Source of the DNA: Pelomyxa schiedti
Taxonomy: Eukaryota; Protista; Evosea
DNA length: 64,000 bases
Reading direction: 5' to 3'
NCBI GenBank assembly: GCA_020536535.1
Contig: JAHLWZ010000267.1
Coordinates: forward strand, 17,153 to 81,152
Shown: positions 1 through 64,000 of the stretch, piece after piece
Layout of the letters: every line of letters begins with the position of its first letter
Position numbering within the stretch: the stretch's first letter is position 1
The notes under the pieces: generated by a model
What the model was told of the DNA's origin: nothing
Seen by the model: the letters and a program-made list of their open reading frames with translations, nothing else
Databases searched by the model: none
Translations under genes and position numbers: made by a program

Positions 1-2250
1 AGCACCTCAACTCTAAGGGGACTATACCTAGTAAGTCCTCCAAACACTTGTCAATACTAAAGAATAGAGTGTTTGGCCACTAATACATGCGATTAATTAT
101 TTCAGTTACACCAGCAACGCCCGTTGGGGATCAAACAAATACTCCTCTTAGCAGTGAAGCTGAGGAACTTGTAATTCTGGAGGTGATGACAACTCTCTCT
201 CAAAGAGTTTTGCCTTTATGTACTGACGAAAACAAGTATCTTGCTGAAGTATGCTCCTTTTCTTGTTTCCATTTGTATCAGTGCAAAACCTAACTGACCA
301 ACAGCAACTTCTTCAAGAGCATCTTTTCTCAGTGAAGTCTTTATTCAAAGTTTCAGATAAATTTGGTGAGCTTAAGCATCATGCAACCCTTCACATCAGG
401 CGCATCATTTCTTTACTCCCACGTGACGATAAAACTGCAAAAAAATTGCTTGGAACACTGAAAAACGTAAGTGCATGTTCGAGCTCAAGATATCTTCCTG
501 ACATTGACTAAGTTTCAATGTGATGTATCCGAGTCAGACTACGAACCTCTAATTAAATGCTTGTTTTCTTGGAAAGACCATACTCTGGCATGTGCCTTCC
601 GGGGTTTATTTTATACTAACTGACGAAGGTTCTTGAGGTCATAATATCTTTTCTTGGTACCCTTGATAAACTGCCCAATGCGGCTCCAGACTTTTCAAAC
701 AAATCTGGCTCTCGCCCAGATTTGAAGGCATCTATTGGCTTGAAGTATTTTAATTGCATTCTGGTATTTCTTCAGACACCAATAACTCTTGGTCTCTTTT
801 CAAGTACCCACAAGTAAAAAGGCAGACAACGAACTCCGTACGGTAGCATTTGAAGACATCGACAGTATAACTGGGATTGCTGAAAAACTTCATACGCATG
901 TGGCACTTGTACAAGAGCGTGCTAACACTACACGATGTTCTTTGGTTCCTACTCCATTTTATTCCTAAGTAGTGTCAGTTGATGAAGCCACTGATGTTTG
1001 TCTTCTAACATCTTTCACCACGTTTTGCAAATTGATTATCCACCAATTTGGATCTCAAGCTCTGAGCCAACAAGTAAACCTATCTTAGTTGAATCATGAG
1101 TTACTCTCTTAGGATGCCGATCTTCCAAATATTGTATGGATGATTAATTGGGCGACTCACGAACTTATTCCCAAACTTAACAGCCGGCAAGTATCAAAGT
1201 CTTCTCCTTCCCAAGTCATCTGTATACAACAGGGAGAATTCTACTACAAGCTCTGATTCTGCTACGAACAGTAGCACAACATCTATAACATCTACTGCAA
1301 GCAGTGTTCTAGCCCCTATAACTGTCAGCAACTCAAACACCAGCACCCCAGACACCTTTATTGAAGAAGCCATTCTTAGAGTCGTAATACTTATTTCTGA
1401 GTTTTCTGCCCTTGGAATGCTGAGCCTTGAATCCTGTGAGCCTGTACTAGACCTCATACGTTCTCTTGTTTGTACGGACCGAGGTATATTGTACTGCCTG
1501 TTCTCAACATGTAATATCGGGAAAAGCGTCCGTTTTGACCTCGACTTTGCCATTACTTTCACGTTTACTTCACCACTGGCTTCGCCAAGGTTCACACGTG
1601 TTTGCTCTCGTCAATTTAATGGTGGCAAATGACAGGCGGTGACTTCACTCCTCACGCAATTACTGCACTGTTGTCAATTGTAACAAAGGTGCCGTTTGAT
1701 TCCCTGCAGGTACTGGCTTCCATATTTTTTTTCTGAACAATATTACTGACTTTGAAAAACAAAGCCTGGACTGAATCTCTCCGATGTCTTCTCTACACTC
1801 TCAGTTAGAGGAACATTGCACAAGTTATCTCTCCCCCTCCTCGATTCAATATTATTTGTGCAGCTTGATGACTATGTATCTCCTCTGTTCTCACTTCTGT
1901 CATCAATTCTGCTAGGTGCCATCTATGATAAAGAATACTTCACTTTGTAGTTCAATGTCTAAAGAAAACAGTTCTGGTTTTGAGCCTGTCTCCGATCTTA
2001 CCGCTTTACCCTCTGCTTCTCAATTTGTATTTCATGCAATGATGAAAGTTCCCAAGTTGCTGTTGGATATGTTTCTTCAGGTATTTCGAATCTCAATTTC
2101 TTTTAAGTACTGACTGATATGCAGCTCAAACACATATTCCAAACACAATTCAGTAGTGCATCCCTGTGGAAAATTCTCTCCATTATTTCTATTCTCATGG
2201 CGAATTTGCCAGGTTAATTCCCAGTGCCACAGTGAACACAGGCTAACTCG
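1..2250 (+). CDS. Multi-exon hypothetical helical-repeat-like protein, 5'-truncated by the window edge; weak resemblance to the condensin-II G2 C-terminal region
   Basis: Series of short + strand ORF pieces separated by GT..AG introns (QQLLQEHLFSVKSLFK; FIEEAILRVVILISEFSALGMLSLESCEPVLDLIRSLVCTDR; FHAMMKVPKLLLDMFLQ). No diagnostic motif; family guess is weak; end approximate. Confidence 0.45.
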
Positions 2251-2542
2251 ACTTCTTAGCAAGTTCACCCAACATATCCACTCTTGAGGAATTCCTTCTA
2301 AGTATCATTTCAAAGACAGAGGCCGGGTATACCTTTTTCTCACCCAGAGCTCTCCCCAACAATAACATTGTGCCAGAACTGATGCAACGGACGCAATTCT
2401 CTACGACATCGCCAATAGCATGTATCTGGCAAGACATAAAGTGTAAAACACCAGTACAATTCCTTTGTGTTGCTGATTTAGATTTTCGTTTTGTTTACGC
2501 TCCGATGAATCTTGAAAAAGATCGTACCGATAAAAAAAAAAG

Positions 2543-4461
2543 ATGCACCACGATTACAGCGTAACCACTGCAACAGGGGAACCTCAGCAACAACAACGAG
2601 GGAGTCAAACCCCACAAGAACAAGAACAACCACAACAGCAAGAACCCACCTCTGCCCCACCTTGCAATGGGTGCTCCACGGTATCATCCATCGCAGAACT
2701 GGCCACTGACTGCCTGGGTGCGTGGGCTGAGGACGGCGACACAAAAGGGGCGTACCTCCTGTCACTCCGCCTCGTTCTTGGTTGTTGCCATTGCTGCGCC
2801 GGCGGTACTGAGCAGCAAAAGCAGAGTGCTCTGCTGGAGCACCAGCGGGAGGTGTACCGCCAGCACGTGCAGTTCGAAATGGAAGGGAGCGACGACCGGT
2901 TGTACACCGTGGCGGCGGCGGCAGCTGACTCTACGCCACAATCGTCCGCTCTTGGGCACATGGTGTGGTACTGGCTCTTGGTGTGTGAGCCCAGGCTGCT
3001 GGAGGCCCTGTGGCCGATCGAGGCGTCTGTTCCAGAAAGGGTTTGCCAGGGTGCCAAGAGCCATCCCTTGTCTGCACAACAATGGATGGTTGACTTCCTG
3101 GGGGGCCTTGCCGATGCCACCACGGCAATCGCTGCCGCGGAGAATGCCAAGCTATCACTGCCCACTGGTGGTGTGTAATCGCCATTTTTCATTCATCGAA
3201 GCGTTCAACTATTCTTGGAAACAAAAACCTCCAACTCACCACTATATTTAAATGAACTTGGTGTGATTCTCTTCCAGTGCACCCAACTACTGCAATCACT
3301 TGTCCAGAAGAAAGAGGTACAAAATCGAGGTTGTGCAGTTTGGCACACTTCTTGCTTGGAATTGCGCACTCACGGGAATACGGACCATGGCCATTTACCA
3401 ATGAACCCAAGGCCAAGGAACACATCAAGACTGCTGCCGACGGTGGTGACAAAATGGCACAATTCTGGTTGTGGAGCCAATATGGTGACGAATACTTGGA
3501 CTATGTTCCAAAGTCTGCCTCACAGGGATTCTGCCCTGCACTTCACGCCCTTGGGCTGATGCACCAAGAAGTTGATGCCCCAGAGGGTGTGCCTTTAAAC
3601 CGCACAGAGGGCCTCAGGTTGCTTCGAGTTGGGGCAGCGGAGAAAGGGGACGCATGGTGCCAGTTTGAGACGGCCAAAGTAGCAACTCAGAAGGAGGACG
3701 CACTGAGGTTGTTCAAGCTTGCCTCTGATCAAGGCCTCGCACTGGCACAGTACGGTTTGGCATGCTCACTTTTACAGCTGGATGACAACACAGGGAATAA
3801 CGAGCGGGATGCGCTCCGCCTGTTGAAGCTATCTGCTTGCCAGGGTGTCCCAAACTCACTGACGATGCTTGGAGTGTTTTTCCTTACGGGATTCAGAGTG
3901 GAACGGAACTACAGCACGGCAGTTGAGTACCTGTCATTGGCTTCCGAAACAGGTGACCCAACTGCGCAGTTGAACCTGGCACAGTGCTATTTGGATGGGA
4001 AAGGAGTCGAAACAGACGAGGCCCAAGCACTCAGACTGCTTCAGCAGGCCTCAGACAGCGGTTTGGCAGAGGCAGATGTTTCCATTGGGGTGATGTATCT
4101 GGAAGGCTCCACTGCCATCCCGCTGGACCTCACAAAGGCCTGCCACCATTTCCAGAGCGCCATTCAGAAGAACAGTGAGTGCTCTGAGGCTTCGTTTTTC
4201 CTTGGTGTGCTGATGCTGCGTGGTGTTGCACCAGGAACCAGGCAGGAGGGAATGGCACTTGTGCAGAAGTCGACAGAGTCCATGGCGCCAGCGACGTTTG
4301 TTGGGCTTGGTGAGGTGTATGAGTATGGAGTGGGAGGGATCACGAGGGATTTGAGGGAAGCATCGAGGTGGTTCAGGCTGGCTGCTGCCTCATCTGCACC
4401 AACTTCTTCCCATGTACAAAAGGCACTTGAAAAACTTGAGGAGTTGACAAGGCAGCCATGA
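2543..4461 (+). CDS. Sel1-like repeat (SLR) protein with Q-rich N-terminal extension
   Basis: ORFs 2543-3178 and 3277-4461 join in frame through a phase-1 intron 3171-3277 (GGTG|gtgtgt...ttccag|TG). Repeated Sel1 motifs: AQYGLACSLL, AQLNLAQCYLDGKGVETDEAQALRLLQQASDSG, GLGEVYEYGVGGITRDLREASRWFRLAA. Confidence 0.85.
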
Positions 4462-5074
4462 GAAAGAAGGGGGAACCAAAATGTGCAGACGCAGGGCTTG
4501 CCGGATCTGAGTGACAACCGCAGCGATTTCACGTTTGGTTGTTTCACAACAACCTGTTTCATTGAATGCCGCCGTTGGGGTCTCTAAGTTTGTGAATAAC
4601 GAAGAAGGAGGATAATAATAAATAACTTTGAATCATTCGGTTGGGTATTATGAGTTCACCCGTTAACGAAGGTCAGGAGGACGAGAACCTCTTGAGGGGG
4701 GATTCTGCAAATGTGATCATAGTTATAACCCATGCAACGAGTTTTTGGTGACTGATAGTTATTTTGGTACAATCCTTGATTTGAGGCACGATATGCCCAC
4801 ACAAATGCGCCCTCAGCTGTTCCTCTTTCTTTCTAGGGAACCACCCGCCTGTTACGGTATTATGGGCCTTCGCACGTAGCGGGTGCTTCTCACAAAGTGG
4901 ATGGGTTCGAACGAAAGTTCCTAAGAAAAAGAACAGAAAAATTTTGACAGGTTTCTGTATGCTTTCTCACCCAATTCTCTACAATTTCTTTTGTGGAACG
5001 AACGTGGAACCCTTCTTCAAGGAACCATGATGGCTTTTTTTGTCCAGACAAGGCACAAGAGATTTCAGTGAGCC

Positions 5075-8000
5075 TCAGAACGACTGAATGTTTCTGCACA
5101 AGGAACAGCCGAGTACAAACTCCGCCACGTGTGGGTGCGCAACTAAAAAAAACACAGTGAGAGAATGATTGATAGGAGTAATAATGGGCTGGGGGTGGGG
5201 GCGGGAGGGGGGGAAGAGGACCTTTCAAGGGGCATGATTCTGGCCCGGGGCACCTGAAGCACGTTAGGTGAGGTGTGTAGGCTAAGGGAGTGGCATACTT
5301 GGCGAAGTAGGTTGCCGGCATTTTTGTGAGGTACGCTCCTTTGTTTTGTTTTGTGTGACAGTCATCACAAAAGTGTGTGGTACCCCAGCAAAACCACACG
5401 GCCACACTGCAACAAAACTGGCACTAGAACGGTGAGGAAACCTGTTGAGAAAGAGAGTAGCCGGTACCTTATACTCTCTATAACGGGCAAGTAAAAAACG
5501 GCATATTTTGATTGGTCAGTACAAATGTGAGAAGGAAGGGAGCAATACATAAACTCGGCCCCATGCTTCTTGCAAGTCGCGGCATTGGCACCACCACTGC
5601 ATCCACCACAAACTAGATCAGCTGGGTTGTATTCCTTCTCCTCATTTCCAGCATCACATTGCTTCTGCCCAGCAAAATAGGGATGCTTGGGGCCAGTAAA
5701 TAAACTGCAAGAAGGAAAAATGGCTACTTTGCAGCGAGAGCACAGGAAGTAGGAAAATCTATCCATTGCATACTCTGTCGGCTTTCCAAAGAATCGTGAC
5801 TTAGGATCTTTTAGGTCTCGTGTATTGATTAGGCCCTCATAGGAAAGTCTCTGCGTGGCTTTTGATTCGACTTCAGCCTTAAGCTGTTTTATGGGAGCAA
5901 GGATGTCAACAAGTGAAGGGTGTTCCATTGTATGTTTGCAAAGAGGGCACTCAGAAAATCCGAAGGTAATTCTGGCACCTGTTTGTGGTGAGACAAGGAA
6001 GGTACTCAATGCCAACACACTTGGCCAACGCTGTGTGAGTTTTTTCCTGATACAAGAATTGTGGAAAACATGACCACAGATAAGTTGGATGCATGGAGCT
6101 GATTCCAGGGCTTCAGCCCAGCATATGTTACAGAAGTCAGAGCCTTTCTAATCTGGGTTATGTTACAGACAGGGTGTAAAATTCAAACTTGGGCTGAGCT
6201 CGCAGAACAACAAGAATCCCGTAAGCAAGGAAGGCAAGCACGTTCATTCTTGATACCATTGCAAGGATGTCCACATTTAAGCACTCTATATGACAGCGAC
6301 ATTTTTCCCTCTACATCATGAGATGCAACAGTCATACCTGGTGCAGCACATTGCTGCCCTTTCTTGACATTCCTCCTGAGTGCATACATCTTTGACGGGG
6401 CCAGATGCTACCTAAATGACCGTCAATGGTAGCAAAAAACGAGAATCACTTGTACCGAGGCAGCAAGCTGCACCCCGCAGAAGCGACAGTGCCTTGACTC
6501 GAGGTAAGACTTATACTTTTATGGACAATTAACTTAGACAAGCAGGAAGAAATGGAAACCTCCTGGCAAGTGAATCCTAAATGAAATGGTTGCGCTTTGC
6601 ATGAAGCACAAAATATTGTACTGCAATTCGGACATCGGAACCTAGAGTTCTTTTTTTTTTTTTTTTTTTGCTCAGGTTTTCCTTACTTGCCCGTAACAAA
6701 CCTTGTAGCAGTCAAGAGCTTCAGGAGACAAAGGCTTATCATCAGGACCTTTCTATAAAAGTTGTTTCTATTAAGCTATGAATTGCATGCAGGCCATACA
6801 AGACTTGACGTTTGCGTTGAATCACTGCTCAACTTTTCCATTACAAGCTTGCAAGCTGATATATGCACTTCGTTAATGATATCATCACAGCCCTCTTTTC
6901 CAACCTGGATTAGGACAGTGGAACAACCTCTCATCTCCCTCTACAAATTTTTCCAATAAAAGTTGATCATATTTCGTAAAGTCTTCAGCAGATAAGATCT
7001 CCTTTTCTAGGCTTAGTGTATAGTGATGTTATTTTCTACATCACTACACACCTTGAGTAACCTGTCAGCCACAACAGTGCCACAACCACTATATGTGCAC
7101 TTAAACTGCATGGACTTGTGAGAACCAGAAACTATAGAATCCAGCTGTTTCTTAAGGCTTCGATTAAGGCATGCATCACAGTAGTTGTGTGAACAATCCT
7201 AGAGGAATTAAAGCGAGAGAGGGGGAGCCTCGGGATGATTACAAGTTGGAAAATAGACTCCGGTGCAAAATGTCCACTGCAAATCACACAACAACTATTG
7301 TTACGCAAGTACTCTTGGAATAGGCTTTACAATAGTTAGGTGGCGAGGAAATATGGCGCATACCGTTCATTCTCTTCAGGAGTTGGAGATGCCGAGGCAT
7401 TCACAGGACTTTTAACCACTACCAGGTTGGAAGGAGGTGGAACTGAGATGGAAGAGTGGGTTGCCGAAGTAGAAACAGTCGAGGAAGGAAGAGGATGAAG
7501 GGCTAAAGATGAAATTGGCTCAGAGAGAAGGGGAACGTTTTTAGGTGCAGGGGGTGCCAGTAGAGGTGGGGGGGGAATGTCTTTCCTATCAACTGCCATC
7601 ACACCATCCACAAATATTTGTAACTGCAATTCTCCCTTGATTTTTCCATTTGCATTTCGGAGTGATACAGTGGTCATTACAGGCTTTAATTGGGTAGAAA
7701 TAGCGCTAAGATTGACTCGAGCACTCCCAATGAGTGTGGGTCGTTTGACTGAGTTTTTGTCCCACACTTCTAATTCCAGTTCTTCATCTTGGTAAAGAGA
7801 TGACAAGGAGCTTTTTTTTTTTGCTGATTTAGAGTCAGACTGGATACAACGAAAGCATACAAATGGAAGGGAATATTCCACTTTGGTGATGAGTTGTTCC
7901 GGATTGTGTGTGTTTCTACTCTGTTGTTTTGAAACTACTGTGATTAAGGAGAAGAAAGAAAAAGATTGTTGAACAGCAGAAATTGTAACCTTGATTACAG

Positions 8001-8393
8001 CATAGTAGTTTGTTGAAGCTATTACGAATATGAGAAGCAACTTCGGAGAAGGAGGAAAAAGAGTGTCACACCCAGTATTTTTGCAGGGGGTAAGTATCTT
8101 GCCTCTATTATTTGCACATGTACTGCACCTTTTTTCAGAAAAACAAATAACATAAAATAACATAGGGGAAAAAAAAAGGAAGGGAGAGAGCAGAGTTAGT
8201 TTGGTTAAACCAATAAAAAAGTGGGTGTGAATACTAAGACGCTAACGTGGTTCTACACCCTCCACCATCCCTTTATTGCTTTTTTTTTTTTTTTTATTCT
8301 GGTTTTACGTGTCCTCGAAAAACGAAAAGGGTGGTGGGGAAAGCCGAAATCGAAAAAGTAATTACTGGGATGGCACTAGTTACCTGCGGCATT
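5075..8393 (-). CDS. MYCBP2/Highwire/RPM-1-type RING-Cys-relay E3 ubiquitin ligase with N-terminal C2 domain, Pro-rich linker and extra Cys/His-rich (RING/B-box-like) modules
   Basis: C2: ELEVWDKNSVKRPTLIGSARVNL. MYCBP2-like pieces: CGHPCNGIKNERACLPCL; ITFGFSECPLCK; YAMDRFSYFLCSRCK; YFAGQKQCD; LVCGGCS..CKKHG; VWFCWGTTHFCDDCH; terminal HPHVAEFVLGCSLCRNIQSF-stop (TGA 5075-5077). Start approximate. Confidence 0.85.
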
Positions 8394-8845
8394 TTCGAGC
8401 TTTGGCGACGACAAACCATCGAGCACCACGTTGACGACGGGAGATCTGCGAGGGGCACTGGGAGGCGCGATCCTGCCTCTCTTTGGTGCCGGCGGCCCTC
8501 GTACGGGCGGAGGCGGTGCCGCCGCGCTGCTACTACTCGCACTCGAACGCGCGCTCATTCCACGTTATGGGTTAAAATGAAACACGCCAAACTACCACGG
8601 CACCACAAGGTTGATGAAGAAAAAAAACCGCAAGAGGAGGCGAATCTTCACAATGCGCTGTTGGTTACCCAAAGGTGGATGTAATCTCGGAGAAGGATCC
8701 GTCCAATGAGGACTGACGCTGATTGCTTGTTCTGAGTCCACCATCATTTCTCAGTCGAACAAAAAGCCACGGAAATTTCGTTCGTCTTTTTCGAGATCCT
8801 TGCCGTATTTCCCTGCACGACTGTTACAAAACCGAACAAACAAAA

Positions 8846-10229
8846 ATGATGAAACTCCTTGTGGCGGTGGTGCTTGTTGCCGGATTTGCGTGCGCGTCCG
8901 ACTGGGTCGAACTGGCCACATTGGGAACAACTGCTACGGGTGTGTCGTTCTGCAAATCTACCAAGGGCGTAGCCGTCGGTGGCGAGCAGGTCTGGTATAC
9001 TACCGACAGCGGAGCTACGTGGCCCTCGTTCTCGTTCAACTCCACACCCGTAACCTATTTCGCCGACGCCGCTGCGGATGCGACTTACGCAGTTGCAATT
9101 GGCCCTGGAGACGGTGACAGGTTTGGCTCGTTTTGTTGAATTTCTGCCATCTGACGTTTGCTTCGTATTTCTTGAACGAAAAAGCATCACGGGCACTGCC
9201 TATAGCTCGGACTGCGGCGCTACTTGGACTATTTCATCTGAGAGGTTGCTTCCTTTTCTTTCAATCTTTAGTTTAAGAAAACATTAAAGCTACCCTCGAT
9301 GCAATTGGCAAGACGTAAAGCCAATTGGTACTGGCAGTTCTGGTAACTTTGTCAAGACCGGAAACTGGTACTCTCTTGTAAAAGGTGGAGAGGGTGTTGC
9401 TATTTCAGAGTAAGCCTAAGACTCCATTTCCCTCAACTCAAATTCCTTACAGAGATGGCGGCAAAACCTGGACAACCCGGCCATGGTTCGATGGTGTAAC
9501 TGCTATTGCGTCGTCATTTACTTCAACCCTCAATGGTTGGACTGTTGGTGGCGATCAATCTACTGACATAGAGAAGACAACGGCAATTCTGGCCCAAACT
9601 ACAAATCGAGGTGTAAGCTGGACACTTTTAGTTAATAACTCCGCTGTGTAAGTACTTCGTATTTCCCAGGATACAGGGTTATTCACACTTTTAACAATAG
9701 CGGCTACTTCACTGATATCTACTTTGTTGACGCTTCCTATGGGTGGACATTAACGCATGTGCCAGCAGGTAAAGTCTTCTGCTTATTCCTTTTTTCCCTA
9801 ATATAATAAGTTGGCTCGACCTATGCCTACAGTGTGATTAGCATGACAACTGATGGTGGTAAAACCTGGACCGAACAGGTCAAGACACCCAAGGTTGCGT
9901 TGAAATCCCTTTACATGGTCTCAAAGACAGAGGGATGGGCTGTTGGTGTGTCTGAACTTCTTTTATGAATTTCACTCAATTGTGAAAAGGTGGTTATGAG
10001 GATGGTATTTATTACCATGCTCAGTTCCTGCACACAACAGACGGCGGAGCTTCATGGTTAAGCTTCGAGAAACGCGGGGTATCTCTCACCACAATTTCCC
10101 TCAGTGTAACATTCCTCCTATCACTAGTACCTGGTCAACAGTGTCTCGGGACTTGATAGTACCCACGTTTATGCTACTGCCACACGTGAGATGTCATTTG
10201 CGGGTGTTGTTTTACAATGGTCACCTTAA
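8846..10229 (+). CDS. Secreted beta-propeller protein with BNR/Asp-box repeats (YCF48/sialidase-like)
   Basis: Signal peptide MMKLLVAVVLVAGFACA after AAAAATG. Asp-box repeats YTTDSGATW, YSSDCGATW, DGGKTW, TTNRGVSW, TTDGGKTW, HTTDGGASW across several exons. Last exon ends ...VVLQWSP-TAA. Confidence 0.8.
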
Positions 10230-10399
10230 ATCCCTTCTGTTTTGACAGAGTATTACAAGGTTTTTAAAGTAAAAGAAGGTTTTTTTTATTTCTTCCACTT
10301 TTAAAATACAAAAACAACTTCATAGTGAAGAGCCACTTTTGAGAGAAAAGTTGAGAAGTGTGCCTTCTTCATTTTCTTCAAGAACAGCATATGACAGTG

Positions 10400-11391
10400 A
10401 CTGGGTGAAGGATCCCTGAGGTTCCTCAGTTTGTGGCACAAGGGAGGAAACAACTTACTATTGACACAGCATTTGGTGTTGGTCTCAGGTCGATTTCCCT
10501 GTGGGTGTGTCCCAATACAAGAAGGCTTTCAGGAGGTATGCACTTGGAGTTGACCTTGCGCAAATCGGAAATGAACTCGAAGGTCTGGGTGTCAGACGAA
10601 AGGTATATTCCATTGCCCCCTTCACAAATGGAACTGTTAGTGAGTCGAGAGAGAAGCATAGTGACAGCTCCGCACCGTCATGTGTCAAAAATGTGCTTGT
10701 GCCTCGGTTGCGGGGGGAGACCTTCAGCAGCTCTTTCTGTAACACCACAAGCTGTGTGCCGAACTGTTCCTGAAGGGCATCTCCCAAGACTTGGAATAAG
10801 GGACGATCGTGGTTTCCTAGTAAAAAAATAATAAAAAAAGGTATGCAGTAAGGGAACAGAAGAAGTACCTCCCAACAAAAATACTGGAATGTTGCAGGCG
10901 GTGAGCTGGGAAACAATCCCACTAACGTAGGCTTTGGGGAGACTTGTTTTGGAAAAGTGAAATAAGTCTCCAAGAACAAAAAGTTGAAGTGCATTTTCGT
11001 GTTGTACAACTCTGGGGATGTACTGGAGTGCCTAGAAATATTAATATTGTTAGTGCAGTTGCTTTTTTTTTTGCTTGTTATATCTTTTGCACCTTGTGCG
11101 TGGGGGGAGACGATAGTGCCGTGTGGTGTGTACTGGTATAGTTAACGTTACTTTATGTTGTTCTTGTTTGGAAAAATAAGTGATAGCCTCTCCAAGATGT
11201 AGGTCACTAATGAGAACAGCCTTCCATCTTTAATCCCAATAAGAAGAGGAAAGACTGGGAAGGCAAGGTTAAGGAAGTTACCTAGCTTCCACTGGATGAG
11301 CTAGTTCTTGAAATGAAGCAGTTTTTAATTCAGGTTCAGCAGTAACATTTGCTAACAACATTACTTTTGCCAAAGTAACAAAAAAAAAAAG

Positions 11392-11422
<31 letters not shown>

Positions 11423-11954
11423 GGGTGGGAATTGACGTACCACCCACCATTTGAAAGAGAGTCTTCTCAACAACTTTGGTAGGCCTCAGTGCCCTCACGG
11501 CGCCCTCAAAATCACTAGGCGCAACACGCGCCGGAGCCTTGGAAACCGGCGGCGCAGGCACACTAGTAGCAGCCGTAGTGGGAATGCTTTCGGAAGCTAT
11601 CGCCGCGGCACTCACAACGGTGGCGGTAGCTAGTGCGCAGTGAGTTTGCGTTGATGCCATCATCGTCGAGGGGGGCGGCGGCGGGGCGGCCCTGCCTGTG
11701 GTGGGCTTTCCTGTCATGGAGGGAGGCGGAGGAGGGGGAGGGGGCGGCGGCGGAGGTGCGGAGACTACTTTGCGCGTTGCTTTGCCAGGCAGAGGCGGAG
11801 GGGGAGGGGCGGGCGGGGGCGGAGCGGCCGCCTTCTTCGTGGGGAGCTTTGGCCCATGAAATGGGGGACACGGGGGAGGGGAGGGGGAGGCAAGGTCCGG
11901 GGCTGCGACGGCGGCGCTGGGCGGAAGCTCGTGTGGCTCTTGTTGGGACGCCAT
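10400..11954 (-). CDS. Proline-rich hypothetical protein with possible WH2-like motif
   Basis: AAAAAATG start MASQQEPHELPPS, poly-Pro runs, then DFEGAVRALRPTK (WH2-like by eye). Further exons (VMLLANVTAEPELKTASFQELAHPVEA; GNHDRPLFQVLGDALQEQFGTQL). 3' end approximate. Confidence 0.55.
11380..11420. repeat. A11-G30 homopolymer tract (C30-T11 on minus strand) inside a predicted intron
   Basis: 30 consecutive G at 11391-11420 preceded by an A run. Confidence 0.9.
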
Positions 11955-12311
11955 TTTTTGGTTCTTTGCTGTTCTCTGAACGGAAGTCGTTCGGTAATTT
12001 GCGAAAAACCCTGGAATGAAGTAGTGCTGAGATCTACCCACCCGAAGAGGATGGAAGCAGTCACCATTGTGGGCAAACTGGGCAGGTCCGGCCAATGGAG
12101 GCTCAGACCGGGAGTGATTCTCCATATTAGGAAGGCTGGACCAGGGTTGATCAAGAACCGGAGAACGCCGAGGAGCATTTCCCTCAGAAGCAACAAAGTA
12201 CAAATTCAAATTACTTTGAAAAACAAAAAAAAAACTTGCCCCCTTTTGTGGTGGGTACCTGGGAGTGTCGGTGGTAGATACAAAGGGTAGATCCACGCAG
12301 CCACAAACACA

Positions 12312-15300
12312 ATGGCTGACGAAAAGACGTTCTCTTCGCGTTTGGTGGTATTTTTTTCCCGTTTTTTCCTTTTTTTTTTTTTCTTTTTTTACTGTGTTAT
12401 TTGGGTTTTTATTGTCACTAAAAACCTTGTTGTGGTTTTTGAACTTGTTTGGTTGGGAGCAAACAATATTTGTAGAATCGATTTCTACAAGTGGAAAAGA
12501 ACTATGAGCACAAGATGTACTCTCTGCAAAGGATATTGAAGTACTTCCAACAGAAGGCACAGCTGTTGACAGATTTTTCTTCACAGACATCCAAACTCAT
12601 TGGACGCACTCCTGAAATACTGTGGTTTGAGGAAGGTACAGTGTCAAGTGCTTGGGCGAAAGTTCTCAAGGCCGAGCATGAATCCGTGAGGCTTCAGTCT
12701 CTTGCTGCTCAACAAATGAATGAACTTGTCTGCAACCCTTTGTGTAAAGTCTTGGACGACATGGAAACAGTTAAAAAAAAGGCATGTGTCACGAAAAACC
12801 TACAAATTTCAAACGCGTTCTCACTGTTTCTCATCAGTCAATTTCAGACGGACAGCATCAACTGAAATTGCAATCCGATGCTATTTCTGCTTTACAGAAG
12901 GTTATCCACCCATACCAAATTCTGAAACTTATGTGCCAACCCCAGGCCAAAGAAAAATTTCACAAGAGCTCCAAGGATGCAGAAATATTTGAGGCACAAA
13001 TGAAAGAACTGGAGGGTGATCCCAAGAAACGGACTGAGTTTCTCAAAGTGTGTCTATTAATACCATCATCAAGGACTAATGCACCTAGTCTGACAAAAAA
13101 TTGTTCAAAATGCGAGAAGATTTGAAAGAAATAGAAGTTTCTTACCGTCAGCAAATCATAGCAACCAATATTATACAGGAAGAGTTTTATACAAAAGGAA
13201 TGCCTGCTGTGCTGGCTGTGTGTATAATGCGCAATACACCACCTTCTTATTATATTCTAGGAACTACATCATGCCTTCCTTATTAGAATTCATCAAATCA
13301 AAGTTAGAACCCCTTGGGTTTTCTTCTTCTCATTTCTGTTGCAGGATTTCTTTGTGATGTTTTCTAAGATTGCAACCAAACTTAATGAAGATTTTCATCC
13401 CTGTACACAACAACTGCAAAGTGAAGTCATTTCTATAAATCCCGAAAATGATATGGAAGAATTCACACAAAAACTGGATGACGCTTTTACCATTCCAGTA
13501 CCTTTCAGTTTTGAGGCTTATAAGGTTCTTGCTTCTTCAATTTAATCTCATTTAACCTACCTTACTAGACTGGATCTTCACTCGTCCAAACTAAAAGACA
13601 ATCTATTTTTGCCAAGAAAGGCACACATGACCCTTGTGTAAGTTACTCCTCGTTTTAGTTTAAGACCCATCTCTTGTAGTTTTCAACTGCAATATTTCAT
13701 GTTCCCCTGGAGGATGTTGTTGCCAAACAGAACTTACAACACACCAATTCACCTACACTGGTGAAAATTCCTCTCATTGTTAAATATTGTTGCGAAAGCA
13801 TTTTATATCTGGGAGGTTGCAACAGTTCTCTTCTGTTCTTTTACTCACTCCTTCAAGGCACCAAGACTCCATGTATCTTTCGAATCTCTGGCACAGTCAG
13901 TGAGATACAGACGCTGAAAGATAACTTAAATAAGGGCGTATACCTTCCCCCAGTCGATGTCCACACTTGTGCTGCATTATTGAAACTATGGCTCAGAGCC
14001 CTACCTGAACCACTCATCCCAATGAATCTTTAGTACGGTCATTTCCTAACCAACTTCAAACTAAACTTCAACAAGCACCTCCTGTGTTGATGCACAGGAT
14101 CCCTTTGCGATATTACCTCAACTCCCAGAGATCAACCGCTTGACTCTTGGATATATCACTTCTTTCCTGCAGTGTTTCTGCACTCCAGAGGCTGAAGAAG
14201 TGGTATACTTTCCATGTACCTATTACAATTTACTGATGCAGCCCAAGACTTCCATGTCACGAGATAGCATTGCAGCAATCTTTGCTCCTTGCTTTTTCCG
14301 GACACCGTGAGCTTTTCACCTTGTTAATCCCTTCATGACATCACATACAGCGAAACGGAGGAGCTTGCAGAGAGACTAGTAGCAGCAGAAAAGGAAAAAC
14401 AGGTCTCTTCACAAATCATGTGTTTACATTATTTTACCGTTTTCCTTAGTTCTTGTCGACCCTTTTTAGCAAATATGTTGCTCCTTCAGAAATTCCGCAT
14501 CTTGAGCCCTTCTCTTATTCAAATTGGCCTCAGATTCAACTACCAACGCCAGAAAGAAGTGTTCCTTCTGTTGCCTTCTCTTCCTCCTCTCCTTCACAGA
14601 GCCCTCTCAGCCTTCCTCCAACTCCAACGGCAGATGGAGTTTTGCTCCCAACAAATCTTTTTGCGCGCAAATCATTTGATACATCTAACACATCCATTTC
14701 CACACCATCTGCCAGTCTGTCGGAGCTTATGGGGGATATTCCTGGGTTTGATTTGGACATGCCCCCACTGGCACCTATAAGGTTTGTCTTTTTTATTCAG
14801 GCTTCTAATATAACTGACGCTCATGCAGTTCCGTTATGGAAGTGAATATTGACGACCTTATTGGGAATATGTTCCTGAGAAAGAGTGAAATTGTGTCCTC
14901 AAGCACGACTACCTCAAGTGCCTCAAGCCCAGTCAGCGCAGGGCCGTCACCTACACAGGGTGTAATCGACGCACACTCTTCTATAGAAGCATCAAAGGTA
15001 TCAACAGAGAAACCTGCTTCACCTCCCTTCAATCCACCTCCCATTTCACCGCCACCTCCGCCAATTTGTCCCGAACCTGCGATCTTACCACCTCCCGTGG
15101 AAAAACCATTGCCTGCACCTCCCCCAGCGCGCTTTGAAATCCCCCCACCACTTCTCCGCGACATACCCCCACCACTTCTTCGCGACATACCCCCACCAAC
15201 GCCAACAACTCCACAAGAAATACCACCACCAGCCTTATGTGAAATACTACCAAATCTCTGTGAAATACCTCCCCCAATGTGTGATATACCACCACCAACT

Positions 15301-15669
15301 ATACGCGAAATTCCGCCCCCAATCGCACCGCCACCGATATCGTGCCCCCTAGCTCCACCGATTGACCCACCCAAATCACCTCAATCCGTCATCCTACCAC
15401 CACCAACAGCGGCACAGGGTCACTGTACAACAGCAGCCAAACCCCCACGAGCAGCAGACCCGCCAGCGAAGTCCAGAGCACACTCCACATCCTTTACAGT
15501 ACACACAACCCAGCCCACTCACACAGAACTTGTCCGCCCAACAACAGGCCGCAAAGGAAAGGAACAGACCTTTTCAGCAAACACACTACCACACAACAGC
15601 ACATCCTCCGGGAAAGTATTCTCAGGCTTCCGGTTACCTGGAAGGTCCAGCAGCACCAAGAAAACGTAG
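12312..15669 (+). CDS. F-BAR (FCH) + RhoGAP protein with Pro-rich C-terminus
   Basis: Helical F-BAR-like N-terminus (EEGTVSSAWAKVLK..HESVRLQSLAAQQM). RhoGAP motifs IPLIVKYCCESI, CIFRISGTVSEIQTLKDNLNKG, DVHTCAALLKLWLRALPEPLIP, AIFAPCFF. Long PPP-rich last exon. Confidence 0.85.
15136..15200 (+). repeat. Coding tandem repeat, 24-nt unit (IPPPLLRD), decaying into EIPPP-type repeats
   Basis: ccccccaccacttctccgcgacata / ccccccaccacttcttcgcgacata / ccccccaccaac. Confidence 0.75.
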
Positions 15670-15839
15670 AGAAGGTAGCTATCTACCCCACTCTAGAATG
15701 TACAAATAAACCCTGGTACATAAAAGCTGCAGAGAAAATTAACTTGTATTGAACTGTTTTGTTTTTTTAAAAACAATTCCTTCCACATTTTTTGGCTCCA
15801 TCACAGTCTCTACAGCGAAAGTAAGTCACGGTTTCAAGA

Positions 15840-16908
15840 CTAGCATAGTTTACAAGAGAAGATACACACCACAGCGCCGTCGTCATCATCCAATACACCA
15901 GAAGGGAACACTTGCACCAGCATGGCCATTTCTCCGCGGCAAATGGGGCACAGTGGGGTGCTGCTATTCTTGATTGATGTGAGGCAAGTCCTGCACCCAC
16001 ACTGGTGACCACAGGGAACAACCAGGAAATCAGCATTCTCAGCCAGGCACACAACGCACTTTGGTGACACAGTAGCATTGGCCGGTGCCTCCTCAACAGG
16101 AGTACTCAATGCGGTACTCGTACTAGTATCAGGCCTCGGCTCCGGAGCATGGGAGAGCAGCGTAGTGAGGTAGGCCAGAACCTGGTCAACCGGCTTATCG
16201 GCATCAACTACATCTATCTTCCTGAAGCAAGGCACAACGAAGCCGAACTGCATGTGGTATTCGGTCAGCTTCCTGCGTGCAGCCTCAGGGTTAGCATCAT
16301 AGTCCCTCCTGACCAGCCTGGACTTGTCCAAGTCGTCGGGAGGCGGGTAGAACCTCGAATGGTAGATGTTCCCGTTGCTGGGATCGATCCTGCGACCCGT
16401 CAGTCGCTCGACGCACACGTCGTCCGGCACGTCCAGCACGACGCACCTCTCGACGTCGAGCCCGGCGCACAGCCTCACGGCCTGCTGCCGGGTCACGGGG
16501 AAGCCGTCGAGCAGGATCGCGGCGGGGGGGGGTCGCGGGGCCGAGCCCGGGCGCGGGCGGCAGCGGTCGGCGATGGCGTCGACGATGAGGAGGTCGGGCA
16601 CGGCGACGCCCTGCGACACCTTGGTGGTGTCGTCGTGGCCGGCGAACATGTCGGGGTATTTCTGCGAAACGTCGTACGCCAGCCTCGACGTGCTGACGTG
16701 TTGCATCCTGCCTAGTGTTTGTTGTGTTTGCTTTTGTTTTTGGTGTTTTGTTTGTTTGTTTGTTTGGTTGCTCGTTTCCCCCCTCAAGGGCATCGTTGTG
16801 AACAACATACCCGAGAGTAACTTGTAGTCTTTTGCATAGTGTGCCCTTGCCTGACCCTGGTGGGCCCAGTACCACTATCAACCTCGTCTGTGGTGTGGTC
16901 GCAGCCAT
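15840..16908 (-). CDS. Adenylate-kinase-like domain fused to C-terminal C3HC4 RING
   Basis: Exon 1 MAATTPQTRLIVVLGPPGSGKGTLCKRL (P-loop). Then GVAVPD, ILLDGFPVTRQQA, ERLTGRRIDPSNGNIYH (LID), and RING CVVCLAENADFLVVPCGHQCGCRTC...CPICR. 3' end could include another exon. Confidence 0.85.
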
Positions 16909-17019
16909 TTTTTCTTTTGTTTTTCCCTTTTTGATTCTCCAAGCCTCATCACCATCGCAGAAGACTGTTTTTCGCAGACTCTCGGTACGATTCCCAGCAA
17001 CAGACACCCCTCTTGAGCG

Positions 17020-18446
17020 ATGAATTCTTGCGGCAGAGACGATTTGGGGTTGAGTGTGCCGAGAGAGGAGGATGCATTGTTGGTGTTGGGAGACACTTTG
17101 TGTTGGTTGTTGCACGCTCTGCGGTGTCGCTGCTCCGGCGGCTGCCGCGCACTCGCCCCGGATCTGCCGCCCCTTCCTCCGTCCGTTTATGATCTCCTTC
17201 CGCCGAACGCGGACCCTGACGCGGCCAGCAGCAGCAGCAACAGCAACAGCAACGACGCGCTACGTCGCGAGATGCCGGCTGTTGTGCACCACGTTCTGTG
17301 CGTCCACGGTGTGACGCGTGAGGTCGCTTCTAGGCTGAAAATGTCTCCTGAGTGTGCCAAATTGAGACCACCAAGTTTGATGCGCGGCCATTTGATGCGT
17401 AGACAAACGCAATCAGAGTCACAATCACAATCACAATCACAATCTCAAGTTCAAGTGCAAATGCGAAATCCATATATACAAATAGAAGAAAAGACAGTTG
17501 ATACCAAATCAGGTGTTTCCCCACTACTTTTCTTGTTCGTGTGCCTTACCTGAGCTGATTTTCATTCTTTTGTAACCTAGTACTTTTGGAACCTTACAGC
17601 AGAAGATGGCTACTTCTGGTGGCTCAACTTATCAATATAATTGACCCAACGTTGCCACATCGACTTATGGAAGGTGGGTCTTTGTTATAGGATTTTATGC
17701 ATCTCAACCACTCATAGTTTCCGGTGGCTCAAGTTTAGTTGCCATCCAACACTCCCTCGTGATGCTAGGATCAAAATTGCCATCCAAAAACTCTTCAACA
17801 GTACGCATTCCCTTCTCTAGTTTCCCTTTGATATTTTTCTAGACCGAACACCTCACCTTTCTGATAGAGTTAGCTTCCTTTGCCCTATACTGTCTCAGTA
17901 GTCTCCACTCCCCACAGTCGTTACACCAAAGTTCCTTTGCACACACGGCCGTGCTAGATGCTGCGCTCGAATCCAGTTCGCTATTCTCAGTGTGTGGTCA
18001 GTGATCCATCCTCTCTTGTCTAACCTCCCTCGAAGACCGACTGCCAAATTCCCAAGACAAACAGACCCCCACCAACTCACATGAGTGACCAGTTTTCTCC
18101 TGTTGAATACAATCCGCTTCCCAGCCAACAACAGTACCACAGAACCATTTCCACCCTCATAAACACTGGGAGCACTTCATGCTACATACCAACGCTGAAA
18201 GAGAGTGCAAGGGCCATAGCCACGCAACAGGTTACTCAGCTGGGAGGCATAGAAGATGTGGCTCAGCTCATGGAGAAACACAACACCCTTGTCTGTGGAC
18301 TTGTAGACAAACTGGGATACCTTTCCAACCTGTGCAACCAATTGAGGTCCCAGCTCAGCATTCCCGTGGAGACTCCTCCTACCTCACAACTGTTTCAACA
18401 GCACCAACTTCTTGAAAGGCTTGCAGGCGGCAGAAATACTCTGTAG
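17020..18446 (+). CDS. Hypothetical multi-exon protein; weak resemblance to CH-like N-terminus of augmin subunit HAUS7/AUG7
   Basis: ORF 17020-17553 plus exons RRWLLLVAQLINIIDP and coiled-coil ORF 18081-18446 (LVDKLGYLSNLCNQLRSQL). Family assignment is inference only. Confidence 0.45.
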
Positions 18447-18661
18447 TGTTCCTCTGTAAGGCACCCAACCCCATATTCCAAAACCACACCTAACCTCCAT
18501 TCAGAGACAAAACGAAAACCCCTTGTTGTACAACAATAGAACCGAAAGCCACACAACTTTTCACCGGAGAAAGCTCCGCAAATATATTCCATGTTCTTTC
18601 AGAGAGGTTTTTTTTTCTCTGCTCTCTTCTAGACCTAAGCAAAAAGAAGGTTTTGGGGCTG

Positions 18662-18783
18662 TTCGCGACAATCACGTGTAAGAATCGCCTTAACCACTCG
18701 GCCACTGCGGCTTATGTAGTGTCGCCGCAGGTGGGATTCGAACCCACGGTTCCATAGGAAAATTGTTTTTTGAGATGTTTCGA
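18662..18783 (-). tRNA. Candidate circularly permuted tRNA-Ser(CGA): 3' half (18767/18783-18723), 11-nt spacer, 5' half (18711-18667/18662)
   Basis: Minus strand reads ACAAT-T-TTCC.TAT.GGAA-CC-GTGGG.TTCGAAT.CCCAC-CTGCGGC-G / ACACTACATAA / GCCGCAG-TG-GCCGAGTGGTTAAGGC-G-ATT[13 nt]GT-C... The acceptor stem is a perfect 7 bp (GCCGCAG/CTGCGGC), the discriminator is G, and there is a long variable arm. ATTGT/ACAAT form the anticodon stem. A T5 run follows at 18645-18641. Confidence 0.8.
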
Positions 18784-19114
18784 TGAAGTGATCATTCATC
18801 AGGGTGGCACTATTCTCTTGGAGGCCTCCATTTTGCAATGAACTTCACCAAGAGGGCACACCACAGCAACCCCGCAGAAAAAAACCACGGTGCTGGAGAG
18901 GAAAAAGGGAGAAACTTTTTGCTCGGTTAGGATTGTGGGACGGACTCAAAGTTTATCCTTGCAACAAATAGATTTCTGTAATACCCACACCTATGTATTC
19001 TTTATTTTATGGTGGCTAAAATAGCTGGAAAAGAGAAAGTGCAGCTGTGCTGGTGTCGTATGGCTGGAACCAGTCGTGCGGTCCCAATGTATCAGAGGCC
19101 TTCAGATAGTGCAT

Positions 19115-20564
19115 TTAGTGGAAGTTTGTGGGAACTAGATAGAGAGCACAAACCTCCCATAGATTTGAACTGGCTCGGATTCCAAATGTGCGAGTCACAG
19201 GCTTTGAACTACCAGCCTCAAGCCCCATTCTGATCATGGCTTGTTGGTAGTCTGTGTTGCACGAGAAAAGGGGAACATTCATAGCTTTGGCGCGGCACAG
19301 GGAGTGAGCAACAACGGCAGACGTAATGCGGTCCCATAATGCTGCCTTTTCCGTAGGATTCCGATCAGAAAGGAGCGGAAAGTCAATCTGAGGGCTCTCC
19401 AAGTATCTTCATTTGGATGAATGTGAGAACAGGTAGATAAGTAAAGAGAAGGGAAAAAGAAAGAAATTTAGAATACAGCGCAAGAGGTCCATTTACATCC
19501 CCCAAGTGCAATAACCTCATGTAGCATCTCCCAGCGGGATTGTGATGCCACTCTGGAATTTGAATGACAAGTACCTTATTTTTGGGATTTGTGAACTGTG
19601 CCAAGGCACACACAGGACTAAAGTCGAATCCATGACTAGGGCCACCAATTTTTGTAGCCCAAAGAAGCTCAGGGCCCTCCTCCTCCCAAGAAATCACTCC
19701 CTGGCCGAGTGAAGACCCATGATCCACTTTCAAGGAGGAAATCCAAGACTCAGTAAGCGGCCCAAGCGGAGCCAATTGTCTACGAGCGTGGCATAGAGGA
19801 GGCACAGCAACCTCCGCCGGGCCAGGCTTGGGGTAAATCCCACCATTCATCCTCCATTCCGCGAAGGCGCCGGCCAGAATTGCCCTCACACAGCAAAGGG
19901 CCGCCTCCGCGTTCCTCCTCACAACATCGGCCTTTCCCATAACTCTGCCAGAGCACGACGAATCGGATTCGGGTTCGGCGCGGCCGGTACCAGGGAATTC
20001 CCAGAAGCTAGGCAGGCCAAGGGCGTCGGGCCCTGAGCGGCTGCATTCCACAAGGCACCTGAGTGGGTGAATGACCTCACAGCGAGTGATGGAGTCCTCA
20101 AAGGCATCAAGGGGCACGGGGCCGTCCGCTGCCCTCCAGGATTCGTAAGTCCCATAATCCACTCCCACCTCGGCCGCGAGCAGCCTCGGCAGCACCGACG
20201 ACCTCACGAACGCAACCGCGCGCTCGACCTCGGCGGCGTCCCCGCTCGCCGACGCGCGGCGGATCTCGTCGGCTGCCGCGGCCGCCGACGCGGAGACGTT
20301 CGCTCGGCTGCGCACGTGCCTCTTGGTCGCGTTTTCGTTGCGCAGCATCGCGTGGTCGCCCCGCCGGTAGTCGAGGCGCGACGTCGGCGAGTCCCAGTGC
20401 GCGTACCACGCGCACGTCCGCCGCTCGGCCCCGACGTCGGTCGCCGTGTCGGCGCCGCTGTCGCACTGCCGCGCGAGGCTGCGCATCACCTCGGCGGCCC
20501 TGCCCGCGGACACCAACTTGGTGCCCTCCAGCACCGCCACCAACGGCGACACAGCTTCGTCCAT
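19115..20564 (-). CDS. Hypothetical protein with GC-rich N-terminal exon
   Basis: 415-aa ORF with AAAAAATG start at 20564 (MDEAVSPLV). An intron near 19420-19470 links to ORF 19115-19402. No recognised domain. Confidence 0.65.
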
Positions 20565-20697
20565 TTTTTGGTGTAGCAAGTTCGACAAAAAGCCAAGAAA
20601 AAAGATATCTCTCCAAAAAAAAATTGGCATTTTGCTTGTTTGGGGGTTATAGAGTACAGAGGAGGGAGTACTGGTTCTGGTGGGTGTCAGTGCTTCC

Positions 20698-24088
<3,391 letters not shown>

Positions 24089-24182
24089 CGCCGTAGTCGT
24101 TGTGTTTGATTGCGATCTGTTGCCAGTTTTTTCTAAAATAATCCCTTAAGCAGGGACTTTTGGTGTACACCCTTTACTCAAT

Positions 24183-26228
24183 GTGGGGTTCCCCAACTTG
24201 CCCCCAGTTGGTCCTCTCCAGCTCGGATTACTCCTCTCAATCCCTATTTATAGGCCAAAGCTCCGTAGCGGAAATTTCCAGTTTTTAAGGTCACCTTGGC
24301 GGGCATGCATTGTTGTAACAAAAACAACGAATGTCCAGCGTAAGAGGCGAGGTGCACTGCCATCAAGTAACCATTTGGTTTTCGCCATACAACTTGTACG
24401 ATCCCCGGTGTCCCTTGCTTTCCAAAGCCGATGACCGTTCATACGACCTACTCAAAGAATGCAAATATATCAAGTGCACACCGGACTCTGTGGCCTCGCT
24501 AACACTGAGAAGGGCTTTTCCTAAGGTACGCTGGTGATTGTCTTAGGTTTGTTTTATAAAAATACTAGGATGCAGTTGTTATCCTTAATGAACACCACTG
24601 TCAACAAACAGCTCTTACAGGCTGGGTGGCACGTCTAGAGGTCTTTTGTTCTTGACTTATATTTTAAGTAATAGGTGCAGGTGGTTGGTATTTCCTTTCA
24701 CTGGAGCACAAATCCAGGTCCGTTCCCCGTACATCCGTTATTTATTTTTCATTAAAAAACATAGTTTGGTGGATCAAGCAAGACCTTCTCCAGGATGATG
24801 ACAAAACAAAGGACTGTTACTTATTCCAGCATGCACTGTTGCTTTCCTCATTGACCTGTGCATACTGTCCTCCACAAATCGAACCGGAACCCCTAGAATA
24901 TGCAGTATGCTTTTCTCCAATGAGAAGGGGGTTCAATGAAACTATCAGGGAGCCGCGATCTCGCAAGCATTTATAGTAAAATCACCCTGGACAGGGTTAC
25001 TGGTGGTGTTGTATACATCTCTCAGATGTTTGTTGAGTCATACCCCAAAATAAGGGAGGGACGAATCCTCAGATACTCCAAACAAGGTTACCGAGTTTCA
25101 CAACTCTTTTTTTTAACAACCAATTTAGATAACACACTTCAGACAGTTCCAGAACGAAGAGGAAACACACTCATACCTCCTGAGGGCATATCGTCCAGTG
25201 TCTGCACTCCACTCAATGACGCCATTTTCGTACATCCGTCCTGTATATCACATCTGGGGGACCTTTTGGCTGTTGGAAATGGCGTACGCCCTGGTGTGCA
25301 ACTCATCGACTTGTCAGCAGGACAAGTGTACGCGTACTTCAACGCAACCATGGGAGGGGTCAGGTCAATTGCCATCAACCCACCAGAGGAAGGAAAGAGC
25401 CTGCCAGAGATTCACGTTGGAACCACGAACGGGATTTGGGTGATCAAGCCCACATGTGAGTGGAATCCTCTTTGTCCTTTTGATGCCAATGCCCACGTCA
25501 CCACCAGGGCAAGAGAACTCTCGATGGAATACCACTCAGGTCAGAACGATACCTGGAGGGGTGGATAGCCTTGCTGGGCACGACATTGTGGTTAGTGGCC
25601 CTAGGATTGCGATTAATGGTACAATGATCACCACGATAGCTTTTCTCTTACTATTTCAGGTACACACTACCAGTGGTTCTCTTTCTTAACGACGATTGCG
25701 GTTGTGAATCTCAGAACTTGGCATCCCAAAAGCCAAGACCGAAATGTTTTGGTTTATGCTGAAAAAGTACACCAACAACCAGACCGTTTCAGACTCGTGT
25801 GGACTCCAATTGGCTCTCCCACTGCCTCGAACCAACACGAGCCAGAACCCTGTGAGAGTGGAGTTGCACAACAACCAACCAACAAAAGACCCAGAACATC
25901 GACGTTGGCTGATGGCGGCACACCATACTGTGGTCGTGCTATGTCAACTGCAAGCTGCACCGTACTCCCCATGCTTGAGACAAATGTGTTTTTGAAGGAG
26001 GAGTTCAAAAACATGCTGGACTTCAACATTGACCCCCACAACAACGTACTGTGTGTACTGGGCCAGGGTTATCTGCACTTCTTTGAAGCACCTTTCACCA
26101 CCTCGAGCCTCTTAAGAGCAACCACGAGAGACATCCCTCCTCTTCTCCCACCAACACCCCTATCTCTAAGCAGCATCGCTGCCGCAACAACCACTACTCC
26201 CACAAGCACTTCCTCAGACTCATACTAA
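24183..26228 (+). CDS. Hypothetical multi-exon protein, probable beta-propeller (WD40/YVTN-like)
   Basis: Beta-strand-rich segments (GDLLAVGNGVRPGVQLIDLSAGQVY..GGVRSIAINP; MLDFNIDPHNNVLCVLGQGYLHFFE). Start uncertain. Confidence 0.5.
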
Positions 26229-26339
26229 ACAATACTCCCGTTCCAAAAAAAAAAAGTGGAGAACTCCGTTTTTGCTGGTTTCAACTTCTGGAGTTTGCAT
26301 TTTTGGAACGCAACTCAGCAATTTTTTTCTGCCTTGTCA

Positions 26340-29300
26340 GAGGGGTGCATGTCTGCCAGAGAATCAGGTCTTGCATGAGACCATTGGTTGCTGGAAGTTG
26401 TGAAACGAAATCTTGGTCGTCTGTTGAAAGCTGCAGGAGGACGATCTGAAGTGTGTTGTGTCAGCATGTATTGGGAAGGAGGGCACAAACCAGAGATGAG
26501 AGCCTTGCTTTTTGTGCATCTCCCACAAAGGTAAGCACTCTTTGGGCTACAGCTGCGCTGGGTGCAGAATCGTTGATGACATTGAGGAACGGCGGGTATA
26601 AAAGAAGCGACTCGATGGATTCTGCAACATCCAGCTGCTCCTTTTCTGTCATGAACTTCTTAACCGCACTAAGTCGCTTCTCAGGTGACTCTGGGGCAAG
26701 AAGCTAAATAAAGAGAAACAGGTGGCCAAATTTACTCTTCTCGTCTTCCACCCTCGATTTTTTATGTGGTGTGGCTGATATGTCGTCACCCATCCAGATA
26801 TACTGCGGCACTTCTGTAAGGAAAATATATAGTAAGTGTGTGAGGAGTGAGGGTGTGGGTAATTAACCATATTCAGGGCGCTTGTGGCTAATGGGTGGGT
26901 CCAGGCAAACAAGCACATTTGGGCATGACTTAAAGTTTTGGTATCCAGCATTAATCTTGAACTCCATGTAAGGTTGCCTGATTCCCTGTGAGCCTCGGAG
27001 AAGCTCTTCTATCTGCTTTTTTATGTTTAGACACTCTATCCTCTTTTCGTTTGAATGATCTTTTTGCAGGTTCATAAAGTCCCAATCACTAACAAAATAG
27101 AAAAGCCCTATAGGAAAAATAGAGTAATGTTAGGAGCACAGATACAAGAAGAGAAAATACCTGGTTCTTGTCTTGCCTTGCACACTAGCAAGAACTCCAA
27201 GCATTTACGTAATATTGCCAAGTGTCTCCCACCAGTGGAGAACTGGAAGTCAACAGAAATGTAACGTGGAAGAGGTCCTTGTAGGTGTGCATGTTTTTCA
27301 CCTTTGGGGTGTTTGCTTACATAAGAAAAAAAAAATCTTGTGGTTGCTTTGAGTCAGTGGGCTGCTGCTTACGTAGGATGGCATATGTGCGGAAGTCAGT
27401 CTTTTCCCATGTGCAGTTGCCTCGATCAGATACCCAGAAGCTACACCTTTCAGTAACCAGANNNNNNNNNNNNNNNNNNNNNNNNNNNNNNNNNNNNNNN
27501 NNNNNNNNNNNNNNNNNNNNNNNNNNNNNNNNNNNNNNNNNNNNNNNNNNNNNNNNNNNNNTGGTTGCTTTGAGTCAGTGGGCTGCTGCTTACGTAGGAT
27601 GGCATATGTGCGGAAGTCAGTCTTTTCCCATGTGCAGTTGCCTCGATCAGATACCCAGAAGCTACACCTTTCAGTAACCAGAGAGTCTATACTTGCTTCA
27701 GATAGGGCATGAAACACTTTAATCAGTGGCCTAAGGTCTATTTGACATCAGGATGTGCTGAAAGATATAAAATAAATAGATAAAAATTGCCCTACTACTA
27801 TCAACAAAGTAGTATGAATCGCCATTGTAAACAATGTTATGAATCTGAGACCAGCTTCTTACAAGCTCTGTGACCATATTGTACTCAAAAAGGTTTCCTG
27901 TTATCTCTTTCACTTGTCTCCAAAACTGGAGGGCAGGAACGTCCATAAGCTTGCGCTCTGGTGCACACACCATGGCACATGCCCAGGCTGGTGGATATGT
28001 TACCTTGAGTCCACCTGGAACTGGGATAACAACAGCTATGCCTTGTTTGTTCAAGCAAGAGCCAATGTCAAGAAGAATTTTGTAGCCTTTTTTTTTTGTT
28101 ATATAGTGCAAAGTGCAGCATGACTTTTGAGTCACTTTTAGTCTTTTCTGGAAAAAATAATGTTTCTGGGGAAAGGGTTTGTGCCTCCTTCCTGGCACCA
28201 AGCATAAAGAATTGGTGTAGGATATTTGCTTGTGATTCGGTCCCATCAATCCTTGACTTGGGATTAATAACTGTTTGGATTCTCTACCTGTAAATAACCT
28301 CTGTCTTTTTCTCTGCCAGGTTTTCTCAATGATTTCATTCCAGCAAGGAAGGCTCCCCAGAGTCCCGGCACAGCACATGTCCTTCACACTGTACAATTGA
28401 TTACTAGTGGAGAGGTACAAAAGTATATGTACATTTGTAGAAAATCAAGGAACAGGGAGCGCTGGGCACTATGTAATGAAGATATCTTTAGAGTGATAAA
28501 AAGTAGAATTGGAAAGAGGATATTAGTCTGTGATGAGACTGCACTGACTGAGGACATACTCTTCTCATATCTTTTGCAGGATTTTTCCCAAACAATGTAT
28601 TGGAAACTCCAAAAAAGAGCTTCAATGCCAGAAATACCATATCATCATCAAGAATATTGCTCTAGAAACAAAAAAAAAGTCAGAACAGAAAAGAAAAGAA
28701 AAGGGTTGCTTGCCAGGCATGACTGGAAAGTTCCAAGTGGTATAGGAGAGTGTAATAAACATAGCGCATCACTCCCGGAGAGAAACATTACAACATTAGG
28801 GAATGCTGCCTTGAGGAGTAGAAGATTTCTATAATTGTTGTCAACCAGAAAAGACTGTGCAGGGGGAAAAGTACTGTAAAGCAGCCTTAAATTGTCCTGA
28901 ATCGTCTTTCTGAGTTGCCCATTAGAATAAGCTTGGATATAGAGTGGCTTACCTCAAGTTCACAGTCGAAAAGATGAAGCAAAAAGTGCTTTTCAGGAGG
29001 GTGTTGTGCCAATTCTTCCTTTAGTGGTCCGATTTCCAGTAAGTCCTTGAAGCTATACTCGTTGTATGCTTCAGGAGGCAGGCTTAGTTCTTTGGCTACC
29101 TCATGAATGTCAAAGCTTGGTGTGTTTTCACTCTCACCTATTATCAGTCAACTTCCCCAAGTTGATGTTTGTCATAGAAGTACCCCAAACAGTGTATATT
29201 GTATCCTTTGCTCTGCCCTGCTTTATGATGTCGCAAAGCATATGGAACTGATTAGTCTTGAAAAATACAGGGCAGTTTGTAAGATCCTCTGGGCACACAT

Positions 29301-30163
29301 CCCACTGGAAGTGTGCCAGTGCTCGTGACCACCGGGGACATAGCTCTATGGGTTTCAAGGTGGAAGGAGGTGTTGAGGGAGATATGGGGGTGGATGTGGA
29401 TGTGGATATTACCACTCCGGCACCATCTTGAACCTGTGGCGGTGCTGTATAAAGCAAGGGTGACAGTTGGTCAGAGACAGATTGCGTGTGAGGAGGGGAC
29501 AACTGTGACGCCAGACTGGGAAGGGCAGGTGGTGCCACTGGTGAAGAGGTCGAAACAGGTGGCGAGGTGCAAATCTGTAATGGTGGATCCAGTGTACAAA
29601 TTGGTGGAGGTGGAGCCATGGAGAGAATGGGAGAGTGTGGTAAGGGGCTCACTGAGGAAGCAGCACTTGAAGTGTCCTGGCCTGGTGTCTCTTTCTAATT
29701 TGGGCACAAAAGAAAAATGAAGAAGCCAAGAGGAAAAAGTGCCGGTTTAGTGCAAAAAAATGTAGAGGAGTCAGGAAAGACACACTCGATACCACAGTGT
29801 AGCCAGAGCCAGCTGGACCCCAAAGGGCTGGTCACTGTAGTTCGTGGAATATGGAGCCAGCCAGCTCGCAGCAAAAGAGAAGTAAGACCGAACTGAATTG
29901 CTCGACTTGAAAAGGCCCTCAATGCACTCCCTAACATTGGCATCCCCGCTTTCGTAGCGAAGGCGTATCGGCAAAGCCGCGGCGGCATCTGTGACAGGCA
30001 CTTCGGCAACAAGCCTCTCGATGTATTCCCAGTATTGCCTGTCGAGGGGCCCATAATCGCCGTCGGTGTGGCGTACGTCAAGCGCTTTCCGAAGCGGGCA
30101 GCGGACCCGAATTCCCCTGGTGGGTTCTTTTTTGTCCTTCCCCTTGTTTTTGTTGTTGGGCAT
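26340..30163 (-). CDS. Large multi-exon hypothetical gene (possibly two genes) spanning the scaffold gap
   Basis: Collinear minus-strand ORFs 29771-30205 (MPNNKNKGKDKKE), 29134-29652 (Pro-rich), 27731-28420, 26863-27075 and 26461-26652. No recognised domain. Confidence 0.45.
27462..27561. other. Assembly gap (100 N) flanked by an identical 121-bp duplication (27341-27461 = 27562-27682)
   Basis: The same sequence tggttgctttgagtcagtggg...cagtaaccaga lies immediately before and after the Ns. Confidence 0.95.
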
Positions 30164-30431
30164 CACGTCGACACGCCCCGCAACAGGTCCCACACAAAGC
30201 CACAAACTGATGGGTTAAAAAGAAGCCGCAGTTATCCCGTAAAGCGTAGGATCGCCTTTCAGCCGTAGAGATCATAATCGCGTACCTTTGCTGTTCCCTA
30301 AAAGGAAGAAACACGAAAATCGTAAGTAAAAACATCTGTCTCCGCTGTTGGCCCACAAGCAAATGCCCACTGAGACCCCACAGTCCAAAGGAAGTCTGAT
30401 AAGCCAAAAAAACACAAGGGAAACGTTTTCC

Positions 30432-30580
30432 CACAGGAAAAGGCAACTAAAGTGAACCAGGAAAGAATGATTGTGGGTCTAGTTCAAATTCCTGTCAAAG
30501 CTTATACTAAAAGGTACACAGGAAAAGGCAACTAAAGTGAACCAGGAAAGAATGATTGTGGGTCTAGTTCAAATTCCTGT
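30432..30580. repeat. Perfect 64-bp direct repeat x2 (30432-30495, 30517-30580), 21-bp spacer
   Basis: cacaggaaaaggcaactaaagtgaaccaggaaagaatgattgtgggtctagttcaaattcctgt occurs twice. Confidence 0.92.
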
Positions 30581-30757
30581 AGACATTGTAACATTTCTTG
30601 GTGTTGAAAGCATGGTGTGGCTAGTTTCACATCCCAAAAAACACCTTGTAGAGATTTACAAAACACTTTTTATAATGCTGTATGTTACATTGGATGACAA
30701 TTATGCAACATTTACATTGCACATTGTAAAGAAGGGGAAATGGAGTGTTGGATCATA

Positions 30758-31734
<977 letters not shown>

Positions 31735-32005
31735 GCTATTATTCTTTCCTTCGATTCCTTGGTTTTTGTTTTGTTGTTTTGCTCTGTTGCACTTTCGTAT
31801 GGCTTCTTTTATTTGTTGTTACTGACTCCATCGCTCGTCGCTCCTTTTTATCCCAACAGGTGGGGGGTTTTTGTTTGTCGAAGAAACGAAAAAACAGAGG
31901 TGGGGGTGTTACCACTTCGAGGAAACTGTTTCGATCACCCCTCATCGTCAAATTTCGGTTAGCGTGTTGAATACCGGCTTCCAAACAACACCAAGTCACA
32001 ATCCC

Positions 32006-35000
32006 ATGATGCGGGTTCGGTGCTCTCGGCATGGGGTATCGTGCGGCGAACCCGTCGTGATGCGAGTCTCGGCCCACGTTGACGTTAGGCTCATGGTAGC
32101 CACCGTCACGCTCGACATCGACTGGCTCAACACCACGTCGCTGCCCCGTGGTTCTTCAGTGGAAACAACGTCGAGGAGTGCTATTATGGGAGGGAGTTTG
32201 AGTGAGGCCACTGGTGCCGTTTGTGATTGTGATTATGGGAGTGGTGGTTGCTGGGCAGAAGTGTGCTTCCCTCTAAGTGATGGTGTGTGGTAATTATTAT
32301 GATGCATAATTGAGATAGTGACAGTGGAACGTCACACTCAAACTTGTCTTCTATTTCTTCATTGCCTCTATTTTTAGGAGCCTCTGTGATTGGATATGCT
32401 GTGGATTACGAAAATGCTATGTTGGATGCTGTGATTTGTCCAAAAACCAAGGTCGATTCGAGTTAAAAAAAAAAAGGTCAAATAACGGAGTAGGCATGCA
32501 GGTAAGGGCAATTTTTGAACAGGAAACCAGACAAAATCGTGCCTCCAGTGCTTTGCATAACTTGGCTGGGGGGAATGCATATTCCGTGCAACTGTATTTG
32601 ACCCTGTATTATGCATTTCACTCAAAGTTCATTCCAGGTACCCTTTCAACCACAGAATGACCAGACGTGTAAGGATATCTTACATCTGCAAGCTATTCTT
32701 AAGAAATACAAGTTGCTATTTGGAAATCCCCCTTCCGATCACATCCACAGCTTTCAAGCTTCCCCAGTTGGAAGTTGAGGCAAAAGTGCAGTCGACTGGT
32801 GACAGCACTGGGGCATCGCTCCAACTCATTGGCATTACTTGTAATAAGCCTCCTCCTGAATTTGAGGTTTCATATGTGTCATCTGATCTATATCACGTGG
32901 TTTGGGATGCTGATCAGTTAGAGTTCTCCAGTGGGTCAGCCCTAAGAATTGAAGTTACTATGCCCGTGAAATTCTACAGCGACTCTTACGTGGCTGCTGG
33001 TCAGTGTGTGCAGTCAAATGAATCATATTTTTGCGTGCGAGACCCTTGTCCCCCATGTAGTACTAGGAATCATTCCTCAAGTCCCAGATCCTATGGGATC
33101 TTGTGGGACTCGTCACTGAGCCACTCTCTGTATAAAGTTGACGAGGTTGGCTGAGTTGAGAACAATTTTTCTCCTTCGTAACTTGCAGTAGGAACTTATG
33201 ATCGACATTGTTGAAAATCTCCAAAATGTGACAAGCATTCAGCTTCATACATTTGCGTGCAGTATCAATCAAATCGGTTCCTTCTCTTCAGAGGAGACTG
33301 ACAAAATTCGAAGATGTGTTTTGGGGATTGAATACCAAGGTGGAAGCGATTTTTACTCCCTGCTTGACTTTGTAGACTCCTCCAAAGTGGACACTTGGTT
33401 GCTCTTTTCTGATGGGTTCCCAACAATTGGGCTACATAACGGCAAAAGAAAACTCAGAAACTTGGAAAAACGGGTTTTCACATTTAGCTCTCAGACATGT
33501 AATTCAGGATTCTTATCTGCTTTTGCAAATCACTTTGGTGGGTGCCACTTCTGTATTGATAGTACAACAAACATTTCCTCAATTGTGGACGCCATTCACC
33601 GGCCTCTCACCAGATTCCTTGGAATGGCTGATGAAACAAAAACTATTGTTTTCCATGCATATCCAGAAGAAAGTCTCATTCCACCAAATCAGCAATTCCT
33701 CTTTGCTGGACATTTGGATACAGGGGCTATTACAAGCATTACAAATATTGTTCTGCGCTTCTTGGTGGATGGTAAAGAGGTAGAAAAAAGCTATCCAATG
33801 CCACACATATTCCCCGGCTGCAAAAATTCCATCCTGCAACTCCTTTTTGCCCAGCGTAAACTGGTTCACCTCCAACAACAAGAATCAGTAAAAGAGAAGC
33901 GATATTATGAAGAGATAGTCAATACCAGCAAGCAATTTGGAGTTGTTACTCGTCAGACAAGCTTTGTTATGCTCACCACACTTGAGCAATTTTTGGAGCA
34001 TGATATCGAGCCACCAGACTCACTTCCTCAACTACAAGTACAATTTCAGCTTCTCTCTTCACAGCGAAGAGTAGCACGAGAATTGCGAAAATCCAAACGG
34101 AAAACAGGGATCAATGCGGAATGGGAAAGAGTACTTCTTCGTCTCTCCATGAAAGCTCCTCCTAAGCACCTGTCGCACTTGCTCCTCTCAATTGGAAAGG
34201 TTACTGAAGACTTTGACTTTCTCCCGGTTGAAGTGTCTGTTTGTGATAAGGTATCGCACCCACAAGCAGAAGAAATTCTTGTTGTGCGGGAAGAAAGGTT
34301 TGAGTGCGAAAAAACCCTTGAATACCGTAATCCACCTGGTCAAGATGTCGGGATTATTACTACGCCTTCAATGGAAATAGATTTCACACGAGCCAAACTT
34401 GGGTCTGAACTGGTTGATGGCTGTGTACCTTCCCAGACACTCAGCTCCGAGCCAATGGATAACAATGTTTCTATGACATCCACTGACAAGGATACAATGT
34501 TTGCACAGGAATCCGGAAAAGAAATCTCCCAAAAAGAAAAGATTACTTGCAATCAACAAATAGCCTCAACAATCCCTGTTCAAGAGAAGGTCCCAGATAT
34601 TTGTTGCCAAGGACTGTCCAGTGAGGATAGCACATCCCTAATGAAACACTCACAAGTTATATGCCATGGTGGCCGCAATGAATTCTGTCTTGAATCCAAA
34701 TCAACAATAGGAGTCGAATTCGGAACTTGCTCATTCCAGGTTTCTTCCTTTCATTTCTATTGTGTTGCTCACGAAAATCCTCACCTGAATCCGTAGATTG
34801 AAAAATCTGAAGGTAAATTACAGCTTTGGGACACAGGTATGAACCTCAAGTGGTTGAATGTCGGTTTTAACCCGTGTGTAGCTGGGCAGCAAAGATTCAA
34901 TGCACTAACTCGATCTTTTTATCGAGGCGCTGCTGGAGTTATAATTGTATATGGTATTTGGACTCTCAACAGTCAAAGAATCTCACTATTCAATAGATAT

Positions 35001-37255
35001 AACCAAGCGAAAATCGTTCAGTCAAGTCCCTGTATGGATGGCAAAAGTTATGCAAAATTGTATGACTACAATTCCGGCAATTGTTATTGTAGGGAATAAA
35101 TCTGATTTGAAGGACTTGAGAGAGGTTGGAATAAATCAAATCCAATCTGACATTGTACATGCTCCAGGTTTCCTATTCAGAAGGGAAATTACTGGCCAAC
35201 AGTGTTGGAGCACCTTTTTGCGAAATTTCATGTTTGACAAATGAGAACACACACGAAGTCTTACAACTTCTATACCCAGGAATGTAGGGCCACCCTCGCC
35301 AATTTTTAAAAGACTCACGAAAAACCAGGCTCTTCTCAGATTTAGACAAGTAGGTTTCTTCTGTTCACAACCTTCCCTCTTATTCCTTTGGTAGACTTAA
35401 AACGGAGTTTGTTTTTTATAAGGCGATTCTTCTGGGTTATCTCATTTAAACATTTATTTTGTACTTATTGGGAGGACAGGTGATACAGCTGTTGGGAAAA
35501 CATCCTTACACTCTAGAATAATCTCCAGTAAAGTTAATGTTACATCACTTGTAAAACAGCTTCTCCTGAGGAGAAATAACATCCGGAATGCTGAGGCTAC
35601 TGCTATGGCACGAAAGATCTATCCACAGTGCAACAATCAGATAGTAAGAAATATATCAATCATGGGAGCTCTGGGGGTTGGCAAAACTACTCTCGTTTCC
35701 TCCTTGAAAAAGTTTCTGGGACCACAGCCAACAGTTGGTGATATCAGGACTTGGTTCTATGTTAAAACTGGCAGTAATGCACTGGAGGAGGCATTTCCAT
35801 TCATTGTACATCAATTTTTAGTCCCTCCTACTTCCTCTGAAGACATCAACTTCCTTGCCACTTGTACTTCAATTGTGGTGGTTTATGAGGCCACTAACAA
35901 CTCGTCTTATGAGACTGCTCTCCAGTGTCTTGATTCTGTGAGACTCTATCCGTGCCAGAAGATTCTAGTATGCAATAAGTGTGATTGCAGAGGAGGATCT
36001 GTCACTGGGGTGAATGTGGATTCTGCCCGTGCAGAGGCCTGGAACCGAAATGCCCATTATATTGAAATGAGCGCAAAGCTGTCTCCCCTGAGCATACAAG
36101 ACCTATGGAATTCAGTGGCTTGTGGAGTTCCCCCATCTTACGTTCCATATGAAACCACACCCCCATCACCTCAAGTCGAGGAGATAACCTCAAGTCAAAG
36201 GTGTGTCCACGATAGTAATCACAGTCCACAGTCTCAAACAGTTGGCCCAAGTCCTATTTCTTCTTGTTCCTCATCTCCAGGGCGAAATTACATTCCTACC
36301 AATGTGAATTTCGTTCCAGAACCTCGCAATAGTAGTTTAGTGAAAGTCCCATCGCACTGTGCCAATCCCACAATACTATTTGACGTGTCTTCAAACTTGG
36401 TTACACATTCCAGCAACCCAAGTGCACCTTCTTTATATTTAGAGGCTCTATCAATCTTGTCTGGAGCACTGGAAATAGGATTTGAAGACATTCCCGTAAT
36501 GAGAATGGTTGCTTACAAAATGGAGGAGTGGAGGCTCTACGATCAAGGTTTGAGGAACACTCCTTTGATGTTCACTCCAGCCCTATCAAACCTAAATAAT
36601 GGGAAAAAAAAAAATAGCCAAATACTTGTATGAGAGAATATTGCAGCTTTGTAGTGAGCCCCAAAGCTACCTTGATCTCGCCCAAGTCCTCCTCCGTCTG
36701 AATGACGTGCCAAATGCTCTGCACTACTATAAAATTATCTTGGGGGAGGATAGATGCCCCCATGAGTACTGCGAAGCTGCATTAAATGACCCAAGGTTTG
36801 AGCAAATTGAAATCACTGCACTCCTAGATACATGGTGGCTAAGCCACAGTGCATTAGACTCCCCGCCACCTCCTCAGTTGAGAATTACTCTCAAGTGGAA
36901 CAGTGCCAATACTGACCTTGACCTCATTGTCACGCCAAATGGGGCTACCAATAGTAATATGGGTGTGTTGCCGGTGGCATGCACCACCTTTGCGAATGTT
37001 ACAGAGGAGGGGGGCTGGCTTACCAGGGACTTCAACGCCTATGGGCCGGAGGAATTCATCCTGCCAAAGGTAAGTAAAATACCAAGCACATATTCTGTAT
37101 CAGCCAAGGTATGCTCACACTTGGGGCCGCCAACTGCGAGCGTAGTGACTGCGCTGTATGTGCACTCTTGCGGAGATCTTGTGGCAATGACCTGCACGAG
37201 GCTAGTATGCAAAACTGGGTCTGTGTTTCCGCTTGGCACCGTAACTGTTTCTTGA
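32006..37255 (+). CDS. Multidomain protein: VIT + vWA-like + Rab11-like G2-G5 + displaced P-loop + second divergent small GTPase + TPR + DUF2135
   Basis: VIT-like start; [11 protein letters not shown] (vWA-like); [12 protein letters not shown]; [35 protein letters not shown]; [15 protein letters not shown]; [20 protein letters not shown]; [28 protein letters not shown]; [26 protein letters not shown]. Manual GT-AG splicing of the 3' half (from ~33200) keeps one frame; 5' exons were not fully resolved. Confidence 0.72.
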
Positions 37256-37651
37256 CGAAAATGGAAACCTTCTTCAAACGAATGAACTTTGTTGAGGCTC
37301 AACGAACCTTCGATCTGGATCTGAGGGTGGAGTCACAGAAATGGCTCCAATGACCACACCAGCTCACCAGCTGTAAATAAGAAAAATGCACAAGATCTGG
37401 GCGCGAAGCCTACACAACCCGTGGAGACATTCGTTCCCTGCGTTGTCAATCACTCTTTTATCAAGTTCTTTTTTGTTGTTTATTTTTTCGTTCCTTTCCT
37501 TCGCAAAGCGGAGATTTAGAAAACAAAAAGAAAACCTTCCGTTGTGGTGCGTCGTTTGACGTCGTTTACCGCCGAGATTAATCTTGCCACCGGCCCATAC
37601 ACTTTTACCGCATTATTTTGTTTTATTCGGGTGCAGTCAGGGCGGTGCGTG

Positions 37652-38674
37652 ATGTCGGACCCATCGTTCAAAGTTGTGCTCCTTGGGGAGGGTAGTGTCG
37701 GAAAGACGTCACTGTTGTTGAGATATGTGCGCAATGAGTACTCAAGTATTGCTTTCCCGCCTTTTCTCCTTTTTTTTTTTTTTCCCCTTCGGTCGTCGTG
37801 TAGTGCCAAACCTTCCAATCAACCCAATGGCACTGATATTAACTAATATCCGCCACAAAAAAAGGTGACCACGTCCAGACAGTACAAGCATCCTTTCTAC
37901 CAAAAAGGGTCACACTAGAAGGAAAATCGGCAAGACTGCTAATTTGGGTTTCATACTACAATCCACTTTCCTATCAACAACTTACAGCACAACAGGACAC
38001 TGCCGGGCAAGAGAGATTCCATGCTTTGGGCCCAATATGTATGTCCTCTCCCTTTATGTTTTGTTTTTTCCTTATTATTTAAACAAAATTTCGCAGATTA
38101 TCGTGATGCTCACGGTATTCAATTTCCTGTTATGTGTAGTGATTCGTCTGATCTTATCAAAAGGAGCTCTTCTTGTGTATGACATCACAGATAAGGAATC
38201 ATTCGATAGAGTACAAGTTTGGGTTAAAGAGCTTCGCAAGATGCTAGGAAACGATATAGTACTTAGCATTGCAGGTTAGGAGTATGCACATGAAACAACA
38301 CATTACCCACTTCTCAACAACCTCACACTGTGCTTGTTTTACATTGTTCTTTATAAATTATGCTGAAGATTCAACAAGGCAACAAAGTGGATTTAGACAG
38401 AAACCGTGTAGTTGAGTTACAGGAGGCAGAGGATTATGCAGCCAGTGTTGGGGCGAAACACTACCTTACATCTGCTAAGTTGAATAAAGGAATTGAAGAA
38501 ATGTTCAAAGACATTGCCAAAAGTGAGATTAGCTCCACTCCCACCCCACTCCATCTCACATTATTGTAAGGACTTCTCGAGGTGCCCCTAAAAGAAGTGG
38601 AACCCCGCAGAGGAATTGTTCCCGATCCTCTTCCACCAAAGAAGAAGAATGACGGCTGTTGTGGCTCAGATTAG
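37652..38674 (+). CDS. RAB21: Rab21-like small GTPase
   Basis: FKVVLLGEGSVGKTSLLLRY; [13 protein letters not shown]; VKELRKMLGNDIVLSIAGNKVDL; TSAKLNKGIEEMF; C-terminal DGCCGSD. Confidence 0.88.
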
Positions 38675-38837
38675 ACATTCAGGCTTATCTTTTTAAAAAA
38701 AAAACCAAACTATTGTTCAACAACATAAAAAACAGGCACCAAATGTGCCCTAACAAGAAGTAAGTTTTTGTCTCAATGAAAAAAAAAGAAGTCTTGTCTT
38801 TCAATTAACAGTCACGTTTTTACTCAAGCCCCTTCAT

Positions 38838-40972
38838 TTAGTACTGTGGTAGTCCAGACACTTCTAGAGAAGAGGGCCAAGTGACTGTGTAATGAATGAC
38901 CGAGACTACTTCCACACCAGGGGCTACATTTACATACCTGAACTTGAGGTTGTTGTTCTCGACTCTGCTCACCCATCCACCTTCACAGGCGACGGTGCTT
39001 TGGTTTGTAATGAACACGGGTTGCTTGAGGGAAACAACAATTTCCCCTGTTTCCGATGCTGGGAGCTCATCAACAACGTCAATAGATATCTGGAAGAAGT
39101 TCAGCGTTGTGAAAAGGGCGATGTTCATTATACCGGTCCTGACTTGGCGTTCTTCACAAAAGTCTTGAAAATGTAGTCATTGGTAATAGACTTCTTTGCC
39201 AAAGAGGCCTTTGCGCTTTTCTTTGGTGGGTTCCGGCTGTATGTGACTCGGACTCCCGGGTCAGTGCCCAAAAGGGCAATGAATTCTTCCATTGGTGCTA
39301 TGGCTTTGAGATTGGTTGTACTGATGAAATTCGTATCAAAGTAAATATTGCAGGATCCAGGGAGGAGAGTGAAGCCAGTTTCGTTTACTGCGACTGCTTG
39401 CAGGAAGGCGTGAGGTGATTTCTTAGGAACAACATGGTACAGTAGTTTACAGGGAAGAAGGGCACTGGTAACCAGTACCTAATAAATGATGTTACAAAAA
39501 AAAGGATGATGCTCCAAGCCTACCTTGAAGGGGGACATATCTTTAGTGGAAGGAACACTGATGGCGTGTTCAATTCTGTACCCTTCACTTATAATATTGA
39601 TTTCTGGTGGGGGAGTTGTTTGGACGGGGAGAGAAGTCGGTGCACTTGTCTTTGAAACCAAGCTGAGGGGAATTTGGGTCAGTTTTGGTATCTTCCCACT
39701 TAGTTGAGCGTCGCAGGTTGATGTAGACAAATGGACTTCAATATCTTTCCAATCTTCCCCTGGAGATGGTAGTTAAACTGGAGTTGTCGTGTTGGTGACT
39801 CTTATCTTAAAACTCACCAGTAGACTGAAACAGATTTGCATAATACAAGAGTTCAATATAGCCGCCTTCTGACGTGTATCTCAGGTCATAAGCTGGCACC
39901 CAGTATATTTTTGTTCTAGTGGCACTAATTGCCAACAAAACCTAACACCGGTTACTGGGGTGGATGTTATATAATTTCAAACCTCTGATCCTGGATCTGC
40001 ATGCAATTTGACGTGGATACACCTGCCCTTGGCAGCCACGGCCTCATCAAAAGCCTTGCGGAGTTTGGTTATCTCCTCATTCAATTTCCCTTTAGCATCA
40101 CTCAGTGTTACTTCTGCGTGCATAGTTTGTGACAGCTGGGAACAGGCGCTCTCTAGCATTTGTGGGAGCTGGTCCAAAACAGATTGCGTTGGAGGATATT
40201 TGCCCAAAAACGTAGACGCGAATTTTGTGTTTGTATCCTCGACGTTCCTCTTGGCTTCAGCATTGACGGTTTCTCGTACTTTCATTTGCTCCAGCTCCTG
40301 CTCTTTCTCGGCCAGTTGCTTTCTCATAGCAGTGAGGCTCTTTGACCTCGCAATTGCATTCTCCGAGGTTTCCTCCACCTCCAAAACCTGCCCAAAAAAA
40401 AAAACGAAAAGTCACCAACCAAAAAAAAAGTTGCAACTTCCCAGGATCCACAAACCTCCACGACAGTAACTTGTCCAGACACGGCGGCGCCCTTCACTCT
40501 GATATCTGTGGCGTCGCAAGGCACATTGGAAACGATCAGGTCGTAAAAAAGTGGTGTAGACTTTGTGTCAGCTTGCAGGTGTCGTTTGCTGCGGTGTCTG
40601 CTTGACACAGGTAACTTCACTGCCGTCTCCTTGGTAATCTCTCCTGCTGTTTTCGAGAACTGTTTTCCAAACAAAGGTGAGTGTTATGCATCGAAGCGGC
40701 CAGTAATACACTTTTCGTGTTTGGCGTTTAAATGTTACATTCCTTACGCAGTGAGAGGGGAAAAAAAAAAAGAAAATTGCAGTTGACAGGGGAACCTCGA
40801 CATGGGTGGTGTTCATCAGCAGGTATTTGACCTTGAGAGTGTTTTGGTCCTTTACGCGAACAGCACTCGGCTGCGACGACGCAGTCGTGGCAGCTGCGTC
40901 GCTGTCGTCTACCGACTTTGCCGAAGACTTAACCGACTTCCCGGCCGTGTCCGTTTCCCCATCACCAGACAT
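38838..40972 (-). CDS. DUF4140/DUF4139 (mucoidy-inhibitor MuiA-like) protein
   Basis: N-terminal LIVSNVPCDATDIRVKG (DUF4140-like), coiled coil, IEHAISVPSTKDMSPFKV, and C-terminal ISIDVVDELPAS..EIVVSL..APGVEVVSVIHYTVTWP. Confidence 0.72.
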
Positions 40973-41607
40973 TTTTTTTTGTTTTTTCACACGAAAATCA
41001 AGCAGAAAAAAAATCCAGGGTTCTAACTGCCGATGTATTCGAGATGCAAAAAGAAAAAAAAAGGGTAGAGCTTTGAGGCGGTGAATAGAGTTACGTGAGG
41101 ATTACCCCAGCGAAACGCCTTGGAAGGGCGTTGGTCAGGGAGAGCACGGGGCGGGTTAGGAGTCCGCACCCGCGCATCTTGATAGTTGCTTGCAGTTATT
41201 CGATGTATCACATTCCCATTGGAGCACCGTTTATCCCTCGCACAGTACCCAATAACTCTACCTCCTTCTCGGCTTTTTTTGTTGCCTGTTTTTCCGCGGG
41301 GGTGAATTATGGGGGTACTTTTTTTTTATTCAACGTATCCTTGCATCCCCGTGCAAGAGTTGTGCTAATGTTTCCTTGTTTGACATCCCCTTGCGTTCCA
41401 GATATGCGACTGAATAAACGACGTCCTTCCGTGACCAGGGTCGCAACCATACCTTGACGTACCTTCGTCTCTTACCCACCAACATAAATATGGGCTCAAT
41501 CAAAAGGTTCGTTCGAAAAAAACTTAAACTTTGTGTTTTACATGAAACAACTGGCTTCAGTAACTATGCACTGCATGGTTTTTGAATAGAAGGCTCAGGT
41601 GTTACCA

Positions 41608-44600
41608 CTAGAGTGACCGAGGGTTTTTAACGGGAATCCTAGTGCCTAGAAGGGGGTGCTGAGTACGAGGATACAATTGAGCTTCTGTGGGGTGTGTATA
41701 GGCTTGTTCTGGTTGTTGTTGTGCTGGGGGCTGTGGACCGGCGTGGACCAGCTGAGTTGACGTGGAGACTTGTTGGGCTTGTTGTGTGAAAGCCTCCATT
41801 TGGTGAATGTAATGGAAGTGGGCAGGTGTGGATTCTCGGGAGTGGGAGGGGAGTGATTGACCTGGGCTTCTGAATTGTTGAACCTTCTGGGTCTGGGGGA
41901 GAGGACAGTTAGGAAGCGAGATAATGTAAGACGGTAATTGAACTTACTCCTGGCAGTGCTCAAAGTCCGCGGTGAAGAGTGGTGTGTAACAAGTGAGCTT
42001 TGGGGCCGTTAGTTTGCAGCATGAACGGGTAATGATATTGTAACCTGTGAGAGGTGTCTATACTTGGAAACTGCCGTGGCGACGGTGACTCTACGAGTGG
42101 ATTAGTGCGTGGATTGACACCCAAATTTACCTTTCTTCTTCTGTAGGCTTTCGTAACGTTGCCACATCTTTCTTGCTAGCTCGGCAGTGCGAATAGAATC
42201 AAATCCCCACTCGTCAGCAATCTCTTGCAGAGCTTGGGGTGATGCCTCGTTCAAATTATTCTTTATTATGTAAATTAAGTTAATGGGGATTAAGGATGCC
42301 AACCTCATCTGTAACTTTCGTTGTAGGTTTTTGTGGAATCACAGAGATGGAAGGTTGTTGGTGGTATGGGGTTGAGCTCTGGGATTGTGATGGTAGCCTA
42401 ACGGAATGTCGAGGCATTGTGTGTGTGGAAGGGCAGTGTCTAGACATCAGTGACATGCTTGGAAGGGAGAGCGTTGTATTTGAGTGGGATTGCGTGGAGA
42501 GAGATGGAGGGTGCCCGAGTTTATGTTTGTGAGATTCTAGACTTGAGATAGTTGATTTTCTCCATTGCGGATTTTTTGTTAAGTTTTTGTGCTTCGGCAA
42601 TATATTCTCCATACTTGTGCGACCTGTTGCTGCTTTACTTGGAGTAGGAAGGAAATGGAATGCTGCCATGCAATGGTAAGTTAAATTAAAAATCGAAGGG
42701 CATTCGTTACTGGTAGAACTTCGGAAAGTATTCTTTGGGAAAGGTAGGGATATATCAGGTGGTGGTGGGATAGCAAGGGTGTGGTACTCTGAGGTAAAAT
42801 TTAGATAAGATGGAAAGTTCATTTCATCACTCTACCCTCTTCCATTCCTGGACTAAGAGGGAAGGCATCATTCAAATCGCTGGGCATCTCACACCAAGAA
42901 AGATCCGGAACTTCCATTTCCACAAGTAAGAAGTTTAATTTCAGTTCAAAAAAGAGTATACCTTCATCCTCGGGGAAGTGTATCTTTTTTATTTGTATGT
43001 TCATTTTCTTCAACAGTGATCTTACTCTATAACCTCTCCAGCATGCTTGTATCTTGGTGGCCGCTAAGCCGATAGGTTGGAAATAGTCGGGAGTGTGGAG
43101 TTCAACCTGCATTTTGTTCGGTATTACCAGGGCTTGGAGAGATGTTTTTTACAACAGGAGAGTTAGGACATGGGACTTTCACAGAACGGCCAGTTGGTGC
43201 ACGTTTCAGATCGCGTAAAGCAACACTGATTACATTTCTATCTTCTACATCTTGTATCCCAACTTTATACTTGGGACGTTAGTGAACAGATGGGAAAGAG
43301 AAAACGTGGTACCTTAAGAAGCTCTCGGAGATCTTGAACATCATATTCAGAAACTTGTAGTGGAGTTGACCTGACACTGGAAAATAAAGGTAGATAACTT
43401 TCAAGTCCGACACCGTGCAGAAACATAGGCCATGTACTCTCTACAAAGATGTCAGGGAAACCCAAATGAAAGAAAGGGCCTTTATTTTGAAAAGAAGGCA
43501 AACCTGGAGCATCTGATGATACAAAAGGGTGTTCTTTAGATTCGAGATTTGTATTTATGTGGTTGTCTGCAGTGGCTGCTGAGGAGTGCTGAAGAGAAGG
43601 GACAGATGTGAGACACTGGTTACTCTGAGTTTCGTAACTGTAACCAGGTTAGATCAGAAATGAGATATAGTACCTTTGGAGTTCTTGGCAAGGAGATTCT
43701 TCATCTTTCTCTCTGTGCATCAGAGCTTCTTGTTGTTGAAGAAGTAACTTGAAGGGTCAGTGGTGTATATACAGCAACACTAATACTTGGTGTTTCCGTT
43801 TTATTTCCATTTCTTCCTGCTCAGAAAGTAATTGCAACTTTTCTGCTTCAGCTTTCTGGCGCTTTTCTTCCTCCTGCTTCCTGGTTTTAAATGTATTCCC
43901 ATGGTATAAATGGGTGGACTTACTTGTGTAACTCTACTTCTTCTTTTAGCTTTCTTTCTTCTTCTTCTCTCTTCAGTTGCTTTTCCCAGTCAATTCTCCT
44001 TGATGATTATAGGTGAGGGTTTTTTCAATGATCTTACTTCCGGGTGGCAGAGTCTTGAAGGATAGCCCCAATCAAGTCCTGTCTGCGTTTCTCTAGCATC
44101 ACAGCAAACCGTGACTCCTCTGCTGTCCTGTTTTCTAGAGTGGATCAGTTTCGTCTGTATTTTAATCTACCTTGAGATTGTTGTTGCATGGACCTACGCA
44201 TTTTCTCAGATACGTTTTTTTGATTCTGTTCCAGCAAAATTCTCTCCAACTGAAGTCTATGTGAAATATCAATTATTTGAAGTTGTGAGCGGGATTCTTT
44301 CTTTCTAGCCTCTTGGTTCGCTTTTTGAATGGCATCAATTGCTTTGATTTGATCTGCTGCATCTCTGGAGGTTTTTTCTTGGAGCTGCTCGGTGAAGGAA
44401 ATATAAGCAGGTGAGTCAGATTGTGGCTGCCTGAGTTCTGCTGACGGAACAGGCTTAGTTGTAAGTGTTGGGGTCATTTTGCCATTTATCCTCTCTAGAG
44501 CCTCTTGTGTGACTAGTTAATACCCAATAATAGGGATTGACTAAAGACCTTGAATTTTATTTCGTAAGTGAACTTCAAAATCTGCAACGCTCTTGGTGAA

Positions 44601-45041
44601 AGATCCTTTTGACCCTTCATCATCCCTAGGGAGTTTAGTGTTTTCTTTTTTCAAAGGAGAAAGAGTACCAACCCCGAATTGACATTCAAGCCAAATGACA
44701 ATAATGTGGAGTCCATTGTGATGAGGTGTTCTGTCCCAACAACTGAAGCAATCCTTACAATTTTTTGTTCCAAAGTATCCTCGTTTCTCTGTTAAGATAT
44801 TAATAGTCACATAATTGACCTTCTAGAAAATGGGAGGACCAACATGGAGGCTGTTGTCAAAGTTTCTCACACGATCCAACTCAGACACCATTCTGGCCTG
44901 AATTCTACCCAGCCACCCATAATTGCCCCGCGTGAACTCCGGGCCACCTTGGCCCAGTTCGTTCTCCGCTGAGGCACCCACAATGCATTCCTGGCCCAAT
45001 TGTGGGGCAGAAACAAGGCTTGCTGCAGTACGTGGGTGCAT
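41608..45041 (-). CDS. Multi-exon coiled-coil protein with SAM-like segment and IQ motif
   Basis: AAAAATG start (MHPRTAAS). Lys/Glu-rich coiled coil at 43700-44480; FLHGVGLESYLPLF (SAM-like); AATKIQACWRGYRVR (IQ motif). Confidence 0.6.
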
Positions 45042-45172
45042 TTTTCTACCCGTGTGCGTTGACGCACGGACCTAACCTCCTTTCGAGAAATCAAAACTCG
45101 AATGAAAATCGAAGGTTCGCCTTGGAAAAAAGGTTCATTGACAATGGGTTTGACGCTCGTATCTTCTGCACC

Positions 45173-46492
45173 TCACCAGAAGTCTATTGTTCGCCATGCA
45201 AATACCCGCGACGACTTATCCTCATTCATGTCAGCATAGTACAAATGGGCAGATGAACTCGACCTCTGGTCTCCCCCAGGACTATCGCTGATAATGGTAG
45301 GGTACCACGCGGCGCCCACGGCAATTGTGGGACCCACCGCCGCCTCAGGCCTCTCCCAGTCCTGCTTCTCCAAATCACTGCACGCAGTAATGTAGATTCT
45401 CCCATCCCAGCCCCCGTAAACCATGACATATTTCCCCACCGCGTCGTTCCAATGTACAGATGGATTTGCACCCTGAGGCGACCCTGAGGGCAGTGGAATT
45501 GGGTCGCCTTGGCCACCAAGTCCAGGAATGATGAATCCGCCGGGAGATTGCCATTTGAACCAGTTGCCAGGCCATGCGTTGGGATCGGAGGTTTTGGCGG
45601 CGTGGAGTCTGCATTATGGGAGTGAGTTATGAGTTGGATTATAATTACATTGGCGACATTACAAGCATGAGTAATATTAGTCGCTAGAAATGGCACTAAT
45701 GAAAAGAAAAAGGAATGCACCTGGAAGCTCCATCGGCATCCAGTTCTTGGTAAAACATGTAATAGGCTTTATTGGAAGCTTCATAGAAGGCGGAATTATC
45801 GCCCGCACCACCCCATGCAGGGGAAGAAGGTTGTGTTTGCCAGGATGTAATTATTGTACCATGATCAGTCCACGTCTTTCCTAGATCATAACTCATTGCC
45901 ATACCTATGCTTTTCCAAGCCTAAAAATGTGTGAAAATCACTACTATCTAAAGGTTTTCGGATACCATGTTATCCGGGTTAGAATAGCCGCAATACCAAT
46001 CCTCCTGGTGATAGAACCCGATCATGTACGTTGAGCCATTGCCATTGGGAACGAATACATTCATCAACCAAGATCCTCCATCATTGCTTCCACATTCAGG
46101 ATAGGTACGAGAGCCAAAAATTGCATAAGATGGATCCAGTGTTTCGAGATTCTCAAAGTAAGCTGAAACTCCCAAGGTGCGCTTTTTTTGATGAATTCAA
46201 GGTAATAAGCACTCCAACACAGAAAATAGATTAGTACATAGTTTTCATACTCTGACCAGAAGGAGTACCACTGACCATTAACTAGTACGGAACTAAGGTG
46301 ACCATCAGGAACATATTTGTACGTAGGCACACCAGCTGCTGAAAAGTGATTAATTCCATTCCTCCTGGGGAAAAAAGGGGGCACACTATTGGGGACAGTG
46401 TATCGACTGGAACCAACACTGTAAGAGAAGGATAAACTGCTTCCTCCTTCTACAAAACACCAAATTATAGCAATAACCAAATACGAGGTCAT
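45173..46492 (-). CDS. Secreted five-bladed beta-propeller, glycoside hydrolase-like (GH32/43/68 clan-like)
   Basis: Signal peptide MTSYLVIAIIWCFVEGG; MIGFYHQED; GMAMSYDLGKTWTDHGTII (Asp-box); GANPSVHWNDAVGKYVMVY; WYPTII. Confidence 0.62.
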
Positions 46493-46564
46493 ATCCTTGT
46501 TGTTGGAGCCTGACTTTTTCCGTTTTCCACTTCAGTGAAAAATTCGAACTTGGACGTTTTTCAT

Positions 46565-47805
46565 ATGGGTCAGACGTTTGGTAGCTCCGCGTCTTCGACG
46601 ACACCAACAACCACAGAAAGGACAACATACATTGTGGGATCACCGGCATGCACAACAACGTCGTCCAGGGCCGCCGACGTCGAGGATATCATATCTACTG
46701 CGGCCACGCCCTCCGACCCAGACAACAACCCATCGTCGCCGTCGTCGAGCGGGGCGCCGTCAATCGACGCGACTAGCGTCAACATCAACAACAACAAGAA
46801 GGTTATGGTGGAGCCCTATGTGATAACGATGACGATAAACTGCGTCAAGGGGTGCGAGCACAACTGCCGATACTGCTTCGCGAAGCACGAGGCACGTTGC
46901 CCACCCGACTGGTACGCAAAACGCTGTGCTATCTCTTACCTGACCCACCAAAAAAAAAATTTTTTTTTTTTTTTTTTGCTGCTTCTCCCTCTTCTTCTCC
47001 CCTTTTTCTTTCTTTGTTTATCATTGACCTGTGTTTAAACTCTATATTCATTTTGCATTGGGGGTGTGGTTGATGCTCTTCTCGTTTTTGGGTTTGCTTG
47101 GTTTAGGCCTACTATGAGAGTTGTTCAGTCGGAAGTCGATGCTCCACGCCCAAAGGTGCCATTGGGCTCCGTTATGTTTCCTTCTCTGCATGATATCACA
47201 CCAACAGTTGTGGATCCATGCCTCAAAATTATCCTCGCTCTCCTTCAGTCTCAGTCCCGAGTTGTAGTTTTCTCCAAACCACACTTGAGTGTGTGTCGTT
47301 TCCATACTCTGCAAAAAAAAGTTTAAGGCAGCACCAGGTTATACAGAAGATATGCTCTGCTGCAAGTAACTACAAGGAGCTGTTACGTTTCAAATTTACC
47401 ATAAGTGCTATGGATGACACCATCCTTTCCTATTGGGAGCCGGGAGCACCTCCCTTTGCCGAAAGACTTGAATCTCTCAAGTGCGCATACAATGCCGGTT
47501 TCAAAACAGCAGTTTCCGTAGGACCCATGCTTGACTATCTCCATGTTGTGGAACTAGTAAATACTGTTGAGCCCTTTGTTACTGATGTGATTATTATCTG
47601 CCGGCTACAACTGATTCCAGAGATGGTAAGTGAGGCCAAATCTCCCCAGGACAAAGCCATGCTCAATGCTGTTCTTGACAATCAAACTGACGAAAAGATA
47701 ATACAATTGCATGACATACTCAAGACCCGCCCAAAAGTTCGCTGGCACACCCAACTGCAAGGCTTACTTGGTGAATTTCGCCCTGGTATTCACTGGGAAG
47801 ACTAG
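46565..47805 (+). CDS. Radical SAM protein, spore-photoproduct-lyase-like (COG1533-type)
   Basis: NCVKGCEHNCRYCFA (CxxxCxxC); VMFPSLHD; VVVFSKP; FTISAMDDTILSYWEPGAPPFAERLESLKCAYNAGFKTAVSVGPM. At least two introns. Confidence 0.8.
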
Positions 47806-47940
47806 GAATGCACATAATGGATTTGAACATAACTTTTCTTATTTCCTGCTGTGCTCCATTTTCCCCACCTTCTCTTTTACATAGAGGCTCAAGCTATTCG
47901 ACTAAAGACAAAATGTTTCTTTTTGTCTTAAAATTTCTAA

Positions 47941-49964
47941 TCACAAAGAAGACTTGGTTGCTGCGTGACTGTGTTTGTAGTGCTCCATAAGAAGCAACTT
48001 GAGTTTCTTTTCATGCAACTCCTGCTCCACTCGGTTAAGTTCCTCATCAATATCAGAGGGTTTGTTGGGCTCTGGAATTGGGCCTGTGGTGGAAGCTTGA
48101 TGAATTTCAGGAGCATTTGGTTGCTGCCGGTTGTTGGTGCCATTGGGTGGTGTAATGTCATCTGTGGAGTGTGATGGTGGGGTCTCCTTTTGTTTGCATT
48201 GCGTGGTGCAACTTCGCTTTGCTGTTGGGGTGTCTTGGTCTCTGCTTTTGCTCCGTTTTCTTGTTGGAGTGCCTGTTTTCTCAGTTGCCGGTGCTATCTC
48301 TTCTTGGTCTTCTGGAGAAAATGTGTGAGGGTTATTCCTTTCGTGTCTGTGCCTAGACTTGGATCTAGATTGACTTCGGGACCTCATGTTGTCCTCAGGT
48401 GAATGTTGGCTGCTTTGGATGTTCTCTGTGCGGCCCCTTGCACTTTGAGTGGTCTTACTTCTACTGGATTCTGCTGGGCCCCTGCTCCTGCTCCTGCTCC
48501 TGCTGGAGTGAGAGCGAGGGATTGGGCTGGAACTGGAACTTCCACTGGAACTGCCCGGCTTTGGGCTTCTTGCTCTTTTCCTGTCATGCTTCTTTTTATG
48601 CTTGTGCTTTGGATCTTTATGTTTCTTGTGATGCTTGTGATGCTCACTATGCAAAGGAGAGGTAGAAGTTGCAAGGACTGGAGATATCGAGACCTGCTCA
48701 GCTTCTGGGGTGAGTTGCAGTGCAGTTCTTGCCAGTTGTTGAGGCTGATTTGGAGGTATTGGTGAAGGGTGGAATTGACCAGATTGACGCTGTTTTTGCA
48801 GGTGTTGAAGTTGCAGCTGAATTTGTGGTTGCAGGTGCTGCTCACCCAAAGTTTGATTTGGTTGTGTCAACGGGGTTGGGGACTTGGATGTTGATGTTCC
48901 TTGGATTGCCGATTGGGAAACAGGTCGGTTTGCCGGTCGGGGGTCAAGAGGCGCATACTTCACAATTTTGTCATATGTCTCCATTGTGAATGGGGATGAC
49001 GCGAACATTCGGAGTTCATGAACAAATAAGTCAGTATTGTCAAATAAAATGCCCTTTAGCTGCGAAATTGCTTTTGGATCAGAGAGTTCATGTCTGGTTT
49101 TGTTGAGATTAGTGGTGGTATAAGGCATAAGATGAAGAGAGGTAATTTATTCATTGACAATAAAGAGTGAGAGAAAAGTCAACATGCTCTTTAATGATTC
49201 CCATGACATATTCACTAAGAAGCGTCACATCTTCTTCTTGAAGAATTGCCTGCAATTCACGTTTTATCCAGGGCAGGAGCTTGGCAGTCCAAGGTGCGGG
49301 CTTAGCCTTTATTTGACTCAATGCTGTAGAGAAAGAAATAAATAAATTAAGAGTACACTGGAGTGAGGACAAACTAAAGATAGATGCAACAGTGGGAGTT
49401 TCCGGTTTTGTTGGTGTGGCTTTCAGTCTCTCAATGTAAACCTTTCTTTAGGTTGTAAGAGATGATATTTCAGACATGTGAAGGTACCTCCGGAAAGCTT
49501 GAAATTTGTCAAGAGTCATCTTAGGGGGGCGAGGTGGTTTGCTTGTGTGAGCAGTTAATGAGCGATAATGCTCCGTGAAGTCAGGAGTGCTCTTAACAAG
49601 TTCCTCTTCCAACGAGTACTCAGTGGGATCACTTTTGTCAATATCAGTAATCTGACCATTCCATGAGAGGAAAACAACGAGACTCTCAACAAACCACACT
49701 GCGCGCAGATCTCTTACATAGAGGACAAGCGTAAGCAGTTTTCCCCCATCGCATAGCACAAGAGAAGCAAAAAATATGCTCTTCAAGAAGAAAATAAGGT
49801 AAAAAAAAAGAAACCAGGAAGCATCATAACGCACGATAACAAGAATCGTAGACAGAAGGGCGCTCCACAACCAACAAGCAAATAGGACAATCTATCATCT
49901 TGTACAGAGCCTCCGTGGTTGTCGCACTTTCAGCTGCGGGTGTCCCACTCCCCGCCTCATCCAT
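47941..49964 (-). CDS. TOPORS-like RING E3 ligase with PWI-like region and Ser/Arg-rich tail
   Basis: DCPICLLVVERPSVYDSC / HIFCFSCAMRWGKTAYACPLCK; LLPWIKRELQAIL; LFDNTDLFVHELRMFASSPFTMETYD; RS-rich C-terminus. Confidence 0.75.
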
Positions 49965-50384
49965 TCCTCCAATCGGTTTTTTTTTTTTGTTGTTGTGGAG
50001 AAAAACAATTTCCGAGATGGAAATTGGAGAGAATTTTCATCGTTGTTTACAGAGCGGCAGGGCTTTTCGTGTGTCAAATAGCCTTGGCAGCCACCAAGGC
50101 CCTTGTGTAACTTCCTATTCTGATTTGGAGGAAGAATCAGTAATTCCCTGAACAATCTCGATGTTGATCGATCTTTCTCCGCCTAGCGGGAAGTAGAACG
50201 ACGAAAAACAACCGATGGCAACGCGTGGTGGGGGTGGTAGTGTGCAGTCGAGTTCGGATCTTAAATGTCTCGACGAGAGTCACGTTATTGCAGTGTCTCA
50301 TTTGAAGTGTGCTTGGGATATTGGGTGGTTTTTTTTTTCGCCGTGCGCTTACTTCTCTGGAGTAATAAAGATCCTGTTTTGCAA

Positions 50385-53300
50385 ATGAATAGTATTGTCG
50401 ATGCCTTCAATACCCATTTGACTGGTTGCGATAAATGCTTTGTGATGCATCATTCATTTTTGTATTTTGTTTGTGCAGGGAGCTCTTTAGTCAAATCCAA
50501 CATGTTTGGATCTCTAATTCCTGTTGATGAGTTTCTTTTGGTTCACAAGAACAATGTACCAGAGTTGGCCTGTAACCGAGGAGCTCCAGTCAGAAAAATC
50601 GCATGTGCCAGTCCTGCTCCATCAAATTAACAAACTTAAGATATCTCCTGGGGACAACATTGAAGAAGTGGGGAGATATAAGGTCATTATTCCTGCCCAG
50701 ATTTCATTTAGTCTTATTTTGTTTCTAGCAAACGTCTACCTGGTTTGGAGCCCATGGCATTTATGTTGTAAATGTACCTGTGGGGGATTATGGTCTAAGT
50801 TGGAGTGGCATAACGCCCTTACTTTTGGTATGCCTCTTACAGAAATTCACCTTATTCAACGCACAAGGGGGAAGGTTGCCACGTTCTCCATGATCCAAAT
50901 TTTCGTTTTGAAAGACTTCAACCTGTAAACACTCCTTACTTCAACCACGGAACACTCCACTTCTTGCGAGTTCCAATGGGGATGCTGGCTAAGGTTTTTC
51001 ATCTCTTTCAGAAAATATCTTCATTACTCGGCCTGAAGGTGTGGCATGGATCAGAAGCACTTATTCTTGAAGGAAGAATGCAGCCGTACATCTTCAATAC
51101 ACCACTCTTCAAGCTTGACACCCATGGCCTGCCAAAGGGAATTGTGTTCTTCAACGCCTCTGAGAAACTTGTGGTTCATAGCAACCTAAAGAGAATCATG
51201 CCTCATACTGGTGAAGTTGCTGTTACATACAACAATGGACAGTTAGCAATTTTTGAGCAATCTCCTACTGGAACAGTAACCTACTCAACCAAGTTCCCCT
51301 TTTCACCAATTGTAGCCAATTATAATTTCCAGTGCGACCCACATAGTCGATGGATTCTTATCTGTAAATACGGAGGTTACCAACAACCGCACCCTTTTCT
51401 CCTCTAAAGGATAGAAGACACTCATTTTTCCAAGCTCGTCAACTCAAAAGGCTAGGAAAAAAGAAAATCCCAAAGACAAGAATTACAAATATGAGGTTTC
51501 AGCTCAAACTTTACAATACCAAACTAATGGCTGTTTAGGTATTCCGTACCAAAGATGGTATGCCCGTTGGTCTCCAGATTTTGGCTGTGTACAATATAGC
51601 TGACCCCCACCTGACTTTAACGAGGCTTCAAAAGGGTCAAGTGGTTGCCCATATTGGTTAGTGTTCTCTACTCTAAAGTTTGTGACCGTATCTAGAGAGT
51701 GTAGTTGTAGCAGATATGGGAGTTGCCATCCAATCTTGTGCCTGCCACGATTTACAGAATACTGATCTCTCCAAAACATCGGAAAGAAATTTCTTGAAGT
51801 ACTTCCAAGACTCAGTCCGACAAAAGCTTAAGCATGACCTTCAAGTTGTTCCCTATGTCTTTTTGCCAAAGTAACATGCTTAGGAATATGGAATTGCTTT
51901 ATTGCGACTCAATATTGAAACACCTAAGGTATATTATTTCTCTTCATTGACCTCATTGATCATAGATTCTTGATGAAACTGTTGCAAGCCAAGTGGCGAA
52001 GATGGCTCTTATCACAGCTCAGGCTGATGCACAAGCTTCCGCACAGAGTAAGCAACTCTTGATAACACAATCACGGGCCGCACAGCAAGCTGAGCAGGAA
52101 CGCATTGAAGTGAGTTGTACCACACTCCTCCTTAGAAATAATTAACGAACTTTTTCACCCTGGCAGCAAGAAAGGTGTAATAAGGTACCCACAAGCTCTG
52201 AAATATCCTGGAAATTCAATTTCAATTTGAACAGAATATTGTGGATCAAGCGAGGGCTGAAGCTATCTCACGTCAATTCACACAGGCGGCAACCCTGGAA
52301 TCAGCAAGAATGGAAGCAGAGGCTGTACGCATAAAGTACTTTTTTTTTGTATGGTACCCAGGGCATTTATGAATAAGGATTCTATTGTTAGGGCATCAGC
52401 TGAAGCTGACGCGTCAAAGCTGTTAACCTGTGCTCAAGAAAAAGAAGCGGAGATGATATATAAATATGCAGTATATTCAAAGCTAAGACAAGCTGAGATG
52501 CTTGCCGACTCCCTTTCCAGAATTCCAACTTGCATTGTCCCAGACAATAGTATTTTCGCACCCCCACCAGCTGATCCACATACAAGTGAGGTTGTAATGG
52601 ATATATTTTGCGATGCCGATGGTGATGAGAACAGAGAGATCCAATGTGATCTCTGTCACACCTATCTTTTTGAGAACCTAACAACAGTATCAAAGTTTTC
52701 AACACCTGATTTTTCATCTTCCTCAACTCCAACTCCCATTGTCCACACAGCAGCATTTTCAACAGAAATTACTTTGGACCCTCCAAAACTACCGGTTCGT
52801 CAAGTTGATATTACACCAGAGGCAGCATTACTCCAAATAACGAAAGGAAATGCAAGATTTGTTTCAGGAGCTCTGTCAACAAAAGACTTTATTGCAATAC
52901 GTGAAGCTCTCTCAGGTGGCCAGCATCCCTATGCAGCTGTAGTAACTTGCACTGATTCGAGGGTTTGTCCAGGTAATCTAATTCCATTCAACATTTTTAA
53001 CCGGAAAAGAAATGATCTTTGATACGAACCTCGGAGACTTATTTGTGATAAGAACAGCAGGGAATGTTGTTCGCGATGTAGAACTTGGAAGTTTAGAGTA
53101 TGCGGTAACCCATGTGCGCGTTCCTCTGGTCATCGTCCTTGGGCATACAAAATGTGGTGCTATACAGGCTACATGCTCACAGGTTCTAAACGAATCCTCA
53201 TTCTTCGCCACACCAATCTCTCACAACTTTTACAGTTGAAAACGGACAAGAGGCACAAAAAATGCAAATTTGACAGTGTAATGGAAGAAATAATGCCCTC

Positions 53301-53516
53301 TGCCAAGTTGTCCCATAGTGACCTAGACCGCACGACCGTACATCACGTCACTGTCACAGCCAGAAAAGTACAGACATCTTGCCAATTGGCTCACAAAGCA
53401 ATAACTTGACACAGGTACGTGACAACGCAGTCATCAGGAAGGCGTTCCTGTCCGGCCGCGTCGCCGTTGTTCCCATGGTCTACAACATAACCTCAGGTCA
53501 TGCCACCCGTATATAG
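50385..53516 (+). CDS. SPFH/band-7 domain protein fused to C-terminal beta-class carbonic anhydrase
   Basis: SPFH pieces: GEVAVTYNNGQL; VFRTKDGMPVGLQILAVYNIADP; EYGIALLRLNIETPK; Ala/Glu coiled coil. Beta-CA: LLQITKGNARF, GGQHPYAAVVTCTDSRV, GDLFVIRTAGNV, GSLEYAV, VLGHTKCGA, MVYNITSGH. ORF 52351-53022 itself spans the coil-to-CA junction. Confidence 0.8.
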
Positions 53517-53657
53517 TATGTACAAATTATACAAAGAAGACAGTGCACCCATCTATCAACTCACCGCACCTTCCAAAAAAAATATAAAAAAAAAAAAAAC
53601 AAACCAAATCTGTTAATCGAAACCACCCACGCACCCATCACCAACACCCACCCTTTA

Positions 53658-56075
53658 ATGGGGGACGAAACACCAGGAGGTATCGACAGTACCCTCAAGT
53701 TCCTACTTAAAATGCCCAAGCCCGGCAGTGCGGCGCCAGTACCGTCCAACACCCCCCCGCTTCCAACAACCACCCTACTTCGAGGGCAACAACAACCGCC
53801 ACCACAGCAACCGCAGACACAATCAAAGACCACAAGCAGCAGCAGCAGCACACACGTAGGTTTGCAACACCGTGCCTCTTACTACGACGACGACTAGTGT
53901 TTGTGGTTGTTGGGTTGTAGGGTTGTTGTTGTTGATGTTCAGTGGTTACAACGCACAGTAGGGGCGGGGACCAGCACCAGCACCGGCGCGGGCACTGGCA
54001 CCGCAGGGGCAGGGGCTGGGGAGGAGCAGGGGAGGGGGAGCGTGACAGCCGGGGGGCTGAAGATAAAAGTACGGCTGGGCAAGTGGCCACCGCTTTCTCT
54101 GGTGCCTAGGCCGCTTGGTCCTTTACTCAGCTGTGCTGTGTCAAAGGTAGGCTTTTTGGTTTTGGATGGTGTTTTTGGTGTTTTTGTTTTTGTTTGGGAT
54201 TGTTGGGTTGGATTGTTGGTTGTCAGGAGGGAGTTGTGCCTAAGTACAGCGGAAAAGGAAGCTGTTTTGGAAAAATGGGCACCTGCAGAGATGGCATCCC
54301 TGAAAGATGAACTGTCACAGATGTCCTTGAAATTAAAGTAACAATCACTCCCCAAGAAACTGCCTGGGTTCCAATACTTATCTCCAACAGTGAAATACTT
54401 CAAACTTTGGCCAAACATCCACTATGTAATTCCTCTCTCATAGTTTGCTGCTAAAATATCTCAGGGGCGATTCTTAAACTGCCAGATGTGGTCTGTGGAA
54501 CAATGTATCTTTTATTTATTACTAACTGCGCTTAAGAATAGTACAAGTATTAGTAGTGAAGTCCCACCCGTAGCGGAGGAACAAGGTGATGAATCACATG
54601 GTACAACAACATTCCCTACTTTCACATGTTTTCCTCACAACCTTGACAGATTATGAAGACTATGACGAGGATTATCTAAGTGAAAGTGGAGATGAAAAGT
54701 TTGATAGTGAATCTCACTCGGGTGCTTTCCAGCAGCTCTCACCAACAAAGGGCGGAAAGAAGAAGGGGAAAACAAAAAGTAAGCAAAAACAAAAAACTGA
54801 TGTGCGACCTTCCTTGAGAAAGAGAAGAAAACGCAAAACGTACGGCGACCTCAGGTTTAAGTCCTTTTATTTGTGTAGTGCACAAACAAGAGTTTAGTGA
54901 TGATGACAGAGATAATGCCCCACAAGCGTATACTGTAACTTCATTCTGGGCTGCTATGGAACAGTACCTTCGCCCACTCTCTGAGAAGGACCTTGACTTC
55001 TTTACCCCAAGAGTATGCTTTAACAGACAATAACTACATCTATGACCATAGCAACAAATAGGAAGATGATATAAAAGCTGATCTCCCACCCCTTGGAGTA
55101 CATTACTCGATTTCCTGGTCACAAGACGATGATACTTTCCGCCCTGGTAATAACTCTACCACATTTTTTTTTCCTTTTTAAGAATTTCTCCAAGGACCCG
55201 GAGGCTCTTCCACGAGTACAGCACCACATGCTACTCGTCACGCAACACGCCTGGCCACCTCGAAATCATGTACATCTCTTCACGAACCTATGTATGGGAT
55301 TTCTAGTCCAGTGGGAAGTTCCCCATCCAGCAGCTTAGGCGGTGGTTCACTGAGCACTGTTGGTTTTACGTTTGGAGAACAAGACTCGGAGTCACCTTCA
55401 CTTGGAGACATCACCCAAAGGCTTTTGGCCGCCATGATAACGACTGATACCAAAATGGACCCACCAAAATCTATTGACAGTCTTGAAACACCAAAACCTT
55501 TGGATGCAAGGTGGCTATGTACTTCCACCTGTTGTCTTGCTTAACCTTGCCTTTCCCAGCTTGTTTACTGGGGCACCTATTCTGGAAGATAAAGTGAAAA
55601 CCGAATTAAAGAGTATCGGATTTCTTGATCCCCATTTCTCTCAAGTTGCATGTAAAACAACTTTAATAACTCACTAACTTTGAAAAGCTGGAAGTGTCTG
55701 GTAGGGAGGATGATGAAGTAAGTGAAAGCATTCGTGCTCGACTTGTACTTCTCCGTGAACAAAGAGAGAAGAACAACAAACTGAAGGCTGCCTACTTCTC
55801 CAACGTTAAAACCATGGTTAGTGTATTCGCACAATACCTTGTAAATTGATGATATGCAAGTAACCAACAAAACACCAGGTCCAACAACACAGAGGATTCC
55901 AGGAAAGATACCAGCAAGTACAAAACCTAGATGATGAATTCAAAAAATTCATAGCGGTGTGCTTCCGTGAACCAACACCACAACTTTTCTCCTTCACTAA
56001 CAACAAACACAACAGAAACAAAACCGAAAAAGAAGAAAAGCAGCAGCGTTGGCCAAAGAACCACTCGGCGAGTAG
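53658..56075 (+). CDS. ADA3: Transcriptional adaptor ADA3 (SAGA/ADA histone acetyltransferase subunit)
   Basis: Ada3-domain motifs in order: DNAPQAYTVTSFWAAMEQYLRPL; LGDITQRLLAAMI; LEDKVKTELKSIG; DDEVSESIRARL. These match the TADA3 NAPNRFW / GALTQRLLQAL / LESRIKEEL / DDEV pattern as recalled. End approximate. Confidence 0.75.
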
Positions 56076-56204
56076 AAAGGAAGTTCTAAAATCCTTTGGC
56101 CCTCGGCGTTCTAATTTGGTTCTAATTGTGCCGAACAAATTTGATTTGCTTTTCAATTGGTTTTTTGTCAAAAGCAATCCTTTGCCGAACAGAACTAGGC
56201 GCCG

Positions 56205-59200
56205 ATGGCCGCACGAGAGCGAGATCCACAGAAACTACCGGCCAGAGAAGATGCGCTTTTTAAATCGCTTTGCGTGAGTAATTTATCTTTGCGCGGTGGT
56301 AGCGAGAAACGACGGTTCGCGACTGTTGTCTAATTTTCTTTTCCGGTTTTTTCCACTCTTTTTGGTGTGTTTTGCGTTGTAGAAACACTACGAAGCAAAG
56401 GCGTACAAGAAGGCACTGAAGGCTGCTGACCAGATTTTGGAAGGGTTTCCTACCCATGGAGGTTCGTTGTGTTCTTTTTTCTCCCTGCTTCTTGTAAAAG
56501 CGAGCAGAAACACTTGCCATGAAGGGGCTCGTGCTCAGTTGTGATGGCAAAAAAACGGAAGGACTCGAGCTGATTAAGCTTGGTCTCAAGAACAACATGT
56601 CCAGTCACGTCTGTATCCAAATAGAAAAAACCCCTTTTCTTTCAGTATCTTGTGTTCTCCTTCACTCCCTTTTACCTTACAGCATGGCATGTCTATGGCC
56701 TTTATCATAGAGCAGAACATAACTACGCTGATGCAATTAAATGCTATCAGAATGCTTTGAAACATGATAAAGTATAGCCCTTCTCCCGGTATTAACTAAA
56801 TAATCAAAAGGACAATCTTACAATTTTGCGGGATTTGAGCTTATTACAAATCCACTTGCGGGACCGAGATGGTTTTGTGGTACATAGGTCCCAACATTCT
56901 GTTCCTATGGTAATTGGATTTAGGAAACACGACAACATCTTTTCCAACTGCGTCCAACACATCTTAATAACTGGATCGGCTATGTTGTAGCTCTACACCT
57001 TCAAGGCTCATTGCCTTTGGCCATTCAATCAATGGAAAGATATCTCGAAATTCTTAATGTAATACTGTCTTCCTCGAGATTATTTTTGAATAAACCTTGT
57101 GCACGTGCAGAAACCAGAGAAACCTGACTACGAATACTCTGAGCAGCTTCTCTATTACATAATGCTAATGGAGGAAGCAGGAATGGAGGGACAAGCCCTG
57201 GATTACCTCGAAAAAATGGAAATGGTAAAAACCTTTGAGAAACTTGCATATTCTATTTTGGACTGAGTGTTGTAATAGCAAATTGTTGACAAGCTGGATA
57301 TTCAACAGATAAGAGGCCGCCTTTTGCTTAAAGTGAACAAAGCAAAAGCAAGAGATCAATACCAAAAATTACTTGGTTTCTATCTTCCCATTCCAGGCCA
57401 ACAACTTTGCTCAACACAAATCAGAAATAAATCCAGAGAATAAAGATTATCACAATGGTCTCATGGCAGCATATGACTTCACCAGCACTCCAAGTGAAAC
57501 ATTTTTTTGAATGTGTGTGTCCTCACTTCTTAAAGGTACGGAAGAAGAAAAACACCAACAAATGGCTTCTTTTGATGAAGTGTACACTGCAATTGAGAAA
57601 AAGTTCCCTTCTAGCCATCTATGCAAACAGCTACACCTTACTGGCCCTCTCGAACGTATTACTATTAACCCCCTTGCCTCTGTTTCACCACTCTACAGTT
57701 ACTAGGTTCATGGTCTTGTTAGACGCCTTTTTCCGCAACCTTCTTCGAAGAGGAACCCCTACTCTCTTTACTTTAATAAAACCTGTGTACCGTGATGCGT
57801 CCAAAGTAAGACTCTTTCTTCTTAACCTGCCACTCATTGGGGTTTCTTTGTCTGTTTTTCTATGTAGATACCGCACATTGAAGAACTTCTTATGTCGTAT
57901 GTGAAAAGTTTTGAGTCATCTCACACTTTCCCCAACGACTCTGGCACCATCGATACACCAGTTACAATGTTGTGGCTGTATCTTCTTGTTGCTCAGCACT
58001 ATAGCTGTCTGGGACAACAGGAAAATGCACTTAGTTTTGTGGACCGTGCAATCCAACACACTCCAACCTCAATCGACGCTCGTGCATGTAAAGCCAGAAT
58101 TCTTCGAGTAAGAATCTTTAGCCATTTTCTATTTCAAATGACTTTTAGCGCAATCTAAAGGTCACCACATCGTAGCGTGCAGGTAACATTCAGGAGGCAG
58201 CTGATGTGTATGATGGAGCAAGACGTCTCGACTATGCCGATCGTTATCTTAACACAAGAGCTACCAAATACCTTCTTCGTGCTGACCGATCAACTATAGC
58301 CATCGCCACTATAGCACTGTTCTTAAAGGTCACATTTTGTCGCTTATCCCTTCAATGTGACGTTGGGTAAGGAAGGGGAAAATACCTTGGCTACATTGAC
58401 TGATATGCAGTGCATGTGGTTTGAAAACGAGTTGTCTAAGTACTTCAGTTGTCTTTCCCTTCGAAATTTCATGCATGGTTAGGTGCTATGTTCGCCTTGG
58501 ACAAAATTCCCGGGCATTGAAAAATCTTGTTGCTACCATGAAGCATTTCGATGATTACATTGAGGACCAATTTGATTTCCATTACTATTGTTTCCGAAAG
58601 ATGACTGTGAGAGCTTATCTGGGACTCATGAGATTTGTGGATTCTGTTTACAAGAACAAGTTCTATGTGGATGCAGGTCTGACGCTTGTTAAGGTAAATA
58701 CGACACTTGCATAGTTCTTTTCTTATTCTATGGTAGATTTATTTGGCGATACATAAAAACCCTGCTTTGAAGACCCCTTCTCCTGCAATTTCTACCACCA
58801 CTTCTTCGTCAGCAACCACCGCTTCTGACAAAGCAACCCCTGCCAAGGTCAAGTCAAAGAAGTCTGAGCCAGAAAAAAAAGGTTGGTTGAAATTACTGTA
58901 AGCCCACTTACTTTTTTAGATGCCTCTAAAAAAAAAGGGAAGACACCTTCAAAACCTGCAGTTGTCGATCCCGATCCTGAGGGCATTACCCTACTTTCTG
59001 TATGCTGTTGACTGTCAAGGAGTTCTCTTATTATTTTCAGGGAGTCACTGCCCCCCTTGGTGAAGCAATGAAAATTTTGAATAATTTGAATTCATTCTCC
59101 GCCAACGTGCTTGATGTTCATACTGTAGGATTTGAGGTTTTCATGCTTGCAGGTTTTTACGTATTCCTTTTGTTACGCAGCTGAATCACTATTCTACAGA

Positions 59201-59833
59201 GAAGTATTTGATGGCGTTGCGTGCCATCAACCAGGCAGCTGCAGTTACCTCTTATTCACACCCAGCAGTCCACAAAATGGCCATGGAATTCTTCCACACA
59301 GGTACACCCAAGTACTCTCAATTATTGCTCACACTTTAAAGTTGACCCTAAGATGTCCACATTGCCACCCCAAGTCACCCAGGTCATTGAAACACAAAGA
59401 GCACTGATCATCCCCGCAAATACCACACTTCCCCAAGTCAACGCAACCTTTATTGCAAATGCGGGACATAATTCTGTTGCCCATGCCACTTCGGCACTCC
59501 AATGTGCGTTCCTCCTGGACCCACCCTCAGTCACTACAGCAGTAGCACTTTTTGACAGTGTTTCCCTTAAACAATCAGACTACACCAGCATCAAGGTACA
59601 AAGGTGTTGCTTCATGCTGTATTAACTTGTTTCAAAAGGATTGCATTGAAGCTGTGGAAGTGCTAAAGTCACTCCAGCTTACCGAGGCAGCAGAGAAACT
59701 TATGACACGGTGTAACACACTAATGCCATTGGCAACATCTTTCCAAAGACCCATACAGCCCCCAGTTCCAGTAGCAGCCGTAGCACCAGAACCAACCTCC
59801 ACCACTCCAGTGGTGGGTGAAAAGTCCTCCTAG
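56205..59833 (+). CDS. NAA15: N-terminal acetyltransferase A auxiliary subunit (NAA15/Nat1)
   Basis: [12 protein letters not shown]; [28 protein letters not shown]; SHVCWHVYGL; [10 protein letters not shown]; DYADRYLN; DMQCMWFE; [25 protein letters not shown]. Confidence 0.93.
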
Positions 59834-59899
59834 ATACACCGCACCCTAACAAAAATCGATTGTGACTTGCTAGTCACAAATACTTCCTTTCCAACCTCT

Positions 59900-61160
59900 C
59901 TTTACTTAATTTCCCAAATCAATACACAGTGGAAGCACGTAGGTGCTTACAAAGTTGTTGAGAGTGAGTACTGCCTCGCACGTCACCACGCGTTCTATGT
60001 CCTGTGCTCTTGGGAAAAGCTCACAGTATTTGCTTGTGTTTGTCGCCACAACACTATCCAAAACAACTTGCCAAGGCTCCTGTTCATTTGGTTATGTGTT
60101 GTGCATGTTGTTGTGTGCATACGCTCGCTGTACTTCTCTCTGTGTGTAGTTGGGTGAGTTCTGTTCCAAGTTCCAACATTTTCACTACACACGAGGAAAC
60201 CTAAGAAGGGGAGAGCAAATTGAGTGAAATTGTTGAGTACAAGAGCACCTACTAGGGAGGGGTAGTCATTGTTTGTTGTGTTGGTGGTTTGCTCGCCATT
60301 CTCAGGCAACTGAAATTGTTGTTTGGGTGATATGGGAGAAGCTACTACACCCCACTTTGGGAAGTTCCTTGACGAAACACCCTCCGCAATCTCGAGGATG
60401 CGAGGATTGCGGAAAACAAGGGCCGGAGTTTCGGAAGTGGTGGCAAGGGTGTGGAGAAAGTCTGTGACTTCGCAGTGATGTGCCTAGAATCCCACCTTAA
60501 AATGTGGTGATGATTAAACGTGGAGGAGTTATTGGCACCTCGATCGTGCATATTGCGTACTGCTGCAGTATCAGGCAAATTCCAGTAACTGCTGCAGTGG
60601 ATTCAGGATACTTGGCCCAGAAGTCTTCATACCACTCTATAGCAATCAGTACCATGTCTAACAAAGAAAAGAAAAACTTACTATCTATCTGCTTCTTTGT
60701 TGTACCGTTTTGTACAAACTCGGATACAAAACAAACTCTGCTGATTCGTTGCTGATATCAATCCCCCAAGAAAAAAAACATTATAACAAAAACAAACAAA
60801 AAAAAAGCACCAAAACCAAATGGAAACAAAAAGCAGCATACACGATTAGCAGTCTGGTAGTAGTCACGAGTCATATCCCATAATGTCTTACGCGACGGTG
60901 GTGTCATTAACGGGGTTGGGCTGGGACTTGGCCCACTGGCCAAATCCGAATCTGGAGACCAACTGACTGAAACAACCCCAGGTTCACCAGAGGCACCATC
61001 GCCCTTGTCCTTGGCTGCAGTGCCACCACTTTCACGCTCAGTTCTACTCTGTTCAAAATGAACGCGAGTAGTGCGGCCAAGTGGCTGTAATGTCTTACTT
61101 ATGGGTGCAGCGGTTGTGCTGCTTGTCACGGCAGTTGTTGAGGTCCTCGTTCTCAGCATT
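59900..61160 (-). CDS. Hypothetical multi-exon protein
   Basis: Exon MLRTRTSTT...RDYYQTANR followed by spliceable exons (DMVLIAIEWYEDFWAKYPESTAAVTGICLILQQYAICTIE; AHHCEVTDFLHTLATT). Boundaries approximate. Confidence 0.45.
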
Positions 61161-61385
61161 ACACAAGCCAAAACGAACTGGCTGAATAAAAGAAACACCA
61201 GTTGGCTGAATAAAAAAAACACCAGACCGCCGGATCCTGAGCGACGATAACGAAAATGACAGCGTTCCGGTCCGTTGATTATTTTATTCCGCCAGTTCGA
61301 AACCAAAAAAAAACCATGCGCCTTGATTACGTGTGTGGAGAAAGGGGCACTTCCAGCCCACGGTGCCCAATTAAAAAAGAACAAA

Positions 61386-62870
61386 ATGGCAGAACATAGG
61401 CGCCCGCAACCACCAAAACCGAAAAAGCCCAGGAAAAACCCTGACCGAGAGTGCGAGTCCCACAATGTCGCCGAAGACGAGACTCTTACGCCCCCTTTTT
61501 CTCTGCTCTCGTCGCCCGCGTCGCCATCGGAGCTCCCAACAGGCATGTCCTCTTCGTCCTCATGGCAGCTGCGGGACCAGTTCGTTTCCCTGCTGTTGTC
61601 CGCGCACCCCCGCTGCGGCAGCAGTTGCAAACCCCTCCGTTGCTCTTCTTCTACACGTCATGGCGACGTCACGTCCAAATCGCACCAGCAACTGCGGCGC
61701 CGATGGTTCAACAACAGGCAATTCCAGCAGGGCGCCAAGGTGGTTTGGGAATGGCTTGTGTACTCGCCGACGTGGATGTTCCGCATGCGGTTCCAGCGCG
61801 AGAGCCTGGTCACCTTCCGCTTCTTGCCACTTATGGGATCTCTCGTTGGGGGTGTCAAGTGCTGGAGGGACGAGAGGCCCAAGTGCAAAGTTGTGTGTGT
61901 CAACGACACCAACGTCCTCTGTGAGTACAAACCAAACGACACCGAGATCTGCTTTGACCTCGTCAGCATCGAGACCAGGAAGAGGCTGATCTCGTGGAAG
62001 ACAAAGGCCACTTACTTCACCAATGGGAAGTGGTTGGTGATGGCACCACACGAGGGCCGGGACATCGAAGTGACGCCCCTTTGGCAGGATCCACAGCAGC
62101 AGCTGCGTTTCGACGAAGATGGTGACGTCACGCGCGCAATTGCAGGCACCCCCCGCGGCCTGGTGACGTCACTTTGCTGCTCCCAGGCCTTCCTCTGGTT
62201 CAACAGGTCTGTTCTTGATGAAGCCGTGATTGTCACGTTTCAGAGGCGCTCGGATTTCAGCTGTTGGATACGATTTCGGCTTGTTGATGTGGCACAGTTA
62301 TGGTCAACAAGGAAATTCACTGAACTGAGCAGAACCAAGACTGACTTGAACTCAAACATCGCTATTGATTTTCAAACTTTCTGCACAAGAGTATATGCTG
62401 GGTTGGTTCTCACAAAACACACTGGTGACCACTGTTTTATCCTTCTCATACGCACTCTGATATATGGAAATCTTGGGAAGTATATTGTTGAAGTTGAAGA
62501 AAGAACCGGCAAGCAAAGAGTACTGGCCAAGTTTGATAATAATAGGGTTGGGCATTCTATTTACCAAATGACTGGTTCATTGTATTGCATTCAATGCATG
62601 GAAGAGACTGAAAAGTGGTGGAAATTAATGGATTGCAACTCTGTAAACAAGCTGGCGGCACTGAGGGTTGGCGCTATCCCATCGGGCTGTGCAGATTTCA
62701 TTGCTGAGGGTGGGCTCCTCTTCACTTCCAGACCTGCAACTGATGGCATTTATTCCGTTGAGGTGACTAGAAGTTCTAACAGCCAGTCAATGCAAAACGA
62801 ACTTCTTTTACTCATCAAGTACACTGAGGCTACTGCTTTGAAACCGTCTTCTTTTCTTCTGCATTGGTAA
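61386..62870 (+). CDS. Intronless hypothetical protein (~494 aa), likely a lineage-specific expanded family
   Basis: Long uninterrupted ORF from an AAAATG start; N-terminal QLRDQFVSLLLSAHPRCG motif; beta-rich remainder. Confidence 0.75.
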   Translation: MAEHRRPQPPKPKKPRKNPDRECESHNVAEDETLTPPFSLLSSPASPSELPTGMSSSSSWQLRDQFVSLLLSAHPRCGSSCKPLRCSSSTRHGDVTSKSHQQLRRRWFNNRQFQQGAKVVWEWLVYSPTWMFRMRFQRESLVTFRFLPLMGSLVGGVKCWRDERPKCKVVCVNDTNVLCEYKPNDTEICFDLVSIETRKRLISWKTKATYFTNGKWLVMAPHEGRDIEVTPLWQDPQQQLRFDEDGDVTRAIAGTPRGLVTSLCCSQAFLWFNRSVLDEAVIVTFQRRSDFSCWIRFRLVDVAQLWSTRKFTELSRTKTDLNSNIAIDFQTFCTRVYAGLVLTKHTGDHCFILLIRTLIYGNLGKYIVEVEERTGKQRVLAKFDNNRVGHSIYQMTGSLYCIQCMEETEKWWKLMDCNSVNKLAALRVGAIPSGCADFIAEGGLLFTSRPATDGIYSVEVTRSSNSQSMQNELLLLIKYTEATALKPSSFLLHW

Positions 62871-62919
62871 TAATAAGAGAATCCTCCTGTATTTCTATCG
62901 ACGCAAGAACTTTTTTTTA

Positions 62920-64000
62920 TCAAGCCCATAGTGATTCTTTCCTCTCAAGCAAATCCTGGTAATTGTAAGTGCAGTCAAAAAATCCCTGTAAACATACCAA
63001 CAGCTGAAACCGTATTCTGGGAGGTAGTTCAGTTGATCTAGATAGAAGAGACAGCCTGGAAAAGAAGGCCTCATTCATGGCAGTTCCACTGGTACATGAT
63101 GTCTCCAATTTGTGGCCGACTTTGGATAGGAGTTTACACAGCGCCTCAAGCATTGGGCCAGTTTCATTCTAGATTGCAGGTAGTAACTGGAAAAATGGAA
63201 TTCAATGTGCTCACTTCTGCAAGTGTACGGATGCAGGAATTAATAACTATGGCAGGAATCATTGACTGCAGATATAGAGAACCTATGAACTCTACAATCC
63301 TAACAATTGCCTATTAGAACTGTGCGTAGAGGCACGCACCATACCCAAAAAGCTTGCTGATGGTTTTCTCCTTTTCCTCTGACTCAGGGAGAGATAACAC
63401 TAACGCGAAGGTACATTCAAATTCACTCTGGCACTTTTGCAACAATGACCTCTTGAATATACTCCCAAATGTTGCGTTGTTTGCAATCACACCGCTACCA
63501 GTGGCCAGAGTGGAACACAACACCGCATACATCCCACTATATTTTGGTTCCCTTGCAGCACAATTGTGCAATCTCTCCACAAATCCTGGTTGGTGTGGGT
63601 GAAAACCATCATAACAGGTTTGACTGAAGAAAAAACGTGACACCTTCCAAAACTCCAAGTGATGGTTGAACCTCCAAAATCCTTTGTGCTATGATCTCGA
63701 CATTATTATGAGTCAGTTTCCCCAATAGCCTTGTGTGATTGTGAGAGGGACACTGTTGAAATATAATAAGACATTCACACGAAAGTAATGCCCTCTTGGC
63801 ATCATCATCGTTACGAGGACGACAATAAACTACGTTTGTAGCCATCTGATAGGATCGAAAAGGAGCCTAAAAGGGAAGAGAATTTCCCCGATGGTGGTTC
63901 AGATGCACACTTCCTGCGACTCGCGCTACCTGAAGTACTCGCATGCGGGACGCCACAGCGGAGTCCCAAGTACTCTGAGGAGTACATCTGCTAGTTGAGG
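62920..64000 (-). CDS. MIF4G-domain protein (eIF4G-like), 5'-truncated by the window edge
   Basis: LGKLTHNNVEII; LHNCAAREPKYSGMYAVLCSTL; IFKRSLLQKCQSEFE; EALCKLLSKVGHKL; LPPRIRFQL..DLLE. Confidence 0.8.

Follow-up and report, generated by a model that had tools for sequence, protein, structure and literature searches.

Published permuted tRNA genes, as gathered by a full-text literature search, come from the red alga Cyanidioschyzon, the green algae Ostreococcus and Micromonas, chlorarachniophyte nucleomorphs and the archaeon Thermofilum only, with none from Amoebozoa. Wherever it has been studied, the maturation of permuted tRNAs is tied to the bulge-helix-bulge (BHB) motif, which is read by the tRNA splicing endonuclease. 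The 34 permuted tRNA genes known include 15 for tRNA-Ser, 14 of which are of type II with the junction at 37/38, the exception being the atypical Ser(CGA) gene of O. tauri, whose junction lies at 15/16 (PMC3978253, Table 1). In permuted genes the intervening sequence spans 1-74 nt and T-stretches 3' of the 5' half are the rule; in the accepted model, they arose when a gene with an intron was duplicated in tandem and the outer parts were then lost (PMC3978253). Here we describe a permuted tRNA-Ser(CGA) gene from Pelomyxa schiedti, whose genome paper does not contain the word tRNA (PMC8887013).

Several described systems share features with this gene. Like it, the tRNA-Ser(UGA) gene of Ostreococcus lucimarinus (Maruyama et al., 2010; PMC3978253, Table 1) is a nuclear class II gene that carries its 3' half first, with an intervening sequence of 13 nt compared with 11 nt in P. 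schiedti. The algal gene combines a 37/38 junction with a 'no H' intron at 27/28 in the 5' strand of the anticodon stem, and 27/28 is also one of the registers of the insert in P. schiedti; this intron measures 56 nt in the green alga, whereas the insert of the amoebozoan measures 13 nt (PMC3978253). The junctions of green-algal permuted pre-tRNAs are hBH motifs (PMC3978253), and none of these can be drawn in the P. schiedti tRNA-Ser. Permutation together with ectopic introns, as in P. schiedti, is also found in Cyanidioschyzon merolae (Soma, 2007, 2013; PMC3728597), a red alga rather than a heterotrophic amoebozoan. Every junction and every intron of C. merolae has a BHB of its own (PMC3728597), while the P. 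schiedti tRNA-Ser has none. The processing expected by analogy with C. merolae is that the termini are ligated and the acceptor stem is opened later (PMC3728597). In the wording of two reviews, the nucleomorph of Guillardia theta (Kawach, 2005, via PMC3978253 and PMC3728597) has short non-canonical tRNA introns that are mostly incapable of forming a BHB, which resembles P. schiedti; as described there, its tRNA genes differ from the present one in being nucleomorph-encoded and unpermuted. Finally, the tRNA-Ser(CAG) of Candida albicans has G in place of U33, as is encoded in the P. schiedti gene. In C. albicans, G33 is linked to the reassignment of CUG and opposes leucylation (PMC1991585), whereas the P. 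schiedti anticodon is CGA and carries no hint of reassignment.

The gene was analyzed within a window of 64,000 nucleotides (64 kb), the whole stretch of DNA under study, taken from the 81,152-nt contig JAHLWZ010000267.1 (GCA_020536535.1). One P. schiedti protein matches a Sel1 gene of the window with 100% identity, and an open reading frame at 19383-20630 (minus strand) shows 97% identity to the hypothetical protein Pelo_3454 of P. schiedti. The neighbouring genes contain many GT..AG introns of 44-70 nt, as seen in single-cell RNA contigs, in a genome with 7.4 introns per gene (PMC8887013). These intron-rich neighbours and the protein matches indicate that the DNA of the locus is nuclear P. 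schiedti DNA, and thus that of an anaerobic archamoeba (Amoebozoa). Two annotated genes converge on the tRNA unit, which occupies a 569-bp spacer separating the stop codon of the Pelo_3454 gene from that of its neighbour (Table 1). Judged by its sequence, the T7 run upstream of the unit would halt RNA polymerase III coming from that side. On the plus strand the same run reads as A7 and could permit internal priming by oligo-dT.

Table 1. Features of the permuted tRNA-Ser(CGA) locus of P. schiedti, in window positions and, for the tRNA unit, in 5' to 3' order on the minus strand.
Feature	Position	Strand	Reading and basis
T7 run	18884-18878	minus	upstream of the tRNA unit; sequence
Leader	18876-18768	minus	discarded if the junction is at 37/38; fold and RNA contigs 18723-18871
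T-CGA-A in leader	18783-18779	minus	U33-A37 if the junction is at 32/33; relic of an upstream anticodon-loop copy, or chance, if it is at 37/38
ACATCTCAAAA	18778-18768	minus	11 nt; 37/38 intron (registers 36/37 to 38/39) if the junction is at 32/33
3' half	18767-18723	minus	A38, ACAAT (18766-62), variable arm, T arm, acceptor 3' strand, G73
Variable arm	18761-18748	minus	14 nt, 4-bp stem
T arm GTGGG-TTCGAAT-CCCAC	18747-18731	minus	sequence
Acceptor 3' strand CTGCGGC	18730-18724	minus	sequence
Discriminator G73	18723	minus	followed by ACA; CCA not encoded
Linker ACACTACATAA between G73 and G1	18722-18712	minus	11 nt
5' half, first part	18711-18683	minus	acceptor 5' strand, U8, D arm, G26, A27-U29
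Acceptor 5' strand GCCGCAG	18711-18705	minus	sequence
G26	18686	minus	followed by ATT (18685-83)
Insert CTTACACGTGATT	18682-18670	minus	13 nt, drawn at register 29/30
5' half, second part	18669-18662	minus	G30, U31, C32 (18667), G33 (18666), C34-G35-A36 (18665-63), A37 (18662)
Trailer CAGCCCCAAAACCTTC	18661-18646	minus	16 nt
T5 run	18645-18641	minus	candidate RNA polymerase III terminator, 16 nt past A37
Flanking annotated gene	~17020-18446	plus	convergent neighbour
Flanking annotated gene	~19016-20564	minus	convergent neighbour

On the minus strand, a T arm and an acceptor 3' strand are followed after 11 nt by a complementary acceptor 5' strand and a D arm, which is the order of a circularly permuted gene. 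All seven acceptor pairs (7/7) form across the linker, which RNase P and tRNase Z would excise. The 5' half contains the A-box-like sequence TGGCCGAGTGG, and its D arm is of the Ser type (GCCGAGTGGTTAAGGC); together with a variable arm of 14 nt and G73, this identifies a class II tRNA-Ser. The unit ends in a T-stretch terminator, and the discriminator is followed by ACA in place of an encoded CCA. When the halves were joined in silico, the products with G33 (junction at 37/38) and with U33 (junction at 32/33) were both called tRNA-Ser(cga) by ARAGORN, with 7/7 acceptor pairs, canonical T and D arms and a class II variable arm. With the 13 nt of the insert taken out beforehand, all eukaryotic consensus nucleotides are there save U33 in the product of the 37/38 junction. 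Such a cloverleaf cannot be due to chance. The sequence-only reading had proposed a permuted tRNA gene in which the anticodon CGA occurs twice, as C-G-CGA-A in the 5' half and as T-CGA-A in the leader. Its coordinates and layout are correct base for base, both copies of CGA are present, and joining the halves according to either of its two models gives tRNA-Ser(CGA).

In the raw 64-kb window no tRNA was detected by ARAGORN or Rfam. At a loose threshold, the tRNA model of Rfam matched the T arm alone, and the best Rfam match over the succession of T arm, acceptor strand, linker, acceptor strand and D arm was YrlA, at a sub-threshold 17.2 bits (E = 0.9). An ARAGORN call of a tRNA-Arg with a 2012-nt intron at 15976-18082 was rejected as a false positive. 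A custom scanner for a T arm, an acceptor 3' strand, a short linker and a complementary 5' strand found a single locus in the window, the tRNA-Ser unit. A further ~75 kb of the P. schiedti assembly, reached via Sel1 paralogues, contained no tRNA gene detectable by ARAGORN with introns allowed or by the permuted-gene scanner, giving a density of one tRNA gene in ~139 kb for the window and the extra DNA together. A search of metagenomes for the permuted order (T arm, a gap of 18-48 nt, Ser-type D arm) revealed no orthologous locus by which the insert might be dated, its 5 pattern matches all being ordinary adjacent pairs of tRNA genes.

Both anomalies of the gene lie in its anticodon arm. The stem ATTGT:ACAAT exists solely with 13 nt removed or looped out, in keeping with the proposal of a 13-nt insert that is flanked by a GATT repeat and has to be removed for the stem to form; the arm calls for either an unorthodox excision or the toleration of a 13-nt loop. 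The two GATT copies (18686-83 and 18673-70) allow the insert to slide through five registers, 25/26 to 29/30. It includes the palindrome CACGTG, and it sits in the stem rather than at the 37/38 position of tRNA introns. It is not a tandem duplication, because the repeated part comprises 4 nt only. A junction of the tRNA-Ser gene at 29/30 was also considered and rejected, as G30-U31-C32 are present only downstream of the insert. Before any splicing, the second copy of GATT gives the RNA a contiguous stem of 6 bp, GAUUGU:ACAAUU (h = 6), so that the body and the anticodon stem can form prior to any removal.

The second anomaly is the G at nucleotide 33 of the contiguous anticodon loop, which had been read from the sequence and is indeed encoded at 18666. 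U33 is one of the general consensus elements of eukaryotic tRNAs (PMC3978253); it is conserved, and G33 has been called unique to the tRNA-Ser(CAG) of Candida, where its decoding efficiency is below that of U33 (PMC1991585). The two joined products differ in their predicted folds. With U33, the cloverleaf is the MFE structure and the pair probabilities of the anticodon stem are 0.52-0.56. With G33, the MFE structure is not the cloverleaf, a GCGA/UCGC hairpin being favoured by 1.4 kcal/mol; the anticodon-stem pair probabilities drop to 0.11-0.12, and G33 and C34 pair with C25 and G24 in alternative hairpins. In the predicted fold of the precursor, the G at 18666 stabilizes hairpins near the insert that are specific to the precursor (GCGAU:GUCGC and CGUGA:UCGCG). 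This fits a base that is free of the constraints on a mature tRNA, as in a gene joined at 32/33 or in a dead gene, equally with a base selected for the fold of the precursor.

The splicing signals were assessed by enumerating all position pairs in a precursor of 250 nt and then scoring each required pair of cuts. In the BHB geometry that was applied, helix H has a half of 4 nt on each strand, after which comes a bulge of 3 nt with the cut behind its second base; the exons make up helix h, and the excised part makes up helix h'. None of the BHB, hBH and BHL motifs fits any required cut in this precursor, be it at the junctions, at the insert or at the additional intron that a 32/33 junction entails. 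For the insert, the scores were H 0/4, h = 5 and h' = 1 at 25/26; H 1/4, h = 0 and h' = 1 at 26/27; H 2/4, h = 2 and h' = 0 at 27/28; H 3/4, h = 0 and h' = 0 at 28/29; and H 2/4, h = 1 and h' = 0 at 29/30. The background chance of H >= 3 is 0.16, and the lone value of 3/4 at 28/29 is therefore meaningless. A junction near the anticodon scored H 2/4, h = 2 and h' = 0 at 35/36; H 2/4, h = 0 and h' = 0 at 36/37; and H 1/4, h = 6 and h' = 0 at 37/38. At most, a 'no H' structure with an insertion of ~95 nt on one strand can be drawn at the junction. Motifs with H = 4 do occur, 342 of them in 250 nt as expected by chance, and they cut elsewhere and give no usable product. Two BHBs built by hand, via the palindrome CACGTG of the insert and via a helix of ATGATCAC and GTGATTGT in the leader, were rejected because their products are unproductive. 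The anticodon-intron pair is likewise absent, C32 facing A at -3 in every 37/38 register.

Pairing between the ends of the precursor was also evaluated. The trailer sequence CAGCCCC can pair with GGGGTTG of the leader (18873-67), and the extended duplex of GGGGUUG-C-UGUGG (18873-61) with UCGCG-AA-CAGCCCC reaches -16.4 kcal/mol. This value is at chance level, being reached by 24% of shuffled leaders and by 23% of random pieces of the window. The MFE fold of the leader itself includes two hairpins: one, at ~18864-18804, is long and imperfect, and the other, at 18801-18781, has a 7-nt loop and a 7-bp stem that contains the T, C and G of the T-CGA-A motif. The sequence-only reading had reported that a clean BHB could not be built by hand, and this holds after full enumeration, also for BHL. 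Its suggestion of atypical rules for the endonuclease substrate is a reasonable inference, but a lesioned gene accounts equally for what is observed. With no cut lying within a BHB, an enzyme that processes this RNA, if it is processed, follows rules other than those of the BHB.

RNA evidence was taken from the assembled contigs of three oligo-dT-primed single-cell Smart-seq2 libraries (PMC8887013), of which 5,501 letters were examined. In one of the three, library X3, a 128-nt contig spanning 18723-18844 has a depth of 47, compared with 3-14 for the neighbouring mRNAs, and 18815-18871 is represented by a 57-nt fragment that lies between Nextera ends. Silent stretches nearby argue against carry-over of DNA. 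The stretch 18576-18722, including the position of G33, has zero coverage in the RNA contigs. The 128-nt contig ends exactly at G73 (18723), followed by 6 letters unmatched to the genome, for which CCA, an A tail and a template-switch oligo are candidates, an end that soft-clipping near a mismatch could move by a few bases. It retains the leader and the 11 nt preceding A38, and thus represents an unprocessed leader with the 3' half. If it derives from the minus strand, the precursor was cut at the tRNase Z site ahead of the removal of the leader; such an order, with the tRNase Z cut first, would be unlike that in C. merolae or would mark a dead-end product. The contigs are strandless, and their coverage stops (upper limit 18871) 7 nt short of the plus-strand A7 run; it is possible that the RNA at the locus is an antisense transcript. 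No mature, circular or joined forms were seen in the assembled oligo-dT-primed contigs.

The sequence-only reading had left two architectures side by side, a junction at 37/38 with G33 and a junction at 32/33 with U33 and an additional intron. The evidence leans towards the first of these. A 37/38 junction needs fewer cuts, and in the predicted fold both of its cut sites lie in unpaired A-A/N (the slash marking the cut) adjoining a helix; at the 3' cut, h amounts to 6 bp. It is also the junction of the known type II tRNA-Ser genes. A further hint comes from comparing the leader with the 5' half and trailer. With position 33 as the anchor of the alignment, the segment 18783-68 (TCGAA and the 11 nt that follow) matches the segment 18666-51 (GCGAA and 11 nt) at 12 of 16 positions with a single gap, the 11-nt sequence ACATCTCAAAA being similar to CAGCCCCAAAA of the trailer. 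A likeness of this degree is reached in 1.8% of composition-preserving shuffles (p ~0.02), for a length that was chosen after viewing the data. General local alignment gave nothing significant, and no similarity between the leader and the 5' half was found upstream of position 33. The two segments may be copies left by a duplication, for which their likeness is only suggestive, although it agrees with the prediction of the accepted model of origin. On the duplication reading, the splice sites inherited would be those of the 37/38 junction, and the TCGAA of the leader would be a discarded relic that keeps the ancestral U33; ACATCTCAAAA, then the 3' end of the leader, is probably a former canonical intron.

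The explanation that we tentatively prefer, and which we rate only slightly below an even chance, is a type II gene with a 37/38 junction and a single intervening sequence of 13 nt in the anticodon stem, whose transcript is processed to a product with G33. Transcription would begin shortly past the T7 run and stop at the T5 run. Once the body has folded, its acceptor stem closed off by the linker of 11 nt, cleavage behind A37 would release the trailer and cleavage ahead of A38 the leader, and the ends so produced would be ligated. The 13 nt would be removed, most simply at 28/29 or 29/30, and the acceptor stem would be opened by RNase P and tRNase Z, leaving a mature product that bears the encoded G33. 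The TCGAA of the leader and the 11 nt after it would date from a tandem duplication in which the ancestral gene carried a canonical intron of 11 nt; they would be a leftover and not a second exon. Whether the locus yields a working tRNA at all is, in our judgement, about evenly balanced.

Many of the same observations can be read as signs of a gene in decay, which we hold to be rather unlikely. A formerly working type II permuted tRNA-Ser(CGA) gene would have been hit by a U33-to-G change and by a 13-nt insertion with 4-nt microhomology, and would still be transcribed and processed at its ends without giving a working tRNA. This would account for a G at a conserved U position, for the misfolding of the G33 product in silico and for the lack of a fitting splicing motif at every cut; the GATT microhomology at the borders of the insert is a signature of slippage or end joining, and the sole RNA seen, an unprocessed leader with the 3' half that is possibly tailed, is as would be seen for a dead-end precursor. 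Against decay, the other ~80 positions are flawless, including all stems, U8, G18G19, T54-C56 and G73, and the terminator is intact. Moreover, G33 and the insert are confined to eight adjacent positions and the rest of the gene is perfect, which is not the pattern of random decay, yet is no proof of function. The loss of U33 would be avoided altogether if the 5' half ended at C32 and the 3' half started at T33 (18783), with an 11-nt intron at about 37/38; together with the insert, this makes three excisions and gives the loop CU-CGA-AA. Such a gene, which we consider distinctly unlikely, would restore U33 and a product whose MFE structure is the cloverleaf, would make use of an intact TCGAA placed 11 nt ahead of A38, which shuffling produces so near the end of the leader in 4% of cases, and would explain why the G at 18666 boosts hairpins of the precursor only, as if exempt from the constraints on a mature tRNA. 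The TCGAA could be due to chance, since 11% of shuffles contain it somewhere in the leader and 4% contain it within the final 40 nt. The 32/33 junction further demands six cuts without a motif (H 1/4, h = 2 and h' = 0 at 32/33; H 0-2/4, h = 0-2 and h' = 0-1 for the three registers of the intron), with both junction cuts inside predicted helices and T33-C34-G35 buried in the 18801-18781 hairpin. None of the 34 permuted genes tabulated in PMC3978253 (Table 1) has a 32/33 junction, CGAA exactly in register after C32 in the trailer would be a 1/256 coincidence, and a leader and trailer that stem from a duplication would have inherited the splice sites of the 37/38 junction.

Two further possibilities do away with some or all of the splicing. 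The insert could be retained, with the second GATT forming the anticodon stem and a mature tRNA carrying an extra 13-nt loop between C25 and G26. The contiguous GAUUGU:ACAAUU stem of the unspliced RNA and the want of a splicing motif for the insert speak for this; the MFE structure of the insert-bearing RNA, which is without the anticodon stem, and the failure of ARAGORN to return a sensible call speak against it. A 13-nt loop at the hinge between the D and anticodon arms is not known among cytosolic elongator tRNAs. We consider retention very unlikely. We give hardly any credence to the idea that the locus encodes a tRNA-like domain of another small RNA, for instance a Y-RNA-like molecule with paired ends in which the T arm, the closed acceptor and the D arm mimic a tRNA. 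It draws on YrlA as the best Rfam match and on the pairing of the 5' end of the leader with the trailer in the MFE fold, but the score of that match lies far under the gathering score of 69 bits and the pairing of the ends is at chance level. The locus also retains a full Ser-type variable arm and both strands of the anticodon stem, with CGA in register.

Compared with its closest known counterpart, the tRNA-Ser(UGA) gene of O. lucimarinus, what is new in the P. schiedti gene is the amoebozoan host, the absence of a BHB and the G at position 33. A permuted tRNA-Ser that lacks a BHB and encodes G33 points either to a new kind of tRNA processing or to a decaying gene. In the latter case the locus would still record its origin as a permuted gene, with the duplicated copies of anticodon loop and intron remaining visible. 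It is conceivable, though we regard it as doubtful, that P. schiedti matures permuted and interrupted pre-tRNAs without a BHB and with a preference for the 5' strand of the anticodon stem (28/29 to 29/30), giving a working tRNA-Ser either via G33 or via a 32/33 junction and two introns. If functional, the gene would add a second natural case of a tRNA with G33, would suggest new substrate rules for a eukaryotic endonuclease or some other enzyme, and would mean that permuted tRNA genes are no longer tied to photosynthetic lineages.

RNA covering the leader and the 3' half of the permuted tRNA-Ser(CGA) gene was found in one of three single-cell libraries. An assembled contig from library X3, which carries no strand information, lies within 18723-18871 at a depth of 47, and one of its ends coincides exactly with the discriminator position of the tRNA. 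Past this position, the contig continues for six further letters that do not match the genome, while at least 88 nt of the leader are retained. No such contig over 18723-18871 was found in libraries X1 or X2.

Within the leader, a predicted hairpin was identified in which the T-C-G of the second TCGAA (18783-18779) is buried. Its dimensions match those of an anticodon arm; by a rough estimate, chance alone would yield about one hairpin with a 7-bp stem and a 7-nt loop in a sequence as long as this leader.

Coordinates of the leader hairpin and the Sel1-repeat gene in the window
Feature	Position	Strand	Description
Leader hairpin	18781-18801	minus	7-bp stem and 7-nt loop, UGAUGAA-UGAUCAC-UUCAUCG; predicted fold
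Sel1 gene	about 2879-4461		

The genes around 16000-21500 of the window are dense in GT..AG introns of 44-70 nt, and RNA contigs confirm 11 of these introns. Three base differences from the genome were observed at 16080-16123 in the X2 and X3 contigs, and a 3-nt insertion (TAG) at 16123 in those of all three libraries (X1-X3); the plus-strand gene at 16080-16123 probably varies between alleles or between cells. An MCM5-type helicase gene (L012 477-3878) is located upstream of the neighbouring gene Pelo_3454.

The Sel1-repeat protein family of P. schiedti comprises at least seven members among the matches listed, and three of its genes adjoin one another on contig JAHLWZ010001032.1 (L007 10001-15431). 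Outside Pelomyxa, the closest matches among those listed are bacterial.

Across ∼139 kb from P. schiedti (the window and stretches L006-L012), conventional tRNA genes were not detected by ARAGORN, even when introns were allowed. Its one call in the window with introns allowed, 'tRNA-Arg(tct)' at 15976-18082, was rejected as a false positive: the proposed intron is 2012 nt long and the call spans protein-coding exons. The permuted gene is the sole tRNA gene seen in these sequences. If the same is true genome-wide, most tRNA genes of P. schiedti would escape standard annotation.

Follow-up and report, generated by a model that had tools for sequence, protein, structure and literature searches.

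Permuted genes for tRNA, where the 3′ part of the molecule is encoded ahead of the 5′ part, have been invoked in discussions of the algal ancestry of nucleomorphs and of an ancient link to bulge-helix-bulge (BHB) splicing. A stretch of DNA from the archamoeba Pelomyxa schiedti, in which the parts of a serine-type tRNA with anticodon CGA appear in this order, raises the question of whether the arrangement is genuine and, if it is, how a functional tRNA could be made from it. All positions below refer to the window, the whole 64-kb stretch that was analysed. It belongs to contig JAHLWZ010000267.1 of assembly GCA_020536535.1, and its open reading frames match NCBI proteins of P. schiedti at 97-100%, which bears out the original guess of an amoebozoan genome. 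Permuted tRNA genes have been reported from Cyanidioschyzon, Ostreococcus, Micromonas, the Bigelowiella nucleomorph and Thermofilum (PMC3978253), with Auxenochlorella the subject of the most recent report in the available part of the literature (PMC12633428). Those parts of the literature on permuted tRNA contain reports from red and green algae, a nucleomorph and Thermofilum and none from Amoebozoa, in agreement with the original prediction, which held that the case could be an undescribed one in an amoebozoan-like genome.

The permuted body and its surroundings

Read along the minus strand, the locus presents tRNA positions 39-73, then an 11-nt linker, and then positions 1-29, an order that emerges both from direct reading of the sequence and from a layout scanner. 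The elements are met on that strand as follows.

18884-18878, minus strand: T7 run upstream, which would stop RNA polymerase III transcripts coming from farther upstream
18800-18782, minus strand: leader hairpin GATGAA-TGATCAC-TTCATC
18783-18778, minus strand: leader TCGAAA, the sole source of a U33-CGA-AA loop
18777-18767, minus strand: 11 nt, CATCTCAAAAA, between leader TCGAAA and A39
Upstream of ACAAT, minus strand: leader tail ending in ...GATGAATGATCACTTCATCGAAACATCTCAAAAA
18766-18723, minus strand: 3′ part, tRNA positions 39-73, one contiguous block
18766-18762, minus strand: ACAAT, the 3′ strand of the anticodon stem, followed by T44
18760-18750, minus strand: variable arm TTCC/TAT/GGAA, with CC after it
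18747-18731, minus strand: T-arm GTGGG TTCGAAT CCCAC
18730-18723, minus strand: acceptor 3′ strand CTGCGGC and discriminator G73
18722-18712, minus strand: 11-nt linker ACACTACATAA, from G73 to G1
18711-18683, minus strand: 5′ part GCCGCAG TG GCCGAGTGGTTAAGGC G ATT, positions 1-29, one contiguous block
Within 18711-18683, minus strand: U8 and G9, D-arm GCCG-AGTGGTTA-AGGC, G26, then A27 T28 T29
18682-18670, minus strand: 13-nt insert CTTACACGTGATT, splitting position 26/29 from what remains of the 5′ strand of the anticodon stem
18669-18662, minus strand: GTC GCGAA, of which GTC supplies positions 30-32 (completing ATTGT and C32)
Downstream of GCGAA, minus strand: CAGCCCCAAAACCTTC TTTTT GC
18645-18641, minus strand: T5 run that may terminate transcription by RNA polymerase III, at a distance of 37 nt from position 29

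The two strands of the acceptor stem, which flank the linker, pair at 7/7 positions, and the invariant nucleotides are in place (U8, A14, G15:C48, G18G19, A21, G26, T54-T55-C56 and G73). The class-II serine features are also present, namely G73, a AGTGGTTAA D-loop and a variable arm that consists of 1 nt, a 4-bp stem with a 3-nt loop, and 2 nt. At 11 nt, the linker falls inside the range of 1-74 nt given for known permuted tRNA genes (PMC3978253). The layout scanner requires a T-arm followed by a 7-nt strand and then, across a spacer no longer than 90 nt, the complement of that strand and a D-arm. It returned a single match in the real 64-kb window and none in 100 shuffled windows, which argues that the permuted arrangement is real and lies well past chance. 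We are close to certain that the locus is a true permuted arrangement of tRNA-Ser type. The predicted Ser-type order, with the 3′ part ahead of the 5′ part, and the predicted 11-nt spacer between the acceptor ends are thus both upheld, and the P. schiedti nuclear genome contains a locus of permuted tRNA-Ser(CGA) type that is new for Amoebozoa. The irregularities of the locus (the 13-nt insert and a G at position 33, both considered below) are confined to the anticodon arm, where they affect its loop and 5′ strand, or to the trailer, and none is found at the 73 positions of the body. This placement of the defects outside the body suggests to us that selection on the body is a better fit than uniform decay.

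In its native form, the sequence drew no match from ARAGORN or from Rfam at gathering thresholds, as had been anticipated of standard scanners. With Rfam in permissive mode, the T-arm matched tmRNA (E 2e-4), and the unit made up of T-arm, acceptor and D-arm matched the bacterial RNA YrlA (RF02553) over model positions 30-81, at 17.2 bits against a gathering threshold of 69 and with an E value of 1.2. YrlA is the best whole-unit match in Rfam, and it resembles the locus in having a T-arm, a closed acceptor-like stem and a D-arm in permuted order. This would suit a reading of the locus as something other than a tRNA gene, be it a structured RNA of Y-RNA-like or another kind, a circularised pre-tRNA that was retro-copied, or an amplification chimera; the P. 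schiedti genome was derived from amplified single cells (PMC8887013). Explanations of this kind are improbable. The YrlA score is far under threshold, and the locus differs from YrlA in being eukaryotic, in possessing an anticodon-stem strand as well as a variable arm of Ser type, and in having no Ro-binding helix, that is, no long leader-trailer stem of that type. There is no poly(A), nor is there a CCA in the linker. DNA contigs from two runs on a single sample (~24x and ~4x) cover 17800-19800 or 18314-19045 and span the locus with 0 differences, which argues against a misassembly, the point for which a check of raw reads had been proposed with the prediction. These contigs are possibly the assembly's own data and so exclude a consensus error but not an amplification artefact. 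At 19045, ~260 nt from the tRNA locus, one DNA contig of run X2 departs from the reference, with 191 unmatched letters beyond; the departure may represent another haplotype, the edge of a repeat or a chimera from amplification.

A permuted layout could in principle be read as two ordinary, intron-containing genes in tandem. This candidate was rejected, as the exact D-arm and T-arm strings and the patterns for an A-box and a B-box each occur only once in 64 kb, which excludes it for introns of <18 kb, and protein genes lie within ~200 nt. The window search found no distal partner halves within 18-45 kb of the locus, as had been predicted for its vicinity, and ARAGORN, allowed introns of up to 3 kb, called no tRNA gene in the window. 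Six further P. schiedti loci (~90 kb, fetched via paralogous Sel1 proteins) contained no tRNA, ordinary or permuted, and gave 0 matches to the layout scanner; the 13-nt insert, the linker and the hairpin have no second copy in the P. schiedti DNA examined. Over ~140 kb of such DNA (the window and L064-L069), ARAGORN with introns found 0 ordinary tRNA genes where ~0.5 would be expected, a figure scaled from the density in Mastigamoeba, with its 219 tRNA genes per genome, and one so low that the zero count carries little information. The report of the Mastigamoeba balamuthi genome, from which this count comes, leaves permutation unmentioned (PMC8136499), and the P. schiedti genome paper is silent on tRNA (PMC8887013).

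The tRNA-like unit is intergenic, situated in a gap of ~420 nt between convergent, spliced and expressed protein genes.

17882-18572, plus strand: neighbouring gene, from RNA contigs, with GT..AG introns at 17990-18035 and 18456-18504
From 18990 upward, minus strand: neighbouring gene, from RNA contigs, with an intron at 19099-19152

The spliceosomal introns of these flanking genes are very short, at 46, 49 and 54 nt with GT..AG ends in the RNA contigs. Elsewhere in the window, the open reading frame at 15840-16808 on the minus strand encodes an adenylate-kinase domain together with a C-terminal RING finger (Pfam PF00406 and PF13920). The RNA contigs, which come from two single-cell runs, cover both neighbours and leave 18604-18938 uncovered; because single-cell RNA libraries seldom capture tRNA, the missing coverage is weak evidence and uninformative for a tRNA. 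The T7 and T5 runs together delimit a candidate transcription unit of ~240 nt. The background of T5 runs in the window is 0.0055 starts per nt per strand, which gives a ~28% chance of finding one within 60 nt and makes the downstream T5 run weak evidence for a terminator. There is a T4 run inside the gene and no T5, and the linker has none. The A and B boxes are in reversed order, and no TATA-like element is evident upstream of the locus.

The anticodon arm and known processing signals

The complete set of letters for a perfect anticodon arm is present within 122 nt, split in four pieces that run in the order positions 33-38, 11 nt, positions 39-73, linker, positions 1-29, 13 nt, positions 30-32. 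Within this set, ATTGT/ACAAT is the only 5/5 stem that is correctly positioned beside the variable arm; ATTCT/AGAAT (18816-18812) and GTGAT/ATCAC also pair at 5/5 and were rejected, being 27-51 nt off the variable arm. The claim that the two halves are mutually complementary therefore stands for the 7-bp acceptor and for the existence of a 5-bp anticodon stem, but not for a stem in place, since ATTGT is 13 nt away from G26. The register of the intervening insert is ambiguous, with GATT present at both 18686-18683 and 18673-18670.

If the trailer is read contiguously, GTC is followed by GCGAA, which puts a G at position 33 and CGAA at 34-37. With the last A of CATCTCAAAAA serving as position 38, the loop after ATTGT becomes C-G-CGA-A plus A38, hence G33. 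U33 is nearly invariant in elongator tRNAs, where it is required for the anticodon U-turn. The letters CGA occur twice (18782-18780 and 18665-18663), in neither case inside an intact contiguous loop. The model offered by the original prediction, a clean 82-nt cloverleaf from two halves, does not survive this examination. Its 82-mer maps to four blocks, with linear positions 1-29 at 18711-18683, 30-32 at 18669-18667, 33-38 at 18783-18778 and 39-82 at 18766-18723, so only 1-29 and 39-82 are contiguous blocks as proposed. The 13 nt at 18682-18670 and the 11 nt at 18777-18767 were omitted unannounced; the latter, CATCTCAAAAA, would be an intron at or near 37/38 under that model. To make it, three joins are required, and two of the exons measure only 3 nt and 6 nt. 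In essence, a cloverleaf made through one junction has either G33 plus the 13-nt insert or a mismatched CAA arm, and the perfect product takes three joins. ARAGORN called the rebuilt 82-mer tRNA-Ser(cga) and accepted the version with G33 as well.

Known permuted pre-tRNAs circularise where leader and trailer form a bulge-helix-bulge (PMC3978253). BHB scans, both strict and relaxed, took in all pairs of leader and trailer cuts and all registers of an intron, a scope that includes the three joins of the original model, five registers of the 13-nt insert and a junction at 31/32. Over all of these, no BHB or anticodon-intron pair giving a sensible arm was found, and no BHB able to excise the 13-nt insert precisely. 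An algal-type maturation signal at the junction is absent in all scans. The window at 37/38 has central pairs at 1/4, C32:A and no outer helix. For geometry controls, we used permuted Ser genes from a metagenome scan with the pattern 'T-loop, 18-48 nt, Ser D-arm'. At 37/38, control L019 has the anticodon stem, central pairs at 3/4 and a 9-bp outer helix, and control L017 has central pairs at 3/4 and a C32:G anticodon-intron pair; the 15-nt linker and GCT anticodon of L017 agree with the Micromonas pusilla entry (PMC3978253 Table 1). A central helix of 4/4 pairs, GTGA/TCAC, with cuts after 18670 and 18786, was rejected because the resulting arm is nonsensical. The strongest pairing between leader and trailer is an 8-bp helix (2 G-U) between 18795-18788 and trailer GTGATTGT at 18675-18668, whose leader side consists of the hairpin loop and one stem base and which does not match BHB geometry. 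The trailer at 18676-18662 contains the adjoining 6-nt palindromes CACGTG and TCGCGA; its fold is a small hairpin (CGTGA-TTG-TCGCG) that pairs the odd G33 with a T. Folding of the 180-nt precursor is unremarkable (z = -1.1).

These results bear on two readings that call for a single junction. An active type-II gene read contiguously would have its junction at 37/38 and a 13-nt intron near 26/27-29/30, and would yield a mature tRNA-Ser(CGA) with G33. It has the merit that one junction and one intron suffice, an architecture shared with the tRNA-Ser(TGA) of O. lucimarinus; ARAGORN takes its 82-mer as tRNA-Ser(cga), and the precursor hairpin is strengthened by G33. Against this must be set the near-invariance of U33 in elongator tRNAs and the absence of a BHB at both intron and junction, and we consider such a gene distinctly unlikely. 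Still less can be said for a single junction at 31/32 leading to a Ser-bodied tRNA with anticodon CAA, in which ...GGCG A TTCTT closes the 5′ part and CTCAAAA AACAA opens the 3′ part. This solution was returned by ARAGORN in intron mode on the rotated sequence and offers U33 and A37 with no extra excision. The cost is that the stem includes a C.C mismatch, that one base too many stands between D stem and anticodon stem, and that the variable-arm register is broken; again there is no BHB. By the identity rules of tRNAs, G73 and a Ser-type arm lead to serine charging, and serine would consequently land at UUG leucine codons. Moreover, the intron mode of ARAGORN gives differing anticodons for the near-identical permuted loci L009, L012, L026, L029 and L056, and it labels the family parsed by eye as Ser(GCT) 'Cys(gca)'. 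Given these inconsistent anticodons on control loci, its choice of CAA is arbitrary and was given no weight, and the CAA product is highly improbable.

An active gene or an inactivated copy

The explanation that we favour, with a probability of roughly 0.4, is an active gene that makes a canonical product through unusual processing. A single precursor would be transcribed from the stretch that the T7 run bounds upstream and the T5 run bounds at 18645-18641, and its ends would be cut and ligated to form a circle. The two small inserts of 13 nt and 11 nt would be taken out, and the linker ACACTACATAA would be excised by RNase P and tRNase Z, leaving an 82-nt tRNA with U33. The loop copy in the trailer, GCGAA with its G33, would on this account be discarded sequence. 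The cut signal would have to differ from the BHB motif of algal and archaeal permuted tRNAs, so the maturation of an active gene would constitute a new variant of the permuted-tRNA pathway.

Several observations argue for such a four-piece gene. The body is flawless and its layout is matched in 0/100 shuffled windows, the one well-placed 5/5 stem is ATTGT/ACAAT, and the 82-mer rebuilt with it is recognized by ARAGORN as tRNA-Ser(cga). The locus is intergenic, has the support of DNA from two runs and lacks partner halves in 64 kb, and the T5 run follows 37 nt downstream, with none internal. The leader keeps an intact U33-CGA-AA string, the defects leave the body positions untouched, and all features would be canonical if the product is made. 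The combination of permutation with an insert also has precedent, since tRNA-Ser(CGA) is permuted in all four of the prasinophytes tabulated and the tRNA-Ser(TGA) of O. lucimarinus is permuted at 37/38 and has an extra intron at 27/28 (PMC3978253 Table 1).

The points against a four-piece gene are of comparable variety. Neither a BHB nor an anticodon-intron pair is found at the three joins, at 37/38 or at 31/32, and the controls have central pairs at 3/4 compared with 1/4 here. Micro-exons of 3 nt and 6 nt are called for, and none so small appears in the review table (PMC3978253). A direct repeat of 4 nt (GATT) flanks the 13-nt insert, which resembles an insertion mutation, and the contiguous reading carries a near-forbidden base in G33. 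There is an internal T4 run, the A and B boxes are misordered, and no TATA-like element is evident upstream; that the RNA contigs skip the locus is a weak point. Finally, the similarity of leader and trailer is not significant, which leaves an origin by tandem duplication unproven: as proof of such a duplication it was rejected, a local alignment score of 15 being reached in 412/2000 shuffles.

The same irregularities can be accounted for by a recent loss of function. On this explanation, which we rate as a serious contender at somewhat less than an even chance, the locus was a type-II gene consisting of positions 38-76, linker and positions 1-37 until it was disabled by a 13-nt insertion and a change of U33 to G; no functional tRNA would be made, and the leader TCGAAA would be a chance match or an old remnant. 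The trailer sequence ATTGTC-G-CGAA retains 11/12 of the canonical stem and loop, which suggests that the 5′ part once reached position 37, as it does in every prasinophyte Ser(CGA) gene. The GATT direct repeat that bounds the insert is typical for an insertion event, G33 is present, no BHB or anticodon-intron pair is found at 37/38, and no expression is seen in the RNA contigs. What sits less well with inactivation is that both lesions lie in one segment of 11 nt and that none of the other 73 constrained positions is affected; if decay were random, a second lesion would land in that segment with a chance of ~13%. The intact TCGAAA of the leader would also require a separate chance event, with a probability of ~3-5% by rough estimate. 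Taking both sides into account, an active gene that matures unusually from four pieces and a copy that was recently inactivated are about equally probable, so that, as judged from its sequence, the locus is a candidate active gene or a dead copy whose function is unproven.

A more far-reaching extension of the four-piece gene would be that P. schiedti expresses tRNA-Ser(CGA) and many other tRNAs from permuted genes that have BHB-less junctions in or beside the anticodon stem, the arm being assembled by an undescribed cut-and-ligate rule, here from four pieces, one of them a 3-nt exon. This is speculative, and we think it rather unlikely. Pairing between leader and trailer, such as the 8-bp helix of 18795-18788 with 18675-18668, is a possible guide for the cuts.

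Were a verified archamoeba case to be established, it would mean either an independent origin of permutation or a far wider spread of permuted genes than has been believed, and it would imply that the tRNA sets of protists are under-annotated by standard scanners. As there is no BHB at the Pelomyxa locus, it would also suggest a second way of recognizing the ends that are to be joined.

Comparison with known permuted genes

The closest counterparts of the locus are the type-II Ser(CGA) genes of Ostreococcus, Micromonas and the Bigelowiella nucleomorph (Maruyama 2010; Soma 2014, PMC3978253 Table 1), in which the isoacceptor and the order of the parts are as here and the linkers are 5-28 nt long. 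In those genes and at the Pelomyxa locus alike, the 5′ side holds the stem and loop up to position 37 and CCA is not encoded. However, a BHB, strict or relaxed, is formed at the junction of the type-II genes and not at the Pelomyxa locus, which also has a 13-nt insert, a contiguous G33 and a non-photosynthetic amoebozoan host. The tRNA-Ser(TGA) gene of O. lucimarinus is alike in being permuted and in having the 5′ strand of its anticodon stem interrupted by an insert, and its linker of 13 nt is similar in length to the 11 nt found here. Its intron is 56 nt long with a relaxed BHB ('no H'), whereas the Pelomyxa insert is 13 nt long, has direct-repeat flanks and contains no recognizable motif. 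The highly disrupted tRNA genes of C. merolae, which combine permutation with an intron or hold up to three introns, share with the locus the division of one tRNA into several pieces and a downstream T-stretch, but they have a BHB at every junction and intron and a TATA-like element upstream (PMC3728597, PMC3978253). The cases in the review table include no exon as small as 3 nt, unlike the four-piece model of the Pelomyxa locus (PMC3978253).

The metagenome scan for a T-loop followed by a Ser D-arm gave 63 loci, mostly tandem tRNAs, with several that are truly permuted. The latter are of algal type or unrelated, and none is useful for covariation with the Pelomyxa locus. A family of permuted Ser-type units (L009, L012, L026, L029 and L056) has linkers tctttc or tcaga and A73. 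The trailer of these units contains a second T-loop-like string, GTTCGAATC, and inspection by eye did not find the anticodon 3′ strand; their architecture may be more complex. The AT-rich contigs L013, L032 (3-nt linker) and L037 (7-nt linker) carry permuted class-II-like units reminiscent of nucleomorphs, and in L013 and L032 an ordinary tRNA comes after the permuted unit.

A further permuted Ser-type unit, L060:60-215 (Ga0157369_10245678, GC 65%), has a 4-nt linker, a 7/7 acceptor and G73. It has no synteny with the window and is not related to it. The anticodon arm is ambiguous: its stem TACGA/TCGAA has one mismatch, the 5′ part supplies a CTTCAAC loop and the leader holds the string CTCGAAT. 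ARAGORN calls the unit SeC(tca). An 8-bp leader-trailer helix (73-80 with 192-199) and a T5 run are present. The unit adjoins a single-exon gene for TRM61, the tRNA m1A58 methyltransferase, and its source is probably a green alga.

Follow-up and report, generated by a model that had tools for sequence, protein, structure and literature searches.

A Pelomyxa schiedti gene of the VIT-vWA-TPR-DUF2135 family with a very probably circularly permuted Rab11-like G domain in its variable slot

The window, i.e. the whole 64,000-nucleotide stretch of DNA of the anaerobic amoeba Pelomyxa schiedti that was analysed, carries on its forward strand what reads as one 12-exon gene at 32006-37255, with 4602 coding bases and a predicted product of about 1533 aa. 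The exon chain was read from open frames and splice signals on the genomic DNA. Each of the 11 introns has GT-AG borders and a consistent phase, and the chain leads from 32006 to the TGA codon at 37253-37255, thus bearing out the single gene proposed by the first-pass annotation, whose pieces and motifs were also found in place. About 1533 codons free of stops are spread over the 12 exons, and the unconserved linkers remain open as well, as would not be expected by chance. The gene was compared with a profile of its protein family and with two colinear loci, namely the P. schiedti paralog C954, which follows it exon by exon and is a single 1614-aa protein in the NCBI model, and the environmental contig L026. 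The features are listed below.

32006..32282, + strand: exon 1, start codon, putative first half of VIT and an insertion of ~35 aa ahead of FPLSDG; open frame whose donor GTGTGT at 32283 fits exon 2
32378..32451, + strand: exon 2, VIT core strand; family profile positions 83-106, tblastx match to C954
32502..32593, + strand: exon 3, VIT continuation; profile positions 108-133
32638..33145, + strand: exon 4, end of VIT, beta-rich middle and first vWA strand; profile positions 137-281, 43 bits
33192..34739, + strand: exon 5, remainder of vWA (MIDAS residues GGS, SDG), beta-sandwich and long helices to ~34166, unconserved S/T-rich linker, Rab switch I/G2
34797..34836, + strand: exon 6, Rab beta3 and first half of G3 (..LQLWDT); tblastx match to L026
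34882..34953, + strand: exon 7, second half of G3 with the catalytic Gln, (A)GQQ, switch II, RabF3; Pfam Ras, tblastx matches to C954 and L026
34997..35124, + strand: exon 8, RabF4 (Y|DIT), alpha3, G4 (GNKSD); Pfam Ras, E 1.6e-8
35168..35283, + strand: exon 9, G5 (EISCL) and shortened alpha5; donor GTAGGG, intron 35284-35394
35395..35435, + strand: exon 10 (41 nt), Rab beta1 (..FYKAILL|G), positioned past alpha5
35480..36547, + strand: exon 11, P-loop (G)DTAVGKT and alpha1 of the permuted Rab, conserved tail to 35571, Rab-like 2, S/P-rich linker, first TPR-like helices; tblastx matches to C954 and L026, Pfam Ras
36618..37255, + strand: exon 12, TPR-like helices to ~36847, DUF2135/YfaP-like beta-sandwich at 36875-37252, TGA stop
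34650..35571, + strand: module 1, circularly permuted Rab11-like G domain by its motif order, G2-G3-G4-G5-(alpha5)-beta1-G1-alpha1
35647-36120, + strand: Rab-like 2, with GALGVGKT, NKCD and EMSAK and lacking G3; Pfam Ras

The gene belongs to a large family with the order VIT, vWA (with an ITIH-like hybrid/helical part), variable slot, TPR and YfaP-like DUF2135, and holds both Rab modules in the slot. The window exons matched the family profile in order, and the Rab modules fell between profile positions 594 and 815, corresponding to the slot, whose median length is 183 aa in 123 relatives. The VIT and DUF2135 domains named by the first-pass annotation were not recovered by the Pfam models VIT, VIT_2 and DUF2135 on the window's own exons, but they are sustained by the family profile, by relatives that do pass Pfam and by structure models, on which their identity here rests. 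Exon 1 was tentatively assigned to the first half of VIT, as it gave an E value of 0.4 with the family profile and of 0.016 by hhalign, at a probability of 2.8%, and no BLASTP match to the C954 exon. Exon 2 is 58% identical to residues 64-87 of the Mastigella protein P0157, a stretch lying within the Pfam VIT match of that protein, and it is joined to exon 3 by the sole frame-consistent GT-AG choice (intron 2, 32452-32501). Exon 4, with colinear tblastx matches to C954 and L026, contains the DxSxS signature of the MIDAS as DSSLS at 33107-33121. Exon 5 covered profile positions 294-594 with 208 bits; residues 1-325 were modelled by AlphaFold with a pLDDT of ~90, and Foldseek returned ITIH1 (6fpy, E 1.6e-8) as top match, followed by ArnB vWA, Sec24 and vWF A1.

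The C-terminal part was modelled by AlphaFold as seven helices and a beta-sandwich, and the corresponding module is present in 127 of the 159 collected relatives. Exon 12 matched profile positions 852-1019 with 61.5 bits. By BLASTP this region matched P0120, which carries Pfam DUF2135 at 64 bits, with an E value of 1e-11. Genome-wide, it matched a paralog on contig C292 with an E value of 7e-11; this paralog itself passes Pfam DUF2135 and has the scaffold without any GTPase.

The scaffold order is shared with bacterial VIT-TPR-DUF2135 proteins of the YfaP family, such as the 889-aa P0003 of Lysobacter sp. 2RAF19 and P0121 of Bernardetia (WP_338768400.1), including a vWA-like core and the DUF2135 beta-sandwich at the C-terminus. 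This agrees with the earlier suggestion of a mainly bacterial architecture in so far as the scaffold is common in bacteria. It was found at 79 loci of Lysobacterales and allies as well as in the Bacteroidota member Bernardetia, and the C-terminal module of the window matched P0003 with an E value of 2.4e-3 against 5.8 billion sequences. However, the window copy is too divergent for the Pfam VIT and DUF2135 models, and the bacterial slot is either short (~100 aa in P0003) or filled by CarboxypepD_reg and a TonB-receptor plug, while that of the window gene holds two Rab modules. Of the 150 best representatives from genera other than Pelomyxa and Mastigella, none has a GTPase. The family thus ranges over bacteria (Lysobacterales, Bacteroidota) and Amoebozoa. 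Since the scaffold is multi-paralog in P. schiedti and shared by Mastigella and the testate amoeba Pyxidicula, the horizontal acquisition put forward as possible in the first-pass annotation would be old, if it took place at all. Among eukaryotic proteins, ITIH1, VWA5A and Dictyostelium Vwa1 have the VIT-vWA core in common with the window product, in which MIDAS residues are present, and ITIH1 6fpy gives the best superposition of the exon 5 model, over ~298 columns; yet sequence identity is ~11%, and these proteins have neither the TPR-DUF2135 end nor an inserted GTPase. VIT-vWA proteins of the cytoplasm have been described from amoebae (PMC10539598).

Inside this scaffold, Pfam Ras matched the window exons at 34839-35244 and 35605-36120, in agreement with the Rab11-like segment and the second, divergent GTPase of the first-pass annotation; the exon chain puts both in one frame with the scaffold. 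Both junctions of scaffold and GTPase need no splice: the vWA and post-vWA part, the linker and switch I share the 516-codon exon 33192-34739, while the P-loop, Rab-like 2, the S/P-rich linker and the start of the TPR share the 355-codon exon 35480-36547. The Rab11-like segment was present as first described, although its parts are not in the expected order. Switch I/G2 lies at 34668-34739 (RNEF..STIGVEF), no P-loop was found upstream of it in exon 5, and beta1 and the P-loop are encoded past G5, in exon 10 and at the start of exon 11. Exon 10 is bounded by the sole GT-AG pair that supplies a beta1 strand between exon 9 and the P-loop exon; its equivalents read LFKAVIIG in C954 (NCBI model P0004) and LFKVIFIG in L026, and it sets the G5-to-G1 spacing at ~34 aa, against 35 aa in P0031 and P0157. 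Exon 9 is 61% identical to C954 over 23 aa and 47.5% identical to L026 over 40 aa. The 41-nt exon, the circular permutation and the general pattern of slot cargo had been overlooked in the first-pass annotation.

The order G2<G3<G4<G5<G1 was found in four proteins (the window product, P0004, P0031 and P0157). In terms of loci, it recurs in the P. schiedti paralogs KAH3743917.1 and KAH3731978.1, in one environmental contig and in Mastigella eilhardi transcript ORFs. The latter, Trinity products of 1662-1814 aa, encode in one frame VIT, the permuted Ras domain, another G domain and the C-terminal module seen in the window gene. In every relative the Pfam Ras match begins at profile position 23-24, and RsgA_GTPase, the model of a known permuted family, covers G4-G5-G1 of P0004 with 30.7 bits. 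The window gene, C954 and L026 have two of these introns in common, one within G3 and the other separating beta1 from the P-loop. An assembly or gene-model artefact as the source of the module order was ruled out by its recurrence in the paralogs, the environmental contig and the Mastigella transcripts.

A chimeric join in the window copy itself, or a decaying fusion, is highly improbable. The assembly was built from whole-genome-amplified single cells (PMC8887013), in which such a join might arise, and the window copy is without the SNARE, ESCRT-III-like and membrane-hairpin pieces found in relatives; nevertheless, the part order recurs across three contigs of P. schiedti, an unrelated contig from the environment and the Mastigella transcripts, which stands against it, together with the stop-free codons and canonical introns. 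The P. schiedti genome has no second DNA copy of the locus, so that a collapsed repeat is ruled out; this, too, speaks against an artefact.

The TAG near 35288, considered earlier as a possible transcript end, lies at 35285-35287 within the donor of intron 9. If it were read as a stop, the locus would split into a VIT-vWA-Rab(G2-G5) gene ending at TAG 35285 and a Rab-like 2-TPR-DUF2135 gene starting at ATG 35605. This is very unlikely, even though the TAG is in frame, the 320-nt gap resembles neighbouring intergenic distances and the GenBank annotation covers only the 3' third of the gene, as Pelo_3460 (P0001), from ATG 35605 within exon 11. In fact, C954 and L026 conserve exon 10 as well as codons 1-41 of exon 11, a stretch devoid of any in-frame ATG; one ORF runs through the C954 paralog and likewise through the Mastigella transcripts; and the upstream product would carry a Rab without P-loop. 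Moreover, the published transcriptome was made by Smart-seq2 (PMC8887013). We would expect this method to give 3'-partial models of long mRNAs. Two protein searches returned no protein corresponding to the 5' two-thirds of the gene. The intron before exon 12 is identical in the NCBI model. On the whole, the locus is very probably one gene of the VIT-vWA...DUF2135 family with a truly permuted Rab.

Module 1 derives from a Rab of the Rab11/Rab4 type by circular permutation; the best PDB sequence matches of exon 8 were Rab43, Rab27B and Rab11. It retains G1, G2, G4 and the RabF motifs, with G5 slightly changed (EISC for ETSA), and has no prenylation cysteine. The alpha5-to-beta1 linker of the window copy is short. 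The permuted GTPases RsgA/YjeQ, YlqF/RbgA and Nog2/Lsg1 likewise join alpha5 to beta1 and place G1 after G5, so that the permuted fold of module 1 would be able to form. The break of the RsgA type, however, lies between G3 and G4 (G4-G5-G1-G2-G3), whereas that of module 1 lies between alpha1 and switch I (G2-G3-G4-G5-G1), and the RsgA-type proteins are ribosome-assembly GTPases, while RabF motifs and PDB matches mark module 1 as a Rab. Rab-like 2 has the strand and helix order of a small GTPase in the AlphaFold model, matched by Foldseek to RabA1a, KRAS and Rab11. It keeps G1, G4 and G5, has lost G3 and is probably a pseudo-GTPase; its L026 counterpart is even more degenerate.

Rab- or Ras-like G domains inside large multidomain proteins, including tandem ones, are known from Rab44/45/CRACR2A, Miro and Roco, and in Miro and Roco tandem G domains serve regulation. 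The large Rabs resemble the window product in this embedding, but their G domain has the normal motif order and is C-terminal and prenylated, whereas those of the window are internal, unprenylated, permuted or degenerate and set in a scaffold of another family. Like Roc in Roco or the Miro G domains, the permuted Rab might cycle between GTP and GDP and open or close the vWA MIDAS or TPR sites in cis. The tandem layout, the conservation of G1, G2, G4, G5 and the G3 glycine in all members and the catalytic Gln retained in the window copy and in Mastigella would agree with such a switch. We nonetheless consider it unlikely, as the Gln is replaced by Asn in P0031 and by Ser in L026, and sister genes hold non-switch cargo (actin, FYVE, DnaJ) in the same slot, an argument against a regulatory role of the slot content towards the scaffold. 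With the G3 Asp also replaced, by Glu in C954, GTP hydrolysis, and perhaps Mg binding, is not uniformly retained among the relatives.

Indeed, the slot of P. schiedti sister genes contains actin (385 bits), beta-tubulin, DnaJ, FYVE, R-SNARE, a WH2 motif or ESCRT-III-like pieces. We regard it as reasonably likely that the permuted Rab is displayed on the scaffold as an interaction surface. The protein would be cytosolic (no signal peptide was seen by eye), and the permuted Rab might bind guanine nucleotide and present a fixed Rab11-like surface to Rab regulators or effectors rather than act as a free, membrane-cycling Rab. The vWA MIDAS, TPR and DUF2135 would provide the common binding or assembly function of the family, and the displayed module could be either an address tag that links the scaffold with the machinery of the recycling endosome, or a bait.

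The bait is a special case of display, treated apart because its predictions differ. Slot copies of host proteins (Rab, SNARE, ESCRT-III, actin, tubulin, FYVE and DnaJ in the amoeba, the TonB plug in bacteria) would lure effectors or toxins made by intracellular microbes, and vWA, TPR and DUF2135 would read out their modification or binding. This is possible but doubtful. The cargoes are diverse, unrelated hub proteins, and the inserted copies are divergent or disabled: the slot actin is ~55% identical to the many actin genes of the genome, the Rab is permuted, unprenylated and variable in its catalytic Gln, and Rab-like 2 is degenerate. E. coli YfaP, a DUF2135 protein, sits in the operon of alpha-2-macroglobulin, a bait-and-trap system, which would fit as well. 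P. schiedti also harbours abundant intracellular prokaryotes (PMC10579272). Conversely, no signalling or killing output domain was recognised, no effector or trigger is known, the address tag fits the same cargo list, and the conserved permutation has no evident reason in a bait. Plant NLR-ID proteins would be comparable only if the slot were a bait, with one chassis bearing many host-protein pieces at one position; the NB-ARC, LRR and other NLR parts are absent from the window gene, and the likeness would be one of analogy, not of membership.

No paper describing the family, the permutation or the order G2-G3-G4-G5-G1 was found in the searchable literature, in line with the architecture having gone unrecognised at first reading. 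Whether as tag or as bait, the display of the permuted Rab would concern one instance of a general pattern, in which different host proteins occupy one slot of sister genes, and the order of parts in module 1 is previously unseen in its protein family.

The gene at 32006-37255 was reconstructed by enumerating every GT/GC-AG intron in frame with the conserved coding stretches, and all searches used either individual exons or proteins from databases. Introns in P. schiedti number 7.4 per gene, 98.4% being GT-AG and 1.6% GC-AG (PMC8887013). A single consistent exon chain was obtained, with introns of 43-111 nt, every one GT-AG, and an exon total of 4602 nt, corresponding to 1533 codons plus the stop. 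The exons are the following:

32006-32282, forward strand, exon 1
32378-32451, forward strand, exon 2
32502-32593, forward strand, exon 3
32638-33145, forward strand, exon 4
33192-34739, forward strand, exon 5
34797-34836, forward strand, exon 6
34882-34953, forward strand, exon 7
34997-35124, forward strand, exon 8
35168-35283, forward strand, exon 9
35395-35435, forward strand, exon 10
35480-36547, forward strand, exon 11
36618-37255, forward strand, exon 12

Splicing is not required at two of the three critical joins. Exon 5 connects the vWA domain to the Rab switch I by way of an unconserved linker, and exon 11 holds, in one stretch, a P-loop piece, a second Rab-like domain, an S/P-rich linker and the start of the TPR part. 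The first-pass annotation had proposed that the exons splice in one frame across both Rab segments to the TPR/DUF2135 end, and the GT-AG chain, with two junctions inside single exons, agrees with this; the TAG (35285-35287) at which it had considered an early end falls within the donor of intron 9 (G/GTAGGG). The only database protein encoded by the window, "hypothetical protein Pelo_3460 [Pelomyxa schiedti]" (P0001), begins at the internal ATG at 35605, so that GenBank covers just the last third of the gene, and its model contains a final intron identical to ours. The exons of the upstream two-thirds (32006-35604), encoding VIT, vWA and the first Rab, had no matching protein in either protein search, one of them a word search with exon 5 over a length range that leaves out the long relatives, and this part seems to be without a GenBank protein model. 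We consider it very unlikely that the interval holds two separate genes, of which Pelo_3460 would be one. Rfam gave no match within the window. By eye, ordinary multi-exon Rab genes were observed on both sides of the gene: 31058-31652 on the reverse strand, upstream, is Rab1/Rab35-like (IGDSGVGKS.., TIGVDF, LLIGNK) and 37544-38570 on the forward strand, downstream, is Rab21/Rab5-like (VLLGEGSVGKTS, YDITD, GNKVDL, TSAK). Neither appeared Rab11-like by eye, and on this ground they were discounted as donors of the inserted domain.

The first-pass annotation had described the VIT, vWA-like, TPR and DUF2135 layout as mainly bacterial, and the scaffold is indeed common in bacteria. An 889-aa Lysobacter protein carries VIT, TPR and DUF2135, 79 loci with the scaffold occur in Lysobacter, Stenotrophomonas, Xanthomonas, Thermomonas and relatives, and Bernardetia (Bacteroidota) carries it too. 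Several Amoebozoa, Pelomyxa, Mastigella and Pyxidicula, also possess the scaffold, for which the first-pass annotation had put forward a possible horizontal acquisition. A profile of the vWA/post-vWA region, built from the window gene and its paralog on P. schiedti contig C954, retrieved 1302 proteins at E <= 0.001 among 1.84 billion; of the 159 relatives collected, which are typically about 1000 aa long, 127 also have a C-terminal TPR/DUF2135-like module. The VIT domain is very abundant in P. schiedti, where the PF08487 genome scan returned 92 six-frame matches over several dozen contigs, which suggests a large expansion of VIT-vWA proteins.

In the window gene itself, neither Pfam nor NCBIfam detected VIT, vWA or DUF2135 on single exons, Pfam VIT (PF08487) and VIT_2 matched neither exons nor locus, and Pfam DUF2135 (PF09906) did not match the C-terminus. 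Scans of the whole P. schiedti assembly (52.4 Mb, 5337 contigs; window at C267:17153-81152) with PF09906, PF08487 and PF13757 gave no match at this locus and pointed to a GTPase-free paralog on contig C292, where DUF2135 scored 40 bits. Relatives passed Pfam with 64-91 bits for VIT and 38-66 bits for DUF2135; among the Rab-bearing ones, VIT reached 72.6 bits in a Mastigella eilhardi transcript ORF (P0157), 68 bits in KAH3731978.1 (P0031, contig C1277) and 25 bits, slightly below cut-off, in the C954 paralog KAH3743917.1 (P0004). A family profile of 1109 positions, from whose construction the window gene was left out, placed its exons in order: exon 2 at 83-106, exon 3 at 108-133, exon 4 at 137-281, exon 5 at 294-594 (208 bits), the end of exon 11 at 815-848 and exon 12 at 852-1019 (61.5 bits). 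Exons 2-4 thereby fall in the profile's VIT portion, and exon 2 also matches P0157; exon 1, probably the first half of VIT, is weakly supported. The earlier VIT and DUF2135 assignments failed with Pfam on the window exons and were upheld by the family profile, by the relatives that pass Pfam and by structure models.

Pfam vWA models matched no family member tested, and the vWA profile found no vWA among PDB sequences, while a fold search with the model of exon 5 did. This AlphaFold model has a pLDDT of about 90 at residues 1-325, and Foldseek returned as best match ITIH1, the archetypal VIT-vWA protein, followed by the vWA of ArnB, Sec24 and vWF A1. The MIDAS residues of the pattern DxSxS...T/S...D are present (DSSLS at 33107-33121, plus GGS and SDG in exon 5), and together with the model they support a vWA fold with a MIDAS. 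In the AlphaFold model of Pelo_3460, which represents the other end, a G domain is followed by a disordered linker, by seven helices and finally by a beta-sandwich. The C-terminal TPR and beta-sandwich module (W..D.TD.DL...P.G ... GYGPEE) matched a relative with Pfam DUF2135 (P0120) in BLASTP with E 1e-11 and, genome-wide, the C292 paralog with E 7e-11, and P0002 and the Lysobacter protein (P0003) were matched in a search of 5.8 billion sequences; with the profile score of exon 12 and the modelled beta-sandwich, these matches identify it as a homolog of the whole DUF2135/YfaP-type module.

The first G domain (module 1) contains all five G motifs: G2 TIGVEF, G3 WDT/AGQQ, G4 GNKSD, G5 EISCL (SC for SA) and G1 (G)DTAVGKT. 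The first-pass annotation had called it Rab11-like, and its Rab identity was confirmed by these motifs, by Pfam Ras matches to its exon pieces (118-160 bits in the relatives), by Rab-specific RabF motifs, including ../DIT and VGNKSDL, and by PDB sequence matches to Rab43, Rab27 and Rab11; the Mastigella counterpart matched Rab4, Rab14 and Rab11. At the end of exon 5, 15 of 16 residues are identical to the switch I of Rab11A, and the switch I exon of an environmental contig (L026) has Rab11A as its best, weak match (E 0.18).

The canonical order G1-G2-G3-G4-G5 was not found: G1 follows G5 in the window gene as well as in P0004, P0031 and P0157. No P-loop occurs upstream of G2 anywhere in exon 5. 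Exons 6-9 encode, in turn, the intron-split G3, RabF3, Y/DIT, G4, G5 and a shortened alpha5, after which come a 41-nt exon with the beta1 strand (..FYKAILL) and the start of exon 11 with (G)DTAVGKT and alpha1. Between G5 and the P-loop, two introns flanking the 41-nt exon were preferred to one intron of 191 nt, because the two-intron form restores the beta1 strand, matches the exon structure of C954 and L026, and gives a G5-G1 spacing typical of the family. The same permuted order is found in KAH3743917.1 (1614 aa, one NCBI model), in KAH3731978.1, on the environmental contig L026 (ERZ21831265 ctg80939l) and in Mastigella eilhardi Trinity transcript ORFs, which read ..EISCLT.., alpha5 and then directly TKVVPLGDSGVGKT. 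Motif positions follow G2<G3<G4<G5<G1, with 35-42 aa between G5 and G1 in the relatives and about 34 aa in the window model, and the Pfam Ras match begins at profile position 23-24 in all permuted-Rab relatives. Three genomic loci have introns at the same two positions, one within G3 and one separating beta1 from the P-loop; the G3 intron of C954 is GC-AG and was accepted by the NCBI model.

The P. schiedti assembly derives from single cells whose DNA had been amplified, and its annotation used Augustus with PASA/EVM (PMC8887013). No other DNA copy of the Rab region exists in the whole genome; on this ground a collapsed repeat was rejected, and so was a recent conversion by a canonical Rab11 gene. 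Taken together, the permuted order in relatives, the shared introns and the single DNA copy exclude a chimera formed during amplification, a repeat collapse and a faulty gene model. An artefact or pseudogene has a very low probability.

The stretch before switch I reads ..VICHGG or ..IIAHGG and resembles a remnant of the former beta1 together with the first half of the P-loop. A tandem duplication whose outer parts were then lost, the classical route to a permutation, would fit this. The permuted fold should be feasible, since RsgA/YlqF-type GTPases likewise have alpha5 connected to beta1. Those enzymes differ in following the order G4-G5-G1-G2-G3, whereas the window gene has G2-G3-G4-G5-G1 with its break point between alpha1 and switch I; the Pfam RsgA model, which spans G4-G5-G1 of P0004 with 30.7 bits, reaches only the stretch common to both orders. 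A G2-G3-G4-G5-G1 order is not described in the searchable literature, and within the Ras superfamily proper, module 1 would be the first member to be circularly permuted. A C-terminal prenylation Cys motif is absent, module 1 being internal and the gene product ending in ..TVTVS.

In the second G domain (module 2, P0001 residues 15-172), strands and helices follow one another as in a small GTPase, in a model with pLDDT of only 50-78. Foldseek matched it to RabA1a, KRAS and Rab11 with probability 1.0 and a TM to target of about 0.55-0.59, an assignment of moderate confidence. G1 (GALGVGKT), G4 (NKCD) and G5 (EMSAK) are intact in the window gene, and the G3 motif DxxG is absent from module 2 in every member examined. 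Among the relatives, C954 has GK-R for GK-S/T, L026 has neither G4 nor G5 and KAH3731978.1 has no such module. Module 2 is best read as a putative pseudo-GTPase.

Both G domains lie in a variable slot of the scaffold. Post-vWA helices and C-terminal module are separated by a median of 183 aa in 123 relatives and by about 650 aa in the window gene; the C292 paralog carries a Q/M-rich linker and no GTPase. The Rab modules are an insertion in this slot, whose content in other members is listed below.

Slot content in members of the family

KAH3764700.1, P. schiedti: full-length divergent actin (385 bits, about 55% identical to the actin genes of the genome)
KAH3744382.1 (P0130), P. schiedti: beta-tubulin piece
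KAH3760613.1 (P0079), P. schiedti: DnaJ
KAH3767762.1 (P0009), P. schiedti: FYVE finger
P0010: WH2 motif
KAH3731978.1 and Mastigella ORFs, P. schiedti and M. eilhardi: R-SNARE motif (45 bits), permuted Rab, hydrophobic hairpin
C954 and L026, P. schiedti and environmental: CHMP2-like hairpin (PDB 7zcg_B, E 7e-4), MIM1-like motif, Rabs
Bacterial members (P0072, P0099, P0121, P0123 and others), e.g. Bernardetia: CarboxypepD_reg and TonB-receptor plug without barrel

The actin-bearing sister gene is at C266:3240-9338 (P0053). We also observed that an ESCRT-III-like hairpin precedes the permuted Rab on C954 (about 4500-4900, minus strand) and L026 (7550-7800), seen in P0004 and P0005 (Pfam Snf7, E 0.035), and that these closest relatives carry a MIM1-like, MIT-interacting motif (..DDLVQRLRALK..), of which the window copy keeps a remnant at most. 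In P0031 and P0157, which form a putative second branch of Rab-bearing genes, the permuted Rab is preceded by an R-SNARE (synaptobrevin) motif (residues 922-970 and 881-935, respectively) and followed by a hydrophobic, proline-broken stretch of 30-45 residues (about 1235-1280 and about 1203-1235), which looks like a membrane hairpin. The window copy has neither the hairpin nor the SNARE of these relatives. GenBank names sister genes after their cargo or bacterial kin ("TonB-dependent receptor", "actin family", "Tubulin beta chain"), and Pelomyxa members are misnamed "TonB-dependent receptor" probably because the bacterial slot cargo is a TonB plug.

The window protein would be cytosolic, and its vWA MIDAS, TPR and DUF2135 may provide a binding or assembly function common to the family. 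The permuted Rab would bind nucleotide and be shown as a fixed Rab11-like surface to Rab regulators or effectors. Such a display of the permuted Rab is the rather likely reading, an address tag and a bait being about equally likely within it; that it works as a cis-acting switch is unlikely. More tentatively, the family might constitute an undescribed surveillance or display system common to bacteria and amoebae, in which a chassis loop presents copies of hub proteins belonging to the cell itself as baits for effectors of intracellular microbes. Circular permutation and lost prenylation would then have rendered the Rab11-like copy non-cycling, and the other copies would be actin, tubulin, R-SNARE, ESCRT-III, FYVE and DnaJ, with the TonB-receptor plug in bacteria. 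Unlike integrated-decoy receptors of the NLR-ID type, which combine NB-ARC/NACHT with a repeat sensor chassis, the window gene has no such chassis; NACHT and AAA matches in it and its relatives were sub-threshold only and fell at GTPase P-loops.

The component kinds (VIT-vWA, YfaP/DUF2135, Rab, permuted GTPases) are all known. Their combination, the permutation break point and the cargo slot are undescribed in the searchable literature, in line with the first-pass annotation, which had not recognised the architecture, and literature searches on permutation, DUF2135 and decoys in amoebae found nothing relevant. The GenBank record is corrected in that two-thirds of the window gene were unannotated and sister genes misnamed.

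With its beta1, P-loop and alpha1 moved behind alpha5, the permuted Rab amounts to a natural experiment on the Ras fold that asks which connections the switch needs. Conserved in several genes and in at least three organisms, the permutation offers a template for engineered permuted GTPases and indicates that Rab domains are reusable as fixed, unprenylated modules. The locus is also a clear exon-level case of a wider pattern, in which one scaffold family, common in bacteria, repeatedly took up entire host proteins at one and the same loop. This uptake is seen in anaerobic amoebae packed with symbionts; P. schiedti itself is an anaerobic archamoeba. If the bait reading is true, an integrated-decoy system would exist outside the NLR world; address tag or bait alike, the function of the DUF2135/YfaP plus VIT-vWA scaffold becomes testable.
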